Shown: piece after piece, positions 1-64,000 of the stretch
Position numbering within the stretch: the first letter of the stretch is position 1
How the letters are laid out: each line of letters starts with the position of its first letter
NCBI GenBank assembly: GCA_009015555.1
Contig: GCA_009015555.1_3613.1
DNA from: a phage
Direction: 5' to 3' (one strand)
DNA: 64,000 bases
Made by a program: the position numbers and the translations under genes
Notes under the pieces: model-generated
Seen by the model: the letters and a program-made list of their open reading frames with translations, nothing else
Told to the model about the DNA's origin: nothing
Databases searched by the model: none

Positions 1-888
1 TTACGGACGCCGCCCTGAGAGGTCCACCCAAGAGACTCTTGGTACATGCGGACAATCGGCACGGTGCCTGCGTGTTTAACCTCACCACCACGAATGGCAG
101 AATCCTGACCACGAATCATGCCGAAGTTCAGGCCGATCCCGGCTCGTTGAGCCGCATATTTACCCTGCGCCGTGTTGGCGTTAAAGATCTGGTCGATATT
201 ATCACCAGACTCAATCAGTACGCAAGAGCTAAACTGACGGGTCGGGGTACGAACACCCGCCATGATCGGGGTCGGTAAAGACACCTTCATCAGCGATACG
301 TTCTCGTACAGGTCAACAATACGTTCCAGACGGGTCTTTTTGTCTTCCTGTGACAACAGGCCCATTGCAATCAGCATCAGCGCCATCTGAGGGGATTCAT
401 AAATCTCCCCGGTGACGCGGTGCTTGACCAGGTACTTGTCTTCGTACTGACGCATTGCTGCGTAAGTGTAATCGAAGTCGCGGTCGTGAACGATCTTGTC
501 ATTCAGGAAAGCAATCTCATCACGGGTGTAATCGTCCAGCAGGTGGCGGTCGTACTTGCCGTTGCCCACGTTCAGATAAATCTGATGGAACAGATCGAAC
601 GGCTGGAAATCACCATATGCCTCTTTGCGGATCTTGAACAGCAGCAGTCGTGCAGCAGCGTACTGGTAATCCGGATTCTGAACACTAATCAGGTCGGATG
701 CCGCCTTAATCAGGGTTTCGTGGATGGCCTTTGTTGTTACTCCATCGAACATTTGAATCTGGGCTTTCATAAGGATCTCTGATGCACACACATCGAGACC
801 TTCACATGCCCACTCTACCACACGGTTAGCCTTCTCGGCATCGAACTTCTCTGTCGCGCCGGAATTTTTTACAACATTAATGCTGGTC
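1..888 (-). CDS. nrdA: Ribonucleotide reductase class Ia large subunit NrdA, N-terminal ~295 aa; gene runs off the window start
   Basis: Minus-strand translation LTSINVVKNSGATEKFDAEKANRVVEW...VSLPTPIMAGVRTPTRQFSSCVLIE... is collinear with E. coli NrdA N-terminus/ATP-cone from memory; TTG start at 886-888 preceded by AAGGAG; absent from ORF track because truncated. Confidence 0.88.
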
Positions 889-908
889 AAGCGGATCTCC
901 TTATTGAA

Positions 909-1139
909 TTACTTAGCTTCAGGCTTTTTGACTTCGTACTGCTCAACATCTTCCTCGGAAGCCGCACCGAGGCGGATTGTTTTACCGGAGTACGGGTCGT
1001 GGTACGTATCGTCGTAACCCATCGACTCATCACACAGGTCGTTGAACTGCAACCAGCCAATGTACTCGGCTTTGCTTTGGAAGCCACGTTTGAACCACTT
1101 AGTCTGCTCGTCCGGAACAGCATTGTTTTTCTTTGCCAT
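909..1139 (-). CDS. hypothetical protein (76 aa)
   Basis: ORF directly upstream of nrdA on same strand; no recognisable motif. Confidence 0.4.
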   Translation of the reverse strand: MAKKNNAVPDEQTKWFKRGFQSKAEYIGWLQFNDLCDESMGYDDTYHDPYSGKTIRLGAASEEDVEQYEVKKPEAK

Positions 1140-1141
1140 GA

Positions 1142-1636
1142 TTACGCTCCTTTCACCAGGTTGAAGATATCATCCATGTCGTCGAACTCTGGCAGGTCCA
1201 TGACAACAACGTCGCTACGATCCTCGCGTTTGGTGTACTTGCGGGTGTTGACCTTTTCCACAGATGGGATGTCGAACGCCAGGGAGTTCACCAGTGCAGC
1301 ACCCACGGCGCTGTTTACATCGAGGACATCTACTTTATCATAAATCCCCACGAACGGGAAGTCACGTTCATCACGCAGACGACCTGAGAAAATGGTTGTC
1401 GTGCGGAACATGTAAGGCTTATCAGCACATCGGACATTTACGCCGTCCATGCGGTCAATCTTGCATGGGACGTACAGACCAGTCTCTTCATTCAGGACAG
1501 AGACCTCAAATCCGATCAGGTGCAACACTTGGCGAAGAGTTTCCTTTTTCTTCATGTCCTTTCCAAGAAACTTTGCACACTCGACAATGAAATCCAGAGT
1601 CACAGAGCCATATTTAATATTTTTACCGAAAGCCAT
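1142..1636 (-). CDS. hypothetical protein (~165 aa; start 1636 or 1657)
   Basis: Non-overlapping ORF in gene-dense minus-strand block; no motif recognised. Confidence 0.45.
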   Translation of the reverse strand: MAFGKNIKYGSVTLDFIVECAKFLGKDMKKKETLRQVLHLIGFEVSVLNEETGLYVPCKIDRMDGVNVRCADKPYMFRTTTIFSGRLRDERDFPFVGIYDKVDVLDVNSAVGAALVNSLAFDIPSVEKVNTRKYTKREDRSDVVVMDLPEFDDMDDIFNLVKGA

Positions 1637-1717
1637 TCTACATCTCCTCGTACACAAATTCCGGGGCCAATGCCCCGGTCATAACAGAATAGGGTAAGGT
1701 TACTTCTTTGTCAAACT

Positions 1718-2764
1718 TTATTTAGCAAAATTGCTCAGGTTGTACCCACCAACTGCAACATGGCCCGGGATTAGCTGGCGATGCTGGATAAATCCCTTGA
1801 AATTGCCCGACCAGAAGTTTCCTTCGCGATCGACGTGCGTGATCCCTTTCTCCCAAGAGGATGGGCACCATGCCGCATTCAGCAACTGGCTCTCTGGGTA
1901 CTCACAATCATCAACCGTCTCTTCAATTTCACGACCCTGGTGTTCGAATGGAGAGGCATGTACCTTCTTCCCGGCAACCAGACGGGTGTAGATGTCCAGA
2001 GCCTTGTCCTTGGTGCTGTCCAGACGGCGATAGCTCACCTGACCACAACAAGAGGCAGAGATGCGGAGCGCCTCTTCTTCTGTCAGCATTACCGGGCGGT
2101 CATTTTCATCCAGAACGCAATAGCCTTCGAAGATGTGTGCGTCACCCTCCGGCCCGAAACCGTACACGTGGTCAACATACGGGGTGTGCCATACGCCCGC
2201 CGGGAGCCACTCCGGCTCGGAGTTATCCATCGCCTCCTTCATGAGGTTAGCCAGAACCTCGATCGTTGGGTCTGCATCAGCATCGACACGAAGCCACAGG
2301 AAGTTTTCCATTTCCGTTGTGGTCATGACCGTCTTCATCATCTGGAACGGTTCGATCAGACGGTTAGCGATCTGCTTGTGGAATTTGGCCTCTTCAAAAG
2401 CCAGTGCCACTTCGCAGGCGCGATCAGCCGCCTCGGCCCATGCGTCGCGCCCAGTCATTCCCTGCTCGTACTGCGGCAGGTAAACCAACGCATCATGCTC
2501 AACACCCTTGTCCTGCATACCCGGCTGGTTGGAGCCGAAGCGGACTGGCATTGCCATGTTTTCACGAATCAGCTTCACCATCGTCTTGATCGGTACAGCG
2601 CGAGATGACATCGCGTTACGGCTGAACAGTCGGTGAGTCATGAACTCACTGTGGATGATGCGAGGGTAAGTCAATTCAAAAGTCGTGATACGACCACTGC
2701 GCTGCCCCACAGAATCGGCGATGATCTGAACTTCGATATTGCCACGACTAAATACCTGACCCAT
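1718..2764 (-). CDS. thyX: Flavin-dependent thymidylate synthase ThyX
   Basis: ThyX signature RHR-x7-S present as FMTHRLFSRNAMSSRA; AAGGAG RBS before ATG at 2764. Confidence 0.85.
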   Translation of the reverse strand: MGQVFSRGNIEVQIIADSVGQRSGRITTFELTYPRIIHSEFMTHRLFSRNAMSSRAVPIKTMVKLIRENMAMPVRFGSNQPGMQDKGVEHDALVYLPQYEQGMTGRDAWAEAADRACEVALAFEEAKFHKQIANRLIEPFQMMKTVMTTTEMENFLWLRVDADADPTIEVLANLMKEAMDNSEPEWLPAGVWHTPYVDHVYGFGPEGDAHIFEGYCVLDENDRPVMLTEEEALRISASCCGQVSYRRLDSTKDKALDIYTRLVAGKKVHASPFEHQGREIEETVDDCEYPESQLLNAAWCPSSWEKGITHVDREGNFWSGNFKGFIQHRQLIPGHVAVGGYNLSNFAK

Positions 2765-2778
2765 AAAATCTCCTTTTA

Positions 2779-2982
2779 TTACTTCAACTTACGAATTTTG
2801 TAAGGAACAACAACATCATGCCTGACGGCAAGATACAAGTCAAGCATCTCCTTGCACATATCCTGCGTCACCCTGAAAGAAGTGAGCAGGTCTCCCTGCT
2901 CCGTTCTTACCTCAATATGCTCCCCGTATCGGACAACATATCGACCTTTTCCGCAACGCATTACAGGTTTTCCAGCAACCAA
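2779..2982 (-). CDS. hypothetical protein (67 aa)
   Basis: Small ORF between thyX and nucleotidase gene. Confidence 0.3.
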   Translation of the reverse strand: MVAGKPVMRCGKGRYVVRYGEHIEVRTEQGDLLTSFRVTQDMCKEMLDLYLAVRHDVVVPYKIRKLK

Positions 2983-3572
2983 TCAGCGATTTCTTTCCAG
3001 TCCGCTGAAGTTAAGTCGTAATTGATGCGTGGCTCAACATCCTGACTGAAAGGCGTGTCGAACTTGATCTTAATCACGTCGTCCGGGAATTGATTCAGGA
3101 ACTGGTTCCGATCGTCAATGATTACCCCTCCAGCGACGCCCGCTTTAACCTTTGTGGCATAAAAACCGCTGCCGTCTGTCCCGTTGTCGAGATCAAGGAA
3201 CGGACAATGACGCTTCAGGAATCGTACCTTGCTGCTGAAGTGCCCCTTCTTGCAGTAAGATACGAAACGAATCGGGTGCCCGGCCTCGTGCAAACGACGA
3301 ATTGCATCCACTGCCCCGGCAATCGGCGTCATCTTGTCGTACAGATGAGGATCTTCCCAAAACTCATACGGCTCAATCGCCTCTTTGCAACGAGTCGGGA
3401 AGTATTTGGAGAGGTTGTAATTGAACAACCCCTTTTCCTCATAATCCTTGTCCATCAAATCAACGTCCGCAGGGATTTGATAGACACTTTCCATCCAGTA
3501 AAGCCAAGGCCACCCTGAATCAACGAACGTCAGATCTACATCTACCAGGATCGGGGTCTTAGTGAATGACAT
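2961..3572 (-). CDS. HAD-family 5'(3')-deoxyribonucleotidase-like protein
   Basis: N-terminal VDVDLTF (DxDxT HAD motif I) when started at MSFTKTPILVDVDL; AAGGGAG RBS before ATG at 3572. Confidence 0.65.
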   Translation of the reverse strand: MSFTKTPILVDVDLTFVDSGWPWLYWMESVYQIPADVDLMDKDYEEKGLFNYNLSKYFPTRCKEAIEPYEFWEDPHLYDKMTPIAGAVDAIRRLHEAGHPIRFVSYCKKGHFSSKVRFLKRHCPFLDLDNGTDGSGFYATKVKAGVAGGVIIDDRNQFLNQFPDDVIKIKFDTPFSQDVEPRINYDLTSADWKEIADWLLENL

Positions 3573-4218
3573 ACAGGTCGCTCCCTTTACAGTCTTGCAC
3601 AAAATCACAAATCTTACGGACCGTGCCGTTCAGATCGCCTTCTTCGTTCAGGATGTCAGTTTCATACATCCGAAGATGTTCAGGAAACTCTTTCGCATAG
3701 ATATATCGGCGAGAATCCCCATCGAAATTGTACTCCGTGCCATCTTTTTTCAGACGGTGGATTCGGACAAGGAAATAGTTGTCCGGGCCAACCACATTCA
3801 CAACCGGGATCGACTCCTCTAAGAAGCCCCCGTCGCTGACCACAACTACCAGTTGCACGTCTGCCGGGGTTTCATCCTTCAGCTTTTGCAACTTGGCGGC
3901 AAATGCCTTACCAAACACATCATTCCCAAATGTGGGCTTCATGATGTTCTCGGAGCAGTGGATCATCCAGTCACGAGGGCTGACGTTTACGCCGTTGATC
4001 TGGAGATACGGGCACGGCTTCTCTTTGTACTCACGCTCATACAGAGCGAACCACAGCTTACGGCTCAGGCCGGATGCCCGGATAGCGATATCGAACAGAA
4101 GTTCCTTGAACTCCATGTGGACGACTTCAAACCCCGGGGTGTTGATATAGCTGTGGAGACCTTCGCACAGTGCATCTTTTCCCGCGCCCGCCGGGGCATT
4201 CAAATTAATCAGAATCAT
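3559..4218 (-). CDS. Deoxynucleoside monophosphate kinase (P-loop)
   Basis: MILINLNAPAGAGKD Walker A at N-terminus; start overlaps upstream stop as TAATG (translational coupling). Confidence 0.72.
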   Translation of the reverse strand: MILINLNAPAGAGKDALCEGLHSYINTPGFEVVHMEFKELLFDIAIRASGLSRKLWFALYEREYKEKPCPYLQINGVNVSPRDWMIHCSENIMKPTFGNDVFGKAFAAKLQKLKDETPADVQLVVVVSDGGFLEESIPVVNVVGPDNYFLVRIHRLKKDGTEYNFDGDSRRYIYAKEFPEHLRMYETDILNEEGDLNGTVRKICDFVQDCKGSDLYVIH

Positions 4219-4529
4219 TAGTGCTCCCACTCCTCTCTGTACCATTTTGGCATAGGTGCCAAATAACCATTCACACGCTCAAGTTCGTTAAGGATCTTCT
4301 CTGCCGAACTTAATTTTGTAAAGCGGCGGAGGGTCTTCCACCCCTTGTAATGAACCGGGAGTTCAAAACACTCATAAGAGCCTTCGCAATACCTGAACTC
4401 TTGAACCCGATACTTAAAGAAATAAGCTCTCGGGTCGTACTGGATTCGATATTTGAACTGATCGCCATTATCCCGATGCGCCTGCTTTTTGTCAAGGGCC
4501 TTTTTCATTTCTTGGGAGATGAACATCAT
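4218..4529 (-). CDS. hypothetical protein (103 aa)
   Basis: ORF with coupled stop/start to downstream kinase gene. Confidence 0.5.
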   Translation of the reverse strand: MMFISQEMKKALDKKQAHRDNGDQFKYRIQYDPRAYFFKYRVQEFRYCEGSYECFELPVHYKGWKTLRRFTKLSSAEKILNELERVNGYLAPMPKWYREEWEH

Positions 4530-4546
4530 TATCCTCCTGTTTCAAA

Positions 4547-4572
4547 AAGAAAAACCGCCCCGAAGGGCGGCT
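4547..4572 (-). terminator. Rho-independent terminator hairpin (CCGCCC-TTCG-GGGCGG family) with T-run on minus strand
   Basis: Minus-strand reading ccaagccgcccttcggggcggtttttcttttt directly after stop of 4577..5659 gene. Confidence 0.6.
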
Positions 4573-4576
4573 TGGG

Positions 4577-5659
4577 TTACAGAATGTTCGCCAGCGTTTT
4601 CTTCATCGCTGCCTTCTCACGAACGTTCTGGCGGTCACGGGCACAAGACCCGCATTCCTGACAACGGTACACCTTAAATTTGGACAGGAAGGTGTGGGCA
4701 GATTTGCCTTTTTCTTCCACCAAGTCGTCGGAACCGCAGCGTACACATCGCATCACAGACTGATCCGGGTGGAACAGGGCAATGTTAGGGTGCTTACGCA
4801 TAAACGGACGAACGGTCAGGTACAGTTCTTCCAATGTCGGGATATCCCCGATGTTGTACTCTTCCATTTCGTCGAATGCCGTAGGATCACCTTCCACACA
4901 GCGACGCCACAGACCGAATCCTTCGTGAGACAACTTACGGCTGTCCAGTTCGAAGTAGTTACACGCCGCTTCCAGTGCATTGGAAGGCAGAGAGAACGAC
5001 TCCTTCAGTGCCGCCAGTGTGTCGATCGTGATATATGGGCTTGGCGGTTGCATACCGTAATATGCGAAACGCTGGTTGGCCCAACCACGGTCGAAACGGG
5101 CGTTGTGTGCAATGAAGATATCACACTCGTCAAGGACTTGCCAGAGATCCTGAATCAGTTTTTTATCCGACTGATGATCCCGTTTGAACTCTTCCGGGTA
5201 GTCGGTCAGTTTACGACTGAAGATGGACGGGTTGTGCAGCCACTTCCCGGCGAACGTCAGCATGTACGGCTCTTGAATAACCTGCTTCGGCGCGATGAAT
5301 TGCTTGAAGCGACCAAACGAATAGGCGATGCTCGGAGAGGTCTCGACATCACCAAGGAACACTTTGGCACCCGGGTTATTTTCCTTCACCTTTTCGATGA
5401 AGGTTTTCTGGATCTCTGCCAGCGTTTTACCACCATTGACTTCCTGCTGCATAAAATCAGCGTACTCATCTGGTGTTGGGATACTGTCAATCAATTGTTG
5501 GACAGTTTCCAGATTACGTGCTTCCAGTTCACGCTTCAGCATGTTGCGTACAGTTGACTCTTGAGATTCCTTGCCCAGTTGACGGGCTACCTCGCGCTGG
5601 GACAACCCACCCTTCATCAGAGCCATAACCTGTTCAACAGTAAAAGTCACATTAGCCAA
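4577..5659 (-). CDS. DEDDy-type 3'-5' exonuclease with N-terminal HTH-like region and C-terminal Cys4 ribbon
   Basis: Exo I DVET, Exo II HNARFD, Exo III YNIGD motifs in order; C-terminal CVRCG...CQECG. Confidence 0.68.
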   Translation of the reverse strand: MANVTFTVEQVMALMKGGLSQREVARQLGKESQESTVRNMLKRELEARNLETVQQLIDSIPTPDEYADFMQQEVNGGKTLAEIQKTFIEKVKENNPGAKVFLGDVETSPSIAYSFGRFKQFIAPKQVIQEPYMLTFAGKWLHNPSIFSRKLTDYPEEFKRDHQSDKKLIQDLWQVLDECDIFIAHNARFDRGWANQRFAYYGMQPPSPYITIDTLAALKESFSLPSNALEAACNYFELDSRKLSHEGFGLWRRCVEGDPTAFDEMEEYNIGDIPTLEELYLTVRPFMRKHPNIALFHPDQSVMRCVRCGSDDLVEEKGKSAHTFLSKFKVYRCQECGSCARDRQNVREKAAMKKTLANIL

Positions 5660-5673
5660 AATTAATCTCCCGA

Positions 5674-5937
5674 TTACTTACAAAATTCGATAATGTCTAC
5701 CACGGCGAAGTCACGAACATCGTCTTTATCGACATCGTGCGCCTTGATGAACCACTGAGCGCCTTTATGGTACTCACTTTCCCCGTACCAGAACATTGGG
5801 GCACCCTTGATGGTTCGATAACCGCATTCACCTCTCCAGTTACGGTAGAAGAACCGAATGTTCGGGGCATCCAACCCCGCATACAGACTTCGATCGATCT
5901 TACTCATAAAGATAGTCTTCCTCCAATTTCCGGACAA
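5674..5937 (-). CDS. hypothetical protein (87 aa)
   Basis: ORF only. Confidence 0.4.
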   Translation of the reverse strand: MSGNWRKTIFMSKIDRSLYAGLDAPNIRFFYRNWRGECGYRTIKGAPMFWYGESEYHKGAQWFIKAHDVDKDDVRDFAVVDIIEFCK

Positions 5938-6469
5938 ACTCAGTGACGTAGATGGTGATCATCACGCCCTTGTCCAGGTTCTCGTCAATAACGATACCGA
6001 AGTTCAGGTAGGCGTTACGGGCGATAGTTTCCTTTGTCCACCTCTTGAGTGACTTCTTCAAGTCGGCGACAATCTCTCCGTGGAACTTATGGTGGAGATA
6101 GTCCCTTTCAAGATAGTCTGCCAGTCTACGCAGAGTTTCACTCATTGTCAACCCTGTTTTCCCTTCCATGTGCTTAGACCACAACTTCTGGACTCCGCCC
6201 TCGAAAAGATTAAGAGTTGACCCGATGACCCCACGGCATTTTCCGTCGTAATGGTCATGGTCCAAACATGGGTCCGCCATCGGCTCCCGCAGGATAGCAC
6301 AAAGACCACCCTGCTCCAAAAGGAGTTGATCCCGGTAGGCCGCAATACTCTTCGACCCAGAGACCCACTTATCCTTGCTCAAAGGTACACGAATCGGCGT
6401 TGTAGCCTTCACTTTAGCAGTGAAGCTGGGCTTCCTCGATCGCCTTCTTCTCCCTGTCCGTATTGCCAC
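5900..6469 (-). CDS. Recombination endonuclease VII-like (HNH-type) protein; start uncertain
   Basis: CAIL...DHDH...CRGV...N motif arrangement resembles T4 endonuclease VII zinc/catalytic core from memory. Confidence 0.62.
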   Translation of the reverse strand: MAIRTGRRRRSRKPSFTAKVKATTPIRVPLSKDKWVSGSKSIAAYRDQLLLEQGGLCAILREPMADPCLDHDHYDGKCRGVIGSTLNLFEGGVQKLWSKHMEGKTGLTMSETLRRLADYLERDYLHHKFHGEIVADLKKSLKRWTKETIARNAYLNFGIVIDENLDKGVMITIYVTEFVRKLEEDYLYE

Positions 6470-7058
6470 TAATACCCTCCATCGTCAGAGCGAAAAGGAA
6501 CTCCTCCCGGGTCGGGTTTTTGAAGTCCTCAAAATATCCCAGCATGGTCCGGCGGAACAGCGTAACAGGAAAGTCAAACTTATCCGACAGTGATCCGACA
6601 TTTGTACCGACGCCTGTACTGGTCAGGGCAATATCTGAACCCAGCCCGTTCCTGATCCTCTCATCGTTTTGCGTTAAGAGGAACATAGCCATGCCCGGTA
6701 TGTAATCTGATCTTTTGCAACGAGACATCACCTCTGCCAAGTTTTCAGGATACTCCATCCTCTCAAACCCCCGCCCGGTGACGAGGACCTCATCATAGAT
6801 GAGGCCCCTTGTCTTCTCTGCCCAAGACCATTGATTAGTGCAGTAAAAGTTGATCAGGAAATCAACATTCAGCACCTTGTCACGAACAATGATCTCGTCG
6901 AAGTGTTTCCTGTCTACAGACTCGTATGTTTTATCGCGGGAAAGAGTCCCCTGCAAAGAAAACCTCCAGTCCTGCTTATCACTCCGGTCGTAACACAGGA
7001 TAATCTTACGTGTTGCGTTCTTTAAGATTGAATCCCAGTCTTTCTCCGTTTCTCTCAA
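6414..7058 (-). CDS. hypothetical protein (214 aa)
   Basis: Long ORF in operon context; no motif recognised. Confidence 0.45.
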   Translation of the reverse strand: MRETEKDWDSILKNATRKIILCYDRSDKQDWRFSLQGTLSRDKTYESVDRKHFDEIIVRDKVLNVDFLINFYCTNQWSWAEKTRGLIYDEVLVTGRGFERMEYPENLAEVMSRCKRSDYIPGMAMFLLTQNDERIRNGLGSDIALTSTGVGTNVGSLSDKFDFPVTLFRRTMLGYFEDFKNPTREEFLFALTMEGISGNTDREKKAIEEAQLHC

Positions 7059-7635
7059 GGAAACACCCTCCGATCAGGATGGCGTCGGCGAGGTCGGTAG
7101 CCCCGCCATTCTTTCCAGACTTATTATAGCCCTTCAGGAATCCCGGATGCAGGATCTCGCAAACACGCATCATTTCGTTTTTGCCCATCTTCACCTTGAC
7201 CATCTTCGTCCCGGCATCGTTCATGGTTTCCTGTTCTTCACCCGGTAACCACTTACGTGCCCAAGACTTAACCGATGTCGGCGCGATGACGTGAATTTGG
7301 TCCATAGTATACCCGTCACGAAGAAGAGTCAACTGGATGCTGTAAAATAATCCAGCCAGGTCCCTTGTGGCATCGCCAACCGACCCCAGGCTCAACGATT
7401 CAAGCACGATGTGATCCACATCGAACGAATCACACACCCCGGCAATCTGCCCGGTGATGTAGGCAATCTGTTCAGCAGTGTGCTCGAAGTACATGCACCA
7501 ACCTTTGGAGTCCTTGGCCTTCTTCTCTGACCCCGTGGTGTGGAGTACCTCCTTAAAGATCGGAATCCCGTCTTCCAACACCACATAGGCACATGAAGAC
7601 AAACTTTGGTCAATCGTCAATAAGCGCATCTTCAT
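7006..7635 (-). CDS. RuvC-like Holliday junction resolvase
   Basis: N-terminal MRLLTIDQSLSS...YVVLEDG and C-terminal DLADAILIG resemble RuvC catalytic Asp motifs. Confidence 0.58.
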   Translation of the reverse strand: MKMRLLTIDQSLSSCAYVVLEDGIPIFKEVLHTTGSEKKAKDSKGWCMYFEHTAEQIAYITGQIAGVCDSFDVDHIVLESLSLGSVGDATRDLAGLFYSIQLTLLRDGYTMDQIHVIAPTSVKSWARKWLPGEEQETMNDAGTKMVKVKMGKNEMMRVCEILHPGFLKGYNKSGKNGGATDLADAILIGGCFLERNGERLGFNLKERNT

Positions 7636-7945
7636 CCTTAGCAATAAAATGGTACTCGTTCATCAAAAACACATAGTTCTTGATGACCTTTTGAACTTCG
7701 TCGTACACCGTGAACATGGCGTACTTGTCCCCCGGGTAAGGAACACCCACCGGGTATACTTCGCACAGACTACGCACCCGTGGGTCGTACCACTGGATTC
7801 GCCAAGGTTCTTCCAGCATGGTCCACGGCTCCTCGATGAGATAGAAGGTCTTTGAAGCCCCGGGCACGAATGCCGCCCGGAGTTCATCTGCCTTAATCAT
7901 CTCCTCGACGCGAACATCCAAACCGCCAGCGTCGTTTTGACTCAT
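7610..7945 (-). CDS. hypothetical protein (111 aa)
   Basis: ORF only. Confidence 0.45.
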   Translation of the reverse strand: MSQNDAGGLDVRVEEMIKADELRAAFVPGASKTFYLIEEPWTMLEEPWRIQWYDPRVRSLCEVYPVGVPYPGDKYAMFTVYDEVQKVIKNYVFLMNEYHFIAKDEDALIDD

Positions 7946-9057
7946 TACACAACCCCCACTTTACGAAGAACATGTCCCAGAGTGGTCTTATCATCCGGGG
8001 TGCGCTTCATGTACACCGCTTGGAAGATAACAGAGGCCCACTGCCCGGCGCTGAACTTGCGATCCACGCCCATGTGATCAGTGAATGCCACCCCGTCAGG
8101 GAACCACTCCTTGTACTGATTTACGATCGCTTCCCACATGGCCTTCTCATCCTGACACGGAGAGATGACTTGGAAGGCAGAGGTCTCGCCAAACTTGATC
8201 TTGTCGAAGTTTTGGTATGGCTTCACGTTATCCGATTGATCACCGAACAACATTTGGTAACCAAAGAACTTCTGGCCCCAGCCTTTTACCTTACCCTTCT
8301 CCATCCAGATCTCCCCCATCGACTCATCAATAAGCCACGGGAGCGGATGCTTCCAGTCGCGCTCTGTTGAGTCACGCATGGTATTGAAGATAAGGCCAGG
8401 GCACTGGACTTGATCTTTGTCGAATGATGCCACGATATAGTTGAACTTGCCAGTCTTTTTGTAATGCAACCAGCCCTCATACTGTTTCATGGTCAGATAA
8501 TCATCCGCCTCGATCCCGTCAATCACGATCGCGCCGTATTTCCGTTGAACATATTCACGGGTATCCGACAGCAACAACGGGCGAACAGTGTCCTCACGGT
8601 TGCCTTTGTAGATTTCCGGCGTCGGCAGCGCCAACCGGAAGTTTCCGGTCCCACCCAAGACACCGAGTCCATTTGTCGTACCCATGTGTTCAAGGATCGC
8701 GTTGATCTTAATCTTCAGCAAGTGCAGGCAGTTTTCCACAGGTTCAGGGTACTGCTTGTCCGTAATTGTGAAATCATCACGGGTCCAAGGAGTAAACTCC
8801 CGGCCCGCTGCCGCCATCTTCGCCTCCATGTTGGTGTTCTGGTCCTTCAGCCACCCGCCGACTACTGTTTTCTGTCGGCCCCAAAACTCCGTCTTGTTCT
8901 TGAACTCCATCTGACGACCGGATTTGTTGTGGGTTGCGATAATGGTACGCTTTTCCGCGCCCGCCGCCGCAACATAACACGTCTGATCCAAATCAAGAAC
9001 AATAGTAACATCATCCGTAACGATATCCTTCAGGTTTTCTACAACGGGATAACCCAT
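7945..9057 (-). CDS. Flap endonuclease / 5'-3' exonuclease (RNase H-like, FEN family)
   Basis: GIEADDYL, FDKDQVQCPG and MLFGDQSDN motifs typical of phage 5'-3' exonucleases. Confidence 0.72.
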   Translation of the reverse strand: MGYPVVENLKDIVTDDVTIVLDLDQTCYVAAAGAEKRTIIATHNKSGRQMEFKNKTEFWGRQKTVVGGWLKDQNTNMEAKMAAAGREFTPWTRDDFTITDKQYPEPVENCLHLLKIKINAILEHMGTTNGLGVLGGTGNFRLALPTPEIYKGNREDTVRPLLLSDTREYVQRKYGAIVIDGIEADDYLTMKQYEGWLHYKKTGKFNYIVASFDKDQVQCPGLIFNTMRDSTERDWKHPLPWLIDESMGEIWMEKGKVKGWGQKFFGYQMLFGDQSDNVKPYQNFDKIKFGETSAFQVISPCQDEKAMWEAIVNQYKEWFPDGVAFTDHMGVDRKFSAGQWASVIFQAVYMKRTPDDKTTLGHVLRKVGVV

Positions 9058-9069
9058 TACTCACTCCTC

Positions 9070-9576
9070 TTAAAACGCATCACCAAAGTCCTCTTCTTCC
9101 TTGACGGGGCGCTTGAACTTAAAGTCCGGCCCCATGTACTCACTCAGGTAGTCGATATTAAGCGACCACTCCTGCTGGCTGCGCTGCCGCCATGTGGCAA
9201 ACTCACTTTTCAGATAAGCAATGGCCTGATCACGAGTGATCCCATTAACCTTCATGAATTGCTTGATCGCCCTTTCGAGTTTCCCGTTCTTCTCGGCGAG
9301 GCCCGGATGGTGGAACTCATGGCACGGCGGACACAGGCTCATGAGGCCGACCAGTTTAACCTCTCCATTTTCGAATGTCCAGCTTTCATGACACTCAACC
9401 GGATGTTTTCTTCCGTTTCCACCCTGCCCACCACAGATCTGGCAGGTGTAGTTGTGCTCGGCATAGCACTTCCGGCGCACCTTATCCCACCCGGTCTGGG
9501 TGAGGTAAGAACGGAGGTTGTTGTCCCACGCCGTTTGTGGGATCAGGCAGATTTTATGCTTAATCTTTGAAGTCAT
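9070..9576 (-). CDS. Cys/His-rich putative zinc-binding protein
   Basis: CQICGG...HPVECHE...CPPCHEFHH cluster; start taken at MTSKIKHK. Confidence 0.42.
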   Translation of the reverse strand: MTSKIKHKICLIPQTAWDNNLRSYLTQTGWDKVRRKCYAEHNYTCQICGGQGGNGRKHPVECHESWTFENGEVKLVGLMSLCPPCHEFHHPGLAEKNGKLERAIKQFMKVNGITRDQAIAYLKSEFATWRQRSQQEWSLNIDYLSEYMGPDFKFKRPVKEEEDFGDAF

Positions 9577-10111
9577 TACGCACCCTCTCATACCCGCCGC
9601 AGCGGTCAATCAGGGCGTCCGTCGCCCGGTCCCACGCCTTGCCCAAGAGGTTCATCCCCAACCAGTTGGCCTCGTCGTCAATCATCGGGTGGTCTTGGCT
9701 CAGGCCGACACCCCAGATACGATCCCGGTCAGAAGCCTCAACAAAACTCCGGCCCGCAAGTCGGTGCTGGATCGCCTCGCAGCGGAGGCCGAGGTCAAAC
9801 ACCAGACGGCAGTAACAGACATTCTCGACGATCTGCTCTCGGGACTTCTCCCACAGTTCGTTGTTGAACCCCTTTACCTTACGACCAAGCATCTTGGCTT
9901 CCTGCGGGTGGAATACCTCTGTGATCTGCCGGGCGATATTGTGATCGGCAAACAGCATGGCCTTTTCGTACATCATCATGTGCTCCCCGGTGTAGAACTT
10001 AACACCTTCCTGCTCATGTCGCGGCAGAGCGAAAGCCCTGTCGTTTCGGTAATGATTACTGAACATGTCCTTCCACGAATAGAAGAACACGTGCTTGTCG
10101 GTCACCCTCAT
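9560..10111 (-). CDS. NADAR (YbiA-like, DUF1768) domain protein
   Basis: GEHMMMYEKAMLF...IWGVGL pattern characteristic of NADAR/YbiA family from memory. Confidence 0.65.
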   Translation of the reverse strand: MRVTDKHVFFYSWKDMFSNHYRNDRAFALPRHEQEGVKFYTGEHMMMYEKAMLFADHNIARQITEVFHPQEAKMLGRKVKGFNNELWEKSREQIVENVCYCRLVFDLGLRCEAIQHRLAGRSFVEASDRDRIWGVGLSQDHPMIDDEANWLGMNLLGKAWDRATDALIDRCGGYERVRNDFKD

Positions 10112-10320
10112 ACGCAGAACTCCCCTGCCAGTCGGTTGTACTTTTCCCGGAAGAACTCAAGGCGGACCTCCAGGTCGTCGATATGGTCCGCAGCCTGAAT
10201 CATCTGGTCATACGGATCTCCGTCGCAGTTCTCCTGACTCGCAAGGTCCCGCAGGACCGTCTGAATCGGGAACATGCCGTTTTTAATTGGATGGATCACT
10301 TTCATCGGCGGCTTCCCCAC
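10108..10320 (-). CDS. hypothetical protein (70 aa)
   Basis: ORF, tandem with neighbours. Confidence 0.4.
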   Translation of the reverse strand: MGKPPMKVIHPIKNGMFPIQTVLRDLASQENCDGDPYDQMIQAADHIDDLEVRLEFFREKYNRLAGEFCV

Positions 10321-10517
10321 TCGGTGGAGATCAGGAAGGCCATAGCCACGGCAAATACCAACTCAACCATCAATGTGACATTGATCACTGTCTCCAGTTC
10401 ACGACCGTAAATACCGTTCAGGTTGAAAGTCGTTAACCCCACAATCGCCGGGGTGGCGAAAAGGATCAGTACGCCGATAACAACATAGCCGATCAAGAAT
10501 TTAACCAAACTGTTCAT
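10302..10517 (-). CDS. small membrane protein
   Basis: Hydrophobic stretch LIGYVVIGVLILFATPAIVGL; start trimmed to MNSLVKF to remove overlap. Confidence 0.4.
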   Translation of the reverse strand: MNSLVKFLIGYVVIGVLILFATPAIVGLTTFNLNGIYGRELETVINVTLMVELVFAVAMAFLISTEWGSRR

Positions 10518-10852
10518 AGTCCATCTCCAAAAATCAGGGACGCCGGGCAACTGATCCGGCAGTCTTTTGCTAACGGGAAGTCCTGCAACCACTGCGCCAG
10601 TAGGATGCTCGAACTGTTTTTGTAATCACCGGAGTTGATGTGGATGTATCCGATCTCCCAAGGGAACAGAGGGCTGTTCACGATGTGAGTCTCCACAATG
10701 TCCGTCAACTGACCATAAGTGATCAAGTTCTCTGCCTTCGATGGCAGGTACAAGCCGAAGCGAAGACCCGCCGGGCCAGTCGGTTCCATCTTACGGAACC
10801 CTACCGCCTTGGACATGTCTACCGCAAACACCTCAATAGTTACAGTTTCCAT
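10514..10852 (-). CDS. hypothetical protein (112 aa)
   Basis: ORF only. Confidence 0.45.
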   Translation of the reverse strand: METVTIEVFAVDMSKAVGFRKMEPTGPAGLRFGLYLPSKAENLITYGQLTDIVETHIVNSPLFPWEIGYIHINSGDYKNSSSILLAQWLQDFPLAKDCRISCPASLIFGDGL

Positions 10853-11229
10853 CAGTAAAGATCCTCGCTAAACAGTGTATCGTATGGCGCACCTTTTTTA
10901 CGCACCGTGTTGATCTGTCCTGCGTGAGTGGCAATGACCAGGGCATCTTGTCGGTTGTGATACTCTCCCCATTGGTCGATAAAACCCTGCTCTTCACCCG
11001 CTACAAAACGAGTAGAAATTTTATCTTCCAAGAGGTCAAGAACCTCAGCCATATCTTTGGAATAGTGACGAGACCCCGGAACTACCACAAAACCACCAGT
11101 CTTCAGTTCGAAGCGGTTGGCGGCACAAACAATCCGTCGCTGCAATTTGCGACCGTCCCACCAGTCGGCGATCTTATAACAAATTTCCGGGAGACCTTCT
11201 TTTACGGTATCTTCCATCAGTTCCTCCAA
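10852..11229 (-). CDS. hypothetical protein (125 aa)
   Basis: ORF only. Confidence 0.45.
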   Translation of the reverse strand: MEELMEDTVKEGLPEICYKIADWWDGRKLQRRIVCAANRFELKTGGFVVVPGSRHYSKDMAEVLDLLEDKISTRFVAGEEQGFIDQWGEYHNRQDALVIATHAGQINTVRKKGAPYDTLFSEDLY

Positions 11230-11429
11230 TATACGTTTTTGTCTTTTTTAATCATGCGGCTTACCTCTTTTGCCGACAAACGGTCATAACTTGCTCCGTT
11301 TTCCCGGTATGCGCCGCATGGGACCCATTCAGGGATAGAAAAGCTATAGTGCTGGTAGAAGATAGTACCTTTGGCAATTTCAATCTCCAGCCAAGGGAGA
11401 TGAACCTCGCGGATTTTGAAATATGTCAT
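11217..11429 (-). CDS. hypothetical protein (70 aa)
   Basis: ORF only. Confidence 0.38.
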   Translation of the reverse strand: MTYFKIREVHLPWLEIEIAKGTIFYQHYSFSIPEWVPCGAYRENGASYDRLSAKEVSRMIKKDKNVYWRN

Positions 11430-11599
11430 TGTCTGTTCACCAGGCTCGTCAGGATCGCAGAACCGATATATTCCAGCACATCATTGGTCGTGCTCATCTC
11501 CGGCAGTTTGATTGCCTTGCTTTCTTTATCTATTCCTGCCTGAACAGAGGGGTTTTTGAGAAGGGCCGCGATCTGCTCTTTGTTGAACTTTACTAACAT
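11426..11599 (-). CDS. hypothetical protein (~57 aa)
   Basis: ORF, start trimmed to MLVKFNKEQ. Confidence 0.33.
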   Translation of the reverse strand: MLVKFNKEQIAALLKNPSVQAGIDKESKAIKLPEMSTTNDVLEYIGSAILTSLVNRQ

Positions 11600-11609
11600 G
11601 ATGGTCTCC

Positions 11610-11819
11610 TTAGTGCTTAACGTATTTTGAAGGGCAAGAACCGCCACCTTCGTGAGTTATCGCCACGGTGGTGCGCCCGTTGCTATAAATGCACACCTTG
11701 TCACTACCGTCGGTGTAGTAATCCTCCAGGTCCAGCGTTTGAGCCGCATGTGCCGCAGAGAAATTTAACACACCTGTAATCAAAACTCCCAGCATAAACC
11801 CTAAGAATACTTCTTTCAT
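11610..11819 (-). CDS. small protein with signal-peptide-like N-terminus
   Basis: MKEVFLGFMLGVLITGVLNFSAAHA hydrophobic leader. Confidence 0.4.
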   Translation of the reverse strand: MKEVFLGFMLGVLITGVLNFSAAHAAQTLDLEDYYTDGSDKVCIYSNGRTTVAITHEGGGSCPSKYVKH

Positions 11820-12022
11820 TTCGTCACCCCTTTTGCGATATTTTCGATTCGTTGGCGAAGGATCTCTTCGCCCGGTATTGGCCCGGCCTTAATAAATTCA
11901 CGGGCCTCTGGAAATTCAGTCTCCGGAAGTGCATTCAGGATCTGTTTCAGAAAACACAAAGCCTGCATACGGTGCCCATCGAACTGAAGCGCAAGGTCTC
12001 GCCATTTCATTTCTGTACTCAC
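11816..12022 (-). CDS. hypothetical protein (68 aa)
   Basis: ORF only. Confidence 0.4.
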   Translation of the reverse strand: MSTEMKWRDLALQFDGHRMQALCFLKQILNALPETEFPEAREFIKAGPIPGEEILRQRIENIAKGVTK

Positions 12023-12522
12023 TTTGCCCCCATCGCTTTCGATATGTCGTCCAAATACTGAGTCTGTGTCTTGTCATCGTCCGGCAGGCGGAGGATGTCG
12101 GCACCCCAGCGGTTGGCGTTCATCATGATGTGCAGCGGACCGCGCCGCCATTCGCCGTACCATGCACTAAGTTTGTCGTGCTCTTTGTGCATACTGTCCA
12201 ACTGGTCAATAAGATAATACGCATGATTCAGGAACTTTGCAACCAATTTCACAATATTTTCGTACTTCGGTGGAAACGGGTTGTACTCGAACATCTTATC
12301 CAGAATAACCATCTCGCGGACCATCTCACGAACGGTGCCGATCGGGTTGGCTACCGGGGCGTTCTCCCAGTTGAAGCGGTAAAGAGACTCACAGATTTCC
12401 TTGCAGCGCTTCTCCTTCTTCTCTTGGCTCTTTGGAGCTTGGAAGAAGATCTCTGCTGGAGGGTAGATGGATACGTTGTTGATCCACTTTTCAATGAAGG
12501 CCAGGTTGATACTGTTGCTCAT
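12019..12522 (-). CDS. hypothetical protein (167 aa)
   Basis: ORF only. Confidence 0.5.
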   Translation of the reverse strand: MSNSINLAFIEKWINNVSIYPPAEIFFQAPKSQEKKEKRCKEICESLYRFNWENAPVANPIGTVREMVREMVILDKMFEYNPFPPKYENIVKLVAKFLNHAYYLIDQLDSMHKEHDKLSAWYGEWRRGPLHIMMNANRWGADILRLPDDDKTQTQYLDDISKAMGAK

Positions 12523-12593
12523 GATATTTCCTCTTTCGTTGTTTGATGGGAGTAGTATACAGGAGGGGAGGCAGGAGTCAAGAGGCAGATAAA

Positions 12594-12620
12594 GAAAAAC
12601 CGCCCCGAAGGGCGGTTCTT
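12594..12620 (-). terminator. Rho-independent terminator (hairpin CCGCCCCGAAGGGCGG plus T-run)
   Basis: Hairpin immediately after stop of 12621..12902 gene; same hairpin family as at 4547 and 22007. Confidence 0.55.
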
Positions 12621-12902
12621 TTAGTATTGATCTTCAGCGTAGCGGCGCTGATTTTCTGTGTTATCCACGTCCTTTAGCGTAAAGTTGTACTGCTCGCTAC
12701 GGACTGGGGCCGGGCGCGGTGTCGGGTCCAGATGGGCCAGCTTGACACCCGGCGGAATTTCATTGATGGTGAACGTGGTGTTGACCAGTTGTCCAGCCAG
12801 TTCATCCATACGCATGGAAACGAAGGCGGCTACGGAACGACCTTCACGGTCAGCCAGGAAACGCAGTTTTTCGAAGGTTGCATCGTTGAAGTTAATGTTC
12901 AT
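12621..12902 (-). CDS. hypothetical protein (93 aa)
   Basis: ORF only. Confidence 0.45.
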   Translation of the reverse strand: MNINFNDATFEKLRFLADREGRSVAAFVSMRMDELAGQLVNTTFTINEIPPGVKLAHLDPTPRPAPVRSEQYNFTLKDVDNTENQRRYAEDQY

Positions 12903-12974
12903 ATTGTAAATCTCCTTTCTGAATTATGTTTGGGTTAACCGCCCCCGTAGGGGCGGGGTACTGCACAGCGGGTA

Positions 12975-13292
12975 TTACTCGCCGTCTTCTTCAGAAGCGC
13001 GGCCCATCAGGATGTCCAGTTCGTTAAGCTGCTCAATCTGGCCTTCCAGCGCCGCACGTTTCTTCTCAGCGGCGTCCTGCTTGTCGTACTCGCCGTTGAT
13101 CAGGGTTCGCAGGAATTTCGGATCGATGTTCAGATCTTCTTTGGTGATCGCCAGGATGCTTTTCAGGTCTTCTGCGGCGTCCTTCTGCTTACGAATCGCA
13201 TCAACACCTTCCTGAACGATATTTGCAAGGCGCTTACGTACAGCCGGGTCAGAAGGCAGGGTGTTCAGCAGTTCAACTTTTACTTTAGCCAT
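12975..13292 (-). CDS. hypothetical coiled-coil protein (105 aa)
   Basis: Charged, heptad-like sequence. Confidence 0.45.
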   Translation of the reverse strand: MAKVKVELLNTLPSDPAVRKRLANIVQEGVDAIRKQKDAAEDLKSILAITKEDLNIDPKFLRTLINGEYDKQDAAEKKRAALEGQIEQLNELDILMGRASEEDGE

Positions 13293-13542
13293 TTGTGTTA
13301 CTCCTCTTCAGTGAATGTGTGAGCATTATGCTCGTTTTAACTCAGTGTGTCAACAACTTTTTGAAACTATCGGACGAACATTCGACCTTGTTCAAAATAT
13401 CCATTCTTAATGCCCCGAGGGGCAGAAAGAGACTGTACCGCAGTAGCACCACAATTGCAAGTGGCAGTTTTGCGGTCTGCAATCTTTCGATTCTTGTCAA
13501 ATACTGCCCCGCACCCGGGGCATTTGTAAGAATACGTCGGCA

Positions 13543-13905
13543 TTACTTGTCTGTCTCCAGGATCTTACGCTCAGTAGCCAGATCACGGTTCTCCGCCAGG
13601 TCGTTTTCGAACTTACTCGGGTAACGAGCCTTCAGCTTGCGAATCACACGGTCCTGCTCTGCATCGAAGTCGGTGTTCAGTGCATCCATCGCCAGTGCCA
13701 GATACCACAGCAGGTCACCCATTTCCTCTTTCAGGTTGGTGGTGTCCAGAGGCTTGCCGTAGAACAGGGACTTCTTCAGGGCATCCTGGAACTCTGCCGC
13801 CTCGGTCACCAGACCCATTGAAGCGTGAATCAGGCGCGGGCCAACCGCGTCCAGATAAAAGTTGTGGGACTCGGTACGGATAGCATCTTTAATAAACTGC
13901 GACAT
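13543..13905 (-). CDS. MazG-like nucleotide pyrophosphohydrolase
   Basis: EMGDLLWYLALAMDAL motif typical of MazG/all-alpha NTP-PPase family; start taken at MSQFIKD. Confidence 0.6.
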   Translation of the reverse strand: MSQFIKDAIRTESHNFYLDAVGPRLIHASMGLVTEAAEFQDALKKSLFYGKPLDTTNLKEEMGDLLWYLALAMDALNTDFDAEQDRVIRKLKARYPSKFENDLAENRDLATERKILETDK

Positions 13906-13959
13906 CAACTTCTCCTTTTCTGTTTCAGTGGGGCCATTATACATGACCCCGTTACACTG

Positions 13960-14400
13960 TCAACGACTTTTGTAAATCTTTTCTGCTTCTTCCCGGCGAC
14001 GTTCGTCACGGGCCTTCCTTTCGATGGCACACGCTTCCCGGTAGGCTTTCCGCCGGGCACCGCAGATACCTTCGACCAGACGCAGAACGCGATCCTGCTC
14101 CCAACGGTTCATCCAGTCGAGATCCCCGGAGACAACAGGGGAGCCGTGGAAGTTGTCACGGTAAAGGTACGTCTTCACCTTCCGTTCGTGGTCGAGGATC
14201 ACATAGTCCACAAAGTGGCTACAGCGGTCTCGGTCCGCTTGCGATGGGTTGTCGTACACTTCCAGCTTTTTGGCAGCGATCAATTCGAGAATCCGATTGA
14301 CCGGGGGCCGGGTCATGCGCCTTGGTGTCACGTACTTATCCCATGCCCATACGAGGACCAGAAGAATAAACAAACTTGTGCAGACCCAGAATCCCGTCAT
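13960..14400 (-). CDS. membrane-anchored hypothetical protein
   Basis: N-terminal TM helix WVCTSLFILLVLVWAW. Confidence 0.45.
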   Translation of the reverse strand: MTGFWVCTSLFILLVLVWAWDKYVTPRRMTRPPVNRILELIAAKKLEVYDNPSQADRDRCSHFVDYVILDHERKVKTYLYRDNFHGSPVVSGDLDWMNRWEQDRVLRLVEGICGARRKAYREACAIERKARDERRREEAEKIYKSR

Positions 14401-15764
14401 TCCAGATCCTCCGCAATAGCCCGCAGCAGATCCAGCAGGGAGTCAGATGCCTCGATCACCTCTTCCAGGCTGTTAGCCTTGGTCTTGTCCATACGGATCT
14501 CGACGAACTTGTAGTTCAGACGAGGCAGGAACAGAGACTGAAGCTCTTTGGTTTCCGACTTCGTGATGTCGTTGGCCTTGATCGTGATGATCTGCCCGAT
14601 GAAGAAGTCCGCTGGCTTCTTACGAAGCGCGTCCGTCAAGCCGGAGCCGACGCCAACTTCCAGCAAGCCGTCACGAGTACGACAGATCAGTGCGCCGACG
14701 AGACTAGGATCTTTCTTGTGCGGCGTTGTAGCCACGACTTCCAGATCAACATCGAACTCGTTCTTCAACTTGACGCCTTTCTTCGTCTTGTTGTCGCCCC
14801 ACGGCATCTTCGCCTCTTTGAGGACGGTGCCCTCTTTCTTCTGGAGGCGCATTTCGATGAAGTGGTCGATCGCTTCCTTCAGGCTGTTGATCTTACGGCC
14901 CGTAACCATACGGAAGTTGTAACGGCGATCGACTTCCTGCACCAGCAGATCCGCCTCGATACGACGATCAGCGTAGTCGGTCTTCGACTTACGTGCGATG
15001 TACTCTTCCATCGTCACGATGTCCCAGATCACCAGGCGCACCAGATCACGATCGATGTCTGCCGGGTCTTGGTTCAGGTAGCCGTTGCCCTCAGCACGTT
15101 CCATCACACCATGCAGGCCATCATCGTCGATAACCAGACCTTCGCCATGTGCCACAAAGGCCCCACGGTTTTCTGCCGCCTGCATCAGGCGCTGCTCGAT
15201 CTCTTCCGGAGCACGGAAGTTCAGTTCCTTCCCGGAGCGGGAGCGGTAGATCACCTGCTCAGGCCACACCATGATGTCCGCATACAGGCCATCCATTTTC
15301 TCGTCGGAGAAAGCGCCCTTGTAGTTGAACTTACGCAGCAGATCCTCTTTGAACAGGGTGTAGCTCTGGTACGGAGGCTCCGTGATCAGGTCTTTCCACA
15401 CCTTATTGGTCAGAGTGGTCTGGATGCCGCACTCCAGATCTCGGTTGATGATCTTCAGAAGTGTGCCCGGCTCCTCGCAGGTCTGTACCAGTTGAGTCAT
15501 GTACGACTTCGCATCATCACCCGTGTAAACTCGCCCTGCGATGTTCTTCACCAACAGATCCACGCTTTCAGACAGCGGGGTAAGACCAGTCGTGAAGAAT
15601 GGAACCCGCAGTCCTCGGACGAAAAAGTTCAGTTCTTTGGAATATGCAACAGCGAAGGCTTGTTTCAGGCCATCGTTATCGGCATTCGCCCGCAGGATCG
15701 CTTCCTTCTCCTTGAGGGATCGGGTTGCAGACAACTCTGCGAGAATACTCGTTACGTTTGACAT
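14397..15764 (-). CDS. ATP-dependent DNA ligase-like nucleotidyltransferase
   Basis: KMDG (KxDG motif I) about 157 aa from N-terminus, similar spacing to T4 DNA ligase from memory; RNA ligase not excluded. Confidence 0.55.
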   Translation of the reverse strand: MSNVTSILAELSATRSLKEKEAILRANADNDGLKQAFAVAYSKELNFFVRGLRVPFFTTGLTPLSESVDLLVKNIAGRVYTGDDAKSYMTQLVQTCEEPGTLLKIINRDLECGIQTTLTNKVWKDLITEPPYQSYTLFKEDLLRKFNYKGAFSDEKMDGLYADIMVWPEQVIYRSRSGKELNFRAPEEIEQRLMQAAENRGAFVAHGEGLVIDDDGLHGVMERAEGNGYLNQDPADIDRDLVRLVIWDIVTMEEYIARKSKTDYADRRIEADLLVQEVDRRYNFRMVTGRKINSLKEAIDHFIEMRLQKKEGTVLKEAKMPWGDNKTKKGVKLKNEFDVDLEVVATTPHKKDPSLVGALICRTRDGLLEVGVGSGLTDALRKKPADFFIGQIITIKANDITKSETKELQSLFLPRLNYKFVEIRMDKTKANSLEEVIEASDSLLDLLRAIAEDLE

Positions 15765-15850
15765 TTGGTCTCCTCATTAACGCCACAATTGTAAGCCCGG
15801 CGAGCATTGCCCCACCGAGAATTAAGAATACCGCAAGAAATCGGATCGCG

Positions 15851-16237
15851 TCAAGCATTATCTGGTGACCAGAGTAACACTGATTCCTCGATCTCAAAAT
15901 CGTAGTCGTCCACATGACCAGACTCCCGGTCGATATGAGTGTGATAACTGCACGTCCAGCGATAAACACCAGGGTCCATGTCATCTACGTCCGGCGGCAG
16001 GCCAAGATACTCCGCCTCCGGGCCGTTGTCCATGATACCGGGATGCAGGTTTGGTGGGTCCAGCACGGTAACCCTTCCAGCATAATCCACCGCCACGATC
16101 CACACACTCCCGTGCGGGGAGTCATATTCCGGCTCTTCGTCAACCATGATCAGCATATCCTCGGTCTCCTCTACTGGAGGATTAAGGCACTTATCGATCC
16201 CGGCGTCAAGCCACTTTTCAGATAAACTCTTACCCAC
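15851..16237 (-). CDS. hypothetical protein (128 aa)
   Basis: ORF only. Confidence 0.45.
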   Translation of the reverse strand: MGKSLSEKWLDAGIDKCLNPPVEETEDMLIMVDEEPEYDSPHGSVWIVAVDYAGRVTVLDPPNLHPGIMDNGPEAEYLGLPPDVDDMDPGVYRWTCSYHTHIDRESGHVDDYDFEIEESVLLWSPDNA

Positions 16238-16496
16238 GAACCCACCCCTTCGATTTCATATACGCCTCCGCAGAGGGCCAGTTATTATCGACAACAGCCT
16301 TTAACCAATCATGGTCGAGTCCGTCATGTACATGCTCCGAGTACAGGTCGTCAATGGTCTCCAAGTGATCCTCTTGACCTTGGTCAACGAGATAATCACG
16401 GAGCGCCGTCACCCGGCGACCCAGCTTGCACGATTCGCAATCACACATCAACTTCCTCCACGACGCAAAGTCTTTGAGCGAGAACCCAAGTTCCAC
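16230..16496 (-). CDS. hypothetical protein (88 aa)
   Basis: ORF only. Confidence 0.45.
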   Translation of the reverse strand: MELGFSLKDFASWRKLMCDCESCKLGRRVTALRDYLVDQGQEDHLETIDDLYSEHVHDGLDHDWLKAVVDNNWPSAEAYMKSKGWVRG

Positions 16497-16782
16497 CTTG
16501 TGACTCTGGTCTCTGGAATGTTCTGATCCCCTGAACCCTCACCTTGAACCACTTCCGAGTTTCCCCAGACTTCAGGTCGGTTTTCAGATGTGGGGCAACA
16601 GGTGCCAGTGTACAGTGCCAGCCGGGCCGCAGGGCGAATCCCTTTGTCGGGTGGGACTCTGCCTCCATCCACTGCCCAGGCACCACTACGAGCTTCCTGT
16701 TGATAAACAGAGGCCCTATCGTACCATCTTTCCGCACACGGAACAACTTGTATGCGGTTATTTCAAGACATATATCAGCCAT
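16441..16782 (-). CDS. hypothetical protein (~113 aa)
   Basis: ORF, start trimmed to MADICLEIT. Confidence 0.4.
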   Translation of the reverse strand: MADICLEITAYKLFRVRKDGTIGPLFINRKLVVVPGQWMEAESHPTKGFALRPGWHCTLAPVAPHLKTDLKSGETRKWFKVRVQGIRTFQRPESQGGTWVLAQRLCVVEEVDV

Positions 16783-17077
16783 CAATATGCTCCAGAACCA
16801 GAAGGTGTTTGCACCGCTTGTTGTTTGCCCAGACCAGAAGGGCCATGTCCATCCATGCAACCTGATCCGGGTCTCCGGCCACGGTTAAGTGCATGTTGTC
16901 ACAGTTCTGCCTTACTTTCGTCACAGTGAAGTCAATATTGGCCCGGTTCATCCGTTCCTCAAGATACTCCAACTGGTCGTTCAGATCAATACTCCATTTG
17001 TAAAATCGCGGTTTTTCTTGTGCCCGGTAGATCTCTTCCATTCGATCAACCACACCCTCCGCAAAGCTCAGTGTCAT
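16775..17077 (-). CDS. hypothetical protein (~100 aa)
   Basis: ORF, start trimmed to MTLSFAEGV. Confidence 0.4.
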   Translation of the reverse strand: MTLSFAEGVVDRMEEIYRAQEKPRFYKWSIDLNDQLEYLEERMNRANIDFTVTKVRQNCDNMHLTVAGDPDQVAWMDMALLVWANNKRCKHLLVLEHIDG

Positions 17078-17292
17078 CCTACCCCCTTCATTCCCGCCCG
17101 GCACTCCGGGCAATACCAAACCCCGAGACCGGGGCATTCAGGATCTTCCACGTAATTATCAGGCTTATTCGATACAGTCACTGATTGACCGATCACCGCA
17201 CCCGGTATTTTGTAGAAACAGATATGCGGCCCAACACCATAGTGAGGGTATGAACCGTCTGCACAGTTACCACACATCGCGTTTCTTCCCAC
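17074..17292 (-). CDS. Cys-rich small protein
   Basis: CGNC...CPGLGVWYCPEC. Confidence 0.4.
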   Translation of the reverse strand: MGRNAMCGNCADGSYPHYGVGPHICFYKIPGAVIGQSVTVSNKPDNYVEDPECPGLGVWYCPECRAGMKGVG

Positions 17293-17494
17293 GAGGGTGC
17301 AGATCCATATCCACAGCCAAGAACGGATTCTTACGCGCCCAGCGCTCTTCTTTAGTCTCCAGCCCGTAGTTAAGATAGGACAACAACCAACGACCCAGCA
17401 CTATCGCCAACACAATGATTACGGCAAACACAACCAGATCCAATTCGCGTTGATTAAGACCGAAAGCCACAATATCATTCACACACTGTTTCAT
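17267..17494 (-). CDS. small membrane protein
   Basis: Hydrophobic segment LVVFAVIIVLAIVLGRWLL. Confidence 0.4.
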   Translation of the reverse strand: MKQCVNDIVAFGLNQRELDLVVFAVIIVLAIVLGRWLLSYLNYGLETKEERWARKNPFLAVDMDLHPRGKKRDVW

Positions 17495-17775
17495 CAGATC
17501 ATCTCCATCGTAATCAGTACATTGTCGAGGTCATCAGCGTTAAGCTGGAGTTCAGGCTTCATACTATCTTCCACACGGTGATAAATCAACCCCTTTTCCA
17601 CATATTTGATCATCACCTCGTAATATTTCCCCAACAGGGTGTCCCATCCACACTCGTAAACAGACACCATACAGACTTTCAGGCCAGCTTTTGCTGAGTG
17701 CCATGCCTCACGCACAGCTTCCAGATGGGCTAATTCCAGTTCATCAATTTTATTACGCTGCTTATTACTTAACAT
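17494..17775 (-). CDS. hypothetical protein (93 aa); first gene of leftward block
   Basis: ORF abutting AT-rich control region. Confidence 0.45.
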   Translation of the reverse strand: MLSNKQRNKIDELELAHLEAVREAWHSAKAGLKVCMVSVYECGWDTLLGKYYEVMIKYVEKGLIYHRVEDSMKPELQLNADDLDNVLITMEMI

Positions 17776-18139
17776 TCTATAACCCTCATACGGTTGTCTC
17801 GTTTCAATGTGTGCATTCTATGATCCAATGATCCTCTTGTCAATACTTTAAATTTTAAATTTTTCATGTAAGATCTATATAAAGATCCTAAAGATCAATA
17901 GGAATCTTCTATTGTTTTCTTGTTTTTAATAATTATTATGAATGTATATGAATAATAATTATAAGATCAATAATTTATGAGTGGAACGAATAAATTATAA
18001 GATTAATAAAACCGTAGCCCGGAGGGCGAGCGTAGCGAGGTTTATAGATTCTATTATTACTTCGTGTGCCTTTCAGGGCTACATGGTTGACAACCGATTT
18101 GATTAATGAAACACTGGGTAGGGTTTCAAAGGAGGGTAT
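17776..18139. promoter_or_regulatory. AT-rich divergent intergenic control region with clustered GATC and AAGATC(A/C) direct repeats; candidate promoter hub / replication origin
   Basis: Long A/T tracts, about six GATC sites within ~130 bp, repeated AAGATC motifs, ttgaca-like -35 near 18090; genes diverge on both sides. Confidence 0.5.
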
Positions 18140-18508
18140 GTGAAGGATTTTGTTGTTCCAGAGGGTTCTTTTGTAAGCCTCCCTACTAAGTGGGGCTTCG
18201 ACTTGCCTGCTGAAGACCTGAAGCGGATGTTCTTGTTACATTTCCGATTCAAGTATTTTGCAGAGCAAGCGTTTCAGAGTGGTGAAGACGTTAGGCGTTG
18301 TTACTATGAGTCACAGGAGACCATGTGTCGCCTGTTTGGTATGTCTGAAGCATCAAGGACGAAGGTTGGAAAGTTTCTCAAGCGAATGGAGGCATCGGGC
18401 CACATTTCCATCATACGTGAGAAAGTAATGCTGTACGGTTCAATGAAGCCACGGCACTACATTGTGGTCAATGACCCTGTGCTATTGGAAAGGTATGGTC
18501 TTTCTTAG
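18140..18508 (+). CDS. hypothetical protein, possible winged-helix DNA-binding (GTG start)
   Basis: GGAGGG RBS then GTG; first rightward gene. Confidence 0.45.
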   Translation: MKDFVVPEGSFVSLPTKWGFDLPAEDLKRMFLLHFRFKYFAEQAFQSGEDVRRCYYESQETMCRLFGMSEASRTKVGKFLKRMEASGHISIIREKVMLYGSMKPRHYIVVNDPVLLERYGLS

Positions 18509-18550
18509 ACTATCTGACTGAATCTTGATAAAATGGGGGCGGAGGAACTC

Positions 18551-19201
18551 ATGAACGAAATGCTTATGCTTGGGCAGGCCAAAGCTAAAGCTGGCCTGGA
18601 TATTGATTTTGAAGACGCCGAGATTGGCAGCACCACGATTGTGGACAAGAACGGACATCCTTTCACACTCGTTGGTACTATCGCGACTGGTGGTGGGGTA
18701 GTCGAAGACCCCGAGGTAGGGAAGTGCTTCTACTTCCCCGGTACGGGATACTTCGAAACCCCTATGGTAAAGGACCTTCAACTCGCTGGAGTACCTGTCA
18801 TGATCGAGGCGGTATTTAAGTGGGACGGTGCCGCAGGAGGGTCTATCTGGGAGACTGGGAACTACCCCAGTGGACGACCACCAACACCCGGCATTTGCCT
18901 TAGTGTTGGTCAATACCCTGCTACGTACATCCAGTATTTCATGATGTATACCAACGGGTCTTGGGGCCGTGGCCTACCTCCAGCTACAACCTTCACCGGG
19001 GAATGGGAGACTGTAACCTTCCAACGGTCAAATGATGGAACGGGACCAATGGTTGTTTATCGCGACGGTGCCGAGTTCTCCAGGGTTGCCTTGGGTCCAA
19101 GCCCGATCGGTAATGGAAGCAAGCTGTCGGTTGGCGGGTCGTACACATACGGTGCCTATTGGAAGGGACGCCTGAAAAGTCTTAAAATTACACCACTCTA
19201 A
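18551..19201 (+). CDS. hypothetical protein with possible concanavalin/LamG-like fold
   Basis: GGAGGA RBS before ATG at 18551; C-terminal WKGRLKSLKI reminiscent of LamG domain ends; tentative. Confidence 0.45.
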   Translation: MNEMLMLGQAKAKAGLDIDFEDAEIGSTTIVDKNGHPFTLVGTIATGGGVVEDPEVGKCFYFPGTGYFETPMVKDLQLAGVPVMIEAVFKWDGAAGGSIWETGNYPSGRPPTPGICLSVGQYPATYIQYFMMYTNGSWGRGLPPATTFTGEWETVTFQRSNDGTGPMVVYRDGAEFSRVALGPSPIGNGSKLSVGGSYTYGAYWKGRLKSLKITPL

Positions 19202-19203
19202 CA

Positions 19204-19234
19204 AAAGGCCCTTGACGGGGCCTTTTTCTTTTTG
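19204..19234 (+). terminator. Rho-independent terminator
   Basis: aggcccttgacggggcct hairpin followed by ttttctttttg. Confidence 0.55.
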
Positions 19235-19269
19235 TAAGATCGCTTTACTTTAACTGAGAGGAGAGAGAT

Positions 19270-20160
19270 ATGATTCGTGCATATTTAGGCGGAAGTCAGT
19301 TGGACATCGAGTTCAGCACATTTGCCGGGGGCGAGAGAAACGTCCTCATCAAGGGTTTCCAATGGCCCAGTCCGTTCAATGCGGATCTGAAAGAGAAGAT
19401 GCCAGAAGGTAAAGACCTTGTTGTCTACGCCCATGTTGACAGTTCAGATGCCATCATGGACCTGCTGCTGTTTACCGACGCATTCAACCGCATGGGTCGA
19501 GGCACAGGCAACCAGGTGAAGAAGGTCTGTTATGTGCCATACATCCCGTATGCCCGTCAAGACCGAGTGATGGTTCCTGGAGAACCGCTGTCGTCGGCAG
19601 TGTTTGGAACACTTATCAACCTGTGTGGATTTGACCGTATCATTGTTGATGACCCGCACTCAGATGTGTCTCCGTCACACATCAAGAACGTTGCCATTTT
19701 CGAACAATATGAACTGGCCTTGGATATTCTTGGCCCGGGCTTCTTCGACGATGCCGTTATCGTAGCTCCGGACGCCGGGGCAATCAAGAAGGTCACGAAG
19801 TTGGCTCAGAAGGTCAACCACCGTGAAATCGGGGTTGGGACCAAGCATCGTGACCTTATGACCAATAACATCACTGACACGACTTATGCCGGGCCGGATG
19901 TTAATGGTAAGCGTGTCATCATGGTTGATGACATTTGCGACGGAGGTCGTACATTTATCGAGCTTGGTAAGGTTCTCCGTGCCAATGGTGCGAAAGAGGT
20001 TGTTCTGTACACCACGCACGGGATTTATTCCTACGGCGCGGATGTGTTTAAGGACGTTATTGATGAGGTTTACTCCGCCTATCCGTGGATGAAGAACCTG
20101 GAAGGCCGAAACGAAAATAATATTTTCAAATCTGTTGACAAGATGGTTGAGTTCAAGTAA
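19270..20160 (+). CDS. PRPP synthetase (Prs)-family phosphoribosyl-pyrophosphokinase; candidate ADP-ribose pyrophosphate synthetase (Adps) of a NARP1-type pathway
   Basis: Type I PRTase/Prs motif VIMVDDICDGGRTF and Prs-like N-terminal half (PYARQDR); strong RBS GAGGAGAGAGAT-ATG. Confidence 0.75.
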   Translation: MIRAYLGGSQLDIEFSTFAGGERNVLIKGFQWPSPFNADLKEKMPEGKDLVVYAHVDSSDAIMDLLLFTDAFNRMGRGTGNQVKKVCYVPYIPYARQDRVMVPGEPLSSAVFGTLINLCGFDRIIVDDPHSDVSPSHIKNVAIFEQYELALDILGPGFFDDAVIVAPDAGAIKKVTKLAQKVNHREIGVGTKHRDLMTNNITDTTYAGPDVNGKRVIMVDDICDGGRTFIELGKVLRANGAKEVVLYTTHGIYSYGADVFKDVIDEVYSAYPWMKNLEGRNENNIFKSVDKMVEFK

Positions 20161-20211
20161 TATTCACAACGTTCCGGGGCACATTGCCCCAATTTAACTG
20201 AGGAGATTTAT

Positions 20212-22002
20212 ATGTTACATAACGACCTGCCTATCCTGTTTGCTGACTGGTACAAACCGAGCCATATTTCCATGTACAGCAAACAGTCTGAGATCGTACA
20301 AGACAACATGACCCCACGCTCAAGCAAACACTTTCAGCACTTTTCTGACAGTGACCAGCGCGTCATGTCTGCTGGCCTGCAAGGCTTTATTAAGTGGTTC
20401 CTGATTGAACACTTCAACCGTGAGTTCTTCGGTCGTCCGAAGGAAGAAGTTATCGGGGAGTTCAAAGAGATCTGTGACCTGGCGATCGGCCCAGACATGG
20501 TTGAAACGTGGGGCTTCGAAAAGCTGCATGACCTGGGCTATCTGCCTGTTGAAATCCGCGCCCTGCCGGAAGGTACTCTTTCTCCGGTACAAGTGCCTCT
20601 GTTCACAATTCAGAACACGCACCCGGACTTCTACTGGCTTCCTAACTACCTGGAGTCAGTGATCTCCTCTGAAAACTGGAAAACCGTAACTACGGCAACC
20701 ATTTTCTGGCAGTATCGTAAGCTGGCTGAACTGTGGGCGCAGAAAACCTGCGACAACAACCTGCACGTCCCGTTCCAGATTCATTGCTTCGCTTATCGCG
20801 GCCAGGCTGGCACTCACGATGCGGCCCAGTCTGAACTGGGACAACTGATGAACTCTCAGGGCACCGACACCATCCCGGCGATCCTGTATGCAAACCGTTA
20901 TTACGGTATGAAAGGCAAGTTCGTATCCGGCTCCATCCCGGCATCCGAGCACAGCGTTGCAACAACGAACATCGGGTTCATCATCGGACGCCTCCGTTCT
21001 GAGCATCCGGAAATGTCGCTGGATGACCTGCGTTTCCACGCAGAAGTCGAGTTCCTGCGCCGATACATCACTGAAATCTTCCCGAAAGGTTTCGTGTCTT
21101 ATGTCGGCGACAGTTATGACTGGTTCCGCCTGATCACTCAGGGTGTTCGTATCCTGAAAGACGAAATCATGGCCCGTGATGGTCGTGTGGTATTCCGCCC
21201 GGATTCCGGCGTACCGGAAGACATCATCTGCGGCACACTGGACTGGCGTAAGATTGAAGACCTCGACACGGCAGGTACTCTGGAACGCGCTGCCAATTGG
21301 GCACTGGAAAGTGCCGAAGATGAAGTTCGTGAGAACACCCCGCACGGTGAATGCGGTGATGAATCCGTTGAACGTTACTTCCTGTTCGATGGCGATCTGT
21401 ACCTGATGAAGGGTGAGATTGACTGGAACCGTCACGACAAAACGTATTACTACATCGACGGTCGCCGTGTTCTGTCTTACGAAAAGGCAGAACTCACTGA
21501 TGAGCAGAAAGGTTCTGTTGAACTGCTGTACGATGTGTTCGGTGGCGACCTGAACTCCAAAGGCTATCGTACTCTGGACACCCACGTCGGCCTGATTTAC
21601 GGTGACTCCATCACCGTTGCTCGCGCCAAAGAGATCTTCGAGCGCCTGGAAGCAAAAGGCTTTGCATCGAACAACGTTGTGTTCGGTGTCGGTTCCTTCA
21701 CCACCCAGTTCAACACTCGTGATTCTCTGGGTCAGGCAGTCAAGGCGACAGGCGCGGTTATTGACGGTCAGCAGATCATGGTCGTCAAAGAGCCTAAGAC
21801 CGACCTCGGCAAGAAGTCTGCTCAGGGCTTCCTGAAGGTTGTTCGTGGTGAAGACGGTGAACTGAAGCTGGTTGATAACCTCCAACTGGAGCAAGTCAAC
21901 GATACCGACAATGAACTGCGTGTGGTTTTCCGTGACGGCGTTCTGCTGGTTGACGAAACGCTGACTGAAATCCGTGAGCGTGTCACAGCAAACCTGAAAT
22001 AA
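20212..22002 (+). CDS. Nicotinamide phosphoribosyltransferase (NAMPT/NadV) family protein; candidate nicotinamide ADPR transferase (Namat)
   Basis: 596-aa NAMPT-family translation immediately downstream of the Prs-like gene; RBS GAGGAG; no NMN adenylyltransferase seen in window. Confidence 0.8.
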   Translation: MLHNDLPILFADWYKPSHISMYSKQSEIVQDNMTPRSSKHFQHFSDSDQRVMSAGLQGFIKWFLIEHFNREFFGRPKEEVIGEFKEICDLAIGPDMVETWGFEKLHDLGYLPVEIRALPEGTLSPVQVPLFTIQNTHPDFYWLPNYLESVISSENWKTVTTATIFWQYRKLAELWAQKTCDNNLHVPFQIHCFAYRGQAGTHDAAQSELGQLMNSQGTDTIPAILYANRYYGMKGKFVSGSIPASEHSVATTNIGFIIGRLRSEHPEMSLDDLRFHAEVEFLRRYITEIFPKGFVSYVGDSYDWFRLITQGVRILKDEIMARDGRVVFRPDSGVPEDIICGTLDWRKIEDLDTAGTLERAANWALESAEDEVRENTPHGECGDESVERYFLFDGDLYLMKGEIDWNRHDKTYYYIDGRRVLSYEKAELTDEQKGSVELLYDVFGGDLNSKGYRTLDTHVGLIYGDSITVARAKEIFERLEAKGFASNNVVFGVGSFTTQFNTRDSLGQAVKATGAVIDGQQIMVVKEPKTDLGKKSAQGFLKVVRGEDGELKLVDNLQLEQVNDTDNELRVVFRDGVLLVDETLTEIRERVTANLK

Positions 22003-22006
22003 TTTC

Positions 22007-22029
22007 AGCCGCCCTTCGGGGCGGTTTTT
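22007..22029 (+). terminator. Rho-independent terminator
   Basis: agccgcccttcggggcggttttt immediately after NAMPT-like stop. Confidence 0.7.
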
Positions 22030-22047
22030 AACTATCCGGAGGATGAA

Positions 22048-22206
22048 ATGAAACTGAATGAATCTCAGTATCTGGCGGCAAGAAAGGCGTTTGTGGAAAA
22101 TTCCGTATTCGATAATATCCGTATGTGGGTGGAAGATGGGCAAATGTCAGAGGATGAGCTTCGGGTGTTGATTGGAGAGATCTTCGCTCCCGTGGAGGTA
22201 GAATGA
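22048..22206 (+). CDS. small hypothetical protein (52 aa)
   Basis: ATG with GGAGGATGAA RBS; not in ORF track (<60 aa). Confidence 0.3.
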   Translation: MKLNESQYLAARKAFVENSVFDNIRMWVEDGQMSEDELRVLIGEIFAPVEVE

Positions 22207-22394
22207 GAAACCCAGTTGCACGAAACGACTTTAACCGGGCAGCAACGCACCCAGATCGCTCTAAGCGGCCTCAAAAGACTGTAGACGAGGGTTTGCTCGA
22301 CTACTTTGCAGAAAACGCTGAGAACGTCGCATACAGCGAATATGAACGTGCCTCTACAAACGCTCCGGGCGCTCCCCTTCCACCCGGGCGTTGA
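22203..22394 (+). CDS. hypothetical protein (63 aa)
   Basis: ORF with ATGA overlap to upstream small ORF. Confidence 0.3.
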   Translation: MRNPVARNDFNRAATHPDRSKRPQKTVDEGLLDYFAENAENVAYSEYERASTNAPGAPLPPGR

Positions 22395-22453
22395 CTATCA
22401 TTAAGTCCTCCAGTAAAATGACCATATCACTTGATTAACTTACTGTTGGACTT

Positions 22454-22705
22454 ATGAATCCCTATAAACTCACTCTCAGCTTTATCACCCCTGATTACAC
22501 TTCTGAAGAACATTGTGAGCATTACCCTACCCTTCAAGACGCTCTCGATGACGCCGACGATTTAGCTTTCAGTACCGTCGGATTCCCTCTTGAGGATTGG
22601 CAAAGTGTTGACTTTGGTGAAGGTAATTACTTATACTCGTTTTACCCGAACGAGGTTGATAAAACCTCTCGCTATAAACTGGCAATCCTGAAGGAGGAAG
22701 TTTGA
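22454..22705 (+). CDS. small highly acidic protein (83 aa)
   Basis: Asp/Glu-rich composition (e.g. DALDDADDLAF, EDWQSVDFGEG). Confidence 0.45.
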   Translation: MNPYKLTLSFITPDYTSEEHCEHYPTLQDALDDADDLAFSTVGFPLEDWQSVDFGEGNYLYSFYPNEVDKTSRYKLAILKEEV

Positions 22706-22938
22706 GAAAGTTCCATTACTTAGTCACCATCGACCTGGATGATGACCACCTTGAGCAGATGGTTAAGGACCAGCCTGACCTTATCGACTGCGAGACGTTC
22801 GAAGGAGTAGCCCCGGAAAACTTCGTAAGTGTTTTCGCAGAGAAGATGACCGAAGGTATTGACGAGGCTTTACAAGAAGGTCTCGGTGACGCTGGCAACA
22901 GCAAAGTTAAAACTATTTTCGCAGGAGAATGCAAATGA
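22702..22938 (+). CDS. small highly acidic protein (78 aa)
   Basis: Asp/Glu-rich (TIDLDDDHLEQMVKDQPDLIDCETFEG); ATGA-coupled to upstream acidic ORF. Confidence 0.45.
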   Translation: MRKFHYLVTIDLDDDHLEQMVKDQPDLIDCETFEGVAPENFVSVFAEKMTEGIDEALQEGLGDAGNSKVKTIFAGECK

Positions 22939-23161
22939 ACAGCACCGAATTAGTGATCGGCTACGGAGAAGGCATTCGTAGCGAAGAGGACTGGGGAGTT
23001 TTCGATGAGCGCCCGGACCTTTAATCACCTGCCGGGGGCGGATGACCCCCGGAACCACGAATATAAGGGATACATCTGCCTTTGTTTTGTGTGCGGAAAC
23101 AAATATCTTGGTCCAAAACGCTCGGTTATGTGCAATCTTTGTGCAAACGGTAAAAAGCCTG

Positions 23162-23190
23162 TTGACAAAGAGTAGAGCTACAGGTAATCT
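23162..23190 (+). promoter_or_regulatory. Candidate sigma70-type promoter upstream of tRNA array
   Basis: TTGACA at 23162-23167, 17-nt spacer, TAATCT at 23185-23190. Confidence 0.4.
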
Positions 23191-23477
23191 GAATATGTCC
23201 CGAACGAGATGACAATCAAGTAGGTGGATGGATAAGTCAACCCGGTCTGTTAAACGACCAAAGTGCCATTGCGGTTCGGGTTGAGTTCAGCCGGATAAAC
23301 AGCGGCTCCATCGACGGCCTCTGGAATAGCGACGGTTGCTTCAGGTCTCACGACCACCCGTTACGTGAAACACGCTTTTGCTGGACGAGAAGGGGAAGTC
23401 AACCCCACGGGCATACGTCCTCTGCCCATTTCTCCCTCCCCCGGAGCGTAACAACTACCGGACTTGCTGGGAGACTT

Positions 23478-23553
23478 GCTGGATTAGCTCAGTAGGTAGA
23501 GCGCCTCACTTGTAATGAGGATGTCGCGGGTTCGATTCCTGCATCCAGCACCA
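23478..23553 (+). tRNA. tRNA-Thr (anticodon TGT)
   Basis: Cloverleaf read by eye: acceptor gctggat/atccagc, anticodon loop cttgtaa, T-loop ttcgatt, CCA encoded. Confidence 0.8.
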
Positions 23554-23559
23554 GATCAT

Positions 23560-23636
23560 GCAACGTTGCCGGAGTCTGGTAACGGCTCTCGCTGCAAACG
23601 AGATGAGCACTGGTTCGAATCCAGTACGTTGCTCCA
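23560..23636 (+). tRNA. tRNA-Cys (anticodon GCA)
   Basis: Acceptor gcaacgt/acgttgc, anticodon stem tctcg/cgaga, loop ctgcaaa, T-loop ttcgaat, CCA. Confidence 0.75.
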
Positions 23637-23637
23637 A

Positions 23638-23714
23638 GCGCCTTTGGTCCAATTGGTAGAGGCACTACATTCAAAATGTAGGGGTTCCCAGTTCGAATCT
23701 GGGAAGGCGCACCA
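23638..23714 (+). tRNA. tRNA with CAA anticodon (Leu by anticodon) but short variable arm
   Basis: Acceptor gcgcctt/aaggcgc, anticodon stem ctaca/tgtag, loop ttcaaaa, T-arm cccag-ttcgaat-ctggg, CCA; only 5-nt variable region. Confidence 0.6.
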
Positions 23715-23730
23715 AAATTTATGTAACCTA

Positions 23731-23759
23731 TTGACATAGTGTAATTATACTGCTAATAT
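23731..23759 (+). promoter_or_regulatory. Sigma70-type promoter for the small gene embedded in the tRNA array
   Basis: TTGACA 23731-23736, 17-nt spacer, TAATAT 23754-23759, then RBS and ATG at 23786. Confidence 0.6.
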
Positions 23760-23785
23760 GGATACACTAATTCAATGGGGGCATT

Positions 23786-24160
23786 ATGAGCAAGGCTGCG
23801 ATTGTAACTCGTAAGCGTGGTCGCCCAAGCAAAGAAGAGAGCACAGCAATCGCCCTTGAAAAGGCAATGCTTGATCTCCGAGGCGAATTGGCCCGTCTGA
23901 CGCCGAAGGCCATTCATACTCTCGAAAACCTGCTCACAACAGGCACAGAGAAAGTGAAGGAAACCACGGCGAAGTATATCCTTGAGCAGGCGAAAGAGGT
24001 TAACAACCTCTATACTGAAGAGGATAACGAAGACGACGCAGCAGGCGGCACAACATCTGCCTCTTCTGAAACTCACGCTGGTTCTTCTGACGAGATGAAA
24101 AATGCCATCCCGTTGACAACCCAGATTCGTGAGTATAAAGCAGTAGGCGAAGATGATTAA
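23786..24160 (+). CDS. small protein with AT-hook-like RKRGRPSK motif (124 aa)
   Basis: Own promoter, RBS and downstream hairpin; basic N-terminus, acidic Ser/Thr-rich C-terminus. Confidence 0.5.
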   Translation: MSKAAIVTRKRGRPSKEESTAIALEKAMLDLRGELARLTPKAIHTLENLLTTGTEKVKETTAKYILEQAKEVNNLYTEEDNEDDAAGGTTSASSETHAGSSDEMKNAIPLTTQIREYKAVGEDD

Positions 24161-24162
24161 CT

Positions 24163-24190
24163 GGAAGGCTCCCGAAGGAGCCTTTATTAG
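24163..24190 (+). terminator. Terminator-like hairpin
   Basis: aaggctcccgaaggagcctt hairpin followed by tattag (weak T tract). Confidence 0.4.
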
Positions 24191-24325
24191 AAGTTCTCTT
24201 TTGACGGGCACTTGTTAACGACCCGCAGAATGACGACGGTGTACAACGGCGTTTGATGGCGAGGAAGGTCTATAGGGATCAGCGCAGATCCTTGGATGTC
24301 AGGTGAGCCGTACAAAAGAGAATTT

Positions 24326-24413
24326 GGGGAGTTATTTCCGTAGAGGTAGCGGTGCAGACTGTAAATCTGTTGTCATTGCGACTCGGGTGGTTCGACTCCA
24401 TCACTCCCCACCA
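24326..24413 (+). tRNA. tRNA-Tyr (anticodon GTA), long variable arm
   Basis: Acceptor ggggagt/actcccc, anticodon loop ctgtaaa, T-loop ttcgact, CCA. Confidence 0.75.
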
Positions 24414-24419
24414 AATTAT

Positions 24420-24514
24420 AGTAGGATGGCTGAGTGGCTTAAAGCAGCATCTTGGAAAGGTGTCGGATCAGGTAACCCCTGGTCCCGGGAGTTCAAATCT
24501 CCCTCCTACTGCCA
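24420..24514 (+). tRNA. tRNA-Ser (anticodon GGA), long variable arm
   Basis: Acceptor agtagga/tcctact, anticodon loop cttggaa, T-loop ttcaaat, CCA. Confidence 0.7.
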
Positions 24515-24518
24515 GACC

Positions 24519-24595
24519 GGATCGTTAGCTCAATTGGTTAGAGCAAGGGACTTTTAATCCCGAGGTTCGGGGTTCGAGTCCCTGACGGTCCACCA
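24519..24595 (+). tRNA. tRNA-Lys (anticodon TTT)
   Basis: Acceptor ggatcgt/acggtcc, anticodon loop cttttaa, T-loop ttcgagt, CCA. Confidence 0.75.
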
Positions 24596-24760
24596 GAAAG
24601 GAAGAGGGTCCAAGCTGGTAATGCGAGAGGCGAGTCCTCAGACCAAAGCCCAGATGGAGGCCACCCTAAAGTCGTCCAACCGAAGGTCCCTGATTGAGTA
24701 ATACTTCCCCGCTTGTCGGGTACAGTTCTCAGTCACACCGGAAGGGGCGCACCCTATAAT

Positions 24761-24836
24761 TGACGGTGAGCATATAAGGACATGCGGGGGCCTGTTAAGT
24801 CCAGGATAGCTGGTTCGAATCCAGTACCGTCAGCCA
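24761..24836 (+). tRNA. tRNA-Asn (anticodon GTT)
   Basis: Acceptor tgacggt/accgtca, D-stem gcat/atgc, anticodon loop ctgttaa, T-loop ttcgaat, CCA. Confidence 0.7.
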
Positions 24837-24945
24837 ATTTGGTTCCGACAAGGTGACGGCGCACCCCGGAGCGACGCTGAAAGATGCAGGCCGACGAACA
24901 CATACGTGTACTTAATCAATAGTCATTGCGATGGCTATTCGTTAA

Positions 24946-25023
24946 GTCCTGGTAGACAAACTGGATAAAGTCACCACCCTTTCAAGGTGGGGTTTGAGGG
25001 TTCGATCCCCTCTCAGGACGCCA
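24946..25023 (+). tRNA. tRNA-Glu (anticodon TTC)
   Basis: Acceptor gtcctgg/tcaggac, anticodon stem ccacc/ggtgg, loop ctttcaa, T-loop ttcgatc, CCA. Confidence 0.75.
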
Positions 25024-25117
25024 ATCTTTTAGGTCGGTAGATTAATGAGCAAAGGCCGCTCGCTGGATTCCAACCCCAGTTCAAGGCGTTCGATTCGTCA
25101 CCTTCCTGCCAAATTCA

Positions 25118-25193
25118 GGTCCTATGGTATTAGCGGTAAACATACTCGCCTGTCACGCGAGAGTCACGGGTTCGAATCCCGTTAGGACCGCCA
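25118..25193 (+). tRNA. tRNA-Asp (anticodon GTC)
   Basis: Acceptor ggtccta/taggacc, anticodon stem ctcgc/gcgag, loop ctgtcac, T-loop ttcgaat, CCA. Confidence 0.75.
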
Positions 25194-25200
25194 CTTCAAA

Positions 25201-25275
25201 TGGGGATTAGCTCAGGGGTAGAGCGCACAACTGATAATTGTGAGGTCGGTGGTTCGAAACCACCATCCCCAACCA
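25201..25275 (+). tRNA. tRNA-Ile (anticodon GAT)
   Basis: Acceptor tggggat/atcccca, D-arm gctc-aggggta-gagc, anticodon loop ctgataa, T-loop ttcgaaa, CCA. Confidence 0.75.
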
Positions 25276-25345
25276 AACAGCCCCTCCCGGGATTGGACCG
25301 GGTTAACGGCAATCGCACACTGAGGCGTCTTCCGGGGGAACAATA

Positions 25346-25422
<77 letters not shown>

Positions 25423-25428
25423 AATTAT

Positions 25429-25503
25429 TGCGAGGTAGTTCAGCGGTAGAACAGGGGTTTCATACGCCTCATGTCGGCAGTTCGATTCTGCCCTTCGCAA
25501 CCA
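25429..25503 (+). tRNA. tRNA-Met (anticodon CAT; initiator, elongator or Ile-lysidine type not distinguished)
   Basis: Acceptor tgcgagg/cttcgca, anticodon loop ttcatac, T-loop ttcgatt, CCA. Confidence 0.7.
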
Positions 25504-25509
25504 AATCAT

Positions 25510-25587
25510 GCTCCAGTAGCCCAATTGGTAGAGGCACTTGATTTAGGATCATGTCAGCGATGAGTTCGAATCTCTCCTGGAGTACCA
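25510..25587 (+). tRNA. tRNA with TAG anticodon (Leu by anticodon), short variable arm, weak T-stem
   Basis: Acceptor gctccag/ctggagt, anticodon stem cttga/tcatg, loop tttagga, T-loop ttcgaat with only ~3 bp T-stem, CCA. Confidence 0.5.
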
Positions 25588-25593
25588 CATAAA

Positions 25594-25667
25594 GCGGGCA
25601 TGGTATAGTGGTTGTGCCTTAGCCTTCCAAGCTAATGAGTCCGGTTCGATCCCGGATGTCCGCTCCA
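25594..25667 (+). tRNA. tRNA-Gly (anticodon TCC)
   Basis: Acceptor gcgggca/tgtccgc, anticodon stem ttagc/gctaa, loop cttccaa, T-loop ttcgatc, CCA. Confidence 0.75.
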
Positions 25668-25740
25668 ATTCACGGTGAGTCACTGCCGTTAAGTGTGAAG
25701 TTAAAAATGCCCGTGGTGATCGGGTTATCTCACCCAGTGT

Positions 25741-25816
25741 AGGGGATTAGTTTAATTGGTAAAACATCGGGTTTTGATCCCGACATCGCGAGGTTCGAAT
25801 CCTCCATCCCCCGCCA
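25741..25816 (+). tRNA. tRNA-Gln (anticodon TTG)
   Basis: Acceptor aggggat/atccccc (A1-C72 mismatch), anticodon stem tcggg/cccga, loop ttttgat, T-loop ttcgaat, CCA. Confidence 0.7.
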
Positions 25817-25898
25817 CATTAATGCTCATTAGCTCTTGTCAGTGGAACTCGAACCCTTAGAGCAGGCGACACAGACGTGTGTTTTAGTGAGCATCAAT

Positions 25899-25974
25899 GT
25901 GGCCTTAATTCAGCAGGTAGAATCCCCGGTTGTGAACCGGGCAGTCGTGGGTTCAAGTCCCACAGGTCACCCCA
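25899..25974 (+). tRNA. tRNA-His (anticodon GTG)
   Basis: Acceptor gtggcct/aggtcac, anticodon stem cccgg/ccggg, loop ttgtgaa, T-loop ttcaagt, CCA. Confidence 0.75.
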
Positions 25975-25978
25975 ATCT

Positions 25979-26071
25979 GGAAGATAGGGCGTAGTGGTAC
26001 GCACCCGGATTTGAACCCCGGCCCGCTGTGGCGACCCCACGGTGATAGTTCGACTCTATTATCTTCCGCCA
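25979..26071 (+). tRNA. tRNA-Ser (anticodon TGA), long variable arm
   Basis: Acceptor ggaagat/atcttcc, anticodon loop tttgaac, long variable arm, T-loop ttcgact, CCA. Confidence 0.65.
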
Positions 26072-26092
26072 CCCCTGATCATAAGGCAAACT

Positions 26093-26785
26093 ATGTTAGA
26101 AATGTTAACAGTGGGTAAATACACCCCTAGTCCTATAATTTCTAGCCCTATGGATGCTTATTTTGAGGGCGAGAGGAATAATAAATACGGCACTGTTGAG
26201 TGGGTTGTTCCTCAAGGCGTCACCTCAATCTGCTGTGTAGTGATAGGCGCAGGATCTTCTGGCAGAAGCGGCGGTCTTTCTTGGAGAAACAACATTCCAG
26301 TTACACCTGGTGAAAAACTTAAAATGCAGGTTAACTCCACAGCCAGCGCCCTCTTGAGAGAGACAACTATCCTTTGTGCTGCCCAGTGTGGCGGCAACGG
26401 AGGAAAAACATATAACTCTGTGAACGACGGTGGAGGCAATGCTGGACAATCACCACATGGTAGAGGTGGTGCTGGCGGCTACACCGGGAATGGTGGTGAT
26501 GGGCATACGTTCACAGGTGGTCCAGGACCAGGGTCCCCAGGTTCAGGTGGCGGCGGCGGCGGAGGCGCAGTTGTGTATCTGAACGGATCATTGACACCAA
26601 CTGTCTGCGGCGGAGTCGGCATGTATGGACAGGGGTCGAATGGTGGCGCTGATAACAGCGCCGGATATCCAGGCTCCGGCGGTTCTGGAACAAGATACGG
26701 AAGAGCAGTCGATGGTTATGGTGTTGTCAGGGTTGTGTGGGGAAATTATTCATTCCCAACAAATGCCCCGAGACCGAAATCCTGA
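26093..26785 (+). CDS. glycine-rich hypothetical protein (~230 aa) embedded in tRNA array
   Basis: Start taken at MLEMLTVGKY (track ORF start at 26042 lies inside tRNA-Ser); Gly-rich GGxGG runs and C-terminal GYGVVRVVWG. Confidence 0.5.
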   Translation: MLEMLTVGKYTPSPIISSPMDAYFEGERNNKYGTVEWVVPQGVTSICCVVIGAGSSGRSGGLSWRNNIPVTPGEKLKMQVNSTASALLRETTILCAAQCGGNGGKTYNSVNDGGGNAGQSPHGRGGAGGYTGNGGDGHTFTGGPGPGSPGSGGGGGGGAVVYLNGSLTPTVCGGVGMYGQGSNGGADNSAGYPGSGGSGTRYGRAVDGYGVVRVVWGNYSFPTNAPRPKS

Positions 26786-26856
26786 TAGGGATGGTCCCTA
26801 CGAGGATCGTCTTTTGCTCAGTGGTACTCAGCATTTACTTAGTATTCAAACAATAT

Positions 26857-26943
26857 AGAAGAGTGGCGAAATAGGTAGCCGCACCGGACTGCTAATCCGG
26901 GGTCCTTCGGGGCCTGAGAGTTCAAGTCTCTCCTCTTCTGCCA
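26857..26943 (+). tRNA. tRNA-Ser (anticodon GCT), long variable arm
   Basis: Acceptor agaagag/ctcttct, anticodon stem ccgga/tccgg, loop ctgctaa, T-loop ttcaagt, CCA. Confidence 0.75.
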
Positions 26944-26948
26944 AGCAT

Positions 26949-27024
26949 GGAACTGTAGCTCAGTTGGTAGAGCGGTTGCCTGAAGAGCAGCGCGTCAGCG
27001 GTTCAAATCCGTTCAGTTCCACCA
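26949..27024 (+). tRNA. tRNA-Phe (anticodon GAA)
   Basis: Acceptor ggaactg/cagttcc, D-arm gctc-agttggtaga-gagc, anticodon loop ctgaaga, T-loop ttcaaat, CCA. Confidence 0.8.
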
Positions 27025-27066
27025 CATTCTAACAAGAATAAAATATCTCCTCTCCTTCGCCTCAGT

Positions 27067-27091
27067 GCCCTCCTTCGTGGAGGGCTTTTTT
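27067..27091 (+). terminator. Rho-independent terminator closing the tRNA array
   Basis: gccctcc-ttcgt-ggagggc hairpin followed by tttttt. Confidence 0.65.
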
Positions 27092-27130
27092 ATTTCTGGT
27101 TTCGGTGATAAAATACCCAAAGGAGGTATT

Positions 27131-27502
27131 ATGACAACTTTCATATTGAAGTACAAGAAGTACCTGATCGGCATCGGGGTCGCGGCCCTTCTGCTGTTCT
27201 CCTTTAATTGGTATGTCGGCACCAAGGAGGATGCGGCTTATGACCGTGGCTTTCAGTATGCAAACACCCAGTGGGAGAAAAAGGGAAAAGAGTACGTTGA
27301 TCTTATCGACAAAGGTAAGGCTGACAACACGGCTCTTAATGAAGAACTGGCTCGGGTATCTGAGGAAAAGCGTAAGCTGGAAGAAGCCCGCCGTCATAAT
27401 GTAAACGACAAACAGGTCGAATACAACAAAACTGAAGCCGCCCGGAAGAAAGGGTTGGACGATGACTTTGTGGATCTGTACAACGAATCCTTGGGGGACT
27501 GA
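27131..27502 (+). CDS. i-spanin-like (Rz-like) inner-membrane lysis protein
   Basis: AAAGGAGG RBS; N-terminal TM helix LIGIGVAALLLFSF then charged coiled-coil region. Confidence 0.58.
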   Translation: MTTFILKYKKYLIGIGVAALLLFSFNWYVGTKEDAAYDRGFQYANTQWEKKGKEYVDLIDKGKADNTALNEELARVSEEKRKLEEARRHNVNDKQVEYNKTEAARKKGLDDDFVDLYNESLGD

Positions 27503-27816
27503 TGAGAAAATTTATTCTCGGAATGTTCATGGTTCTGGCACTGTCAGCGTGCAGCAACAAAGACAGAATCCCAGAGGTTGCCTTCAAGGGCACCACGGTA
27601 GAAGACCTTGTAGATAAGCCGGACCGAGAGCTAATGCGTAAGGCTCCACCAAAGCAGTACCTCAAGAAAGGTACAGACAACGGTGAAGGCGCGGTTGTTA
27701 TAAGTAACAACAACTTGCGGGCAGCGACAGTCGAGCGCAGGCTCGAAGACCTCCAGCAATACGTCTGCAACCTCTTCCAAGACCCAGTTGGGGAAGTCTG
27801 CGTAAAGGGTAAGTGA
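27502..27816 (+). CDS. o-spanin-like (Rz1-like) outer-membrane lipoprotein
   Basis: Lipobox LALSAC after signal peptide; ATGA overlap with upstream i-spanin-like gene. Confidence 0.62.
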   Translation: MRKFILGMFMVLALSACSNKDRIPEVAFKGTTVEDLVDKPDRELMRKAPPKQYLKKGTDNGEGAVVISNNNLRAATVERRLEDLQQYVCNLFQDPVGEVCVKGK

Positions 27817-27824
27817 TTGTGCCA

Positions 27825-27858
27825 AAAGGCTCTCCATACGTGGAGGGCCTTTTCTTTT
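27825..27858 (+). terminator. Terminator-like hairpin with T-run
   Basis: ggctctcca-tacg-tggagggcc followed by ttttctttt; lies inside the TTG-initiated track ORF, supporting the later terminase start. Confidence 0.5.
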
Positions 27859-27921
27859 AGGTCACTTTGTGATAATATACCTACTATCGAAGCATGTCAA
27901 TTTATTTATTCAGGAGAGTTA

Positions 27922-29409
27922 ATGTCCGCTACATTCGCACCCGCGAGTCGTAAGCAACAGATGGTTCTCGAATCTAAAGCACAGATCCTCATCATGGGTG
28001 GCGCAGCAGGCTCCGGCAAATCTTACCTGCTCCAGTTGATGCCCCTGTTGATCATTGATGATCCTCGTACAGCTTGCATCATGTTCCGCCGTACAGTGCC
28101 TCAGATTCGTGGTCAGGGCGGTCTGTTCGACAAAGCGAAAGATATTTACAACCAGCTTCCTCCGGTCGTCAAGCCTAAGTTCAAAGAGAACGAGATGATT
28201 GCGACCTTCCCGAACGGGGCGACGGTGAAGTGGCAGTCCATGCAGCACATCAACGATAAGTATAACATCCAGGGTCTGGAATTTACTTTCATTGGTGTGG
28301 ATGAAGGGACCCAGTTTGACTGGGAACAGCTTGAGTACATGATGTCGCGTTTGCGTTCAAACTCAAAGTACCCTTCCCGTATGGTCGTATCTTGTAACCC
28401 CGACCCGGATCATAAGCTCCGGGAAATGATTGACTGGTATCTGGATGAGAATGGTCTGCCGATCCCTGAACGTGACGGAGTTATCCGTTGGTTTGTTCGT
28501 GTGGATGACAACTACATCTGGGGTTCCACCAAGGAAGAACTGAAGCAACGCTTCGGTAAGAAATGTAAGCCTGTTTCATTCAGCTTCATCTCTTCCACCA
28601 TTTACGACAACCCTCCGATGCTGATCAACAACCCGGAGTACCTTGCCCAGTTGGAAGGTCTGAACGATGTTGACCGCGCCCGCCTGCTTCACGGCAACTG
28701 GGACGCTCGCCCGGAAGGTGCAAACTATTTCAAACGTGAGTTCCTGAAAGAGGTGGATTGCCTCCCGATGAACGTCACGAAAGTCCGTGCTTACGATAAG
28801 GCAGGTACGGAGCGATCCACAGCAAACAAAACCCCTGACTTTACGGCGGGGATTGGTGTGGCCCGCGATGACGACGGATTTTATTACCTGTATGGAAACT
28901 ACCATGACGATTTCATCGACAATGGTGAGTGGTCCACTGGCACCGCCGGGCGCTTCTGTAAGAAAGCTGGCGAACGTGACGTGATTATCACGAAGCAGGC
29001 AATGCTGGACGGTGACGACACAATCGTCATTTTCTCCGTTGACCCCGGTCAGGCAGGTATCTCCGAGTTCACCACGTCATCCCGTGATCTTATCTCGAAA
29101 GGGTATATGGTAGAGAAAGACCCGACACCCGGTAACAAATCGAAGCTAACCCGCTTCTCCCCGTTTGCCCAGTTGGCACAGAACGGATTTGTCCGGATCG
29201 TTAAGAAGTCATTCCCTCTGGACACGTACAACGCATTGATGAAAGAACTTGAGTCTTTCAACGGTGAACGTTCTACCGGGTCCCGTAAGGATGACTGGGC
29301 GGATGCCGTGGCATCAGGAATTAACTTCCTGGAGAAGACCGAGGTCGTCCGCGCCGTCGCTATTCCTCGACCAAATGCCCCTACTCTGTACGCCTCACGT
29401 CGTTATTAA
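27922..29409 (+). CDS. Terminase large subunit
   Basis: Walker A GGAAGSGKS, Walker B-like FIGVDEG, nuclease-domain SCNPDPDH; RBS AGGAGA before ATG at 27922. Confidence 0.85.
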   Translation: MSATFAPASRKQQMVLESKAQILIMGGAAGSGKSYLLQLMPLLIIDDPRTACIMFRRTVPQIRGQGGLFDKAKDIYNQLPPVVKPKFKENEMIATFPNGATVKWQSMQHINDKYNIQGLEFTFIGVDEGTQFDWEQLEYMMSRLRSNSKYPSRMVVSCNPDPDHKLREMIDWYLDENGLPIPERDGVIRWFVRVDDNYIWGSTKEELKQRFGKKCKPVSFSFISSTIYDNPPMLINNPEYLAQLEGLNDVDRARLLHGNWDARPEGANYFKREFLKEVDCLPMNVTKVRAYDKAGTERSTANKTPDFTAGIGVARDDDGFYYLYGNYHDDFIDNGEWSTGTAGRFCKKAGERDVIITKQAMLDGDDTIVIFSVDPGQAGISEFTTSSRDLISKGYMVEKDPTPGNKSKLTRFSPFAQLAQNGFVRIVKKSFPLDTYNALMKELESFNGERSTGSRKDDWADAVASGINFLEKTEVVRAVAIPRPNAPTLYASRRY

Positions 29410-29427
29410 TATCACAGGGGATATGCC

Positions 29428-30951
29428 GTGTCAAGAAAACGTAATCGTAACCGCTCCGTTAAAGTGGCTAAGGCCACCAGCGAGCAACTTAACGTATCCC
29501 GTATGCGTATGAGTGAGCAAGGGACCTTTGCTCTGGCTAAGGTTCAGGTTGACTCCGAACGTATGAAGGCCGAAGAGATTCGCTGGCCCAACCTGATTGG
29601 TACAGTCGAGTCAATGAAGCAGGACGCCACCGTTGCGACGGGCCTTGACATGCTGTACACTTTCGTGGAGAAGGCGTTCAAGGATTTCAAGGTAATCCCT
29701 GGCGAATCTGAGGAGTCCAAAAAGGCTGCTAAGTTTGTTGAGTATTGCCTGAAGAACATGGAAGGTCAAACCCTTCGTCAGTTCGCCCGTGACGCCGCAA
29801 CATTCAACGAGTATGGCCTGTCAGTTGTGGAGAAAGTCTACACTCAGGTTACTGTTGGGGAATACATCGGCAAGTACAAGGTAAAGAACCTTGCTTTCCG
29901 ACCGCAGGCGTCCTTGAGCCGGACAAACCCGATTGTTTACAATGAGGACGGCTCTGCCATCATCGGTATTAAACAATCCCTATCTGCGTTCCAGAACTAC
30001 ACAGCCAGTGAGATTGGTGTTGGTGGCGTATCCACCCGCATGAGTGATGTCATTATCCCAATCAATCGTGTCATGCTGATGAACACGGGAGGCTCTTCAT
30101 CTCAGGCTCTCGGTGTCTCTCCTCTGGTAGGGTGCTACCGAGCGTGGCGTGAAAAGATTCTGATTGAGAACCTTGAGGTTGTTGGCGCAACCAAGGACAT
30201 GGGTGGTGTGATCGAATTGAAGATCCCTTCCCAGATCCTGAACAAAGCTGCAATGGACCAGTCTTCTCCTGAAGCAGAAATGGTCCGTGGCCTGATGTCT
30301 GACGCTGCAAATGCCCACTCCGGTGAGCAGTCATTCTTCATGCTGCCATCTGATACAAAGGATAACGCCCCTCAGTATTCAATGACCCTCAAGGGCATCG
30401 ACGGGATGGGTAAGCAGTACAGCACCGCACAGTTGATCAGTGACCGTAAGAAGTCAATCCTTGATCGTCTGGGCGCTGGCTTCATCAACGTGGGTAACGA
30501 CAAAGGCGGTTCTTACAACCTGTCTGAGTCCAAGCAGACTATCCACACCCAGTTTGTTCAACGTGTAAACGAGATCATTCTGGAAGCTCTGAACGAAAAC
30601 CTGCTGCCACAATTGCTGGCTCTGAACGATATGCGCCTCCCGGAGACGGAGATGCCATACGTCAAGGCTGGGGAAATCGTGGACGTGGACATGGAAGGTT
30701 TCTCCAAGGCGATTCAGCGTATTGGTGCCGTTGGATACCTGCCGAAAACTCCGAAGGTTATCAACCGTGTACTGGAAGTTCTGGGCATTGATGAGAAGAT
30801 TGAGGAAGACATTTCTCAGGAAGAACTCATGAAGCTGTTGGGTGAAGATACGAGCCGCGCCGGAGACGGCATGACGAAAGGATCTTCTGGTAACGGTACT
30901 GGCAAAATCTCTTCCACAAGAGATAATTCAGCGGCTAATTTGGATAATTAA
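29428..30951 (+). CDS. Portal protein (putative; GTG start)
   Basis: ~500-aa ORF immediately after large terminase, size and position typical of portal. Confidence 0.65.
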   Translation: MSRKRNRNRSVKVAKATSEQLNVSRMRMSEQGTFALAKVQVDSERMKAEEIRWPNLIGTVESMKQDATVATGLDMLYTFVEKAFKDFKVIPGESEESKKAAKFVEYCLKNMEGQTLRQFARDAATFNEYGLSVVEKVYTQVTVGEYIGKYKVKNLAFRPQASLSRTNPIVYNEDGSAIIGIKQSLSAFQNYTASEIGVGGVSTRMSDVIIPINRVMLMNTGGSSSQALGVSPLVGCYRAWREKILIENLEVVGATKDMGGVIELKIPSQILNKAAMDQSSPEAEMVRGLMSDAANAHSGEQSFFMLPSDTKDNAPQYSMTLKGIDGMGKQYSTAQLISDRKKSILDRLGAGFINVGNDKGGSYNLSESKQTIHTQFVQRVNEIILEALNENLLPQLLALNDMRLPETEMPYVKAGEIVDVDMEGFSKAIQRIGAVGYLPKTPKVINRVLEVLGIDEKIEEDISQEELMKLLGEDTSRAGDGMTKGSSGNGTGKISSTRDNSAANLDN

Positions 30952-31020
30952 TCCGGTCGTGAAAACAACCTGTTGCAAAACAGTCAGTTCAGTGCTAAAA
31001 TAATTATCACGGGAGCAATG

Positions 31021-31596
31021 ATGGAAAACATTACCCTTTCCGACCTTCCTTCACAAACTAATCTGACTCGAATCCAAAAGAGTCGGTTTGTGAAAAAGGC
31101 CAACGACCTGTTGAAGCAGGGCTTTAATAAAGCTGCTGCCGTTAACGGGGCCGTTGGCTCCGTCCTCGTCCAGAAAGCCGCTGGTGAAGAAGAGATGATT
31201 TCTTATGAGATCATCTACGAACCTGACACCCCGGACCTTCACGGACAGTGGATGTCGAAAGAGACCTTGGTAAAGGCTCAACAGGATTTCAAAAAGGCTC
31301 AGGAACTCGGTGCTGTCACGGAGAACCTGTATCACCTTTTCGACACCGACTCTTGGAAAATCGTTGACCACTGGATTCAACCAGAGTTCGACGTTAATGT
31401 AGCGCAAACTGGCGAAGTAATCAAGGCCGGATCTTGGGTTGCAAAAGTTCAGTACACCCCTGAGACATGGGAGTTGAAGAAGGCCGGACTTATCGGTGGC
31501 CTGTCACTTCAGTGCGGCGGAATGCTGAACGAAGAGACGAATGAACTTTCCGAACTGGACTTCAGTATTTCACTCGAAGAAGAGGAAGCCAAATGA
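31021..31596 (+). CDS. head morphogenesis protein (possible prohead protease or scaffold-associated)
   Basis: Position between portal and scaffold-like gene; no catalytic motif confirmed. Confidence 0.35.
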   Translation: MENITLSDLPSQTNLTRIQKSRFVKKANDLLKQGFNKAAAVNGAVGSVLVQKAAGEEEMISYEIIYEPDTPDLHGQWMSKETLVKAQQDFKKAQELGAVTENLYHLFDTDSWKIVDHWIQPEFDVNVAQTGEVIKAGSWVAKVQYTPETWELKKAGLIGGLSLQCGGMLNEETNELSELDFSISLEEEEAK

Positions 31597-32702
31597 TCAA
31601 GACGTGGATCGAGAAAGGTCGCCAGATTAAATCTCGCGGCATTGCTCTCACTCACCGAGATCAGGGCTACAGCGCGAATAACCGCCACGTCAGCCTCCTG
31701 ACCAAATCCGAAGTTGACCCTGAGAAACTCACGGTTGACATCATCAAATCTCTCGAACAGGTCCAACTCACCATTTCTATGGAAGAGTACCTGCGCCGCT
31801 TCTTCCACCTGTGGAGTGGAGATGCAGAGTTGCTCACCAAAGTGCTGGGCATGAAGACCGAGTTCGAACAGTCCATCGAAGACAACCCGCCGGATGATGA
31901 TTCCTGGGAAGCAGAATGGAATGAGCGCCACCAAGAATACTTGGAACAGAAGCTCTCCTCTGTCACCCTTATCAAGAAAGCGAAGGCTGGCGATGAACTG
32001 TCACTGCTTGAACAGTTTGAACTTATCAAGGCCCGTAAGGACTTCGAAGAAGGTTGCCGTGACCTCGGCATCGACTTCGGTGATGATTCAACTGTAGTCA
32101 AACCCGCCACTGAAGTCAAGCCTGTTGTGGAAACGCAAAAGTCTGTGACTCCTGTAGCGCCAACTGAAAGCTCCGCTGGAGCGACTATCAAACCCGACGA
32201 GGAGATTCCCGTGGAGAAAGAAGTTGATGTAACCAAATCCCAGCAGTTCATTGACCTGATGAAGGCCAACGAAGCTCTGGTGGCGCAGATGAAATCTATG
32301 GAAGGCACTCTTACCGCTGCCCAAGAGATCGTCAAGTCCCAAGCTGCTGCTAAACGTGCAATCGCCGTTGAGAAAGCCGCTGGCTTTAGCTTCGTAGCTG
32401 CTGACCAGCGCGATGTTGTTGCTGACGTTATCGAAAACCCGGCGCAGGCTGTTCTGGTGGCTGTACTGGAAAAAGCTGCTGCTGATCTGAAAGCGAAAGA
32501 CGAAGCTCTGGCTGCTAAAGATCTGGAGATCGAAGAAGTTAAAAAATCCTTCGCAAATGGCAAAGAAGTCGGTGCTGATGGCACTCTGACTGAAGTAGCC
32601 AAAGGTTCCGAAGATGCACAGGCCCGCCTGGACCGTGTGATCAAAGAACGCGCTGCGGAACTGGCGAAAGCCGCTAAATCCGCTGAATTTATTAACGCCT
32701 AA
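31593..32702 (+). CDS. scaffolding-like protein (Ala/Glu/Lys-rich, coiled-coil)
   Basis: Low-complexity acidic coiled-coil sequence upstream of capsid gene. Confidence 0.5.
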   Translation: MIKTWIEKGRQIKSRGIALTHRDQGYSANNRHVSLLTKSEVDPEKLTVDIIKSLEQVQLTISMEEYLRRFFHLWSGDAELLTKVLGMKTEFEQSIEDNPPDDDSWEAEWNERHQEYLEQKLSSVTLIKKAKAGDELSLLEQFELIKARKDFEEGCRDLGIDFGDDSTVVKPATEVKPVVETQKSVTPVAPTESSAGATIKPDEEIPVEKEVDVTKSQQFIDLMKANEALVAQMKSMEGTLTAAQEIVKSQAAAKRAIAVEKAAGFSFVAADQRDVVADVIENPAQAVLVAVLEKAAADLKAKDEALAAKDLEIEEVKKSFANGKEVGADGTLTEVAKGSEDAQARLDRVIKERAAELAKAAKSAEFINA

Positions 32703-32719
32703 TCTGGAGAACCTGACAA

Positions 32720-33169
32720 ATGGCTAAAGCACACGTTGCTACTCTCGAAGGTAACTACTCTGACATCGTTCTGGGCCGTGTTGTCGCTTTCGGCGATACT
32801 GGTTGGAACTTCAAAGAAGTGGACATGACCTTCATCGCATCTGATGCGGATGCAGATTCCAAAACTGCTCTGTTCGCTGGTATGCTGGTTGGCGAAGATG
32901 GAACCCCTGCTACTGCGGCTGATGGCGTCTTCGGCGTTCTGGTTGACCGTAAGGTTCTGCCGGGCGTTGACCACTACATCGGCGTTTTCGAACCGGGCGA
33001 AAAAGTCCCTATGGTTCTCGCTGTTCGCGGCCTGACCCTGAACCAGTTGAAACTGAAGTATGCTGACGGCTCTGACATTGATGCTGCTGGCATTAAAGCT
33101 CTGGAAGCCCAAGGTAACCAGGTAACTGATAAGATTGTCGGCACCCAGTTCATCGGTTCCGTACTGTAA
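32720..33169 (+). CDS. head decoration-like / hypothetical protein (149 aa)
   Basis: Small gene immediately upstream of putative major capsid gene. Confidence 0.35.
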   Translation: MAKAHVATLEGNYSDIVLGRVVAFGDTGWNFKEVDMTFIASDADADSKTALFAGMLVGEDGTPATAADGVFGVLVDRKVLPGVDHYIGVFEPGEKVPMVLAVRGLTLNQLKLKYADGSDIDAAGIKALEAQGNQVTDKIVGTQFIGSVL

Positions 33170-33188
33170 TTTAACAGGAGATATTTAA

Positions 33189-34187
33189 ATGCAAAACGGC
33201 GATTTCCAGATTCTCGACTACACTGGCCTGATCTCTACCATGCCACGTGTGGACACTCTGCTTCAGAGCATGAACCTGTTCACCGAACATTTCGGTCGTA
33301 CCACTGTTGCCCGTATCGAACGTCTGGATGACGGCGCTGGTGACATCAAGGCTGTTCAGCGTGGCGGTGTGCGTCAGCACCTGGCTAACGATCGTAAAAA
33401 GATCGTCAACCTGAACATCCCGTTCTTCCCTCTGGACCGTTCCATCGACCGTGCAGACATTCAGAACTTCCGTGAGTTCGGAACTGAGAATGCCCCTGCA
33501 ACTGTTGATGCGGAAGTTCAGCGTCACATGGCACGTATTCGTCGTAGCCACGCGATCCTGAAGTCCAAGGCCATGTATGCTGCCCTGAAGGGCACCTCTT
33601 GGTCTCCGGATGACCCGGTTTCTGACTACAACTACTACGAAGTTTGGGGCGCAACTCAGCAGACTGCTGACGTTGACTTCACCAAGCTGGGCGTAGACCC
33701 GATTGAAGTCCTGGAAGCTGAAGCACGTGCTCACATCATCGACTGGGCTGGCGACAACGGTGACAACTACGAGATCGTCGTTCTGGCGTCCCGTCAGTGG
33801 TTCTCCGCGCTGATCGCTCACCCGCAGGTGACTGGTGCGTACTCTCAGTACCCGTCAACTCAGGAAATGCTGCGTCGTCGTCTGGGCGGTAACGCTAACA
33901 ACCGTATCTTCGAGCACAAGAACATCCTGTTCATCGAAGACATTTCCGGGAACATCCCGGCGGGTGAAGCGTACATCTTCCCACGTGGTATCTCTCGTAT
34001 GTTCGAGATCTACTACGCGCCGAGCGACACCCTGCGTGACGCTAACCAGGTGGCTCAAGAACTGTACGTGTTCTTCAAAGAGTCCAACTACCTGCGTGAA
34101 GCGAAGATCGAGTCTGAGACTTCCTTCCTGACTGTGAACAACCGTCCTGAACTGGTTGTTAAGTCCACAGGTAAGTTCACTGCATAA
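33189..34187 (+). CDS. Major capsid protein (putative)
   Basis: 332-aa ORF with strong RBS, followed by strong terminator; position after scaffold/decoration genes. Confidence 0.6.
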   Translation: MQNGDFQILDYTGLISTMPRVDTLLQSMNLFTEHFGRTTVARIERLDDGAGDIKAVQRGGVRQHLANDRKKIVNLNIPFFPLDRSIDRADIQNFREFGTENAPATVDAEVQRHMARIRRSHAILKSKAMYAALKGTSWSPDDPVSDYNYYEVWGATQQTADVDFTKLGVDPIEVLEAEARAHIIDWAGDNGDNYEIVVLASRQWFSALIAHPQVTGAYSQYPSTQEMLRRRLGGNANNRIFEHKNILFIEDISGNIPAGEAYIFPRGISRMFEIYYAPSDTLRDANQVAQELYVFFKESNYLREAKIESETSFLTVNNRPELVVKSTGKFTA

Positions 34188-34189
34188 TT

Positions 34190-34222
34190 GGAAAAGGTCA
34201 CCCTCGGGTGGCCTTTTTTATT
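34190..34222 (+). terminator. Rho-independent terminator after capsid gene
   Basis: aaggtcaccctcgggtggcctt hairpin followed by ttttatt. Confidence 0.65.
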
Positions 34223-34307
34223 GACTGCGGTATAACTGTACATTTTAAGCAAAATAGTGTACCATTGTAAGATAGGCTTTTGATTATCAACGAAGGAGTA
34301 TCCTATA

Positions 34308-34922
34308 ATGGCACAACCTCATCTGGAAGTGTTCCAGAGCGAATACCACATGCTCAAGTTCTTCGGTCAATACCTGCCGAAACTGGACGTTGACGCATCT
34401 GCCCGCCTGGCACCGTTCCTGTATTCCTATGACAACGAACTGGTGATGGGCCGAAACCTTTATGAGTTCCTGAACCAGATTGAAGCGATGACCGCACTGG
34501 GCATCAATACGATCGCATCTGTTCAGAAAGGTGCTGCATTCCTCGTCTTCTTCGACGAGACCCCTAAGTCTCCAGAGAAGTTCTTGGCTAACATCGGTGA
34601 GATCAAGGCGGCTCGCGCCAACGTGATCCCAGAAGATGTTGAGACCGAGGTGGAATCACCACTGTCCTCTCTGGTACAAACAACTGTAATTGATCCTACG
34701 CCGGAAGTCAAGGAAGAAGTGAAGGAAGAAGAAAAATCTGCTTCTGCCCGCACTGACGAACAAAAGGCAGAGATCCTCGCTCATGCAGAAACCCTGCGTG
34801 ACGACACCAAAAAAGCGGCTGCTAAGGCTGCGCTGGAATCCTACGCTTTGACTATGGAGATCTCTCTGAGCAAGGCTAAGACTTTTGACGCAATGTTGGA
34901 AGACCTGAAAGCTGCACTGTAA
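34308..34922 (+). CDS. hypothetical protein (204 aa)
   Basis: ORF with RBS; acidic C-terminal half. Confidence 0.45.
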   Translation: MAQPHLEVFQSEYHMLKFFGQYLPKLDVDASARLAPFLYSYDNELVMGRNLYEFLNQIEAMTALGINTIASVQKGAAFLVFFDETPKSPEKFLANIGEIKAARANVIPEDVETEVESPLSSLVQTTVIDPTPEVKEEVKEEEKSASARTDEQKAEILAHAETLRDDTKKAAAKAALESYALTMEISLSKAKTFDAMLEDLKAAL

Positions 34923-34982
34923 TTCCCTCCGGCCCCCGTGCGGGGCCATCCTCCTCCAATCCCGCCTCCGGAGAAGCAAGTA

Positions 34983-45872: not shown

Positions 45873-48317
45873 ATGGCAAGTGGAAACGTGATTGTCACCA
45901 AAACAGTCAACCGTACAACGTTTGAGGTGGACAAATCCTCGTATGCCCGGGCGGTCAAACAGATCCGTCAAGTTGGCAAAGAGTGGGAGAAGGCATCTGA
46001 TGCAATCTCTAAACCAAAGAAAGACCCGGCTAAAGCCTACGACAAATCAGCCCAGCAGATGCGCCTGGTGAATAAGCGCTTGGCAGAAACCCGCGCCCGT
46101 GAAGAGAAACGCGCCTCTGAACGCAGCATCGCGCTGGCCCGTCGAGAGGCGAAGGCCAAAGAAGCGATCGCCAAGGTATCCGCTGCTCGTATTAAGCAGC
46201 AGGTACAGCAGATGACCGCCCCTCGTGCCGGAATGAGCGAGATGAAGAAGTTCTACCAGCAGCAAGAGCGTGAGGCCAAGAAGGCTAACCGTAAAGCTAC
46301 GACTGGTATGAATGCAGCATCCCGTCCGATGAACGTTACCCGAATCAACTCTCTCCAACTGCCCCCTCGTGGTGGTCAGGGGACCGGAATGGTGGGTGAT
46401 CCGAATAAAGTTTACAACCCGGAATTGATCGCTGCCCAGAACCGTGCAATGGCAGGTCGAATCCGCAGTCAGTCTCAGGCCCAGGACCGCAGAACCAAGG
46501 CAGAGACACGCCGCAAGGCGGCTGAAGCGGCTCGTGCAGCCCGCATCGAAGATGTTATGGCACAACAGCGTATTCGTTTGTCATCCAAGTATGGCCGCAA
46601 CTATGCGGGCCGTCTTGGTGGAAATGCCGCTGGTCAAGGTATCCAAGATCTGAACCGTCAGTTCCGTACCGGGGCGCTGTCCGCCGGACAGTATCGCCAG
46701 AGTATTCAAGCACTGGAACGCCAGTTCCGTTCGGCACAGGCAAGTGCAGGCGGGTTTGGGGCCGTCATTGGAGACATCCGCTCCCAACTGTTGGGCGCAG
46801 GTGCAGCATACGGTGTATTTGCCGCAGGCGCAAGTGTTCTTCAACAAGGCCAGTTCTTCCAGGGTATGGATGCAACGATGACGATGGTTTCTGATTCATC
46901 CGAAGAAGCTGCAAAAAGAATCCAGTTCTTGAAGGATCAGGCTTATCGACTCGGATTGGATCTTAAAATCGCTTCTCAGGGCTACGTGCAGATGTCCGTC
47001 AACTCCGACGGTATCCTGAATAAGGCTCAGAACGATGAATTGTTCAAAGGCTTCTCTGAGTACGCAACGGCCCTTCAGGTTGACCCGGTTAAGTTCCAGC
47101 GTGGTATCACCGCGATCGGGCAGATGATGGGTAAAGGCCAGATCATGGCTGAAGAATTGAAAGGCCAGTTGGCTGAAGGTATCCCGGGTTCATTGCAGGT
47201 ATTCGTGAAGGCGTCTCAGGAAGCGTTCAACGACACCACCATCGACGTTGAAAAACTCATGGATATGATGCAGAAGGGTGAACTGAAAGCTGCCAAAGTT
47301 CTGCCATTCGTAGCCAAATACTTCGCCGAAGCTGCCCGTAACGGCGGCGCGTTGGATAAGGCATTGCAGAGCAACCGTGTGGCGATGCAACAGATGCAGC
47401 AGACGTGGGTTAACTTCCAGAACGCCATCTTCCAGGGTGGTTTCGGCGAGCAAATGACCCGTGTGTTCCGTGATCTCGCAACAATCCTTGATAGTAACGG
47501 TGAACTGGCAACCAACCTCGGGGCCTTCTTCGGCAATGTGATCGAGGGGTTCTGGGACATGGTTACAGAGATCCACGATGACTTCGTTCTGTTGGACCGT
47601 ATCGTCAGCTACTATGCTGAGAAACTCGGTTACCAAGGTGAACTCCTCAAGGATGTTTTCAACTGGGCAGGGTATGCAGTCGGCATGGCGATCTTCGTCG
47701 GCAGTCTCTACAAAATCTTCGGTATCCTTAGCAAAATCGCTGGACTGCGTGGTGCTCTTAAAGAGATCCGTGGTACAATGGGTGGCGATATGGGCGGAGG
47801 CCGTGGAGGAAGAGGTGGTAGAGGCGGACGTGGGGGCGGAGGCCGTGGAAATGGTTGGGGTGCTCCTCGCGGGGGTGGTGGATTCAAGCTGCCTGTTGTT
47901 CCTGGGCCGTGGCCTATGGTGGCAGGTATCCTTGGATGGAACTGGCTGAACGATGAGGAAGTTAACGCCAAAGCTCAGGCTGTAAATGAGTTCATGGCAC
48001 CTGCCCGTGCAACCCAGTCCCCTATCGAGCAAGCACTCACGGGGGACATGGGTCTCTTCATGAAGACAGCGTTCTACTCTTTGTTTGGTTCCAAGAAGGA
48101 AGCTCCAAGCACAACCATCGATCCTGAACGTTTGGTTACCGCTGGCGCTTCTGGGCCATATCCGGGGCCGTTCCCAATCAATCAGCCTCCTCAAAAGGTT
48201 GAGGGCAACGTGACCATCGAGATCAAGGCTGGCGAATTGAAGAACATGATTCGTGCCGTTGTTGATGAGAACAACCAGTTCAACTTCAACATGCTCATCC
48301 AGGGTGGGCCTAACTAA
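45873..48317 (+). CDS. Tail tape measure protein
   Basis: 814-aa largely alpha-helical/Ala-Gln-Arg-rich protein following chaperone pair; RBS GGAGGAGG; contains Gly-Arg-rich RGG segment. Confidence 0.72.
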   Translation: MASGNVIVTKTVNRTTFEVDKSSYARAVKQIRQVGKEWEKASDAISKPKKDPAKAYDKSAQQMRLVNKRLAETRAREEKRASERSIALARREAKAKEAIAKVSAARIKQQVQQMTAPRAGMSEMKKFYQQQEREAKKANRKATTGMNAASRPMNVTRINSLQLPPRGGQGTGMVGDPNKVYNPELIAAQNRAMAGRIRSQSQAQDRRTKAETRRKAAEAARAARIEDVMAQQRIRLSSKYGRNYAGRLGGNAAGQGIQDLNRQFRTGALSAGQYRQSIQALERQFRSAQASAGGFGAVIGDIRSQLLGAGAAYGVFAAGASVLQQGQFFQGMDATMTMVSDSSEEAAKRIQFLKDQAYRLGLDLKIASQGYVQMSVNSDGILNKAQNDELFKGFSEYATALQVDPVKFQRGITAIGQMMGKGQIMAEELKGQLAEGIPGSLQVFVKASQEAFNDTTIDVEKLMDMMQKGELKAAKVLPFVAKYFAEAARNGGALDKALQSNRVAMQQMQQTWVNFQNAIFQGGFGEQMTRVFRDLATILDSNGELATNLGAFFGNVIEGFWDMVTEIHDDFVLLDRIVSYYAEKLGYQGELLKDVFNWAGYAVGMAIFVGSLYKIFGILSKIAGLRGALKEIRGTMGGDMGGGRGGRGGRGGRGGGGRGNGWGAPRGGGGFKLPVVPGPWPMVAGILGWNWLNDEEVNAKAQAVNEFMAPARATQSPIEQALTGDMGLFMKTAFYSLFGSKKEAPSTTIDPERLVTAGASGPYPGPFPINQPPQKVEGNVTIEIKAGELKNMIRAVVDENNQFNFNMLIQGGPN

Positions 48318-48318
48318 T

Positions 48319-48346
48319 CAAGGGGGCTTCGGCCCCCTTTTTTATT
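48319..48346 (+). terminator. Rho-independent terminator
   Basis: aagggggcttcggccccctt followed by ttttatt. Confidence 0.65.
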
Positions 48347-48386
48347 GCCTGCATTCATGCTAAAATACTAGCACAGGAGGACTTTT

Positions 48387-49250
48387 ATGGCAAGTTACGA
48401 AAACGGTGTTTACGTTCCGTCAACGGAACAAGAGAAGAAAATGAAGGAGGCCGTTGACGACTGGCGGGCTGGAGTCGATCGGAAGGAAAAGGCGGTTTCT
48501 AACGCCAAGGCACGTGAAGACATTCAGTACACCATGTTCGTTTCCGGACTGCGCCGTGGACGGTTGAACGAGTTCGAGAGCAAAAACCAGACAGATGACC
48601 TGGCAATCCTCTTCGACTCAGTTACCAACCATAGTTACACAAAGGACTACAACAAGTCAAGCTATGCGGTGGAGTCAAAGGCAAAAGCCTCTGACCACGT
48701 AACAACGCAGGATGGCAAGTTTACGTTCTCTGGCACAGTTACCGACTCCCCTTACTTGATTGACCCTCGGAACATGATTGATCGGGACACAGATAAGGAA
48801 AACCCGATGCTTGCCCGCCGCCCGGCGAAGGCCATCGAGATTCTCGAACTGATTGCCGACTCACACCAGCTTGTAACTCTCGTCACCGAGGACAATATCC
48901 TCAGTAATTATGTTATCACCAACTTCCAAGTGGATCGTAGTTCAGAGACAGGATCTTCAATCAACGTGCAGGTTACGTTGGAAGAGTTCCGCTTCAAGAT
49001 GGTTAACAAGACCGTAATGGCTCGTACTTCTGACCCCAAGAAGGCTAAAAACGCCAACACCGGGACGAAGCAAACGGCTGAAGGTGGCGCGGTGGATGAC
49101 AGTGCGAAGCAGAAGCGTCAAACACCGTATATCGGGAAGAATGCTGAAACAAAAGAGCGCTGGGAAAACGCAGCTATCGGTACTACTGATTTCGGCGGGA
49201 AGCCGGGGGCGAAGCTACCGTTTGACCCATCTGACCTGATGAGGAAGTAA
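48387..49250 (+). CDS. tail/baseplate protein (putative, 287 aa)
   Basis: First gene after tape measure. Confidence 0.4.
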   Translation: MASYENGVYVPSTEQEKKMKEAVDDWRAGVDRKEKAVSNAKAREDIQYTMFVSGLRRGRLNEFESKNQTDDLAILFDSVTNHSYTKDYNKSSYAVESKAKASDHVTTQDGKFTFSGTVTDSPYLIDPRNMIDRDTDKENPMLARRPAKAIEILELIADSHQLVTLVTEDNILSNYVITNFQVDRSSETGSSINVQVTLEEFRFKMVNKTVMARTSDPKKAKNANTGTKQTAEGGAVDDSAKQKRQTPYIGKNAETKERWENAAIGTTDFGGKPGAKLPFDPSDLMRK

Positions 49251-49252
49251 TT

Positions 49253-49627
49253 TTGGCTAACACTACAGAACGTACTGTGGTTCGGACCTTTGACTTTGAG
49301 TTGAGTGGCTATCCGGACGAAACATTCCGTGTGGTATTGGACTCCGTGACTTACGAACTCCGATTCATGTGGAATGAACGAGATGACTCATGGTTCATGT
49401 CTTTGGGGGATGTCGGTGCCCAGCGCCCAACCATTACCTCTAAACTGACCTGCTACTCTGACATCTTGGCCCCTTACCGCTATCTTGACAACGTACCTAA
49501 TGGCAACCTTTACCTCTGGCCCCTTGGGGACATCAGAACCCGGGCTGGACGTTTTAACATCGGCCCCCTTAAAGGTATCCAGATGACCTATTCGTCCCTT
49601 ATTGAGGACGTGGAGGATATTGAATAA
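49253..49627 (+). CDS. baseplate-region hypothetical protein (124 aa)
   Basis: Alternative (TTG) start per ORF track; position. Confidence 0.35.
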   Translation: MANTTERTVVRTFDFELSGYPDETFRVVLDSVTYELRFMWNERDDSWFMSLGDVGAQRPTITSKLTCYSDILAPYRYLDNVPNGNLYLWPLGDIRTRAGRFNIGPLKGIQMTYSSLIEDVEDIE

Positions 49628-50619
49628 TGCGAGCTATGGAGAGGACTTATACCCTGGTGATTGGTCGTCCGGTGGTTATCGGCGAGAAGCCCGTTAACAT
49701 CGAGAAGTTTGCCAACACCAGTAAAGGTGATGCCTACGAGATCAAAGACCTCCACATTGAATTTAATGTGAAGAAGGATAACTCGAAGGAACCCAACAAA
49801 GGATACGTCACAGTTTACAACTTGTCAGATGAGGTTGTCAACTATCTCTCTGTAAACCAGCGTGAATCTCTTGCGGTTATGCTTCATGCGGGTTACAACG
49901 GTGACGAAAAGCTGATCTTCTCAGGGACAGTGGAGTATGTAGAGGACGACTTCCCAGAAGAAACGCGAACAACAAAGTTCATTCTCGGCGACGGTACATT
50001 GAACCTGACAACTGCGACCACAGCGCGGTCTTACCGCAAAGGGACTCCTATCAACAGCGTACTCAATGACCTGATTGCTGATTTGAAACTGCCAAAGGGT
50101 CGTGTGATTGACTTTGGTAATCAGACTCTGCAAACCTCTATGGCCTTTACAGGTAACGCTTCCCAGAACCTTGCCAATTTGGCGAAGAATACAGGATCTA
50201 CGTTCTCTGTGCAAGACGGCGCGGTGTATTGGACGAAAGAAGGTTCTCGTTTCAACAACGTGATGTTTGAGATTTCCGAAGAGGGCGGGATGGTTGGCAC
50301 ACCGACACCGAAACAACCATCATCCTCTAAAAAGCTGATTAAGGCTAAAGCTAAGGCCAAGGCGGACGCGGCGGAGGGTAAAAAACCCAAAGCTCCGTCG
50401 AAGAAGAAGAAAGAGCACGACATCAAGGAAGATGTGGGGATGACAGTCTCAACCCTCCTGAATGGTGCGATCCTACCTGAATCGACGGTCTATCTCAACA
50501 CTCGCTACCACAAAGGCTTCTACAAAGTTGCCGAGTTGACGCACAGAGGTGGCTACGAAACCGGGGATTGGATTACCGAACTTGGCCTGGTGGAAACACG
50601 TGGCGAATTGATCAAATAA
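49627..50619 (+). CDS. baseplate hub-like protein (putative)
   Basis: Position upstream of spike-like gene; Lys-rich linker. Confidence 0.4.
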   Translation: MRAMERTYTLVIGRPVVIGEKPVNIEKFANTSKGDAYEIKDLHIEFNVKKDNSKEPNKGYVTVYNLSDEVVNYLSVNQRESLAVMLHAGYNGDEKLIFSGTVEYVEDDFPEETRTTKFILGDGTLNLTTATTARSYRKGTPINSVLNDLIADLKLPKGRVIDFGNQTLQTSMAFTGNASQNLANLAKNTGSTFSVQDGAVYWTKEGSRFNNVMFEISEEGGMVGTPTPKQPSSSKKLIKAKAKAKADAAEGKKPKAPSKKKKEHDIKEDVGMTVSTLLNGAILPESTVYLNTRYHKGFYKVAELTHRGGYETGDWITELGLVETRGELIK

Positions 50620-50628
50620 GGAGTTGAC

Positions 50629-51372
50629 GTGGCATACGCTGACCGCTATGATGCAGCATTTGGAATTTACATTTCCCGATTCCTGCGTAATAACGTCCAC
50701 ACGAACATTCGTGGGAAGGTGGTTGGGGTGAACTACAGTGGGCCGTCTGTTGATGTTCAACCGATGGCCTACACAGAGTTCCCTTCTGGAACCACAGACC
50801 GATACCCGGTTATTTATGATGTCCCTGTCCTGTTGCCGTCAGGCGCAGGGGGTAAGGCCCGCCTGACCATGCCGATTAAGCCCGGCGACGTGGTAGGTCT
50901 CTCCTTCTCTGAGCGGAACGAGGGGGACAATAACGATCAGAACACTCACCAACTGTTTGCCGGGTGGGCCGTCACCCAGATCTTCACCGATGGCAACTCA
51001 AAGGCGATTCATCCAGACAACGTTGTCTTGGAGAACGATAAAGCCATTATCACCCTGAAGCCTAACGGGGACACTTCCCTTCAGAACCCCAAGGTTACTG
51101 TGGAAGCCCTTGCGGACGGCAACGTCAAGATCAGTAATGGCACCGGGGAGTTCACCATGAGTCCTTCCGGGGAGATCAAGGGCGGAAACAAAGGAGGGTC
51201 ATTCACCCTTCAGTCCTCTGGGCAGTTGATGTGTAACGGAGCACGGATCACCACCTCTGGAAGAATCATTACTGCCAATGGTGTTGACATGGACGACTTC
51301 TATCAGAAGTATATGTCCCACACCCACGGCGGCGTAGAGCGCGGCGGTGATAACACCAATCCGCCGAACTAA
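50629..51372 (+). CDS. Baseplate central spike-like protein (gpV/gp5-like) with C-terminal HxH motif
   Basis: Gly-rich beta-rich sequence ending ...YMSHTHGGVERGG, resembling apex metal-binding HxH of spike proteins. Confidence 0.45.
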   Translation: MAYADRYDAAFGIYISRFLRNNVHTNIRGKVVGVNYSGPSVDVQPMAYTEFPSGTTDRYPVIYDVPVLLPSGAGGKARLTMPIKPGDVVGLSFSERNEGDNNDQNTHQLFAGWAVTQIFTDGNSKAIHPDNVVLENDKAIITLKPNGDTSLQNPKVTVEALADGNVKISNGTGEFTMSPSGEIKGGNKGGSFTLQSSGQLMCNGARITTSGRIITANGVDMDDFYQKYMSHTHGGVERGGDNTNPPN

Positions 51373-51380
51373 GGAGAATC

Positions 51381-51914
51381 ATGGCTACTCAGTTTAAAGA
51401 CCTGCTCCTCGATCCCTTGACCGGGGATCTGGACTTCGGAACCCCGGGAGACCGGGGCATGAGACTGGCTCTTACGAACCAACTGTCCCTGCGCCAGCGC
51501 CTGTATTTGCGTTTCGCAATTTGGGCAGGGGATTGGTACTTTGACGAAACATTCGGATTCCCTTACCGGACCTTCATTGGCAAGAAAACGGTAAAGGCAG
51601 TCCTCGACGGAAGGATCAAGTCGGAGGTTCGGCAAGAGCCGGATGTTCTTCAAATCACCGACTTCCAGTCAACGATGGATGTGGTTGGTCGTTCGTATAA
51701 GTGCTTCTTCACCGTGGTGACTGCCGAAGGTGAAGAGATCAACTTGGCGTTCGTTGGTGAGGACCAGTACCAATATCCTACACCACCGGAGAGCAACGTG
51801 CAACTTTGCGGTGACGAAGGCGTCATCATCAATTTCAAAAACAAACTGTACTACCTTATTAACTTCCAACTGCCGAAATACGGTGACAGTACGTGGGTTA
51901 ATACTTGGAAATGA
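51381..51914 (+). CDS. baseplate protein (putative, 177 aa)
   Basis: Position. Confidence 0.35.
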   Translation: MATQFKDLLLDPLTGDLDFGTPGDRGMRLALTNQLSLRQRLYLRFAIWAGDWYFDETFGFPYRTFIGKKTVKAVLDGRIKSEVRQEPDVLQITDFQSTMDVVGRSYKCFFTVVTAEGEEINLAFVGEDQYQYPTPPESNVQLCGDEGVIINFKNKLYYLINFQLPKYGDSTWVNTWK

Positions 51915-51915
51915 C

Positions 51916-51944
51916 AAAGGGAGCCTCTGGCTCCCTTTTCTTTT
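51916..51944 (+). terminator. Rho-independent terminator
   Basis: gggagcctctggctccc followed by ttttctttt. Confidence 0.6.
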
Positions 51945-51952
51945 AATTCTCA

Positions 51953-53488
51953 GTGGAATATGATAAAATACGCTTATCGCCTAATTTAAGCGCAGGAGGA
52001 GTAATGGCGGAGAATTACGGTTTGACAGGCAGCGGATTTAACCTCCCGCCGATGGACGACCTTGTTCAGGAAACGAAGAAGACTTTCAAGTCCGCCTTTG
52101 GTGAAGATTTCAACACCGAGAGCAACTCCGTTGCCGACAAGCTGATTCAGATTTTTAACGAGCGAGAGTATCAACTCTGGCTCCTGATGGGTTCTGTTTA
52201 CTACGCCCAGACCATGCAGGGTGCCGAAGGCATTTACCTGGATGACCTCTTGGGCAAGCGCGGTATCTACCGCCTCGGCAAGACCCGCAGTACCGGGACA
52301 GTCGTGATGACGATCGACTCCTCAGTCCCGTATAACATGATTTATTCCGCCGCTACTTATACAATCGACACCGATTATGAACTGTCTTCTGACGTTCAGG
52401 TAGCAGGTAATATTGTGGCCCAGCTTATTAAGGGTACTGATTTGTCAGTCGGAACTTACCGCCTGCAAATTCAGAACACAACCGACCAGTCTGTAAAAAC
52501 CCTCTCCCTGAATTTGACCGCGACCTCTGGTCAGCCCTTGATGACATTCTTCGGGCAGATCAAGGACTTTATCGTGAACAACACGATCCTGTCCAACCAA
52601 GATCGTATCTGGATCGATTCCACAGAGGGTGCGCTGTACATCGGTTATGATACTAACAAGAACATGATCGGCTTGTCAAGTCGCGTGGACTTCCGTACTA
52701 ACCCGATGGCTGGCACTCGCAGCATCTCTATGGATGTTCGCTCAATTGAACCGGGCTACATTTCCCGTGATGTCCATTCTGTCCGTAGCATCAACCCGAC
52801 CCCGGGTGGATTTGTTGATATTGATAACCTGTCTGCGTTTATCGACGGCTCTGATGTTGAGTCAGATAACGAATACCGCATCCGTGCAGCGACCTCCATC
52901 AACGAGGGCAAAGCAACCCGCCCGGCGATCCTTGCAGCGTTGCTGAACAAGGTGGAAGGTATCGAGAAGGTTCGTATCTTTAACAACAACACGGACAAGA
53001 CAAACAGTCTTGGAATCCCGCCCTATCGTTTCATGACTGTGTGTTATGGTGGCGGTACTGCTGAGATCAGTCAGGTTCTTTACGACACGATTGCAGCCTC
53101 TAACAACACGTATGGAGACACCTTCTACGATATCACCACAGAAGATGACCAAGTGGAACGTATTTGGCACACCAAGGCCACTGCCCGGCAGTTGGCTATT
53201 CGTGTTCGGTATCGAGGACGACCACTCTCCGTGACAGAGGAAACAACGATTGCCAATGGTTTGGCGACGGCTGTTAATGGAACGATGATTGCGGGCACCC
53301 TGTACAACGTTCGCTTGGTGGGCACTGTGATGAGTTCTACCTCTCCGGACCGTTTCACACAGGTCTATGTGGACATCAAAAACAAGGGCGAGCCGGATTC
53401 AGCATACGTTAACACTGACGTTACCGCAGGGACTACGCAGGTATTCTCCTTGGAGCCGGAAGACGTAATTTTCAGCCAGATTGTGTAA
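51953..53488 (+). CDS. baseplate wedge protein (J-like, putative, 511 aa)
   Basis: Size and position in baseplate cluster. Confidence 0.45.
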   Translation: MEYDKIRLSPNLSAGGVMAENYGLTGSGFNLPPMDDLVQETKKTFKSAFGEDFNTESNSVADKLIQIFNEREYQLWLLMGSVYYAQTMQGAEGIYLDDLLGKRGIYRLGKTRSTGTVVMTIDSSVPYNMIYSAATYTIDTDYELSSDVQVAGNIVAQLIKGTDLSVGTYRLQIQNTTDQSVKTLSLNLTATSGQPLMTFFGQIKDFIVNNTILSNQDRIWIDSTEGALYIGYDTNKNMIGLSSRVDFRTNPMAGTRSISMDVRSIEPGYISRDVHSVRSINPTPGGFVDIDNLSAFIDGSDVESDNEYRIRAATSINEGKATRPAILAALLNKVEGIEKVRIFNNNTDKTNSLGIPPYRFMTVCYGGGTAEISQVLYDTIAASNNTYGDTFYDITTEDDQVERIWHTKATARQLAIRVRYRGRPLSVTEETTIANGLATAVNGTMIAGTLYNVRLVGTVMSSTSPDRFTQVYVDIKNKGEPDSAYVNTDVTAGTTQVFSLEPEDVIFSQIV

Positions 53489-53497
53489 GGAGCTAAG

Positions 53498-54142
53498 ATG
53501 GCAGAGGAAATTGTACTGAAGGATGTTAACCACATCCACCCTCTGCCGGATTTCGTGAAGGGAGGTTTTGATTACGTCCCTTCCGATATTTTCACAGGCA
53601 AAGAGAACTTCGAGAAGACCCTCCGGATCTTGTTGGAGCGCCTTGAGTATATCGACCAAAAGATGGTTGAACTTGCTGAACTGCGTACCACATTGAACGC
53701 AGAAGACGCCATCCTTGACGAAATCGGCAGACAGTTGGGCATTTACCGTAACGGCCTGAATGACCCCGAGTACCGTGCTGTTATTATGATCTTGACCGGG
53801 AACAACTCCAAGAGCGGGACCCGCGCCGATATCATTGCCACCCTGAAGCAACTCTTCGGGGAAGACGGAGTTACGACCTACAAGGGGCACAACTACCGTC
53901 TCGATATTAACATTTTCAATACCTGTATGGAAGTCACCGACATCCTGCCGGAGATCATCGACATGCTTCCCTTGGTCACTCACCTCCGTGTGGTTGAGAA
54001 CCAGGGTTACCCATTCGGTTTCAACGGTGACGCACAGGCATTTGGGTTCGCATCGGTTTATGACTCAGAGCGTACCGGGGCAGGTGGCATGTCCACCCTA
54101 ATTTATGTATCGGACGACGAGGAAGACTGGTCGTTCACGTGA
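53498..54142 (+). CDS. baseplate/tail protein (I-like, putative)
   Basis: Position following J-like gene. Confidence 0.4.
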   Translation: MAEEIVLKDVNHIHPLPDFVKGGFDYVPSDIFTGKENFEKTLRILLERLEYIDQKMVELAELRTTLNAEDAILDEIGRQLGIYRNGLNDPEYRAVIMILTGNNSKSGTRADIIATLKQLFGEDGVTTYKGHNYRLDINIFNTCMEVTDILPEIIDMLPLVTHLRVVENQGYPFGFNGDAQAFGFASVYDSERTGAGGMSTLIYVSDDEEDWSFT

Positions 54143-54152
54143 GGAGATTTTC

Positions 54153-55808
54153 ATGGCTAAACCAAAGGACCCTATTTACGTTTGGGCTGCTGCCGACGTA
54201 AACCTTCCAGGCACGGGTCGTCCTAACAAATCAAAACCTATTGACGACTTGCTCGCCAAGGGTTACGATAAAGGACAAAAGCCAGCAGCAGAAGAGTTCA
54301 ACTATATCCTGAATATGTCCTCTGCCTGGGTTAACTGGATCGTCAACGAGAAGTTTCCAGAGCTTGAGGCAGAAATCGCCCGGCTCTTGGCAGAACTTGA
54401 AAACCGCATCAACCAGCAGTTGGCTGTTATCCGTCAGGATATTGCCCAACTGAAGCAAGATGTCGCAGACCTTCGTCGGTATGTCGATCAGAAGGTTCAA
54501 GAACTGAAGCAAGAAATCCAAGGCGTCCGAAACGACCTGAACAAACTGCGTCAAGACTTTGATGCTGCGATTGCTCAAGTCAACGGACGAATTGATGACC
54601 TTGAGCCACGCCTTGTTCCAATCGGTGCCGTTATCCCTTGGCCTGGGGCTACAGTCCCTAACGGCTGGTTGGAGTGTAACGGCCAGGTGTTTAATACCGG
54701 GACAAACCCTAAGCTGTATGGAGTCTTGGGGCGTAACGTTGTTCCTGACTACCGTGGTCTCTTCCTGCGCGGCTGGGCACACGGCTCCGGTGCTAACGAT
54801 CCTGATGCTGGTCGTGCTCTCGGTTCTGTTCAGGGTGACGCCATCCGTAACATCACGGGTTACTTCCCTGCGGATATCGGTCAGTCAGGCTGGATCGGTC
54901 GTTACGTTGGTGGTGTGTTCCGGGACGATGGCGCACTGACCTCTGGTGACCAAGGATCTCGTAGTGGTGAAGTACGTAAGTATAGCCTCGATGCTTCCCG
55001 CCAGGTCCCAACGGCCCCGGAAAACCGTCCGAAGAACGTCGCGGTTATGTACATCATCAAGACTGACCAGGCACAATCCTCCGGAGGCAACTCACCAACG
55101 GCGATCGTCGTCTCTCCAGACACAATCACCAACCGTGTAGGATACACCGTCAAAGCGACTGCGAGTGTACTCCCTGCTTCCATCGCAGGTCAATACCCTG
55201 TAACATGGTCTACTCAAAATGCTGCGGTGGCAACGGTTGATGGTTCTGGCAACATCCGCCTTGTAGGGCCGGGTGAAACCAACATCATCGCTTCCATCTC
55301 TACCGGGATGAACGTAGCGATCCGTGTGACGAGCTATTCTGTTCTGACCAGCATCTCCATTGCTGATCCGGGCCAGATTCCGGTCACAGAATCGAAGATG
55401 CTGGTTGTTACCAAAAACCCGGGGAGCGCGAACGAACCTCTGCAATTCCTGTCAAATAACTCCGGTGTTGCGACTGTGAACGACGCAGGTTACGTAACTG
55501 GTGTTTCCCCGGGAAGTGCCACAATCACGGTTCGTGGTACTCTTTCCGGAGTGTCATCAACTCGTTCAGTGACTATTATCCCTGAGCAAGTGGAGGAGAG
55601 CGTACAGGACAACCGTCTCGGTGCGGTAGGATCTTACATCCCACCCGGCAACGAAATCAGTTGGACTTTCCAAGCCCCTCAAGGTTGTGCTCTGACAGGT
55701 ATCATCGTACAAGACGTCGGGTCCAACTCCGCCGACAACATCGGTGGTGTTTATTACAAACCGATCCAGAAGAAAGTTAACGGCGTCTGGGTCACGATCA
55801 CGGGGTAA
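54153..55808 (+). CDS. Tail fibre protein with coiled-coil, tail-collar-like and Ig-like regions
   Basis: RBS GAGGAG; heptad region LAELENRINQQLAVIRQDIAQLKQDVADLRR; IPWPGATVPNGWLECNGQ...PDYRGLFLRGW resembles phage tail-collar domain. Confidence 0.62.
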   Translation: MAKPKDPIYVWAAADVNLPGTGRPNKSKPIDDLLAKGYDKGQKPAAEEFNYILNMSSAWVNWIVNEKFPELEAEIARLLAELENRINQQLAVIRQDIAQLKQDVADLRRYVDQKVQELKQEIQGVRNDLNKLRQDFDAAIAQVNGRIDDLEPRLVPIGAVIPWPGATVPNGWLECNGQVFNTGTNPKLYGVLGRNVVPDYRGLFLRGWAHGSGANDPDAGRALGSVQGDAIRNITGYFPADIGQSGWIGRYVGGVFRDDGALTSGDQGSRSGEVRKYSLDASRQVPTAPENRPKNVAVMYIIKTDQAQSSGGNSPTAIVVSPDTITNRVGYTVKATASVLPASIAGQYPVTWSTQNAAVATVDGSGNIRLVGPGETNIIASISTGMNVAIRVTSYSVLTSISIADPGQIPVTESKMLVVTKNPGSANEPLQFLSNNSGVATVNDAGYVTGVSPGSATITVRGTLSGVSSTRSVTIIPEQVEESVQDNRLGAVGSYIPPGNEISWTFQAPQGCALTGIIVQDVGSNSADNIGGVYYKPIQKKVNGVWVTITG

Positions 55809-55813
55809 TTAAC

Positions 55814-56329
55814 ATGCGTATGAATAACTTCAAACACTACAACCCGAAGGCGAAAGCCTTCGGGGACGGTGTTCAATATTTTTCTGATGACAAGGGCCGT
55901 GATTTTTACGAGAGTCTCGGCCTGTTTACCAAGAAATATGCGGTCCTTTTCGATGAGTTCGGAATGGTCCGCTTCTTGGTCAAGTCTGTGGATATTTCTA
56001 TGACTTATCCATTGGGCCTGTCTATTTCTGACCTGAACAGCATCCCAAAGGACTTCGACATCATGAAGGGGCCTTGGATGTTCGATGGGAAGAAAATTAC
56101 CAAGGTGGACTTCGACTTGGCTATCGGAACTGCCAAGCGTAAGAAAGCCATCATGGGGTCTCTGTCCAGCCAGATCACACCATTGGCTGATGCAGTGGGA
56201 CTGGGTGAAGCAACAGAAGAGGAGATTGAGAAATATAATGCTCTTCTGAAACTTCGTGTTAAGCTAAATCGGATCTCTGATGACACTCCCGCGAGTGAAA
56301 TTGATTGGTCTGAGTTCACCGCTGCATAA
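55814..56329 (+). CDS. hypothetical protein, possible tail fibre assembly (171 aa)
   Basis: Position immediately after fibre gene. Confidence 0.38.
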   Translation: MRMNNFKHYNPKAKAFGDGVQYFSDDKGRDFYESLGLFTKKYAVLFDEFGMVRFLVKSVDISMTYPLGLSISDLNSIPKDFDIMKGPWMFDGKKITKVDFDLAIGTAKRKKAIMGSLSSQITPLADAVGLGEATEEEIEKYNALLKLRVKLNRISDDTPASEIDWSEFTAA

Positions 56330-56370
56330 CCTTTCAGGCCGGGTATTTGCCCGGCCCCAGGAGAACACAC

Positions 56371-56709
56371 ATGGCTCTTGATATTATGTTGATTCTGAAG
56401 TCTCTTTGGGGTTTGGTGACTTTCCTTCTGTTGGGGGTACTCAAAATCTTTTATTCCGACTTCAAGAAAATGCAGGAGAAGCAGGACGCTCTTGAAAAAG
56501 ATCTGATTCGGCTTCGTGGTGAGATGGTCAGCAAAGATAGTATTGATGACATCCTGGATCGTAAGATCAAGCATATCACCGACACTATTGGCGACATTCG
56601 TGCCGACATCACTGACATGCGGAAAGAGGCCAAAGAAGAGACTAACGCTCTTCAGAAGGACATCCGCTCCGTACTTAACGTCATGTTGGAGAGTCGTCGC
56701 AACAAATGA
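56371..56709 (+). CDS. small membrane protein with coiled-coil C-terminus
   Basis: RBS AGGAGA; N-terminal TM LILKSLWGLVTFLLLGVLKIF. Confidence 0.45.
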   Translation: MALDIMLILKSLWGLVTFLLLGVLKIFYSDFKKMQEKQDALEKDLIRLRGEMVSKDSIDDILDRKIKHITDTIGDIRADITDMRKEAKEETNALQKDIRSVLNVMLESRRNK

Positions 56710-57164
56710 TCACGTCCATTATTTTTGGACTCTGCTTCGTCATCCTGGCAACTCGCCCGGATGCCGGGGCCAAGATTATGGCGGGGCTTGGCCTCGCCTA
56801 TCTTGTTCTCGAAAACCTGATGTTTTGGTTTTTCAGCGGGGCCGAGTTCTTCGACATCACGCTGTACTTTACCACAGCTTGGGCATTGGATTCAATACTT
56901 TTATTTGCCGTGGCACTCTTTGTCCGAGGGTATCGTCAGGTCGCTGTTTTGGCGCTGGCCCTGCCTCTGATGCTGGTACAAGTATTCGCAATCCAATATC
57001 CAATCTTATTCCCCGATTGGGTTTATTCCTTCGCCGTACAGGATGCACACAGGTATTTCATCGAGGTGTTTATCTTCGTCTATTCCTGGAAGGACAATAC
57101 AGTCTCCGAGTGGCTCAGAACAGGAACCGTTCTGGCACTTGTTATTGTTGCCCATCTGGTGTGA
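56706..57164 (+). CDS. polytopic membrane protein (about 4 TM)
   Basis: Four hydrophobic segments; ATGA-coupled to upstream membrane protein. Confidence 0.5.
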   Translation: MITSIIFGLCFVILATRPDAGAKIMAGLGLAYLVLENLMFWFFSGAEFFDITLYFTTAWALDSILLFAVALFVRGYRQVAVLALALPLMLVQVFAIQYPILFPDWVYSFAVQDAHRYFIEVFIFVYSWKDNTVSEWLRTGTVLALVIVAHLV

Positions 57165-57187
57165 CGCATTGATAATGAAGGTGTTCT

Positions 57188-57451
57188 ATGCTAAAATTCT
57201 TCAAAGACCTCGTAACTTCCCCCATCGAACCTGACAAGGCTTCCCACACGAAGTTCTGGTCAAACGTGGGTATGGCGGCTATGACGGCAGTTTTCCTCTG
57301 GTACGGCTTCAACAACACCCTCCCGGAGTGGTATGTTTGGGTTTATGCACCCACAGTAGTAGCACCTCACCTTCTGAGTGACCTCATCAATCTTCGTTGG
57401 GGTATTGCCAAGAAAGAGTCGGAAGTTTCCAACAACGAAGAATCCAAATAA
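57188..57451 (+). CDS. small membrane protein (87 aa)
   Basis: Hydrophobic segment MAAMTAVFLWYGF, charged C-terminus. Confidence 0.42.
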   Translation: MLKFFKDLVTSPIEPDKASHTKFWSNVGMAAMTAVFLWYGFNNTLPEWYVWVYAPTVVAPHLLSDLINLRWGIAKKESEVSNNEESK

Positions 57452-57463
57452 GAGGAGATTCGC

Positions 57464-60400
57464 GTGTCATCCAATACTGATATCATTGCCCTGTTGAGCA
57501 GCGATGCTGACAAGGCAGTTGACCAGATCATCGAAGACTCCAAACGTCTTCACATCGTGGTCAACGGGACGGGCACCGAGCAGGCTGTTGCAGAGGATGG
57601 GAGCTTGCTCCCGTCTGTTCGCAAAGCGCTGATCGACAACCTGTATTTCAAAACCCCACCTCTTCCCTGGAGAAACGGTGGGTCTGTCAACGAGTTCAAC
57701 CAGCTTTACTCCTTCACCGACGTAAGCGGGAACACCACTTGGTGGTATGCGCCCGGAGCTACGGTATCAAACCCGGTTGTGATGCGTGACAGCCCGATCA
57801 ATGACGGCAAGTTCAAGGTTTTCTTGGACAAAACCAACATCGCCGATATCTATGCCCCTCTGAACTCTCCGAACTTCGTCGGTAACCCCCGTGTGCCTAC
57901 CCCGGCCCCTGGCGACAACAGCCAAACCGTCCCGACAACCGGGTGGGTTCAGTCAGAGATGCAGGACCTGGAAGACCAGATCATTGCCTCTATGAAGGGT
58001 GATTTCGAAAACATCACCGTCCGTAACGATGCCGTTCTCAAAGACACGTATATCAGCGGTGAGTTCATTGTCACCAGTGATAAGTTGTCCGCTGCCAGCG
58101 CCGAAGCAACCTTCCGTCGTATTCGTGTGGTCGGCACCGCAGACAATACTGAGATCGCTTTTGAGCAGAACACCGCACCTCCAGCGGGGGCGAGCACAAA
58201 GACTAACATCAAGCCGTACACGATGTCAACAGGCATCTTGACGATTGACCAGTTGAAAGGAAAATCTGCCCAGATTGGTGATGTTGCTGTTGCCACGGAC
58301 TCCCTGAATGTCGATGGGTACATGCGTGGGGATTACCTGCATCTGGAAGGTAACAACCGAAACAGCACAACCCGCCCTCAGTTGATCGTTGATGGTATTG
58401 CAGAGATCAATACGCTGCGGGTGACTGGAACCATCGAGGGTGTAAAAGCTGATGTTGATGGCTTGGATATTCATCCTCGTAGTGTTATCATCGACGAAGG
58501 TTTGACGGTTGGCAAAGATACCTCCCTGACAGGAAAGCTGACTGTCGGCGGTACAACCAAGGTGAATAACCTGGAGGTTACTGGAACCCTGTCTGGTGTT
58601 GCTATCAGTGTTGACGGTAAAGACATCAAGCCCCGCTCTGTTAACACCGGGAACTTGGTTGCTACTGGCAACGTGCAGATCAGTGGGACGACCACTGCAA
58701 CCGGGAAGATCACAACTCAAGATCTTGAAGTGCTTGGCACACTGACAGCTAACCTCGACCTGTCCGGGTCGGATCTGAGTGTTGATAATATCAACGTTGC
58801 AGAAACCGCGACAATAAAGGATTTGGTGGTTACCGGAAAAACAACCGGGGTCAAAGGTGACGTTGATGGAACCTTGATCAAGCCTTCTTCTGTTCAGGCA
58901 ACGGGCCTTGTGTCAGCAGGTTCATTGTCTACCAATGCAAATGCCTCTATCGGGGGTAACCTGACGGTGACTGGAGAGTTCCGTCCCGCCAGCATGGAAA
59001 CAGGTGCAGTTGAGGCAGATAGTCTGGTTGTTAATGGTAACATTTCCCAGACGACAGGAACAACCTCTGTAGTCAACCTGGTTGTCACAGGAACGACAAC
59101 TGGCGTAACAGCCGATGTCAATGGTGACGACATTTTGCCTCGCTCCGTGACTACTACTGCGGGGGTTAAAGTCGGAACCACCCTCGACGTAACTGGAAAG
59201 ACTACCCTCGGAGATGTTGATTTCACTGGGGTTGTTACCGGGCTTGAACTTGATCTTTCTCAAAAGAACGTGACAGTTAAGTCAATTGCTGCTGTAGATC
59301 CTTCTGCATTTGGGGATGTGACGACAGATAATCTGACCAACAGCGAGAAGATCATCACTCAAGACATCCAAGTTCTGGGTGATATTCTGGATGCTGCGGG
59401 GAATCCTGTCAACACCTTTGATGTTACAGGCAAAGATATTCTGCCAAACAGTGTTCAATCTGCGACGTTTATTCGCGGAAAAACTCTGGACATCAGTGAC
59501 GGTTCCACCCTCCGTGGCCCTGTCGAGTTCCGTAACGGGCTGACAGTAACTCTTGGAGACATCATGTCGCCCCAAGGGAAGGCAACGTTCAACGATGTAC
59601 AGGTCAATGGTGCATTGACGGACGCTAACGGCAACGTCATCGGCTCCGTTGAAAGCATCAAGGGCAAGGACATTGAACCACGCTCCGTTGTGGCTACCGT
59701 GTCTGTACAGGCCCCTCGTCTCCAATCAACTGGGGATATTTTGGGCCAGAGCGCGACAATCACCAATAACGTCTCTGCGGGGACCTTGGGTGTTTCCGGG
59801 TTGACAAACCTGGCAGAAACTCGTGTGAATGCGAAGCTAACAGGGCAATCCACAGAGTTCGAAACTCTGCTCCTGAAGCGCGTTGCTGGTCAAGATACAC
59901 CTCGCTTGGTTGTGCAGGGGGATTCAGATCTCCAGGGGGACCTGAACGTCTCGGGGACCATTACCGGGATTGTTGACCTGACGGCTCAAGATATCCGTAT
60001 GAACAGCCTTGTGCTCGCCGAGGATCTTTCTGCAAGGAATATTACAGGATCAGGCACGGTTCAGGGCGCTAATGGAATTTTCGGCCAGTCTTCCCAGCCC
60101 ACCACCCAGTACGGTTTGCAGTCTCTTTCCAGCGCTAAGGTAGATAAAAACCTCGATGTTGGAGGAAACTTGCGGGTAACTGGGGCCATTACCGGAAGTA
60201 TGGACTTCACAGGGAAGGATATTACCCCACGGAGTGTCGCGGCGTCAGCCGGAATCGGGGCCGTGGATATCACGGCATCCGGCACGACAACGACGAAGGA
60301 CCTTGTGGTCACCGGGACGACAAGTTTTGCGGGAGACAGCGTTTTCAATGCAGGCCAGGTTAAGTCCAAGTTGTTCACCGTTGACATTGGTACTGATATC

Positions 60401-60688
60401 ACTTCAGGATCGGGGTCTTGGATTCCAGACGGGCTTCAGTCCGTTTATAACGTGACGGTTACCGCCGATACCGTTATCGGTTCCATTGCTCAGTTGCCGG
60501 GCGCGGGGACTTACTTCTTCTATATCGAGCAGGATGCTGTTGGGGGCCACACTGTGACCTTTGACCCAGCTTACCTCAAGATTGGTGATGGAGAAGTGGC
60601 TACAGCGCCAAACGCAATCTCTCTGGTCCAAGTAATCTACCGTGGTAAAGGTTCAATCTTCGACTACGTGATTCTTAACCGAGGTTAA
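57464..60688 (+). CDS. Long tail fibre protein with internal repeated modules (GTG start)
   Basis: 1074-aa protein with repeated VTGT..GV..DVDG.DI.PRSV units; RBS GAGGAG before GTG. Confidence 0.62.
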   Translation: MSSNTDIIALLSSDADKAVDQIIEDSKRLHIVVNGTGTEQAVAEDGSLLPSVRKALIDNLYFKTPPLPWRNGGSVNEFNQLYSFTDVSGNTTWWYAPGATVSNPVVMRDSPINDGKFKVFLDKTNIADIYAPLNSPNFVGNPRVPTPAPGDNSQTVPTTGWVQSEMQDLEDQIIASMKGDFENITVRNDAVLKDTYISGEFIVTSDKLSAASAEATFRRIRVVGTADNTEIAFEQNTAPPAGASTKTNIKPYTMSTGILTIDQLKGKSAQIGDVAVATDSLNVDGYMRGDYLHLEGNNRNSTTRPQLIVDGIAEINTLRVTGTIEGVKADVDGLDIHPRSVIIDEGLTVGKDTSLTGKLTVGGTTKVNNLEVTGTLSGVAISVDGKDIKPRSVNTGNLVATGNVQISGTTTATGKITTQDLEVLGTLTANLDLSGSDLSVDNINVAETATIKDLVVTGKTTGVKGDVDGTLIKPSSVQATGLVSAGSLSTNANASIGGNLTVTGEFRPASMETGAVEADSLVVNGNISQTTGTTSVVNLVVTGTTTGVTADVNGDDILPRSVTTTAGVKVGTTLDVTGKTTLGDVDFTGVVTGLELDLSQKNVTVKSIAAVDPSAFGDVTTDNLTNSEKIITQDIQVLGDILDAAGNPVNTFDVTGKDILPNSVQSATFIRGKTLDISDGSTLRGPVEFRNGLTVTLGDIMSPQGKATFNDVQVNGALTDANGNVIGSVESIKGKDIEPRSVVATVSVQAPRLQSTGDILGQSATITNNVSAGTLGVSGLTNLAETRVNAKLTGQSTEFETLLLKRVAGQDTPRLVVQGDSDLQGDLNVSGTITGIVDLTAQDIRMNSLVLAEDLSARNITGSGTVQGANGIFGQSSQPTTQYGLQSLSSAKVDKNLDVGGNLRVTGAITGSMDFTGKDITPRSVAASAGIGAVDITASGTTTTKDLVVTGTTSFAGDSVFNAGQVKSKLFTVDIGTDITSGSGSWIPDGLQSVYNVTVTADTVIGSIAQLPGAGTYFFYIEQDAVGGHTVTFDPAYLKIGDGEVATAPNAISLVQVIYRGKGSIFDYVILNRG

Positions 60689-60690
60689 TA

Positions 60691-60716
60691 CAGCCGCCTT
60701 CGGGCGGCTTTTATTT
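60691..60716 (+). terminator. Rho-independent terminator
   Basis: agccgccttcgggcggct followed by tttatttt. Confidence 0.65.
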
Positions 60717-60726
60717 TGGAGGTATT

Positions 60727-61923
60727 ATGTTTCCTTTTGCTATTATTCCACCGTTTGTTCTTTCAGGCAAGGAAAAAATCAAGCAGTTTTCGGTTACGTC
60801 TTACGACAGTATGGTCCTGACTGATAAGGGGAACCTGTATGTTACAGGATTCAACCGGGTGGGTGAGCTTGGTGTTGGGGACACAACTAACCGAAATAAC
60901 CAATGGGTTTTGGTAATGCAGGACGTAAACTGGATTGCAAGCAACCGTGAGAAGCTGTGGGCAATTAAGAACGACGGTTCCATTTACACCCCGGATCTTC
61001 GGTCATCCAGTACAACTGCATATACTTGGCAAATCGACACGGTAGCACCTGGAAGTATTGGGGATTTGTCTGGGGATAATATCAAGGAGATTTACAGCGA
61101 CACAGAGAGCGTATATATCCTCAAAAAGGATGGTTCACTGTGGTATCTGGGAAATAACTCTAAAGGCCAAGCTGGAAACGGGGGAACTTCCTTAACCACA
61201 CGCTTTGTGAAGGTTTCAGATGGTGTGGTATCTTGGTCATCCAGTGGACCCACTGTTGTTTTCGTGAAAACAGACGGATACTTCTGGGGCTGCGGATCAA
61301 ATTCCCGAAATATCATTTCCTCTGCTGGCAGCAGTATCACAACCCCTACCCGGATGTTTAGCACCACCCACGCTGACGGAGGTGTTGTAACAGATTACAC
61401 GCTGGCCTCTGACCAAGCGTTTTTGATCAGATATAGTAATGGTAAATATCGTACCAAAGGTCTCAATATCGGACAACTTCCTTCAGGGGATGCAAGTCCA
61501 TACAATACCCTTACGGACGTTCCTGACGGATACACCCCCGGTGATGGAACGGAGCCTCTGGTAAGCAAAACAGGAGGGGTGTCGGCCTCTGGAACTTGGC
61601 CTAACTATAGTGGTCTTTTCTTCTACCATACGGGAGGGAAATTCATAGTCACTGGTCAAGCAAGCGGGAGAATTTCCGGGACCAGCCAAACCAGCGGTAC
61701 ACTCTCAAACTGGACCAATGTCGATGCGGCAAGTGACGAGATCCCATCTATCAAGGGAATGACCTTCGGACTGGGTTGGGTTGCTGCCTACAACGATACG
61801 CAGATTCTGTACTGGGGGTATACGGGAAACTCCTCTGCATATCCGGTTGTGGGATACCTAATGCCCGGACCTTCAAGGCTTGAATATGTGGCACGTTTTG
61901 CAACCCCGCCGATCGAGGCATAA
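60727..61923 (+). CDS. RCC1-like repeat (beta-propeller) protein
   Basis: Recurrent G.N..GQ.G.G / LG.G units (GFNRVGELGVGD, GNNSKGQAGNGG, GLNIGQLPSG). Confidence 0.5.
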   Translation: MFPFAIIPPFVLSGKEKIKQFSVTSYDSMVLTDKGNLYVTGFNRVGELGVGDTTNRNNQWVLVMQDVNWIASNREKLWAIKNDGSIYTPDLRSSSTTAYTWQIDTVAPGSIGDLSGDNIKEIYSDTESVYILKKDGSLWYLGNNSKGQAGNGGTSLTTRFVKVSDGVVSWSSSGPTVVFVKTDGYFWGCGSNSRNIISSAGSSITTPTRMFSTTHADGGVVTDYTLASDQAFLIRYSNGKYRTKGLNIGQLPSGDASPYNTLTDVPDGYTPGDGTEPLVSKTGGVSASGTWPNYSGLFFYHTGGKFIVTGQASGRISGTSQTSGTLSNWTNVDAASDEIPSIKGMTFGLGWVAAYNDTQILYWGYTGNSSAYPVVGYLMPGPSRLEYVARFATPPIEA

Positions 61924-61926
61924 TAA

Positions 61927-61955
61927 AAAGGCACCCTAACGGGTGCCTTTCTTTT
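61927..61955. terminator. Bidirectional terminator between convergent genes
   Basis: aaggcaccc-taac-gggtgcctt hairpin flanked by A-run upstream and T-run downstream. Confidence 0.6.
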
Positions 61956-61967
61956 TATCATGACAAC

Positions 61968-63200
61968 TTAGAAGGGGATGTCATCGTCGAAATCAACTTC
62001 CGGCGGAGTCATGTCGATATGACCGTTGCTGCTTGTCGCAGGAGTCGATTGTAGAGTCTCCGGTTTAGGGTCCACCTTAGGGTCAGGCTGGGACTGTGCA
62101 GTTTGTGCCACAGAGCCACCAGAACTTTGCTCACCCTTGACGTATGCAGATACGCCCGGGACAACCTCGCTCATGAGACCACGAGCATAAGCCAACAGCT
62201 TACCAGTGATCTCTTCTGGATTGTCGTTCTCACCAACCTGGATATCACGGGTGGCGTTCAGAACAGCATGGCCCACCATCGCACCCAGATCGTAATCAGA
62301 CATACCCTTGTTAGCCGGATCATTTGCAGCGTCCAGCTTCAGATGTTTGGTGACATCATGAACAACCTTGGCTACTTCCACCACCGGAGGGATAGTCAGA
62401 CCGCTACGACGCAGGTTCAGGGCACCGTTCAGTGCATGGCCCGTTTCCATACCGGAGTTGTCCTTCTTGAAACCACCTTTGGAACCGCCCGCACCTGCAC
62501 CAGCAGAACCTTTTGGACCGTAGGCTTTGAAACCTGACAATGTACCATCCTCAGCACGTTGCCCTGCCAGGCGACCACCCACCTGAACTTGGGCGATCTG
62601 CTCTTTGTTCAGAACCACAGAGACTTCATTACCGTTCTCATCCTTCACCACAGCGCCTGTATCGCTCAGGGAGAGGATTTCTCCGTAAACCTTAGTGGTT
62701 TTGCCACCTGGGGCGTTGGACGACGCAGAGGACGTCTGAGAGCCTCCTGCATTGCCTGCCGGGGCGGCATCACGGGCACCGGATTTGTCGGTAATAACGA
62801 TCTTGGATTTCTTACCCTCCGGGGCAGAGCGTTCGTTGCCGTCACTATCAGTCCACTTACGGATCTGGACAGGAACACGAATTGCCATACCCGGCTTCAG
62901 GTCAACCCATACTTCGCCTTCTTTTACCTGATACTGGCTTTCGTATTTCATGTTCTTCACTTCGTGAGTTCCGAAGCTGATCCACACCTGATCTTCACCG
63001 TTTTTAACCAGCAGAGATGCACGGTGAGTGGCAACGATAGTCTTACCCTTGTTCGGACCCTTGTTAATGGGGGTAATTTTCGGACTGCCGTCCTCGTTGA
63101 TGCGTTTAATGTTGATACGTTCGATAGTACCAACAGCCAGGCTTACCGTAGAGTTGTCGATCGGGTTAACTACTTCGGTAATTACTTTAACATCAGACAT
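61968..63200 (-). CDS. SSB-like protein with C-terminal DFDDDIPF tip motif (410 aa)
   Basis: C-terminus ...PPEVDFDDDIPF matches the acidic tip of bacterial SSB from memory; long Gly/Ala/Ser-rich linker; RBS AAGGAG. Confidence 0.5.
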   Translation of the reverse strand: MSDVKVITEVVNPIDNSTVSLAVGTIERINIKRINEDGSPKITPINKGPNKGKTIVATHRASLLVKNGEDQVWISFGTHEVKNMKYESQYQVKEGEVWVDLKPGMAIRVPVQIRKWTDSDGNERSAPEGKKSKIVITDKSGARDAAPAGNAGGSQTSSASSNAPGGKTTKVYGEILSLSDTGAVVKDENGNEVSVVLNKEQIAQVQVGGRLAGQRAEDGTLSGFKAYGPKGSAGAGAGGSKGGFKKDNSGMETGHALNGALNLRRSGLTIPPVVEVAKVVHDVTKHLKLDAANDPANKGMSDYDLGAMVGHAVLNATRDIQVGENDNPEEITGKLLAYARGLMSEVVPGVSAYVKGEQSSGGSVAQTAQSQPDPKVDPKPETLQSTPATSSNGHIDMTPPEVDFDDDIPF

Positions 63201-63285
63201 TCACTTCTCCTTCGAGGATAAACAAGGCCCCAGAATTGAGGCCAGGACAACAGGTTACCACATTTACTCAGAATTGCAAGGTGCC

Positions 63286-63471
63286 TTACCAGACACCGAA
63301 CCAAACGCCGACCCCGTGGATAACACCGACCGGGGCGAAGATAGCACCCGCAATCAGGAACAGCCACGACGCAGTTTTGATACACACCACAACGTGGGTG
63401 ATCCATGCGACGATGGATGCGATTACGATTGCCAGCCAACCCAGACCTAAACCTGCCAGTAACTTGTTCAT
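63286..63471 (-). CDS. small membrane protein (61 aa)
   Basis: Two hydrophobic segments. Confidence 0.4.
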   Translation of the reverse strand: MNKLLAGLGLGWLAIVIASIVAWITHVVVCIKTASWLFLIAGAIFAPVGVIHGVGVWFGVW

Positions 63472-63483
63472 TTCCTCTCCTTT

Positions 63484-63861
63484 TTACAAATAGACGCGCT
63501 GCACCTCTTTGTCTGCTTGATCAAACATCAAGTTTGCAGCATTAATGTCCTTAATCATCTCCTCCGTCATCTGATCCGGGCGCAATGCCCGCAGTGAACG
63601 TTTGAAGAGGACTTTCGGATCTTCAGTTACATCTCCCGACACATCGAACATCTTGATGATCATCTTCACCGGAACCTCACGAGAAATCTGTCCGCCGACG
63701 TTGATGGCGTATGTAGCCCCTACTTCAACTTGACGGTGGTCCAGTTCGTACATCAGATTCAGGTTAACGTATTTGTATTCGTCGCAGCGAGTAATGTTCT
63801 TCTGTGCCTGAACACAAACCCAGCCCGGCTCAACAAAAGTGTTATCGAAAATGCTCATCAT
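63484..63861 (-). CDS. hypothetical protein (125 aa)
   Basis: ORF only. Confidence 0.45.
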   Translation of the reverse strand: MMSIFDNTFVEPGWVCVQAQKNITRCDEYKYVNLNLMYELDHRQVEVGATYAINVGGQISREVPVKMIIKMFDVSGDVTEDPKVLFKRSLRALRPDQMTEEMIKDINAANLMFDQADKEVQRVYL

Positions 63862-64000
63862 GTCTTCCTCATCAGTTAATGTTGTGACCAGTATACCTAC
63901 ATTCCCGTAGAAGTCAACTTACTTTTGAAATTACCAGTTTTTGAACGTAGCCCTGCAACAGGGCGTAAGTTACACCACCCACATAACTACCGCCGACAGA

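Follow-up and report, generated by a model that had tools for sequence, protein, structure and literature searches.

[quoted passage not shown] Because of this mismatch of six against three without connecting density, the authors proposed that the TMP is cleaved (PMC11972413), and they did so without locating the site (PMC11972413). They also noted that the length of the φTE TMP agrees with the ~1020 Å tail (PMC11972413). [quoted passage not shown] In the Pakpunavirus P7-1, six TMP copies are found in the lumen together with a three-helix cork (PMC12697256). TMP processing is not mentioned in the paper on the P1 virion.

The DNA analysed here, referred to as the window, is a stretch of 64,000 nucleotides from a Certrevirus myophage with ~95% identity to the Cronobacter phages CR3, CR8 and PBES02. 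The product of the gene at 45873..48317 (+ strand) is a tape measure protein of 814 aa (88.4 kDa, pI 9.9). It matched the Pfam family TMP_3 (PF20155) over aa 322-518 with 60.9 bits (cutoff 41) and PHROG 5255 with E = 0, covering profile positions 1-800 of 800, and the gene is 95% identical at the nucleotide level to the annotated TMP genes of CR3, CR8 and PBES02. Its neighbourhood reads, in order, a sheath-position protein, the tube protein, the tail assembly chaperone, the TMP, a Dit-like protein, a Pam3_gp18 plug (49253-49627) and a spike-like protein (50629-51372) in which an Apex motif was recognised. A TMP is expected in exactly this place, after the tube and chaperone genes and before the genes of the baseplate hub. 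The chaperone (45009..45539, + strand) was recognised by Pfam Phage_TAC_15 (E 2.6e-20) and the Dit-like baseplate protein (48387..49250, + strand) by Pfam Dit_like (E 3.1e-27). The sheath-position protein (473 aa) is homologous to a PBES02 structural protein and had no Pfam match in our search.

The TMP of φTE, a Pectobacterium phage of the genus Certrevirus, is an ortholog of 811 aa; its chain in the PDB (9cuy chain W) aligned with aa 2-814 of our TMP. Identity between the two proteins is ~90% both in aa 1-630 and in the final ~35 residues, and the gene order is the same in both phages. Behind its hydrophobic helix the φTE TMP likewise carries a Gly-rich tract, GGAITRGGVTNGAGLGGGAGAAGTPGAS, which is nearly uncharged and without RGG repeats. 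This tract and the ~140 aa that follow it belong to a different cassette type.

The tract in our TMP lies at 47781..47894 (+ strand) and encodes GGDMGGGRGGRGGRGGRGGGGRGNGWGAPRGGGGFKLP, aa 637-674, with the core GGGRGGRGGRGGRGGGGRGNGWGAPRGGGG. The initial annotation had placed a Gly-Arg-rich, RGG-like low-complexity segment at 47778-47885 (+ strand), which translates to MGGDMGGGRGGRGGRGGRGGGGRGNGWGAPRGGGGF; the segment is real, and the coordinates given for it were off by one to three codons. Of the 38 residues of the tract (aa 637-674) 22 are Gly and 6 are Arg, against 11% Gly in the entire TMP. The densest window of 25 aa holds 17 Gly, a number reached in none of 20,000 shuffles of the protein (maximum 13), and RGG occurs six times in the TMP compared with a shuffle mean of 0.7. 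Four of the six RGG units are consecutive, so that the tri-RGG pattern is present (RGGRGGRGGRGG). The tract has a pI of 12, with 7 basic residues and 1 acidic residue, and its G+C content is 68% against 54% for the gene. Tandem Repeats Finder (TRF) found only a degenerate 15-nt period with 62% matches. Together with the mixed usage of Gly and Arg codons, this rules out a recent tandem repeat at the DNA level.

Upstream of the tract lies the most hydrophobic helix of the TMP, WAGYAVGMAIFVGSLYKIFGILS (aa 598-620; 47664..47732, + strand), a candidate membrane-active segment. The Kyte-Doolittle 19-mer peak of the protein (1.72) falls at aa 602-620, a helix was predicted at aa 589-620, and all the homologues examined showed a hydrophobic segment in the matching region. 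Between helix and tract is an amphipathic basic segment, KIAGLRGALKEIRGTM (aa 621-636; 47733..47780, + strand), the last conserved block ahead of the tract. The consensus KIAGLxGAL was found family-wide, and L619, I622 and G624 were conserved in at least 90% of the A1 sequence set. On the other side, the segment FKLPVVPGPWPMVAGILGWN (aa 671-690; 47883..47942, + strand) is rich in Pro and Trp and weakly hydrophobic; it is the first conserved element in cassettes of the same type as ours, with the pattern FK.P..PG-PWP...G among 16 group members and a Trp conserved in the group. The possibility that the tract forms the loop of a classical two-helix transmembrane hairpin was rejected by simple hydropathy (Kyte-Doolittle), as this second segment scores just 0.97 and contains four prolines. 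The protein closes with a conserved end, VEGNVTIEIKAGELKNMIRAVVDENNQFNFNMLIQGGPN (aa 776-814; 48198..48314, + strand), which is found family-wide and whose φTE counterpart is nearly identical. By analogy with φTE, it is a probable plug that binds hub and spike.

AlphaFold2, run on an alignment of 97 sequences, predicted a mostly alpha-helical protein, as expected for a TMP. The conserved TMP_3 core (aa 322-518; 46836..47426, + strand) was modelled with pLDDT 89-98 and is also the minimum-entropy region of the family alignment of 118 sequences. The TMP had been described as otherwise helical around the tract; this holds for most of aa 21-635, where helices were predicted, but not for aa 141-182 or for most of the region after aa 636, which are coil. 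The tract falls within a coil of aa 636-694 with pLDDT below 50, which is a weak sign of disorder; most of aa 557-814 scores low. The model is that of a monomer with a mean pLDDT of 65, while the TMP works as an oligomer inside the tube, and a Foldseek search with it against the PDB returned nothing below E 0.1, only generic helical bundles.

We then scored the 45 residues after the anchor in 118 full-length homologues. Gly reached at least twice its protein-wide content in 109 of them, the net charge was at least +3 in 83, and in 9 it was zero or below; some of the tracts are uncharged. Lys is the commoner basic residue: at least four Lys were present in 65 homologues and at least four Arg in 15. 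Two or more RGG were found in only 2 of the 118, representing the clade of our phage and one other cluster (P0002). Therefore the tract is not an insert in the TMP, as it had been called, because homologues carry a Gly-rich tract at the equivalent position; an insert that is present in some TMPs and absent from others was ruled out on the same ground. Gly-rich tracts are common among Vequintavirinae-like TMPs, but they are not a general feature of TMP_3 proteins, being rare among 140 more distant representatives and absent from PAK_P1. The initial annotation had proposed a comparison with related TMPs, in which an invariable feature common to the family would speak against a special role. The comparison cut both ways: the tract is indeed common in the family, and it is highly variable.

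The tract also marks a boundary. It is the left junction of a hypervariable exchangeable cassette of ~140 aa (aa 637-775; 47781..48197, + strand), recognised by drops in identity between relatives. Between our phage and φTE, identity within the cassette is 13-43%, against ~90-100% in the flanking TMP segments and 95-99% in six neighbouring tail proteins. The TMP of P0003 is 97% identical to ours before the cassette and 20% inside it. At the DNA level, identity to the contig of P0003 is lost within the tract, at ~47793-47810, and regained at ~48270. The two main cassette types are interleaved relative to the similarity of the N-terminal parts. The tract is thus a mosaic junction at which a cassette of ~140 aa is replaced wholesale. 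The length of the variable segment is roughly kept across the family (130 ± 10 aa), and that of the whole TMP tightly so (804 ± 10 aa). The neighbouring baseplate proteins were not seen to change in step with the cassette; they stay 95-99% identical from one cassette type to another. For the Dit-like protein, identity to that of φTE is 87%, yet it is 88-100% (DNA) to the L013 contig, which itself has a different cassette.

The reading that we favour, by a modest margin over its negation, is that the tract is a flexible basic hinge linking the six-copy helical body to the tail-tip module and, because it is flexible, the likeliest site at which six copies become three. Every TMP of the Vequintavirinae type would have a disordered, Gly-rich and usually basic hinge straight after the conserved hydrophobic helix. 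The helical body (aa 1-636) would run along the tail lumen in six copies, and the last ~40 residues of the tail-tip end (aa 637-814, ~180 aa) would insert as a plug in the baseplate hub and the spike. Such a hinge would keep its composition and approximate length, not the sequence itself. In the lineage of CR3, CR8 and PBES02, the RGG repeats would have arisen through expansion of GGN and CGN/AGR codons, with codons still being gained and lost. The break from six to three might be made by proteolytic cleavage, comparable to what happens to lambda gpH in its own Gly-rich region, or three of the C-terminal ends might simply be disordered. That the tract takes part in breaking the symmetry or in cleavage is inferred, as is any function of its positive charge. 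The initial annotation had offered a flexible linker and a processing site as possible functions; both fit the predicted disorder, the position between helix and tip and the parallels with φTE and lambda gpH, with cleavage at this site being putative.

The order of features in lambda gpH (853 aa) is the same as in our TMP. In gpH a hydrophobic stretch (696-714) overlaps a Gly-rich one (692-721) ~135 aa from the end; in our TMP (814 aa) the hydrophobic stretch is at 598-620 and the Gly-rich one at 637-670. Thus our TMP has, as gpH does, a Gly-rich stretch ~130-180 aa from the C terminus beside a hydrophobic stretch, and cutting within the tract is predicted to release a piece of 15-18.5 kDa, compared with ~14 kDa in lambda. 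The parallel is one of analogy only: BLASTP of our TMP against gpH detected no homology (best E 2.6), gpH belongs to a different Pfam family, and its tract is uncharged and rich in Gly, Ala and Ser, while ours is rich in Gly and Arg. Lambda is moreover a siphophage in which cleavage has been demonstrated, and ours a myophage in which it is presumed. The tract may therefore work like the corresponding region of gpH, and it is not a member of the gpH type.

The Pakpunaviruses argue against the hinge as the necessary site of the break. The TMP of P7-1 and PAK_P1 (gp82) shares the TMP_3 core with ours (E 1.2e-22 to the PDB chain) and has six lumen copies and a trimeric C-terminal cork; its C-terminal third includes a hydrophobic segment. 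However, its C-terminal region has no Gly-rich tract, and its ordered six-helix crown is without a recognisable counterpart in our TMP. The same 6:3 mismatch thus occurs within the same Pfam family without such a tract, and therefore the tract is not needed for it.

A rather unlikely alternative, the best placed of those we considered, is that the tract is a neutral, slippage-prone spacer at a domain boundary, which merely connects the two parts and in which RGG is an accident of GGN and CGN expansion. The tract sequence is hypervariable across the family, close and near-identical relatives differ in it by in-frame indels of 3-9 nt, and divergence peaks in it even where two phages have the same cassette type (KaOmega comparison). 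The degenerate 15-nt period and the raised G+C content agree with such a spacer as well. Against it, synonymous substitutions in the tract far exceed non-synonymous ones, with 6 and 0 relative to CR3 and 20 and 4 relative to PcCB7V, and residue identity in the tract is under purifying selection. The reading frame is kept through the tract in every relative, all indels being multiples of 3 nt, and the tract has never been lost in the family. Gly enrichment in 109 of the 118 homologues, basic charge in most of them and the conserved Trp in the cassette group also speak against pure neutrality. The synonymous excess and the Trp hint at more constraint than a pure spacer would need.

It is also unlikely that the tract together with KIAGLRGALKEIR forms a positive border to the hydrophobic helix (aa 598-620). 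Once the TMP has been expelled from the tube, this border would bind anionic lipid head groups or orient the helix in the inner membrane, helping to build a conduit for DNA. Such a function would suit the position of the tract directly after the strongest hydrophobic segment and the net charge of at least +3 in 83 of the 118 homologues. C-terminal hydrophobic segments are general among TMP_3 proteins, the relatives in PVP-SE1, GAP31 and EspYZU12 are annotated as 'membrane protein', and current models have the TMPs of lambda, T5 and HK97 either forming trans-envelope channels or joining them (PMC12617516, PMC12697256). On the other hand, 9 of the 118 tracts have a net charge of zero or below, tracts of the φTE type carry few charges, and the weakness of the second hydrophobic segment makes a classical two-helix hairpin unlikely.

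We consider it a speculative extension, with a chance no better than that of the membrane border, that the tract is both a recombination hinge, a shared junction tolerant of sequence change, for cassette swaps in the Vequintavirinae and the site at which cleavage affects three of the six TMP copies, with the cassette facing the host and not other parts of the phage. A host-facing cassette is suggested because its replacement leaves the hub, plug and spike proteins at 95-99% identity. Its partners would be inner-membrane or periplasmic entry factors, or proteins of superinfection exclusion or defence. If true, host range in this group of therapeutically used phages would have a second determinant, acting after adsorption, in the type of TMP cassette.

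An electrostatic anchor, in which the flexible Arg-rich segment would bind the acidic lining of the tube rings next to the baseplate and keep the TMP in place until the trigger, is improbable. Its precedent is the six-helix crown of the P7-1 TMP (residues 689-706), which inserts in the acidic tube interface mainly via Arg691 (PMC12697256), and the pI of the tract and its 7 basic residues against 1 acidic would suit it. But the crown is helical and far nearer the C-terminal cork than our tract is, PAK_P1 has no Gly-rich tract, the charge is not universal in the family, and no such ordered density was reported for φTE (PMC11972413).

The least credible reading is that of an RGG-type nucleic-acid-binding motif contacting the phage DNA during ejection, as the initial annotation had suggested: the tri-RGG pattern agrees with it, but the Arg-Gly repeats lack the conservation among orthologues expected of a functional binding motif (other homologues have Lys or uncharged tracts), and the tract is near the C-terminal end of the TMP, whose place is at the baseplate, far from the packaged DNA; in φTE the end of the DNA is ~1000 Å away (PMC11972413). 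With the eukaryotic RGG/RG motifs, which bind RNA and phase-separate, our tract shares four RGG in a row in a region predicted to be disordered. Unlike them, it belongs to a phage structural protein in the context of tail lumen and baseplate, and its Arg residues are not conserved in orthologues; the likeness is compositional only. Full-text literature searches returned no paper joining RGG motifs or low-complexity Gly tracts with tape measure proteins.

The tract is therefore ordinary, one lineage's version of a fast-changing hinge found throughout the family and no new DNA-binding device. Taken alone it is of small importance, being a linker of low complexity in a structural protein that is already well annotated. 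It does narrow to ~35 residues the most plausible place of the TMP break inferred from the φTE cryo-EM, and TMP cleavage in myophages and its site thereby become a question for targeted mass spectrometry. In Certrevirus and related phages the tract further shows where, on the left, a swappable TMP cassette begins. Several of these phages are under development for the biocontrol of Cronobacter, Pectobacterium and Klebsiella; should the cassette govern what happens after adsorption, it would matter for the engineering of host range.

On the − strand the tract is overlapped by two antisense ORFs (47190..48194 and 47708..47971), which were rejected as genes. Their Pro-rich products mirror the Gly codons of the TMP, and they are unannotated in relatives.

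A tape measure protein (TMP) gene was found at 45873..48317 (+), whose 814-aa product matches Pfam TMP_3 over aa 322-518 (60.9 bits against a cutoff of 41) and PHROG 5255 end to end. It is flanked by a tail assembly chaperone on one side and a Dit-like baseplate protein on the other; tube and sheath-position genes are present 5' of it, and a Pam3_gp18-type plug and a spike-like protein with an Apex motif 3' of it. The gene shares 95% DNA identity with the annotated TMP genes of Cronobacter phages CR3, CR8 and PBES02 and Pectobacterium phage P7_Pc. This indicates that the window comes from a Certrevirus myophage of the subfamily Vequintavirinae.

The interval 47778-47885 (+) translates as MGGDMGGGRGGRGGRGGRGGGGRGNGWGAPRGGGGF. 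Our analysis confirmed that the TMP carries a Gly-Arg-rich low-complexity segment, as proposed in the initial annotation. The tract, located at 47781-47894 (+) and corresponding to aa 637-674 of the 814-aa ORF, is the peptide quoted there, and its 38 residues include 22 Gly and 6 Arg, while Gly makes up 11% of the whole TMP. Its densest 25-residue stretch has 17 Gly, beyond all of 20,000 shuffles of the protein (maximum 13), and the TMP has six RGG against a shuffle mean of 0.7. A recent DNA repeat was ruled out as the origin of the tract, which has mixed Gly and Arg codons and only a degenerate 15-nt period with 62% matches (Tandem Repeats Finder). Two antisense ORFs overlie the tract, 47190-48194 (-; 334 aa) and 47708-47971 (-; 87 aa, Pro-rich, PPPRPPLPPLPPRPPP). 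They are almost certainly not genes, because they simply mirror the Gly codons and carry no annotation in relatives.

The homologues comprised 120 from a 5.8-billion-protein set plus 150 more distant representatives, and tract statistics were taken from the 45 residues after a conserved anchor in 118 full-length homologues. In 109 of the 118, Gly in these residues is at least twice the protein-wide level, the median being 29% versus 10% protein-wide. Net charge is +3 or more in 83 and zero or below in 9, and Lys is commoner than Arg among the basic residues of the tract across the family. Two or more RGG were found in only two of the 118, the query and its homologue P0002. The tract reads GGAGRGGRAGPNSGPQRGP in KaOmega-type proteins, GPGAGPAGPAAGTPGGPAGPP in CR9, GGAITRGGVTNGAGLGGGAGAAGTPGAS in φTE, and GGGGDDEGGDGGGKKRKG in GAP31/PVP-SE1-type proteins. 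It is thus one lineage's form of a low-complexity segment that is family-wide, rich in Gly and usually basic. Since this segment occupies the same place throughout those 109 homologues, the tract is not the insert that it had been taken for; it is common to related TMPs, but its sequence is not conserved among them and is hypervariable. In more distant TMP_3 proteins, hydrophobic C-terminal segments are still general while a Gly-rich tract after them is uncommon, and PAK_P1 TMP lacks the tract.

The tract marks the left edge of an exchangeable TMP cassette (aa 637-775), which lies partly outside 47778-47885. Compared with the TMP of φTE, a Pectobacterium phage of the same genus (Certrevirus), amino acid identity is ~90% over aa 1-630, 13-43% over aa 631-780, and ~90-100% over the last ~35 residues. 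The tube, chaperone, 60-aa protein, plug, 330-aa protein, spike-like protein, and 177-aa protein are 95-99% identical between the two phages. In P0003, a metagenomic relative, identity of the TMP falls from 97% ahead of the tract to 20% beyond it. DNA identity between its contig and the window is at least ~90% as far as ~47793, is lost within the tract following ...GGGMGGGRG, stays at an unrelated level to ~48270, and is then 90-100% across the downstream genes. The variable segments, whose length is roughly constant (130 ± 10 aa), cluster into two main types with 16 and 97 members, and these are interleaved relative to similarity in the N-terminal 635 residues. The query type takes in proteins whose N-terminal part has only 56% identity to that of the query, whereas the 97-member type takes in proteins reaching 93-97% there. 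Judged from sequence, this distribution is best explained by recombinational exchange. The least conserved neighbour relative to φTE is the Dit-like protein (48387-49250), at 87% versus 95-99% for six other tail proteins; it did not track the cassette type in the one other pair checked.

Among 95%-identical phages, tract length differs by one or two Gly codons, and the PcCB7V tract carries two insertions, of 9 and 3 nt, and one 6-nt deletion relative to the query. All tract indels among relatives are in frame. Synonymous and non-synonymous changes number 6:0 against CR3 and 20:4 against PcCB7V, while only some one in three single-base changes to GGN codons would be synonymous under neutrality. 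This excess indicates purifying selection on the residue identity of the tract within the lineage, its length being free to drift. A neutral, slippage-prone spacer is an unlikely account of the tract, since synonymous changes are in excess and composition is conserved. A Trp inside the tract is kept, as GWG, PWGK or PWNK, in the 16 proteins with the query-type cassette. In the window it lies in NGWG (47850-47860, aa ~660-663), a single Trp in an otherwise free-varying Gly-rich tract, and of all tract positions it alone resembles a specific determinant of recognition or cleavage.

The most hydrophobic segment of the TMP, aa 598-620 (Kyte-Doolittle 19-mer peak 1.72), precedes the tract, and a conserved amphipathic basic segment, KIAGLRGALKEIRGTM, lies between them. 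The tract could thus be read as the basic membrane-proximal flank of this hydrophobic helix, which we consider quite unlikely. After the tract come a weakly hydrophobic Pro/Trp-rich segment (aa 671-690; Kyte-Doolittle 0.97), an acidic region containing a few short predicted helices, and a conserved C terminus (last ~40 residues). AlphaFold2, given a 97-sequence family alignment, predicted helices across most of aa 21-635 and then coil with pLDDT <50 at aa 636-694. Because this is a monomer model of moderate quality (mean pLDDT 65), it is supportive of disorder in the tract, not decisive. Coil (pLDDT ~40) was also predicted at 46293-46412 (aa 141-180), a variable non-helical region with a family entropy of 2.5 bits, so the part of the TMP that precedes the tract is not helical throughout. 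A second hydrophobic Gly/Ala-rich segment, ASAGGFGAVIGDIRSQLLGAGAAYGVFAAGASVLQ, was found at 46740-46847 (aa 290-325), at the start of the TMP_3 domain. It reaches a Kyte-Doolittle value of 1.38 at aa 306-324 and may, as a second such segment, act on membranes or serve in packing.

Cryo-EM of φTE revealed six TMP helices along the tail, whereas a C-terminal fragment buried in the hub and puncture apparatus was present in only three copies, with no density joining the two, and its authors proposed proteolytic cleavage of the TMP without giving a site (PMC11972413). Pakpunavirus P7-1 also has six copies in the lumen and three at the tip, and its TMP contacts the acidic tube wall through Arg (PMC12697256). 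By analogy with the P7-1 crown, the tract might anchor the TMP electrostatically in the acidic tube lumen, a role that we regard as very doubtful. Lambda gpH is cleaved within a Gly-rich region close to its C terminus (PMC12617516). A Gly-rich stretch (692-721) and a hydrophobic one (696-714) overlap in the gpH sequence ~135 residues from the end. This is the same order of features as in the window TMP. The two proteins share no sequence homology.

Gly-rich hinges close to the C terminus of tape measure proteins are a known kind of feature, to which the tract belongs. On balance, we lean towards a disordered hinge that would join the six-copy helical body, including a candidate membrane-active helix, to the tail-tip end of the TMP. 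Selection would keep it Gly-rich, mostly basic and roughly constant in length without fixing its sequence, and as a junction it would tolerate both slippage and cassette exchange. The six-to-three break would most plausibly fall at the tract, through cleavage or as three free disordered ends, which makes it a concrete candidate for the break inferred in φTE. Actual cleavage within aa 630-690 is proposed only tentatively; by calculation, cutting inside the tract would yield pieces of ~70 kDa and 15-18.5 kDa. Of the roles first suggested, the flexible linker stands and a processing site is possible; cleavage or a symmetry break at the tract is an inference, as is any role for its charge. DNA contact through RGG repeats during ejection, suggested at the same time, is highly improbable, as Arg is not conserved in the tract among homologues, the tract sits at the baseplate end of the TMP, and literature searches found no precedent.

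In relatives, an extra gene with a CapR-homology domain is present directly upstream of the TMP gene, namely φTE_227 (316 aa; φTE, L012, 2661-3611) and a 449-aa CapR+DUF723 protein in L013 (975-2324), a metagenomic contig with a different cassette. In the window, its place is taken by a gap of just 64 nt (45809-45872). The difference resembles an insertion polymorphism, and the gene involved may be mobile. Over its first 1,381 nt, the TMP gene, which is that of an enterobacterial phage, is 85.6% identical to PQ520352.1 (2,019 bp, 'Enterococcus phage IME_EF3'), whose host label looks wrong, unless the record is a contaminant.

Follow-up and report, generated by a model that had tools for sequence, protein, structure and literature searches.

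In phage T4, the lysis genes are dispersed, with the holin gene t placed after fibre gene 38. The T4 holin T has 218 aa with one transmembrane domain (TMD) and a large periplasmic domain, and the antiholins RI and RIII are separate membrane and cytoplasmic regulators.

Few enterobacterial phages are isolated and applied as often as the rV5-like, PVP-SE1-like and phi92-like ones, and their holin is reported as unidentified or has been assigned by topology alone to genes that are not conserved. In publications on rV5-like phages, the holin is either given as unidentified, as is the case for LL12 and KPP-1, or other candidates are named than the genes described below. The CB7 and rV5 papers propose a 62-aa Certrevirus protein or rV5 gp129 as the holin, with the 62-aa protein and its two TMDs being regarded by the CB7 authors as a strong class II holin candidate. 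An Rz/Rz1 spanin pair is also described in the CB7 paper.

Genomic Context of the Locus

The window analyzed here, a stretch of 64,000 nucleotides, belongs to a Certrevirus (Vequintavirinae) and shows 99% identity to Cronobacter phage PBES 02; the phage is rV5-like. A first-pass annotation had reported three membrane protein genes interrupting the series of fibre genes and had suggested a holin/antiholin or, alternatively, a superinfection-exclusion cluster. The three open reading frames, here called M1, M2 and M3, were found on the plus strand exactly where they had been placed and are conserved; they do interrupt the fibre series, being preceded by the short tail fibre and fibre-assembly genes and followed by the long tail fibre gene (Table 1). 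Each matches a PHROG of its own, tblastn searches found them in 222 (M1), 107 (M2) and 374 (M3) phage records, and the M1 protein is 100% identical to that of phage CR3 at a DNA identity of 97.4%. Therefore, M1, M2 and M3 are real genes and not chance reading frames.

Table 1. Features of the fibre locus and of the distant spanin locus in the 64-kb window.
Feature	Position	Strand	Length	Matches and remarks
Short tail fibre	54105-55808	+		Collar + Big_2 domains; phrog_12846; PBES 02 annotation; phiTE short tail fibre
Tail-fibre assembly gene	55814-56329	+		PF02413 Caudo_TAP 2.5e-12; phrog_136 9e-41
GC-rich hairpin	56337-56356	+	8 bp	In the 41-nt spacer between fibre-assembly gene and M1
M1	56371-56709	+	112 aa plus stop	phrog_5345 at 3e-45
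M2	56706-57164	+	152 aa	phrog_7451 at 1.7e-75; PF26221 Phage_phiTE_239
M3, putative holin	57188-57451	+	87 aa	phrog_1322 at 4.5e-32, residues 1-85
Long tail fibre	57464-60688	+		phrog_4549; PF26208/PF26209 Phage_phiTE_241_N/C on homologues
i-spanin	27131-27502	+		N-terminal TMD (YLIGIGVAALLLFSF) + charged coiled coil
o-spanin lipoprotein	27502-27816	+		MRKFILGMFMVLALSAC lipobox (LSAC); start overlaps i-spanin stop

Translational coupling, which had been claimed for all three genes, applies to M1 and M2, whose stop and start codons overlap in the sequence ATGA, but not to M2 and M3, which are separated by a spacer of 23 nt with a separate ribosome-binding site for M3 (GAAGGTG). The spacer between M3 and the long fibre gene measures 12 nt. 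For the short tail fibre, the true start is probably at position 54153, since the match to phrog_12846 begins at residue 17 of the longer reading frame.

M1, M2 and M3 lie inside a wedge-fibre operon bounded by terminator-like sites at 51916 and 60692, so that M3 and the long fibre gene share one operon, which ends at the site at 60692-60709. A terminator scan from 51938 to 60692 yielded only one site with a strong stem, located within M2. The hairpin upstream of M1 folds stably (-23.5 kcal/mol for 56326-56385, z = -3.58, with none of 200 shuffled sequences being equally stable); a U-tract is absent on its 3′ side and the terminator scan makes no call there. No convincing promoter of their own was found for the three genes in a scan of the locus. 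Sigma-70-like promoters at 57148-57197 were not accepted as real, since the resulting transcripts would lose the ribosome-binding site or the start codon of M3.

At the second locus, the spanin pair reported by the first pass was borne out as a TMD protein followed by a lipobox protein. The pair lies directly before TerL, 29 kb from the M1-M3 locus, and neither an endolysin nor a holin gene is found beside it, as had been stated. The 64-kb window as a whole does not contain an endolysin gene, the hydrolase being encoded outside. The lysis genes are dispersed in this phage group, and M3 is not encoded together with endolysin or spanins in its own phage, whereas many of its relatives are. Within the window, the M1-M3 cluster holds its place as the best holin candidate; the competing 62-aa gene of PBES 02 is located outside.

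Topology of M3

M3 is composed of a short N-terminal segment with an SHTKFWSN motif, which is predicted to be cytoplasmic, a two-helix hairpin and a charged C-terminal tail (KKESEVSNNEESK). The helices comprise residues 20-41 and 47-71 in the AlphaFold model, and family-averaged hydropathy also indicates a hairpin, with flanking charges of +1.3, -0.4 and +2.0, which follow the positive-inside rule. In Kyte-Doolittle profiles, all 19-residue windows of M3 remain below 1.4. This weak hydrophobicity explains why earlier annotators counted one or no TM segment; for rV5 gp29, TMHMM and Phobius gave no TMD. Instead of the single segment assumed by the first pass, hydropathy and model favour a hairpin built from two helices of moderate hydrophobicity. 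Being small, with predicted TMDs and a charged cytoplasmic C-terminus, M3 has the form of a holin, and its size, modeled hairpin topology and charged tail are those of a class II holin.

The M3 Family and Its Position in Lysis Cassettes

M3 belongs to the core of Vequintavirinae, phi92/phAPEC8-like and Aeromonas Plateaulakevirus phages and shares 53% identity with its rV5 counterpart. A profile search among 1.84 billion proteins yielded 181 representative clusters at E <= 1e-3. All 146 relatives tested matched phrog_1322, and 8 of these 146 also matched Pfam DUF2644 (PF10841; E <= 0.01). M3 itself did not match the PF10841 model even at E <= 10, and it can therefore be joined with DUF2644 at the superfamily level. 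When an HMM was built from relatives outside the rV5-like group (alignment A8), it recognized M3 with 70.8 bits and an E-value of 2e-21 (7.5e-15 if scaled to 1.8 billion sequences) over the full length, HMM positions 3-80 being aligned to M3 residues 5-83. Furthermore, P0278, a relative encoded in a lysis cassette, matches gp42 of PVP-SE1 (tblastn, 39% identity, 2e-5). DUF2644/phrog_1322 proteins share with M3 the motif SHTKxWxN, two helices, the motif SKxLSxRYG and a charged tail. They differ in the second helix, which contains Pro and His in M3 and is rich in Gly and Ala in the relatives, and in their genomic location, the M3 gene lying in a fibre operon and those of the relatives between endolysin and spanins.

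Neither Pfam, PHROGs, NCBIfam nor GenBank assigns a function to phrog_1322 or DUF2644, and a holin label is found in none of the databases and records consulted; in PHROGs, the category given for phrog_1322 is "moron, auxiliary metabolic gene and host takeover." A literature search turned up no paper on DUF2644. The Pfam search of M3 did not match any holin family, and Pfam and NCBIfam searches of all three proteins yielded nothing functionally useful.

The gene neighbourhoods of the relatives were surveyed as well. A Mu-like contig (L016) carries Mor, a cytoplasmic M15 endolysin, the M3-like P0265, whose gene overlaps that of the endolysin by 4 nt, and an i-spanin with an embedded lipobox o-spanin. 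In a second locus (L019), a GH108 endolysin is followed by P0278, i-spanin and o-spanin, and the order endolysin, M3-like gene and spanin was also found in the phages Bise, RS138 and Dolphis. Among 80 IMG/VR loci, 54 encode a peptidoglycan hydrolase recognized by Pfam directly upstream of the M3-like gene (37 M15/VanY, 15 Amidase_2, one CHAP and one M15_3), 57 contain a lipobox ORF at most 1.1 kb downstream, and in 43 the adjacent downstream ORF has an N-terminal TMD; since these 80 loci mostly stem from related Mu-like elements, they are not independent of each other. Several of the endolysins in these cassettes are without any export signal, which implies that the cassettes need a hole-forming holin, and in the cassettes of the relatives the M3-like protein is the sole non-spanin membrane protein encoded between endolysin and spanins. 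Judged by gene order, members of the M3 family thus take the place of the holin (endolysin - X - Rz/Rz1) in numerous phages that are not related to one another, for which reason M3 is probably the holin.

M1 and M2

The Kyte-Doolittle profile of M1 contains a single hydrophobic peak at residues 5-23, and the predicted TMD spans about residues 5-27, in accordance with the one segment noted before. The protein contains 21 K+R and 20 D+E, and the TMD is followed by a long, charged coiled coil. According to the positive-inside rule, the acidic N-terminus (MALD) and the FKK sequence after the TMD suggest an N-out, C-in orientation, so that the coiled coil is probably cytoplasmic. M1 directly follows the fibre-assembly gene in every phage compared. 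By analogy, M1 can be regarded as a candidate holin regulator or releasin-like partner. For the M1 relative that NCBI names "DUF2746", the Pfam matches listed did not include this family; the name, like two labels in PcCB7V ("ATP synthase subunit b" and "serine protease"), was judged to be an over-annotation from architecture.

For M2, four strongly hydrophobic segments were found by Kyte-Doolittle analysis, as claimed by the first pass, but the AlphaFold model (pLDDT 87.3) contains about six helices (residues 2-15, 20-44, 51-72, 76-97, 104-127, and 133-151). Three acidic residues, D50, D62 and E120, are retained across the homologues (alignment A6). In precomputed tables, PF26221 is found on all 42 M2 homologues, one of which is 98% identical to M2. 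A homologue is present, though unannotated, in Aeromonas phage 2L372D, and absent from rV5 and phi92. Foldseek searches against the PDB gave mostly rhodopsins, with a meaningless best E-value of 0.8, and those against BFVD yielded solely unnamed phage proteins of about 150 aa. None of the relatives of M2 was informative with regard to function.

Proposed Role in Lysis

Taken together, we consider it fairly probable that M3 is the holin, or one of the holins, of this phage, with M1 and M2 being accessory inner-membrane proteins that most likely tune timing. The holin reading of M3 is supported by homology and by the context of its relatives, both at the level of sequence; holin activity, late timing and any role of M1 and M2 are what we infer. 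Of the holin/antiholin cluster proposed initially, the holin part is thus backed for M3 by family, context and topology, whereas an antiholin or other specific role of M1 and M2 is putative.

In the mechanism we propose, the three genes would be transcribed late, within the baseplate-wedge/fibre operon. M3 would enter the inner membrane as a two-helix hairpin with both termini inside and build up harmlessly until a critical concentration is reached or the membrane potential is lost, whereupon it would oligomerise into holes. These would stop metabolism and let, or trigger, the separately encoded cell-wall hydrolase to attack the peptidoglycan, after which the Rz/Rz1 spanins encoded beside terminase would break the outer membrane. 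M1, tethered by its N-terminal helix, may bind the cytoplasmic tails of M3 in an antiholin-like manner or, alternatively, may help to release a signal-anchored hydrolase, similar to a releasin. M2, which rV5 and phi92 do without, could be a further modulator.

A more far-reaching version, which appears rather unlikely, is that M1, M2 and M3 constitute a three-part lysis clock in the fibre operon, with M3 as hole-former, M1 as tethered cytoplasmic regulator and M2 as polytopic partner. M1 would then correspond in function to the Mu releasin, or be related to it very distantly, in phages that are not transposable, the buried acidic residues of M2 might sense or conduct protons, and the timing of lysis could be tied to completed fibre synthesis or to superinfection signals. 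If this were true, DUF2644/phrog_1322 would represent a widespread, unnamed holin family of Mu-like, rV5-like, phi92-like and some T4-like phages.

A conserved holin candidate such as M3 would complete the lysis pathway of the group, permit the engineering of lysis timing and correct the "moron" label in PHROGs. Together with it, two further conserved membrane proteins, M1 and M2, are made. The candidate would also provide a proposed function for Pfam DUF2644 in Mu-like phages with cytoplasmic endolysins, complementing the finding that Mu itself is without a holin. Points against a holin role are the weak hydrophobicity of M3, the lack of an endolysin gene next to it in this phage, and the fact that M1 and M3 stay linked to fibre genes in three groups of phages, which a model of lysis alone does not explain.

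Alternative Explanations

The true holin might be encoded elsewhere, either by the 62-aa Certrevirus protein or by rV5 gp129, with M3 having a different function in lysis, for instance as antiholin, second holin or pinholin. ADU18_0205 of PBES 02, the 62-aa protein in question, has two clear TMDs, its gene overlaps the stop codon of a gene for a secreted SleB-like cell-wall hydrolase, and the KP12 paper likewise puts candidate holins beside endolysins. However, only 13 records contain ADU18_0205, each of the Certrevirus type; the protein lacks a charged C-terminal tail and is encoded on the opposite strand amid helicase and primase genes, and the cassettes of the relatives, in which an M3-like protein occupies the place between endolysin and spanins alone among non-spanin membrane proteins, also argue against it, which makes this explanation rather improbable.

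A role of the three proteins in superinfection exclusion or in the assembly of fibres is less probable. As an exclusion or immunity module, they would block related phages or protect progeny from debris; models invoked for this are T4 Imm and Sp, the receptor-masking T5 Llp and P2 Z/fun, the latter located beside fibre genes. Imm has 83 aa and two TMDs and Sp 97 aa and one TMD, and the sizes and topologies of M1, M2 and M3 resemble these two. Their genes also adjoin receptor-binding genes, phrog_1322 is filed in the host takeover category, M1 weakly matches the bacteriocin-immunity family phrog_1625 (E 0.004), and M2 is gained and lost between genera like an accessory gene. None of the three, however, matched a PHROG exclusion family (T4 Imm/Sp, T5 Llp or Cor) at E <= 0.01, and M1 and M3 belong to a core that is shared between subfamilies. 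Embedded in a presumably late structural operon and lacking a convincing promoter for themselves, the genes would be poorly timed for exclusion, and the place between endolysin and spanins taken by M3 relatives (54/80 loci with the hydrolase directly upstream) is not exclusion-gene territory. The exclusion alternative put forward by the first-pass annotation is weakened by this core conservation, operon context and kinship, and we regard it as unlikely. An involvement in fibre or baseplate assembly, as membrane scaffold or chaperone, or as minor virion components for DNA entry, would be in line with the strict synteny in Certrevirus, Seunavirus, rV5, phi92 and Aeromonas phages, where M1 is always found after the gene for fibre assembly and M3 always before that for a large fibre or wedge protein, and some GenBank records label the phi92-type homologue of M3 a "structural protein." Against this, CB7_33-35 were not confirmed by virion MS/MS, while both flanking fibre proteins were, and the supplementary gene table for rV5 gives gp29 and gp31 no MS mark. 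The phiTE baseplate resolved by cryo-EM is described as having nine proteins and three fibres, with membrane proteins being unmentioned in the paper, and in Mu-like, Dolphis-like and T4-like phages the family shows no linkage to fibre genes. A role in assembly is therefore quite unlikely.

Comparison With Known Systems

Among the described accessory lysis proteins, the Mu releasin gp25 (DUF2730) is closest to M1 in architecture. Both measure about 100-112 aa and are predicted to be inserted N-out/C-in through an N-terminal TMD, with a coiled coil on the cytoplasmic side; an LLLEN-like C-terminal end is also shared, and in the Mu-like contig L016, which contains an M3-like gene, a 114-aa protein with TMD and coiled coil occupies the gp25 position. 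A difference is that releasin genes lie within five genes downstream of the endolysin, whereas no endolysin is encoded near M1. DUF2730 has been reported solely from transposable phages. A hand alignment of M1 and gp25 looked persuasive; nevertheless, hhalign gave a probability of 1.6%, M1 did not match DUF2730 (PF10805) at E <= 1, only 5 of 28 M1 relatives did so (E >= 0.004), no better than with unrelated coiled-coil families, and an M1 HMM searched against 2,833 ORFs of Mu-like loci gave a best E-value of 0.034 for ORFs at the gp25 position. As all of these values are at noise level, homology was rejected, leaving an analogy in architecture only.

M2 can be compared to P2 LysA (141 aa, four TMDs), which is likewise polytopic and of similar size, is encoded with lysis genes and affects lysis timing. 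LysA is nonessential in P2, and rV5 and phi92 likewise do without M2; the two sequences show no similarity, hhalign giving a probability of 0.8%.

For M3, nothing was found in a comparison with the P2 holin Y. T4 T and M3 are both encoded in a fibre gene block in phages with dispersed lysis genes, T being by description a member of an unrelated family. A further counterpart is the class II holin gp17.5 of T7 (Phage_holin_2_2, PF10746), which like M3 is small and has a two-helix hairpin and a charged C-terminus. The two proteins show a local resemblance (LxEW[FY] ... K..I..[KR]). M3 had no Pfam match to PF10746, and hhalign of the M3 family against gp17.5 gave E-values of 0.036 (alignment A5) and 0.007 (alignment A7), the latter with a probability of 5% over 30 columns, so that the similarity is suggestive and does not establish homology. 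The arrangement of the genes is alike as well: in T7, the holin gene 17.5 directly follows fibre gene 17, the spanins are encoded next to terminase and the endolysin far off, and the M3 gene likewise adjoins a fibre gene.

Three membrane-protein genes among the fibre genes

The window shares 99.1% identity with Cronobacter phage PBES 02 and 93-97% with CR3, CR8, phiTE and CB7, all of them members of the genus Certrevirus in the subfamily Vequintavirinae (rV5-like myophages). The order in the annotated relatives is baseplate wedge genes, short tail fibre, tail-fibre assembly protein, three small "membrane" or "hypothetical" proteins, long tail fibre and an RCC1-repeat protein. The first-pass annotation had already placed three membrane-protein ORFs amid these fibre genes, and this was borne out: M1, M2 and M3 each match their own PHROG very strongly, and by tblastn M1 occurs in 222 phage records, M2 in 107 and M3 in 374. 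The M1 protein is identical to its CR3 counterpart, with DNA that differs by 2.6%. All three are genes under selection.

Coordinates of M1-M3 and associated features (window positions unless another record is named)
Feature	Position	Remarks
M1	56371-56709	112 aa; + strand
M2	56706-57164	152 aa; + strand
M3	57188-57451	87 aa; + strand
Strong terminator-like sites	51916; 60692
Short tail fibre, 5' region	54105-54153	mechanical ORF start to ATG (MAKPKDPIY)
GC-rich 8-bp hairpin	56337-56356	z = -3.6
Second, weaker stem	56358-56380
Sigma-70-like promoter matches	57148-57197	two, overlapping
RCC1-repeat protein	60727-61923	beta-propeller
tRNA genes	about 24300-27100	at least 13 (PBES 02 annotation)
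Spanin pair	27131-27816
PBES 02 SleB-like hydrolase and small protein	117466-118184 (L010:27467-28185)	beyond window; other strand
M2 counterpart, Aeromonas phage 2L372D (MK804893)	L009:5514-5954	146 aa; unannotated
Lone M3-family copies, T4-like phages	L026:4926-5363; L108:3459-3752; L021:5001-5477	first two: Acidovorax ACP17, Xanthomonas BUDD
Coiled-coil proteins with C-terminal TMD	L030:1146-1484; L032:1228-1563; L018:111-440	about 110 aa

The proposed translational coupling of the trio holds for M1 and M2, whose ATGA overlap is the only one; M2 and M3 are separated by 23 nt and M3 and the fibre gene by 12 nt, and each of these two junctions has its own ribosome-binding site. Of the one, about four and one TM segments initially predicted, the first stands, since M1 shows a single clear TMD at the N-terminus, after which comes a helical stretch that is highly charged. 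M2 does contain four strongly hydrophobic segments, and its confident AlphaFold model (pLDDT 87) shows about six helices. M3, only moderately hydrophobic, forms a two-helix hairpin according to both family-averaged hydropathy and its AlphaFold model.

Within the M1-M3 operon, the two terminator-like sites listed are the only strong ones. The hairpin in the intergenic spacer upstream of M1, after the fibre-assembly gene, is not followed by a U-tract, and the second stem pairs the AGGAG/AUG region of M1; these elements could serve RNA stability or translation control. One of the promoter matches at the M2 end and M3 start scores 10/12 with an extended TG, and the predicted transcription starts would drop the ribosome-binding site or start codon of M3. 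As to the neighbouring genes, the short fibre probably starts at the downstream ATG, since its PHROG match sets in at residue 17 and the protein annotated in PBES 02 is shorter. The RCC1-repeat protein, annotated as "regulator of chromosome condensation", probably corresponds to the third putative fibre noted for phiTE.

Conservation of the trio

The full trio is present in Certrevirus, Seunavirus (PVP-SE1 gp44, gp43 and gp42) and related genera, and also in Plateaulakevirus phages of Aeromonas, in which an ORF lacking annotation corresponds to M2. In phage 2L372D this ORF is polytopic and is flanked by the M1-like and M3-like genes, which makes the trio older than Vequintavirinae. rV5 has kept M1 (gp31) and M3 (gp29), with a fibre paralogue where M2 would be, and phi92 has kept M3 (gp144) and an M1-like gene (gp149) 3.7 kb apart. 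Thus, M2 is dispensable, whereas M1 and M3, found in all these groups, belong to the core genes of a broad set of myophages, although the two need not be adjacent. Without exception, the gene before M1 is the one for fibre assembly, and a large fibre or wedge gene comes after M3. In Pectobacterium phage PcCB7V (L002, MW367417) the M1 and M2 homologues are labelled "ATP synthase subunit b protein" and "putative serine protease"; neither these labels nor the NCBI name DUF2746 on one M1 relative found support in our searches.

M3 and its relatives in lysis cassettes

Searching 1.84 billion representative proteins with an M3-family profile retrieved 181 clusters at E <= 1e-3. All 146 relatives tested match phrog_1322, eight match Pfam DUF2644, and public tables carry the DUF2644 name or domain on one close relative. 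The family shares an SHTKxWxN motif, two helices, an SKxLSxRYG motif and a charged tail, with an extra N-terminal TMD in one subgroup. An HMM built exclusively from relatives outside the rV5-like group matched M3 alone among 513 window ORFs, aligning end to end (70.8 bits; E 2e-21, or 7.5e-15 scaled to the large library), and P0278, a lysis-cassette relative, matches PVP-SE1 gp42 by plain tblastn. The name "holin" is absent for this family from the records and the PHROG, Pfam and NCBIfam entries checked, and the literature searched for DUF2644 yielded no hit.

The classical mark of a holin is a small, charged-tailed hairpin protein of the membrane that is repeatedly encoded between endolysin and spanins. 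An IMG/VR scan gave 381 M3 relatives, and 80 loci were kept and analysed. A Pfam-recognised peptidoglycan hydrolase lies directly upstream of the M3-like gene in 54 of the 80 (VanY/Peptidase_M15_4 in 37, Amidase_2 in 15, CHAP and Peptidase_M15_3 in one each); a lipobox ORF follows within 1.1 kb in 57/80, and the adjacent downstream ORF has an N-terminal TMD in 43/80. A Mu-like contig (L016) has Mor, a cytoplasmic M15 peptidase, the M3-like gene (4-nt overlap) and an i-spanin with embedded lipobox o-spanin and, farther along, a 114-aa TMD and coiled-coil protein at the Mu gp25 position. A metagenomic contig (L019) runs GH108 endolysin, M3-like gene, i-spanin, o-spanin, and the order endolysin, M3-like gene, spanins recurs in Pseudomonas phage Bise, Ralstonia phage RS138 and the 93-kb Pseudomonas phage Dolphis. 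The neighbouring endolysins represent at least four unrelated folds, several without export signal, and in the examined cassettes the M3-like protein is the sole non-spanin membrane protein between endolysin and spanins.

Because of this homology to a family in the endolysin-spanin slot, holin is the most probable function of M3, and we consider it somewhat better than an even chance that M3 would be the holin of this very phage, a putative assignment resting on context and form. The cluster had been called the best holin candidate in the window, which by strong homology and context applies to M3, the roles of M1 and M2 being unproven.

A third context is seen in T4-like Busanvirus and Xanthomonas jumbo phages: here the M3-family gene is a solitary one next to the DNA polymerase gene, on the opposite strand, and the extra N-terminal TMD is present in some copies. 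In three loci, a coiled-coil protein with a C-terminal TMD precedes and overlaps the M3-like gene, taking the place of an endolysin. It may be a recurring holin partner, M1-like but anchored at the opposite end, and two of these loci (L030, L032) hint at a recurring pairing.

Alternative readings and published holin candidates

Superinfection exclusion, proposed initially as an alternative for the cluster, is disfavoured by the lysis-cassette relatives of M3, by core conservation and by the late-operon position. A role in fibre assembly or the virion is kept alive by the persistent, unexplained association of M1 and M3 with fibre genes, but is disfavoured by M3 relatives unlinked to such genes and by proteomic and structural data: virion MS/MS of CB7 confirmed both flanking fibres but not CB7_33-35, the M1-M3 equivalents; gp29 and gp31 bear no MS-evidence mark in the supplementary gene table for rV5; and in the phiTE cryo-EM paper, nine proteins make up the baseplate, with three fibres besides, and membrane proteins go unmentioned.

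For rV5, the published analysis detected no holin homologue and put forward gp129 from topology, the LL12 and KPP-1 papers could not identify a holin, and in the CB7 paper the candidate is a 65-aa protein with two TMDs that overlaps a SleB-like hydrolase. The PBES 02 equivalent, among replication genes, has 62 aa and two TMDs, overlaps the hydrolase gene, lacks a charged tail at its C-terminal end and occurs in only 13 phage records. The hydrolase starts with MKK- and a long Ala/Ser-rich hydrophobic segment (an export signal), which could be a cleavable signal or SAR-type anchor, and the small protein may serve this secreted enzyme as a second holin or pinholin specific to the genus. As the likely holin from a family without a name, M3 closes a gap acknowledged in an important phage group and points to a function for DUF2644.

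Comparison with known lysis systems

M2 belongs to Pfam PF26221 (Phage_phiTE_239), named solely after the phiTE gene, and has invariant or near-invariant D50, D62 and E120 inside helices. Structure comparison gave no meaningful neighbour and P2 LysA no similarity; M2 could be an accessory lysis-timing or exclusion factor.

M1 resembles the Mu gp25 releasin (DUF2730) in its N-terminal TMD, predicted N-out/C-in topology, cytoplasmic coiled coil and similar C-terminus. Homology was rejected: hhalign gave a probability of 1.6%, DUF2730 matches among M1 relatives were no commoner than those to unrelated coiled-coil families, and the M1 HMM reached a best E of 0.034 on ORFs of Mu-like loci, though gp25-position ORFs crowd the top of the list. 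By architecture, M1 is treated here as an analogue of the releasin, not a family member. Since M1 is conserved across genera with different endolysins, holin regulation seems more likely than endolysin-specific release.

Similarity of M3 to the T7 holin family (hhalign E 0.007, probability 5%) is suggestive only. The spanin pair, between the tRNA block directly upstream and the large terminase, indeed has no adjoining endolysin or holin, as noted earlier. In T7, likewise, the holin directly follows a fibre gene, the spanins lie beside the terminase and the endolysin is far off, so that the lysis genes are dispersed as in the present phage. The lysis genes of T4 are dispersed too.

Follow-up and report, generated by a model that had tools for sequence, protein, structure and literature searches.

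The long tail fibre (LTF) gene of this phage encodes a protein in which one short motif recurs many times, which raises the question of whether these repeats are a substrate for recombination that changes the host range, as the first-pass annotation of the window (the whole 64,000-nucleotide stretch analysed) had proposed, or whether they are structural elements of the fibre. We examined the identity of the gene, the number and spacing of the repeats and their fate among related phages.

The LTF gene occupies exactly positions 57464-60688 (+ strand; 1,074 aa), as judged from the open reading frame list and the start context. Its GTG start codon lies 5 nt 3' of AAGAGGAGA, a Shine-Dalgarno sequence at 57450-57458, and a terminator-like hairpin followed by a T-run is found at 60692-60709 (+), directly 3' of the TAA stop codon; the phiTE annotation places a terminator at the same location. 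The identification as a long tail fibre is supported by orthology with the LTF of phiTE, by a match to PHROG 4549 ('tail fiber'), by gene order and by mass spectrometry of homologues. A phmmer search against PDB matched the phiTE LTF (phiTE_241; PDB 9CUY and 9MJN, chains g-i; 9cuy_g, E = 0), with residues 1-511 and 807-1071 of the query aligned, and both families defined on it, PF26208 (Phage_phiTE_241_N) and PF26209 (Phage_phiTE_241_C), are precomputed on a protein 100% identical to the window LTF (P0001). The order of genes in the window, namely the short fibre (STF), a Caudo_TAP chaperone, three small membrane proteins, LTF and a downstream virion protein, is identical in PBES 02, CR3, CR8, PcCB7V, phiTE, F1M1E, KaOmega, A73 and DU_PP_I. 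The homologues CB7_36 (PMC7344957) and W70_107 (PMC11370258) were detected as virion proteins by mass spectrometry, and the phiTE fibre is known from cryo-EM to be a trimer on the baseplate (PMC11972413). An NCBIfam scan of the LTF gave zero matches. On the basis of sequence homology and gene order, both of which agree with the phiTE-type fibre, the window gene encodes a Certrevirus long tail fibre and belongs to a Cronobacter-type phage. The repeat feature is ordinary and largely known. The closest relative, Cronobacter phage PBES 02 'putative tail fiber protein 2' (ADU18_0140; 99.7% aa and 98.7% nt identity over the full length), shows essentially no difference, and the window provides a second isolate of the gene, from an assembly that was deposited under the label E. 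coli.

We then determined the number of repeats. The motif VTG..G....DG.DI.PRSV was found by regular expression at aa 320, 372, 456, 541, 587 and 905, and PRSV-type ends were found additionally at aa 659, 737 and 844. An iterated profile yielded ten units with the consensus t..(D/N)L.VTGt.tGv..DvdGkDI.PrSV (starting at aa 313, 365, 417, 449, 534, 580, 632, 707, 825 and 901) and, besides these, a partial unit at aa 942. The repeat-bearing shaft delimited by profile, regular expression, dot-plot and HMM thus covers aa 313-954 (58400-60325, +). In a leave-one-out test, nine of the ten units exceeded all 300 shuffles, the exception being the unit at aa 580. In the self dot-plot that had been proposed as a check (BLOSUM62), six off-diagonal windows of 22 aa scored 59-73, above every shuffle (maximum 55 in 20 shuffles), and an HMM built from the four best copies detected three further copies in aa 586-1074 at 26, 20 and 13 bits (maximum 6.4 in 500 shuffles). 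The internal repetition and the motif quoted in the first-pass annotation were therefore borne out, although its count of at least six copies of a ~27-aa unit was too low; at least nine are present, and the profile gives ten. Could such a signal be an artefact of composition in a beta-protein rich in Thr, Gly and Val, instead of true internal duplication? The composition of the shaft is indeed biased (T 14%, G 11%, V 11%, Cys absent), and the one unit that failed the leave-one-out test, together with a Pfam result limited to a sub-threshold Bactofilin match, is in line with this explanation. However, composition-preserving shuffles never reached the observed scores (0/500, and 0/300 for the nine units), and the units align over ~30 columns with ordered, position-specific residues. 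The shuffle controls in effect refute the artefact, which we consider highly improbable.

The repeat is dispersed and does not form a tandem array. The conserved core of a unit measures 27-39 aa and the spacing between units ranges from 32 to 118 aa; the first three units are 52 aa apart, corresponding to the motif plus a spacer of ~20 aa. Adjacent units, a constant period and visibility in DNA, which characterize tandem-repeat genes, are all lacking. Tandem Repeats Finder (TRF) detected 0 arrays in the gene at a score of at least 30, and the longest exact DNA repeat within it was 12 nt, the length expected from codon shuffles, so that a repeat at the DNA level was rejected. The four best units share 54-60% nucleotide identity with each other, and when units 4 and 5 of the window are aligned in register, their longest exact match is 5 nt. 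Self-BLASTP of the LTF returned the identity alignment alone. When the unit profile was compared with PDB, the phiTE LTF was the only fibre matched, the other matches being chance similarities to ribosomal proteins. A Pfam scan at E ≤ 1 detected none of the described phage tail-fibre repeat families of Pfam, such as PF03335 or PF03406. Few residues of the shaft are invariant or nearly so across 43 homologues at 33-88% identity, and the motif's Gly and Pro residues belong to these few.

Structure prediction distinguished the ends of the protein from the shaft. The N-terminal baseplate-attachment region (aa 1-171; 57464-57976, +) is nearly identical to the modelled residues 14-171 of phiTE, where it has four elements: a helical bundle that makes a 'rip-cord' with the sheath initiator, one globular domain, and a beta-helix and a further helical bundle that are both short (PMC11972413). 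The AF2 monomer of the full LTF had a mean pLDDT of 57.9, with values of 70-84 for aa 20-120, 85-91 for aa 975-1072 (a C-terminal beta-sandwich) and 35-60 for the shaft; confident ends and a poor shaft are what is expected of an obligately intertwined shaft. Foldseek on this model recovered the phiTE N-terminus alone (9cuy_h/i/g, E = 1e-14 to 1e-20). When aa 304-420 were strung together three times with Gly-Ser linkers and modelled in AF2 as a pseudo-trimer (14-row alignment), the mean pLDDT was 39.4 and the model unusable. Residue autocorrelation for a beta-helix period produced weak peaks only, at lags 11 and 34 (z ~3.4). The beta-helical shaft fold draws on an AlphaFold3 statement in the phiTE paper (PMC11972413), and a trimeric beta-helix is the most likely fold of the repeat units.

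We further compared the number of units among relatives, where the variation anticipated in the first-pass annotation was found in part: forms with 5, 6, 7 and 10 units occur, but the long forms (~1,065-1,094 aa) nearly all have ten, from 100% down to 40% identity. This stability over deep divergence suggests that the length is under constraint. Deletion forms are represented by the metagenomic relative P0024 (7 units, 790 aa), phiTE (6 units, 793 aa) and DU_PP_I (5 units, 722 aa); Seunavirus- and Vequintavirus-type fibres contain 2-4 units in 581-721 aa. The block at aa 511-806 (296 aa, units 5-8 and their spacers; 58994-59881, +) is absent from phiTE, CB7 and DU_PP_I. For example, between phiTE and PcCB7V (10 units) there is an 888-nt in-frame gap whose flanks are 98.6% and 99.3% identical, with the junction microhomology GCGTTG. 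In P0024, one repeat period (aa 485-569, 85 aa, 255 nt; 58916-59170, +) is deleted, and unit 4 is fused to unit 5 exactly in register, with the crossover inside the VTG(K/T)TTG codons. P0024 is also a chimera, combining a window-type shaft (93.5% nt identity) with a Pectobacterium-type tip (98%). Virions of CB7 contain the short form (6 units, as in phiTE), and 42 nm was measured for their fibres (PMC7344957), indicating that deletion forms are functional. The deletions run between diverged units and spacers, and their junctions share just ~6-12 nt; they are short-homology events of the illegitimate or slippage type, which survive because the product remains in frame. Watson et al. in 2019 are said to have located the CRISPR-escape deletions of phiTE in the tape-measure gene.

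These deletions bear directly on the proposal that the repeats are an active recombination substrate and that a change in copy number retargets the phage, in the manner of a contingency or host-range switch. Relatives whose flanks are 97-99% identical have indeed lost repeat blocks cleanly and in frame, in one case exactly from unit to unit in register, and several breakpoints cluster in aa 807-900, all of which speak for such a switch. The in-frame block deletions are the part of the 'recombination substrate' claim that held. The part invoking homologous recombination between repeats gained no support, with units at 54-60% nucleotide identity and without long stretches of shared DNA, and with junctions as short as those described above; we also rejected the idea that aa 807-843 form a 'recombination island' of conserved DNA, as the window and phiTE are only ~83% identical in nucleotides there. 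Moreover, relative to the conserved 10-unit form, losses were seen but gains never. Finally, Pectobacterium is the host of 10-unit, 6-unit and 5-unit phages alike, and these have the same tip (last 200 aa 91-99% identical) and the same downstream gene, so that copy number showed no link to the host. A switch of host range through copy number consequently appears unlikely.

In contrast to the repeats, the distal end of the locus is exchanged as a unit. Comparison with CR3 and CR8 showed 96% identity up to position 60045, no similarity at 60046-61920 and 94% identity from 61921; similarity is thus lost abruptly and in the distal module only, as in mosaic, cassette-type fibre loci. The exchangeable cassette (60046-61920, +) comprises the LTF tip (aa ~861-1074) and the whole downstream gene, and tip and downstream protein co-vary in four types. 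The downstream gene (60727-61923, +; 398 aa) encodes an RCC1-like (beta-propeller) protein, as indicated by PF13540 (29.9 bits; cut-off 22), a partial match to PF25390 and PHROG 4219, and a close copy was found in PBES 02 only (99%). Its positional homologues CB7_37 (PMC7344957) and W70_106 (PMC11370258) are virion proteins by mass spectrometry, and the RCC1-like protein probably partners the fibre tip in the virion. Cassette type III is common to phages of Pectobacterium, Enterobacter, Klebsiella and Pantoea, and the tip cassette therefore cannot alone decide the host genus. Host-linked change looks more likely to reside in the swappable tip cassette than in copy number.

Another possibility is that the units are reiterated weak binding sites, for instance for the flagellar filament, so that the fibre would bind laterally and multivalently with an avidity tuned by copy number. 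The Certreviruses phiTE, CR3 and CR8 are flagellum-dependent (PMC7344957, PMC11659082), the motif carries conserved charged and polar positions (D.DG.DI.PRS) besides the turn residues, and among 1.84 billion proteins its occurrence is limited to this fibre family, with 47 representatives (clusters at 50% identity). However, the motif is present also in Vequintavirus-type, Seunavirus-type and jumbo-phage fibres, and the literature describes enterobacterial common antigen or LPS, not flagella, as the receptors of Vequintavirus and of the subfamily's other genera with a broad host range (PMC11370258); in addition, the authors of the phiTE study argue that it is the short fibres that first contact flagella (PMC11972413). 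This explanation seems to us improbable. A broader version, in which the units act as binding or hinge elements that let the LTF lie multivalently along the flagellar filament, the 5-, 6-, 7- and 10-unit variants tune avidity or reach and, separately, the C-terminal domain and the co-swapped RCC1-like propeller form a structurally undescribed two-protein adhesin, is speculative and improbable. If flagellar binding were true, Certrevirus fibres would offer a natural series of lengths and valencies for studies of flagellotropic adsorption.

We instead consider it likely that the protein is the homotrimeric LTF of a Certrevirus myophage, with a docking N-terminus, a module-built beta-helical shaft whose copy number sets its length, and an exchangeable distal end; the repeat, the orthology, the deletions with their junctions and the cassette swap, on which this model is built, were demonstrated in this analysis. 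As in the solved phiTE structure, residues 1-171 would attach the fibre to both the sheath initiator and the baseplate wedge, and residues ~180-960 would form a long, intertwined beta-helical shaft. The units of ~30 residues, each followed by a variable spacer, are most likely the structural building modules of this shaft, with the conserved Gly and Pro residues probably marking turns. The units probably originated in ancient internal duplication and have diverged since, which would explain similarity at the protein level and none at the DNA level. Module number would set the length of the shaft; by extrapolation from the 51 nm predicted for the 793-aa phiTE protein, the 1,074-aa form would reach roughly 70-78 nm. 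An in-frame join of any two module boundaries would still give a foldable rod, and rare short-homology deletions would thus survive and leave the fibres shorter, as in phiTE, CB7, DU_PP_I and P0024. The exchangeable part, which may bear specificity through a putative role in receptor binding, is probably the distal end, with the C-terminal beta-sandwich and the co-inherited RCC1-like protein swapped together.

The corrected map of the fibre, consisting of an attachment domain, a ten-module shaft and a swappable tip cassette, concerns a fibre of phages that have been put forward as biocontrol agents against Cronobacter and Pectobacterium. Natural fibres tolerate being shortened at module boundaries by between one and five modules of the shaft, which supplies ready designs for fibre shortening, and the exchange site for retargeting would be the tip and downstream gene (60046-61920), not the repeats. 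The repeat unit itself is a structural gap, as neither an experimental nor a confident predicted structure covers one unit. The practical value of these findings is modest.

The LTF was also compared with known systems. The phiTE LTF shares orthology, gene order and the repeat motif; the N-terminal ~510 aa are ~80-90% identical, and the alignment resumes in the C-terminal part at aa 807-1071. It differs in that the window LTF retains the 296-aa block with units 5-8, and in the distal cassette (last 200 aa 36% and downstream protein 25% identical). At the gp37/gp38 loci of T-even phages, recombination at conserved motifs reportedly swaps adhesin segments, as Tetart et al. in 1998 and Sandmeier in 1994 are said to have described. 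The LTF resembles these loci as a mosaic fibre gene with a conserved proximal part and exchangeable distal modules, for example in P0024, whereas its repeats are without mutual DNA similarity and its junctions consist of ~6-12 nt of microhomology, not of conserved DNA boxes. The adenovirus fibre has a shaft of triple beta-spiral repeats, each 15 residues long, and serotypes differ in how many copies they carry. This fibre is likewise trimeric, with a rod of diverged repeats and whole-repeat length differences between relatives, but there is no sequence relationship, and neither the repeat length nor the likely fold is the same, the structure of the LTF shaft being unsolved. Bactofilin (PF04519), a single-chain right-handed beta-helix, has weak profile similarity to aa 406-500 (21.4 bits, below the gathering threshold of 27.9); membership in this family was rejected on account of the sub-threshold score and the context of a virion fibre, not a cytoskeletal polymer. 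Some relatives are auto-annotated as 'polymer-forming cytoskeletal protein'.

Positions 57464–60688 of the plus strand were listed as one ORF of 1,074 aa, whose GTG start codon lies 5 nt 3΄ of AAGAGGAGA and whose TAA stop codon is directly followed by a GC-rich hairpin with a T-run (60692–60709), a strong, terminator-like element. Searching PDB sequences with phmmer gave a single genuine match, to a 793-aa protein of the phiTE baseplate (9CUY/9MJN) labelled 'putative tail fiber protein', which aligned to query residues 1–511 and 807–1071 and is named the long tail fibre (LTF) in the phiTE cryo-EM paper (PMC11972413). The phiTE LTF is a trimer, of which residues 14–171 were modelled as an N-terminal helical bundle, a globular domain, a short β-helix and a short helical bundle (PMC11972413). 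The LTF homologues CB7_36 (PMC7344957) and W70_107 (PMC11370258) were detected in virions by mass spectrometry, and the CB7 fibre is 42 nm long (PMC7344957). Moreover, the protein matches PHROG 4549 ('tail fiber'), PF26208 (Phage_phiTE_241_N) and PF26209 (Phage_phiTE_241_C) are precomputed for an identical protein, and the gene order (short fibre with Collar and Big_2 domains, Caudo_TAP chaperone, three small membrane proteins, LTF, downstream protein) was kept in all relatives examined. Taken together, the phiTE match, the virion homologues, the families and the gene order support the name of long tail fibre given in the first-pass annotation. In essence the gene is already known: PBES 02, a Cronobacter phage of the genus Certrevirus, subfamily Vequintavirinae, has a near-identical copy ('putative tail fiber protein 2', ADU18_0140; 98.7% DNA and 99.7% protein identity), and an orthologous fibre has a partial structure and Pfam families. 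The window thus seems to derive from the genome of a PBES 02-like phage. A 100% identical protein (KAB3178468.1, F9047_11085) was deposited as Escherichia coli on a 149,946-bp contig; this complete genome of Certrevirus size in an E. coli-labelled assembly represents either a phage carried in the culture or contamination.

Several observations concern the surrounding module. The N-terminal attachment domain (aa 16–130; 57509–57853) shares ~39–41% identity with Aeromonas and Vibrio phage proteins and with the N-termini of phi92/phAPEC8-like phage tailspikes of the colanidase or colanic-acid-degrading type, and appears to be a baseplate adaptor common to very different receptor-binding proteins. 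The three small predicted membrane-protein genes (~112–120, 152 and 87 aa; 56347–57451) between the chaperone gene and the LTF are odd members of a fibre module; their position is conserved in every Vequintavirinae relative examined (phiTE_238–240; PF26221, Phage_phiTE_239). The mechanical ORF of the short tail fibre (54105–55808), which encodes Collar, two Big_2 domains and a coiled coil (aa ~80–170), has a start overlapping the upstream baseplate gene; the PBES 02 annotation is a 1,656-nt gene, matching the ATG at 54153 (MAKPKDP...).

The first-pass annotation described the fibre as internally repetitive, with at least six copies of a ~27-aa unit. We located the quoted motif at aa 320, 372, 456, 541, 587 and 905, with further PRSV-type ends at 659, 737 and 844. 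In a self dot-plot (BLOSUM62), six off-diagonal 22-aa windows scored 59–73, compared with at most 55 in 20 shuffles. An HMM built only from the four best copies detected three others in the unused C-terminal half (26, 20 and 13 bits), the maximum among 500 shuffles being 6.4 bits. An iterated profile from 12 homologues gave ten units with the consensus t..(D/N)L.VTGt.tGv..DvdGkDI.PrSV, starting at aa 313, 365, 417, 449, 534, 580, 632, 707, 825 and 901 (numbered 1–10 below), and a partial unit at aa 942. In leave-one-out tests, 9 of the 10 exceeded all 300 shuffles, the exception being the unit at aa 580. The repeat is real, and the copies number more than six, ten by the profile. The units are dispersed, with a spacing of 32–118 aa; among the first three the interval is 52 aa (motif plus a spacer of ~20 aa). 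The repeat is present at the protein level only: TRF found no tandem array, no exact DNA repeat in the gene exceeded 12 nt, a length reached in 42% of codon shuffles, and the four strongest units share 54–60% nucleotide identity.

In the AF2 monomer, the N-domain (pLDDT 70–84) and a C-terminal β-sandwich (aa 975–1072; 85–91) were confident and the shaft was not (35–60), a pattern expected of an obligately intertwined trimer; a pseudo-trimer with Gly-Ser linkers reached a pLDDT of 39. Foldseek with the AF2 model recovered the phiTE N-terminus alone, and the unit profile matched nothing in the PDB besides the phiTE LTF. Among 1.84 billion representative proteins the profile had 47 matches, all apparently fibres of the LTF family or of jumbo phages, and Pfam gave just one sub-threshold match to the LTF (Bactofilin, 21.4 bits; cut-off 27.9). 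The few shaft residues invariant across 43 homologues include motif Gly and Pro positions. We infer that the units serve as structural modules in a trimeric β-helical shaft; shafts built from repeats are a familiar theme in fibres.

In the comparison among relatives that the first-pass annotation had proposed, copy number was variable, yet the 10-unit form was strongly conserved. Long forms of ~1,064–1,094 aa in ~30 clusters (40–100% identical; CR3, CR8, PcCB7V, F1M1E, KaOmega and many metagenomic sequences) carry 10 units, except for two A73-like or distant members, which have 9. Shorter proteins were found in the metagenomic homologue P0024 (790 aa, 7 units), phiTE and CB7 (793 aa, 6 units), the homologues P0032 and P0033 (734 aa, 5–6 units), DU_PP_I (722 aa, 5 units) and Seunavirus and Vequintavirus-type fibres (581–721 aa, 2–4 units); jumbo-phage fibres of 1,374–1,869 aa have 4–8 units. 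The copy-number variants were all losses. The LTF genes of phiTE and PcCB7V are 98.6% identical over nt 1–1546 and 99.3% over the final 842 nt, separated by a single in-frame 888-nt gap in phiTE that removes window aa 511–806 (units 5–8), with GCGTTG shared at the junction. DU_PP_I has an additional 213-nt deletion that removed unit 9, the junction sharing AGACCT...TGT. In P0024 (Logan SRR21148734), exactly one repeat period of 255 nt (85 aa) is missing, which fuses unit 4 to unit 5 within the VTG(K/T)TTG codons. P0024 is also chimeric, combining a shaft that is 93.5% identical to the window with a final 537 nt that are 98% identical to PcCB7V; the joint has 7 nt in common.

The units had been proposed as substrates for recombination that varies host range, an interpretation that proved only partly right. 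Homologous recombination between them is not supported, as their DNA is far too diverged to drive it. Every junction had ~6–12 nt of homology and every product was in frame; therefore, the shaft tolerates block loss by virtue of its repeat architecture, which at times also guides the register in which the ends are joined.

The further proposal, that repeat variation underlies host range, was not supported for copy number. Pectobacterium phages with 10, 6 and 5 units share the same tip (final 200 aa 91–99% identical) and downstream protein (96–98%), so copy number does not track host genus. The difference between the otherwise near-identical Cronobacter phages lies in a distal cassette: identity between the window and CR3/CR8 is 96% up to 60045 and 94% from 61921, whereas the segment 60046–61920 is unrelated. 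This segment contains LTF aa ~861–1074 and the entire downstream gene (60727–61923), which encodes an RCC1-like propeller with a close copy in PBES 02 only; tip and downstream gene are thus replaced as one cassette relative to CR3/CR8. Across 11 phages, the tip and the protein downstream vary together and fall into four types. Mass spectrometry found the downstream homologues CB7_37 (PMC7344957) and W70_106 (PMC11370258) in virions, suggesting that two proteins make up a distal assembly, and the LTF tip and downstream protein probably interact at the distal end. Cassette type III (tip 86–99%, downstream protein 91–98% identical among six loci: L003, which is PcCB7V, L004, L005, L007, L009 and L012) is common to phages isolated on Pectobacterium, Enterobacter hormaechei, Klebsiella aerogenes and Pantoea dispersa; therefore, the cassette alone cannot determine host genus. 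phiTE, CR3 and CR8 depend on flagella (PMC7344957, PMC11659082), and the authors of the phiTE structure consider the short fibre the likelier flagellum binder (PMC11972413). Modest additions to what is known are an exact map of the modules, natural variants that have lost modules, together with the junctions, and the cassette of tip and propeller.

A second strong terminator-like hairpin with a T-run (61927–61950) follows the downstream gene, facing a convergent gene (61968–63200). In PcCB7V, the fibre cassette is followed immediately 3΄ by an HNH homing endonuclease gene (L003 7584–8015), which the window and the Cronobacter phages lack at this position; an unannotated ORF of comparable size occupies the same site in DU_PP_I, on the minus strand.

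Follow-up and report, generated by a model that had tools for sequence, protein, structure and literature searches.

Organization of the long tail fiber locus

The window, a 64,000-nt stretch of phage DNA, is a Certrevirus sequence that shares approximately 99% identity with Cronobacter phage PBES 02. Near its end, a long tail fiber gene is followed by an ORF predicted to encode a β-propeller, and the two genes are separated by a terminator-like hairpin and a ribosome-binding site (Table 1). The gene occupying this position after the long tail fiber gene is referred to here as the slot-mate.

Table 1. Features of the fiber-propeller locus in the window
Feature	Coordinates	Strand	Remarks
Long tail fiber gene	57464..60688	+	1,074 aa; directly upstream of the propeller gene; orthologue of phiTE gp241
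Variable 3' part of fiber gene	60046..60688	+	Left half of the swapped cassette
Terminator-like hairpin AGCCGCC-TTCG-GGCGGCT with T-run	60692..60717	+	Between the fiber stop codon and the propeller ribosome-binding site
Ribosome-binding site GGAGG	60718..60722	+	4 nt 5' of the ATG
Gene for predicted RCC1-like seven-bladed β-propeller (slot-mate of the fiber)	60727..61923	+	398 aa, 42.7 kDa, pI 5.5; ATG at 60727, stop codon ending at 61923
N-terminal tag MFPFAIIPPF, proposed docking peptide	60727..60756	+	First 10 residues
Blade 1 RCC1 signature GFNRVGELGVG	60847..60879	+	aa 41 to 51; nearly invariant
Most variable loop of the propeller family	60991..61050	+	aa 89 to 108, blade 2
Blade 3 RCC1 signature GNNSKGQAGNG	61150..61182	+	aa 142 to 152
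Bidirectional intrinsic terminator	61927..61950	.	Separates the propeller gene from the convergent gene 61968..63200

The fiber gene product matched chain g of PDB entry 9cuy ("putative tail fiber protein," the phiTE long tail fiber; E = 0) and phrog_4549 (E = 0). Its N-terminal baseplate anchor is kept across the Vequintavirinae, and a tblastn search with residues 1 to 299 returned 397 phage records. The last ~110 residues (60356 to 60685) form a tip ("head") domain of conserved fold that ends in ...LVQVIYRGKGSIFDYVILNRG and has homologues in 403 phage records, jumbo phages among them. The Tfa for the short fiber is a separate gene of the locus (55814..56329).

The intergenic hairpin (60692 to 60709; −14.3 kcal/mol, z = −3.1) had gone unremarked when the DNA was read from sequence alone. 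A hairpin with a T-rich stretch was present at the fiber/slot-mate junction in 15 of 15 loci, with about eight different stem sequences among them; the T-rich part was weakest in alia. A GGAG-type site was likewise kept at the equivalent position in other fiber/slot-mate loci, and the order of fiber gene, hairpin with T-run, ribosome-binding site, and tag-headed gene was kept across five genera. The terminator beyond the propeller gene has a 5' A-run and a 3' T-run and is stable when read on either strand (−17.5 kcal/mol and z = −6.0 on the plus strand; −20.6 kcal/mol and z = −6.8 on the minus strand). In PVP-SE1, a rho-independent terminator working in both directions is annotated at the corresponding site.

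Predicted fold of the propeller ORF

The propeller ORF matched the Pfam RCC1_2 model (29.9 bits; cut-off, 22) and belonged to phrog_4219, whose profile aligned to residues 1 to 397 (E = 5.7e-93; 313.7 bits). The match to PF25390 (RCC1-like domain) covered residues 14 to 251 only (E = 7.9e-17) and at 62.1 bits fell below the gathering score of 150 because the sequence model does not reach the strongly diverged C-terminal blades; this cut-off is a strict curated threshold for the whole domain, and the shortfall does not contradict the fold. Sequence matches in the PDB were to RPGR, UVR8, HERC1, and HERC2 (best E = 8e-13). In addition to the signatures in blades 1 and 3, degenerate copies were found at aa 190 to 201, 245 to 254, 309 to 319, and 364 to 373 (blades 4 to 7). 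The RCC1 repeats in this ORF are real and beyond chance. An hmmsearch of the 64,000-nt window revealed no further RCC1-like or CB7_37-like ORFs.

An AlphaFold2 model of the protein (pLDDT, 88.5; pTM, 0.90) was an all-beta, closed β-propeller with seven strand groups. Foldseek aligned ~400 columns of the model to the seven-bladed UVR8, RCC1, and HERC2 (E = 3e-20 to 1e-14), with TM scores of 0.66 to 0.73 over ~397 columns of UVR8 (E = 3e-20), and all of the top 40 PDB matches were of the RCC1 type. The ORF thus encodes a complete seven-bladed RCC1-like propeller that is stand-alone and probably monomeric. Both the RCC1-like repeats and the position of the gene between a long tail fiber gene and a bidirectional terminator had been recognized in the sequence-only reading, and structure prediction, which it had named as a check, returned the propeller that it expected.

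The eukaryotic RCC1, UVR8, HERC2 RLDs, and RPGR have the same seven-bladed fold and the G-x-N-x-x-G-Q-L-G signature, which recurs in blade units of about 50 to 60 aa throughout this domain class (Pfam PF00415, PF13540, and PF25390; InterPro IPR009091). The window protein is only 14 to 16% identical to these domains, its blades 2 and 5 to 7 are degenerate, and a long invariant insert (aa ~231 to 278) and the N-terminal tag set its phage family apart from eukaryotic RCC1. To our knowledge, bacteria have no Ran, nucleosomes, or chromatin partner.

Column entropy in the alignment of the window's family (alignment A1), compared with the secondary structure of the model, placed the most variable loop in blade 2 and further variable stretches at aa 155 to 162, 199 to 205, and 279 to 286, which are comparable points in successive blades. 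These variable loops are candidate ligand-contact loops.

Joint exchange of the fiber tip and the propeller

In comparison with the certrevirus CR3, DNA identity of 97.6% stopped at 60045 and resumed (95%) at 61921, with flanks that were 95 to 98% identical. The first ~840 residues of the fiber were ~100% identical between the two phages. Past aa ~840, fiber identity per 40 aa dropped from 100% to between 27 and 57%, the tip was 39% identical, and forcing the propellers into a global alignment gave about 28% identity. The terminator at 61927..61950 forms the right edge of the divergent segment.

Across 10 loci, the propeller was strongly correlated with the fiber tip (Mantel test, r = 0.94, P = 2e-4), with coefficients of −0.05 for the propeller and the fiber N terminus and 0.15 for the propeller and the neighboring gene. 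Two allele classes, A and B, were distinguished, and tip type and slot-mate type switched together, being paired in every one of the 10 loci. Within class A, the tip was itself correlated with the fiber N terminus (r = 0.87), so that the correlation between propeller and tip (r = 0.63) could not be clearly told apart from overall phylogeny; the argument for a cassette therefore rests on the A/B switch between near-identical genomes. The last ~110 to 215 residues of the fiber and the propeller are exchanged between genomes as one two-gene cassette. Adjacent DNA can be co-inherited through linkage alone.

Relatives in the same position and the N-terminal tag

The nearest relative of the propeller, ADU18_0141 of PBES 02 (YP_009189002.1), is 99% identical over 398 aa, occupies the same place after the fiber gene, and shows essentially no difference. 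It is a phrog_4219 protein labeled "regulator of chromosome condensation" and, in UniProt (A0A0K1YAC0), "DNA condensation protein." CB7_37 of Pectobacterium phage CB7, phiTE_242, CR3 gp034, and W70_106 (phrog_15692) share the slot, tag, hairpin, and terminator of the window gene but represent a different allele class, paired with a different class of fiber tip (39% identical). The two classes were linked by CR3 gp034, which matched both phrog_15692 (E = 5e-208) and phrog_4219 (E = 1e-15), and by hhalign of alignment A1 to the CB7_37 family (90.6% probability; E = 1.3e-6). CB7_37 was not recognized by the standard Pfam RCC1 models; its structure model matched RCC1-type propellers only, with a possible bias toward the propeller from an MSA that included the window's family.

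RCC1-like proteins followed the homologous fiber in Certrevirus, the W70-like phage LTH01, Seunavirus, and Phapecoctavirus, and the architecture with the tag was conserved in these groups (Seunavirus being represented by PVP-SE1) and in Vequintavirus and Justusliebigvirus. PVP-SE1 gene 40 (604 aa), Phapecoctavirus ukendt gp231 (890 aa), and Vequintavirus bas58_0041 (>1,480 aa) are slot-mates of fibers with the same tip domain and share the hairpin, the ribosome-binding site, and an M-x-P-I-P start; the first two begin with an RCC1-like propeller. In the sister genera, tag-headed proteins bear tail or lateral tail fiber annotations and contain RCC1-like domains, Ig-like domains, or both. The window protein is a bare propeller, in contrast to these sister-group proteins, in which Ig-like (Big_2) and other domains follow.

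In jumbo phages, tag-headed copies stood in tandem, from 3 to about 13 per array. Arrays were found in 121Q (gp234 to gp248), phAPEC6, Serratia phage BF, Erwinia phage Kaldavass, and Xanthomonas phage XaC1; GAP32 gp1 is a further relative. The array propellers are stand-alone proteins of ~370 to 390 aa, 25 to 30% identical to the window propeller and with the same tag (MLPFPII..., MFPIPII...). Unlike the window gene, they are multicopy and do not adjoin the fiber gene, and some members have non-RCC1 bodies. The tip domain and an array occurred in one genome in Kaldavass, UB, and Turkey5 (the latter two by RCC1-like matches). In Kaldavass, where the tip was 52% identical, the array at 18 to 25 kb and the fiber tip at 247 kb lie >200 kb apart. 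The tip domain was also found in pEa_SNUABM_49 (55% identical, E = 4e-24), with RCC1-like matches only in sibling pEa_SNUABM phages, and in XbC2 (44% identical), with the tag read in the sibling XaC1. A profile search with the family alignment against 1.84 billion representatives produced 39,552 matches, mostly giant multi-RCC1 proteins; one representative (P0007) covered the window's phage family, and the search was uninformative on the spread of the tag.

Three PHROG families carry the RCC1-like fold, and in the Pseudomonas phages PollyC and Littlefix, an RCC1-like propeller is fused into tail fiber proteins. Together with the recurrence of such proteins in the same slot in several genera and with the jumbo-phage arrays, these cases contradict the earlier description of RCC1-like folds as uncommon among phage tail modules.

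Residues M1, P3, F4, P8, and P9 of the tag were invariant within the window's family, and residues 1 to 5 had pLDDT values below 50, the tag being disordered in the monomer model. An M-x-P-[F/I]-[A/P] start was common to all slot genes examined, from five myovirus genera, and to the jumbo-phage arrays; the extra GH68 gene of L004 was without the tag. Two other ORFs in the window with an M-x-P-F start were discarded as chance matches, one (43963 to 44505) lying inside the sheath gene as a fragment of it and the other (5174 to 5557) lacking the remainder of the tag. The tag was also considered as a signal peptide or membrane anchor and rejected as such: it has no basic n-region, it is proline-rich, and its jumbo-phage versions (MLPFARMVKYGN) are not hydrophobic. 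With regard to a T4-style cleavage site C-terminal to the tag, Glu16 (E16) was invariant in class A only, and no protease-type cleavage motif after the tag was conserved across the slot-mate classes compared.

Virion proteomics and fiber structures of related phages

Mass spectrometry of CB7 virions detected CB7_37 with 4 peptides (19% coverage) and the fiber with 19 peptides; the classical Tfa, CB7_32, was not detected (PMC7344957). W70 virions contained W70_106, encoded beside the fiber gene W70_107, with 115 spectra versus 996 for the fiber, and also the phrog_4219 proteins W70_237 to W70_239, encoded far from the fiber gene (PMC11370258). When normalized for protein size, the W70 spectral counts corresponded to about 0.3 slot-mate per fiber chain, a very rough estimate that would be consistent with about one propeller for each trimer. 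GAP32 gp1 was likewise present in virions (PMC5259590).

In a Vequintavirus cryo-EM map, density without an assigned protein contacts the C-terminal head of what is apparently the same class of fiber, the RBPseg class TC8 (RBP65) having been tentatively linked with the window's fiber type through a matching domain description. The RBPseg authors, too, draw an analogy to gp38-type tip adhesins for the Vequintavirinae fiber head. The phiTE cryo-EM paper models fiber residues 14 to 171 only, and its text contains no mention of gp241, gp242, a propeller, or RCC1. The certreviruses phiTE and CR3 are flagella dependent, and a literature search found no functional work on RCC1-type propellers in fibers or in flagellotropic receptor-binding proteins.

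Discussion

The propeller is reasonably likely to be a distal module of the long tail fiber, an adhesin docked on the fiber tip. That it may be a receptor-binding or fiber-tip accessory protein was already suggested in the sequence-only reading, and co-inheritance with the tip, the homologues in virions, and the density at the fiber head make this the best-supported reading, though not a proven one. The propeller would be carried on the virion as the tip adhesin, with the C-terminal head domain of the fiber as its docking platform. The tag MFPFAIIPPF, perhaps together with invariant surfaces of blades 1 and 5, may plug into the fiber head, and the tag and the ...VIYRGKGSIFDYVILNRG strands of the fiber are the candidate docking interface. 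The variable loops of blades 2 to 5 would then contact a host surface structure, and a joint swap of tip and propeller would change host specificity. The intergenic hairpin may keep the propeller at a lower expression level than the trimeric fiber.

The closest functional parallel is the gp38 of T2-, T6-, and S16-type phages, a separate adhesin gene located, like the window propeller, right after the fiber gene. As with gp38 on the tip of gp37, a distal seat on a trimeric fiber, a role in specificity, and joint exchange with the tip are proposed for the propeller; a looser analogy is T4 gp35 to gp37 joining the proximal fiber gp34. The gp38 protein is a polyglycine-rich sandwich and contains no propeller. 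The two proteins have no relationship in sequence or fold, attachment of the propeller is proposed to occur via the ~10-residue N-terminal tag, and in Pfam and PHROGs the propeller matched no gp38, Caudo_TAP, or other fiber-adhesin family. The propeller is not a member of the gp38 family and at most works alike.

A different role for the propeller, as a fiber-specific assembly factor that folds or trimerizes the divergent tip in the manner of T4 gp38/gp57A or lambda/Mu Tfa, binds no receptor, and is retained only loosely or incidentally in virions, is unlikely. A gene directly 3' of the fiber gene that covaries with the tip is in the classical position of a chaperone, and the CB7 and W70 slot-mates were substoichiometric to the fiber in virions. 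Yet the propeller has no similarity to Caudo_TAP (PF02413) or Tfa, the locus has its own Tfa, and in CB7 it was the true Tfa that was missing from virions and the slot-mate that was present. Tag-headed proteins of 600 to 1,880 aa in sister genera, with Ig-like domains and tail or fiber annotations, are also unlike a chaperone, as are up to ~13 tag-headed paralogues in jumbo phages for an apparently single tip-bearing fiber. The stable extra cryo-EM density on the fiber head argues against this role as well.

Virion mass spectrometry does not give the location of a protein, and the propeller could be a receptor-binding or decoration protein elsewhere on the particle (the baseplate, a third, collagen-type fiber, or the tail), with a purely genetic linkage to the tip. 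The three further phrog_4219 proteins of W70 and the jumbo-phage arrays, all encoded away from the fiber gene, are consistent with such a location, as are the unexplained "hairy" appendages on the tail and capsid of phAPEC6. We regard this placement as distinctly unlikely, given that tip and slot-mate types were always paired even though the intergenic hairpin could serve recombination between them, that the tip domain and tag co-occur in distant phage groups, and that the cryo-EM density lies exactly at the C-terminal head of the fiber.

In the papers on phAPEC6 and W70, roles in DNA condensation or encapsidation are suggested, under which the propeller would be an internal head protein that orders or condenses packaged DNA or is injected as an effector. 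A capsid-targeting signal, like that of T4 internal proteins, would also show up as a conserved N-terminal tag shared by many unrelated bodies, and the arrays, being tandem and diversified, are reminiscent of effector loci in an arms race. The suggestion was drawn solely from the eukaryotic family name, however, and the proteins are acidic (pI 5.5, 4.9, and 5.2) with no basic tail. In five genera, the gene is the last of the tail fiber module and not part of the head module; the covariation with the fiber tip, the lack of a cleavage motif conserved across classes, and the homologues with Ig-like adhesin domains and tail annotations likewise make a head location very improbable. The evidence speaks against a DNA role under the "chromosome condensation" label rather than for it, and the shared name transfers no function.

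Very improbable too, and the least probable of these readings, is a nonstructural intracellular protein, such as a host takeover scaffold expressed late by read-through only, which would suit RCC1-like domains as generic protein interaction platforms and the terminator-like hairpin parting the gene from the fiber gene but conflicts with the repeated finding of homologues and slot-mates in purified virions and with the tight, conserved coupling of hairpin, ribosome-binding site, and tag to the fiber gene.

Beyond the docking of this propeller on its fiber tip, the tag M-x-P-[F/I]-[P/A]-[I/L]-[I/L] and the ~90- to 110-aa head ending in ...(V/T)Y.G.G..(I/V/F)D..(I/V)..R could form a general plug-and-socket system, a possibility that we put forward tentatively and consider somewhat short of even. 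Interchangeable modules (bare propellers, propellers followed by Ig-like domains, and nonpropeller bodies) would in that case be mounted on one proximal fiber, from Vequintavirinae and Stephanstirmvirinae of ~145 kb to jumbo phages of ~350 kb, and in jumbo phages, the 3 to 13 tag-headed paralogues of an array would make the fiber population multivalent or mixed. If true, the labels "DNA condensation" and "regulator of chromosome condensation" in many phage genomes are wrong, and tag-headed genes are host range modules that could be predicted and engineered from sequence.

The gene was already annotated, and its family was known from virion proteomics; the reading proposed here makes the protein the distal, swappable component of a two-protein fiber, in place of the "DNA condensation" function that databases and papers give in error or as a guess. 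This reading bears on the question of which genes build which fibers in rV5-, phi92-, and phiTE-like phages, described as "far from clear" in the BASEL paper, and also on the identity of the density at the fiber head and the purpose of the RCC1-like arrays in jumbo phages. It offers a sequence rule for host range cassettes, namely, a tip domain followed by a hairpin and an M-x-P-F/I-P start, which would be useful for biocontrol phages of Cronobacter, Pectobacterium, Salmonella, and Escherichia coli.

RCC1-like protein downstream of the long tail fiber gene

The window is from a Certrevirus (Vequintavirinae), with 98.8% identity over the propeller region to Cronobacter phage PBES 02. The ORF following the long tail fiber gene matched Pfam RCC1_2 (29.9 bits; cutoff, 22) and was assigned to phrog_4219, "regulator of chromosome condensation" (E = 5.7e-93). 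PF25390 (RCC1-like domain) matched residues 14 to 251 (E = 7.9e-17), below that model's strict whole-domain cutoff, and PDB sequence matches were RPGR, UVR8, HERC1, and HERC2. An all-beta AlphaFold2 model built with 39 homologues (pLDDT, 88.5; pTM, 0.90) aligned over nearly the whole chain with seven-bladed UVR8, RCC1, and HERC2 (Foldseek, E = 3e-20 to 1e-14). These matches, the model, and the alignments confirm the RCC1-like repeats and beta-propeller fold called in the sequence-only reading; on both counts, the protein is a genuine RCC1-like propeller. Eukaryotic RCC1 function would not be expected to apply to it.

The gene and its family are already catalogued. The PBES 02 counterpart, ADU18_0141 (99% amino acid identity), carries the RefSeq name "regulator of chromosome condensation" and the UniProt name "DNA condensation protein." A database protein with 100% identity (P0001), entered as "hypothetical protein F9047_11090 [Escherichia coli]," comes from a 149,946-bp contig, apparently a whole phage genome deposited within a bacterial assembly.

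Features of the window and of comparison loci
Feature	Locus	Coordinates	Strand	Remark
Short-fiber chaperone gene	Window	55814..56329
Three small membrane-type ORFs	Window	56347..57451		Between chaperone and long fiber genes
Long tail fiber gene	Window	57464..60688		Orthologue of phiTE long tail fiber (PDB 9cuy chain g, E = 0)
Class A fiber tip	Window	60326..60685
Terminator-like hairpin and T-rich stretch	Window	60692..60717		Between fiber stop codon and ribosome-binding site of the RCC1-like ORF
Ribosome-binding site GGAGG	Window	60718-60722	+	Before ATG of the RCC1-like ORF
RCC1-like ORF	Window	60727..61923	+	398 aa; ATG start
Bidirectional terminator	Window	61927-61950		-17.5 and -20.6 kcal/mol; z = -6.0 and -6.8
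Convergent gene	Window	61968..63200	-	410 aa; phrog_4477, "unknown function"
Glyco_hydro_68 gene	L004 (metagenome contig ERZ27241777 k141_467213)	9220-10479		Between propeller gene and fiber-module end
833-aa slot-mate	L009 (Pectobacterium phage POP15)	11553-14054		RCC1-like hits around residues 188-288 and 718-775
Tag-headed protein without RCC1-like annotation	L007 (121Q)	4460-5197
Tag-headed protein without RCC1-like annotation	L015 (Kaldavass)	8366-8875
Tag-headed proteins without RCC1-like annotation	L017 (Serratia BF)	1446-2111, 5852-6649, 7863-8174

Joint exchange of the fiber tip and its downstream gene

Compared with CR3, DNA identity of 97.6% ends at 60045, ~214 codons upstream of the fiber stop codon, and returns (95%) at 61921, the ORF stop codon. 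Fiber residues 1 to 840 are ~100% identical to those of CR3, whereas identity falls to 39% over the last 110 residues and to ~28% between the proteins downstream of the fiber (forced global alignment). Two allele classes were distinguished. In class A (the window type), the tip ends in ...VIYRGKG..FDYV.L.RG and the propeller, of phrog_4219, begins MFPFAIIPPFV; in class B (CR3, CB7, and LTH01), the tip ends in ...LVYRG.G..IDVF.T.R and the downstream protein, of phrog_15692, begins M[IY]PF[AP]II.F.GG.

Across pairwise identities at 10 loci, propeller identity was strongly correlated with that of the fiber tip (last 110 amino acids; Mantel test, r = 0.94, P = 2e-4) and not with that of the fiber N terminus (first 300 amino acids; r = -0.05, P = 0.53) or the adjacent convergent gene (r = 0.15, P = 0.29). 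Within class A alone, the propeller-tip correlation (r = 0.63) is not cleanly separable from overall phylogeny, so the case for a cassette depends chiefly on the A/B switch seen in genomes that are otherwise nearly identical. Diverged metagenomic relatives of the propeller (48 to 83% identity) are in every case encoded immediately downstream of the same type of fiber. One such metagenome locus (L004) carries an extra Glyco_hydro_68 (levansucrase-type) gene lacking the N-terminal tag; its product may be an accessory protein acting on exopolysaccharide.

The class B proteins and the class A propeller are of one kind. CR3 gp034 matched both phrog_15692 (E = 5e-208) and, over its full length, phrog_4219 (E = 1e-15), and the two family profiles, compared with each other, aligned across 250 columns beginning at residue 1 (probability, 90.6%; E = 1.3e-6). 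CB7_37, modeled with moderate confidence (pLDDT, 66; pTM, 0.72), matched RCC1-type propellers only; class A sequences in the alignment used for modeling are a possible source of bias.

Intergenic hairpin, N-terminal tag, and variable bodies

At all 15 loci compared, the same elements come after the fiber stop codon in fixed order: a GC-rich hairpin and then a T-rich stretch, a GGAG-type ribosome-binding site, and a gene headed by a short N-terminal tag (here, a slot-mate). These loci (the window, L002 to L005, L008 to L014, and L018 to L020) cover Certrevirus classes A and B, POP15, LTH01 (W70-like), Seunavirus PVP-SE1, Vequintavirus HeinrichReichert, Phapecoctavirus ukendt, and Justusliebigvirus alia. 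Some eight distinct stems occur at this one position, and thus the hairpin is conserved in structure and not in sequence; the T-rich stretch is weakest in alia. The hairpin may dampen expression of the module that follows and might tune the amount of propeller per fiber. The bidirectional terminator noted earlier after the ORF was also borne out, as both strands fold.

Slot-mates begin M-[F/I/Y/L]-P-[F/I]-[A/P] (15/15 loci). In the window's propeller family, M1, P3, F4, P8, and P9 are invariant, and the tag is disordered in the monomer model. Behind the tag, bodies include a bare propeller of ~400 amino acids, a double-size RCC1-like protein (POP15), a propeller with Ig-like domains (PVP-SE1 gene 40 and ukendt gp231, the latter annotated "tail protein"), Ig-like domains only (alia_33), and a protein of >1,480 amino acids annotated "lateral tail fiber protein with intimin domain." The POP15 protein resembles two propellers in a row after the common tag (MIPFPLMGG); the fiber preceding it is annotated "autotransporter."

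Tag and tip in jumbo phages

The same tag heads tandem RCC1-like gene arrays of jumbo phages, which start MLPF.RM.KYGN in 121Q, MLPFP...YGN in Kaldavass, MFPIPIIS in XaC1, and MLPFPIIS in Serratia BF. It also heads proteins without RCC1-like annotation in 121Q, Kaldavass, and Serratia BF, which start MLPF...; the tag thus acts as a portable unit not tied to the propeller. One tag-headed gene in the Serratia BF array is annotated "virion structural protein"; 121Q gp243, the only member of the non-RCC1 set scanned against profiles, matched phrog_4474 alone.

The tip domain was found in 403 phage records (tblastn with the last 120 fiber residues), including pEa_SNUABM_49 (55% identity, E = 4e-24), Kaldavass (52%), XbC2 (44%), and Asteriusvirus-type coliphages, such as UB, Turkey5, and ph0011. 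The class A tip is 52 to 55% identical to those of ~350-kb Erwinia jumbo phages compared to 35 to 39% for sibling Certrevirus class B tips, which implies horizontal exchange of tip modules across very different phage groups. Tip and array occur within one genome in Kaldavass, UB, and Turkey5; for pEa_SNUABM_49 and XbC2, it was in sibling phages that RCC1-like hits or the tag were seen. The Kaldavass arrays lie at 18 to 25 kb and its fiber tip at 247 kb, too far apart for tag and tip to co-occur through physical linkage.

Neighboring genes

The convergent gene product had no Pfam match. Its C terminus, ...PPEVDFDDDIPF, follows a long Gly/Ser/Ala/Pro-rich linker and corresponds to the acidic tip (MDFDDDIPF) that ends E. 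coli SSB. The product is probably an SSB-like protein of the phage or an SSB-tail mimic recruiting host SSB partners. The gene is kept in all relatives (rv5_gp209-like). The three membrane-type ORFs recur in all Vequintavirinae examined (including PVP-SE1 genes 42 to 44), and one is Pfam Phage_phiTE_239 in relatives; such a conserved position for membrane proteins is odd.

A candidate distal fiber module

We infer that the propeller would be a distal fiber module, with the C-terminal fiber head as socket and the N-terminal tag as plug; invariant blade 1 and residue 231 to 278 surfaces perhaps assist docking. The most variable stretches of the propeller family (residues 89 to 108, 155 to 162, 199 to 205, and 279 to 286) occupy comparable positions in blades 2 to 5-6, chiefly the long loop before the outer strand, and so could share one face and contact the host. 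The propeller is not homologous to gp38 or Tfa and at most functions like a gp38-type tip adhesin. Phages phiTE and CR3 are flagella dependent, and PBES 02-type phages bear the other cassette class. Cryo-electron microscopy revealed extra density on the head of a TC8-class fiber; the published TC8 description fits the phiTE long fiber, and the putative link to the window fiber rests on this matching description.

Purified CB7 virions contain CB7_37 (4 unique peptides, 19% coverage), and the classical fiber chaperone CB7_32 was not found in them (PMC7344957); that the propeller is a retained assembly chaperone appears unlikely. W70_106 (phrog_15692) and the adjoining fiber gene product W70_107 are both virion proteins of the related phage W70, whose virions also contain three phrog_4219 proteins, W70_237 to W70_239 (PMC11370258), and GAP32 gp1 is a virion protein (PMC5259590). 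A virion location other than the fiber tip is likewise unlikely for the propeller. A DNA-encapsidation role was suspected for W70_237 to W70_239 from their name (PMC11370258), and a DNA-ordering role was guessed for the 11 RCC1-like proteins encoded by phAPEC6, for which the authors called functional information nonexistent (PMC7247149). A protein internal to the head or acting in "DNA condensation," directed to the capsid by its tag, is nevertheless very unlikely, as the propeller is acidic (pI 5.5), its gene sits in the fiber module, it covaries with the fiber tip, and no cleavage motif is conserved. A nonstructural role is also very unlikely beside these virion data.

The sequence-only reading was mistaken in holding RCC1-like folds uncommon in phage tail modules. 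The tag-tip pairing appears not to have been described before, and from it, phage "chromosome or DNA condensation" proteins may be reread as exchangeable distal fiber modules, a reading that likewise seems to be undescribed.

Follow-up and report, generated by a model that had tools for sequence, protein, structure and literature searches.

A predicted OB-fold protein carrying the C-terminal tip of bacterial SSB is the probable replicative single-stranded DNA-binding protein of a Certrevirus phage

The stretch of phage DNA analyzed here, referred to as the window, is 64,000 nucleotides long and shares 98.5% DNA identity with Cronobacter phage PBES 02 and 96-97% with phages CR8 and CR3. Judged by this DNA identity, its source is a Certrevirus (Vequintavirinae), a Cronobacter/Enterobacter myophage. 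An earlier note on the window had pointed to a 410-aa open reading frame (ORF) at 61968-63200 ending in the tip motif of bacterial single-stranded DNA-binding protein (SSB), without giving a strand. We confirm the ORF and place it on the minus strand (61968..63200; ATG start; stop codon 61968-61970), as plus-strand translation of the same interval is riddled with stops. A Shine-Dalgarno sequence, GGAG (63207..63210, minus strand), is situated 7 nt 5' of the ATG. The encoded SSB-like protein terminates in ...GHIDMTPPEVDFDDDIPF*, and its last eight residues, DFDDDIPF, constitute the C-terminal tip. Beyond the stop codon, a bidirectional intrinsic terminator (61927..61950) with a 10-bp stem, AAAGGCACCC-loop-GGGTGCCTTT, and T/A runs on both sides is common to the SSB-like gene and a convergent gene at 60727-61923 (plus strand).

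The SSB-like gene closes a long series of small, leftward-transcribed genes. The DNA polymerase gene belongs to this series and lies upstream of the SSB-like gene, by ~11 kb in Certrevirus and by ~3 kb in phage Bas52. Upstream on the same strand are genes for a 61-aa predicted membrane protein (63286-63471) and for a 125-aa protein (63484-63861) whose same-position counterparts in relatives carry Pfam DUF7325. A sigma-70-like promoter, TTGACT-16-TATACT (63917-63890, minus strand), may drive a three-gene unit ending with the SSB-like gene. The 85-nt spacer just 5' of the SSB-like ribosome-binding site contains a weak terminator-like hairpin (63226-63243, minus strand), GGCCTCAATTCTGGGGCC followed by TTGTTTATCC, that could serve as an attenuator or an RNA-processing site. 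The convergent neighbor encodes 398 aa, comes after a 1,074-aa tail-fibre gene (57464-60688) and has relatives with WD40_RLD/RCC1-type beta-propeller Pfam matches; it probably belongs to the tail-fibre/host-recognition module.

In 25 of 25 near-identical records the gene is labeled "hypothetical protein"; its PBES 02 counterpart is ADU18_0142 (98.5%). The protein is matched over residues 4-410 by phrog_4477 (E 6.4e-168), a family of unknown function, and weakly by SSB PHROGs over its last ~50 residues only. Homologs, almost all on contigs of 140-150 kb, form ~120 clusters at 90% identity, with 124 representatives at 50% identity. A tblastn search located the gene in 359 phage records of the Vequintavirinae and Stephanstirmvirinae, which cover phages of the rV5, phAPEC8 and phi92 types; a few of these records label it as SSB. 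The family occurs throughout these phages and is conserved among them. Most rV5-type records (e.g. DQ832317.1 and MZ501054.1) have a pair of "hypothetical protein" features at the position of the homolog, and a 168-aa piece from an O157 typing phage is listed in BFVD, suggesting that many records carry the gene in split or mis-annotated form.

The domain anatomy of the protein was modeled with AlphaFold2 on the family alignment, which gave well-defined domains (mean pLDDT 80) and a low pTM of 0.40, indicating that the domains are unfixed relative to one another. In this model the ordered parts are residues 7-138 (beta-rich), 169-227 and 249-358, with disorder at 149-165, 233-243 and ~360-402. 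All of the following modules are encoded on the minus strand. Residues 1-147 (62760..63200) form a basic beta-domain (pI 9.3) that is predicted to be an OB fold. Its family median net charge is +4, and its conserved residues are W73, W/Y98, K32, K53, K93, G24, T58-H59 and G104. This N-terminal domain is the probable ssDNA-binding module. It is followed by a disordered Gly/Ser/Ala/Gln linker (residues 148-168, 62697..62759), with pLDDT below 50 at residues 149-165. Residues 169-232 (62505..62696) are modeled at a pLDDT of ~90 as a small, OB-like beta-barrel (b1-b2-b3-short helix-b4-b5) that is missing from relatives of ~280 aa. A second disordered linker, Gly-rich and basic, spans residues 233-246 (62463..62504), as judged by AlphaFold2 and composition.

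An acidic five-helix domain occupies residues 247-358 (62127..62462) and includes the invariant residues D247, G254, G306 and G310. Modeled alone, it reaches a pLDDT of 95.7; it has no coherent relative in the PDB and is the part of the protein still matched by the most distant relatives. By the same two criteria as the second linker, residues 359-402 (61995..62126) make up a disordered, acidic, Pro/Gln/Ser/Thr-rich linker (IDL) that aligns weakly with the tail region of the PRK09010 SSB model. The DFDDDIPF tip completes the chain (residues 403-410, 61971..61994), with P409 and F410 invariant. The N-terminal domain alone is basic, while all other folded modules and the tail are acidic. The core that the window protein shares with the phrog_4477/Bas52_0087 family comprises the OB, the helical domain (D-x-x-G...GHA.N...G..VGHAVLNA), the IDL and the DDIPF tip. 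The low-complexity linker seen in the earlier note is real, with 86% G/S/A/Q/P/T at residues 148-168 and similar composition at 233-246 and 359-402; the middle mini-OB and the conserved helical domain had been passed over.

The same note had judged the N-terminal region not to read as a classic SSB OB fold, a judgment that holds for sequence and fails for predicted fold. No Pfam family, the gp2.5 family included, matched the protein at E<=1. Searches of the PDB returned nothing significant, either by phmmer or by hmmsearch with domain profiles (best E 0.14, to a HIT-family protein and judged a chance match). Among NCBIfam models, TIGR00621 scored 15.5 bits against a cut-off of 53.95, and PRK09010 scored 22 bits against a cut-off of 260, over the tail only. 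With phmmer and the E. coli SSB OB as query, the SSB-like ORF was the best match, at a non-significant E of ~0.4. For hhalign, a profile of the SSB OB was made from E. coli SSB together with eight phage SSBs of diverse sequence; its comparison with the N-terminal domain profile gave a probability of 0.4%. In the one aligned stretch, G104, which is invariant in the family, falls on the Gly that is invariant in the "KG" turn of SSBs. This alignment and a local resemblance, noted by eye, between IRKWTDSDGNER in the window protein and its clade and TRKWTDQSGQDR in E. coli SSB are suggestive only, as small echoes of SSB at the sequence level.

The fold prediction that the earlier note had called for gives an OB fold for the N-terminal domain. 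Structural matches include bacterial, mitochondrial and apicoplast SSBs (3lgj, 3vdy, 2cwa, 1kaw, 3tqy, 7r4w, 3ulp, 8uzt and 2vw9), other OB proteins (RPA14, RPA32, Stn1, PriB, RuvA domain I, RecO and baculovirus LEF-3) and the anticodon-binding OBs of Lys-, Asn- and Asp-tRNA synthetases. Alignments with SSBs extend over ~82 residues (~3 Å), a length that would fit only the 130-residue N-terminal domain because the middle barrel has ~59 ordered residues. Foldseek against BFVD returned family members first and then many viral proteins named as SSB (E 5e-4 to 2e-2, probability ~1.0). The N-terminal domain is thus predicted to adopt an OB fold matching OBs of the SSB/RPA type.

The protein resembles SSB by architecture, without membership in PF00436. 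It has in common with E. coli SSB a predicted N-terminal OB, a disordered low-complexity linker and an identical eight-residue acidic tip, but there is no significant sequence or profile similarity between the two. At 2.3 times the length of E. coli SSB, the window protein is indeed more than twice the typical SSB size, as had been claimed, and has an extra mini-OB and five-helix domain. Where the homotetrameric E. coli SSB oligomerizes through OB-OB contacts, the window protein would likely use a surface of the helical domain. Deinococcus-Thermus SSBs also have two OB folds per chain, both of them canonical PF00436 domains, but have no helical domain; the OBs of the window protein lie outside PF00436.

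The tip is that of bacterial SSB, as the earlier note had stated. All eight of the last eight residues are identical to the C-terminal tip of E. coli SSB (the string DFDDDIPF is present in PMC3936761), and canonical SSB tails (P0234-P0236) were used for the comparison. Among 1,575 six-frame ORFs of a composite genome, made up of the window and PBES 02 loci, the SSB-like ORF is the sole one ending in D..IPF, so that the match goes beyond chance. The tip is kept family-wide as D[FW]D[DE]D[IV]PF in ~120 homolog clusters, down to 28% identity. Its codons vary between relatives (GAT/GAC, ATC/ATT, CCC/CCG/CCT and TTC/TTT) while the peptide is unchanged, which argues for purifying selection on the protein sequence of the tip. 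A recent acquisition of the tail from host ssb is unsupported, since a search of 5,426 complete E. coli genomes with the 203 nt encoding the tail returned no DNA match.

In ~17 of 120 homolog clusters, spread over clades, DDDIPF is followed by an extension of ~15 residues, A-P-[IV]-G-L-Q-Y-x-x-H-A-I-Y-x-L (P0028, P0035, P0039, P0045, P0061, P0062, P0065, P0068, P0070, P0075, P0076, P0089, P0092, P0093, P0097, P0099 and P0105; loci L014:3001-4272 and L015:3001-4242). Such an extension would bury the terminal Phe carboxylate needed by canonical SSB-tip pockets. The window protein ends at the tip and has no post-tip extension. The same extension occurs on canonical PF00436-type prophage SSB tails (P0234-P0237), which end …MDFDDDIPFAPIGLQYPALLLCI and …IPFAPVTLPFPNHAIHAL. 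One extension-bearing prophage SSB (L019:3169-3692), called as two ORFs (a 110-aa OB and a 63-aa tail), is found beside an integrase gene in a bacterial chromosome. Its presence on both the SSB-like family and prophage SSBs marks the extension as a recurrent add-on to SSB tips. In some relatives, a small HNH homing-endonuclease gene (C..CG.EKPL…HHCDYNKPL.V.WLC..CHKDWH) lies directly 3' of the SSB-like gene (L014:4331-4747, plus strand; L016 ~4210-4640, plus strand, unannotated; probably L020:2736-3143); no HNH gene occupies this position in the window. The extension was rejected as a by-product of the downstream HNH gene because the two occur independently.

The family has been called SSB-like before, in a bioRxiv preprint of April 2026, and some GenBank records are so labeled. 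According to that preprint, the ortholog Bas52_0087 of Escherichia phage RudolfGeigy (Bas52, a BASEL phage and Vequintavirus) is an "SSB-like" trigger of DRT10 with "two OB-fold domains" (10.64898/2026.04.29.721553). The same text reports that the missense escapes D252V and Y351C in Bas52_0087 evade the DRT10 (UG17) reverse-transcriptase defense, that wild-type Bas52_0087 in trans enhances DRT10 restriction, and that Bas52_0087 alone is non-toxic to E. coli and insufficient to activate DRT10 (10.64898/2026.04.29.721553). Only missense escapers were recovered (10.64898/2026.04.29.721553), which suggests to us that the gene is essential. Its authors link Bas52_0087 to ssDNA levels under the control of ExoI (SbcB), propose competition with SbcB, and propose an oligomerization interface for the helical region with the escape sites (10.64898/2026.04.29.721553). 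The phrog_4477 family is not treated in the DRT4, retron Eco2, BASEL or BME3 papers.

Bas52_0087 (L003:15982-17208) and the window protein are homologous over their full length (BLASTP, 28% identity, E 7e-37, window residues 4-410), with the same module order, the same FDDDIPF end and the same PHROG-level family. Both genes lie in a replication-gene region and are transcribed in the direction of the DNA polymerase gene. The residue of the window protein at escape site D252 is D247 (codon 62460-62462), one of eight invariant columns in a 49-sequence family alignment, whereas Y351 corresponds to Ser351 in the last helix. The two proteins also differ in origin: Bas52 is a Vequintavirus, and the window protein belongs to Certrevirus, phages of Cronobacter/Enterobacter/Pectobacterium. 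The window protein is thus a member, in another genus, of a recently recognized and biochemically uncharacterized family.

The phage has its own replication and nucleotide genes, encoding a family A polymerase, a primase/helicase, a PIF1-like helicase, RNR and ThyX, as well as nucleases (endonuclease VII and RNase H/T-like exonucleases). A Pfam scan of 173 ORFs, all 90-520 aa long and lying outside the structural module (fewer than 25 families per batch, lists complete), found no family of SSB, gp32, gp2.5 type or PC4 type, and phmmer with E. coli SSB found no second SSB in the composite genome. Within this search range, the SSB-like ORF is thus the sole candidate for an SSB, although the phage encodes a replisome of its own. 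In PBES 02, the family A polymerase region (L004:1274-4128, minus strand) is flanked or interrupted by the HNH genes ADU18_0173 and ADU18_0175, and the Bas52 polymerase CDS is annotated as a join of two pieces.

The polymerase is of the PolA type, and the primase/helicase belongs to the gp4-like (T7) family. An acidic, Phe-ended tail resembling the SSB tip, and almost a copy of the DFDDDIPF of the SSB-like protein, is found on the primase/helicase in four Vequintavirinae genera: ...PDEMDDDCPF in PBES 02 (Certrevirus; L004:10451-12532, minus strand), ...GFEDDETPF in Bas52 (Vequintavirus; L003:7613-9691, plus strand), ...DDWDDDAPF in UPEC06 and ...TGMDDDAPF in Erwinia phage pEp_SNUABM_01 (Henunavirus), the last two at loci L017 and L018. 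In T7, gp5 is the family A polymerase and receives the acidic, Phe-ended tails of both gp2.5 and gp4; gp2.5 cannot do without its terminal Phe, and the tails end in ...DTDF or ...DF, not IPF (PMC12339929 and references therein). The Certrevirus system is like that of T7 in pairing an SSB with an OB fold (predicted in the window protein) and an acidic, Phe-ended tail with a gp4-like primase/helicase that also has an acidic, Phe-ended tail, and in using a family A polymerase. It differs in that gp2.5, at 232 aa, has a single OB, a tail unlike the host SSB tip and no sequence relationship to the window protein (no Pfam match); the interactions of the window protein are drawn by analogy.

We consider it probable that the ORF encodes the phage's own replicative SSB on a non-canonical scaffold. 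This reading follows from the predicted basic OB, the SSB-style linker and tip, the position of the gene in the replication direction and the lack of any other recognizable SSB, and from the independent SSB-like call for Bas52_0087 in the preprint. The suggestion of a phage SSB in the earlier note gains indirect support from the same evidence, although ssDNA binding itself we infer from the predicted fold. The basic N-terminal OB would coat ssDNA at the phage replication fork, possibly with help from the mini-OB, and the acidic five-helix domain may mediate self-association or another protein contact. The disordered acidic linker would present the C-terminal DFDDDIPF-COOH, which could then dock into tip-binding pockets of phage and/or host proteins. 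By analogy to T7 gp2.5, the tip in a T7-style replisome would probably bind the phage polymerase. Identity of the tip with that of host SSB makes ExoI (SbcB), RecQ, PriA and the chi subunit likely partners as well, and hijacking of host SSB-interacting proteins, which the earlier note had put forward, is plausible. The primase/helicase tail and the T7 precedent together imply that the tip may act within the phage replisome, within the host SSB interactome, or in both.

The earlier note had also offered a decoy. Such an anti-host factor would provide many copies of the tip and titrate or redirect host ExoI, RecQ, RecJ, PriA and Ung rather than coat ssDNA, in order to shield phage replication intermediates or to shut down host repair. 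It would account for the identity of the tip with the host tip, for a protein much larger than an SSB needs to be with a family-specific helical domain, and for the tie between Bas52_0087 and ExoI (SbcB)-controlled ssDNA, including the proposed SbcB competition, in the preprint. A conserved basic OB with conserved aromatics would be needless in a decoy, however, and this protein is the genome's only SSB candidate alongside a dedicated replisome. Family-wide conservation, the missense-only escapers and the harmlessness of the ortholog expressed alone in E. coli, the latter two as given in the preprint, make it the weaker option, and a primase/helicase with the same kind of tip points to a code internal to the replisome. 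We regard the decoy as unlikely.

The primase/helicase tails (EMDDDCPF, FEDDETPF, DWDDDAPF or GMDDDAPF) also bear on a sub-case of the replicative SSB, in which the tip serves the T7-like phage replisome only and hijacks nothing of the host. The family A polymerase would then offer a basic patch to which the SSB-like tail and the primase/helicase tail bind in competition, and identity with the host tip would reflect convergence on a generic solution of an acidic tail plus Phe. The gp4-like primase/helicase, the PolA-type polymerase and the binding of both T7 tails to gp5 are in keeping with this. Yet an eight-of-eight identity, with Ile-Pro-Phe at the end, is more than a generic acidic tail would call for, the T7 tails lack IPF, and the genetic link of the ortholog to host ExoI leaves host cross-talk likely; restriction of the tip to the replisome is quite improbable. 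Given that OB matches include RuvA domain I, PriB, RecO and Stn1 besides SSBs, that the conserved helical domain has no SSB counterpart and that there is no sequence homology to SSBs, the protein might instead be a recombination mediator, an annealing protein or a replication-restart adaptor that joins host SSB hubs through its tip. We think this very unlikely, as the layout of IDL and tip is diagnostic of SSBs, mediators bind the tip and do not carry it, and the phage replisome has no other SSB.

Returning to the replicative SSB, we put forward a broader and rather doubtful proposal for the Vequintavirinae. In a T7-style replisome, the SSB-like protein and the gp4-like primase/helicase would share a "DDDxPF-COOH" docking code that could reach both the host SSB interactome (ExoI, RecQ, PriA and chi) and the phage polymerase. 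The acidic helical domain would be a new oligomerization or partner surface sensed by DRT10-type defense, and the 15-residue post-tip "cap" (APIGLQYP.HAIY.L) would act as a tip-masking switch.

New in this work are the per-domain dissection, with the helical domain rather than the OB as the family's most widely kept module; the negative test for PF00436 membership and the lack of a second SSB among the scanned ORFs of the genome; the T7-style replisome, in which the SSB-like protein and the helicase end in matching tips; and the post-tip extension common to the SSB-like family and canonical prophage SSBs. If the protein is a replicative SSB, a structurally distinct lineage composed of an OB, a mini-OB and a helical domain would join the known phage SSB types, and an annotation gap would be filled in hundreds of genomes of rV5-, phAPEC8-, phi92- and CR3-like phages, many of which are therapeutic candidates and in which the gene is mostly "hypothetical". 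The exact copy of the host tip is a natural probe of phage access to the host SSB interactome, and, with a matching tip on the primase/helicase, this little-studied replisome may contain a docking code that is open to experiment. The SSB-like protein may also help to explain the recurrence of SSB-like triggers for reverse-transcriptase and retron defense.
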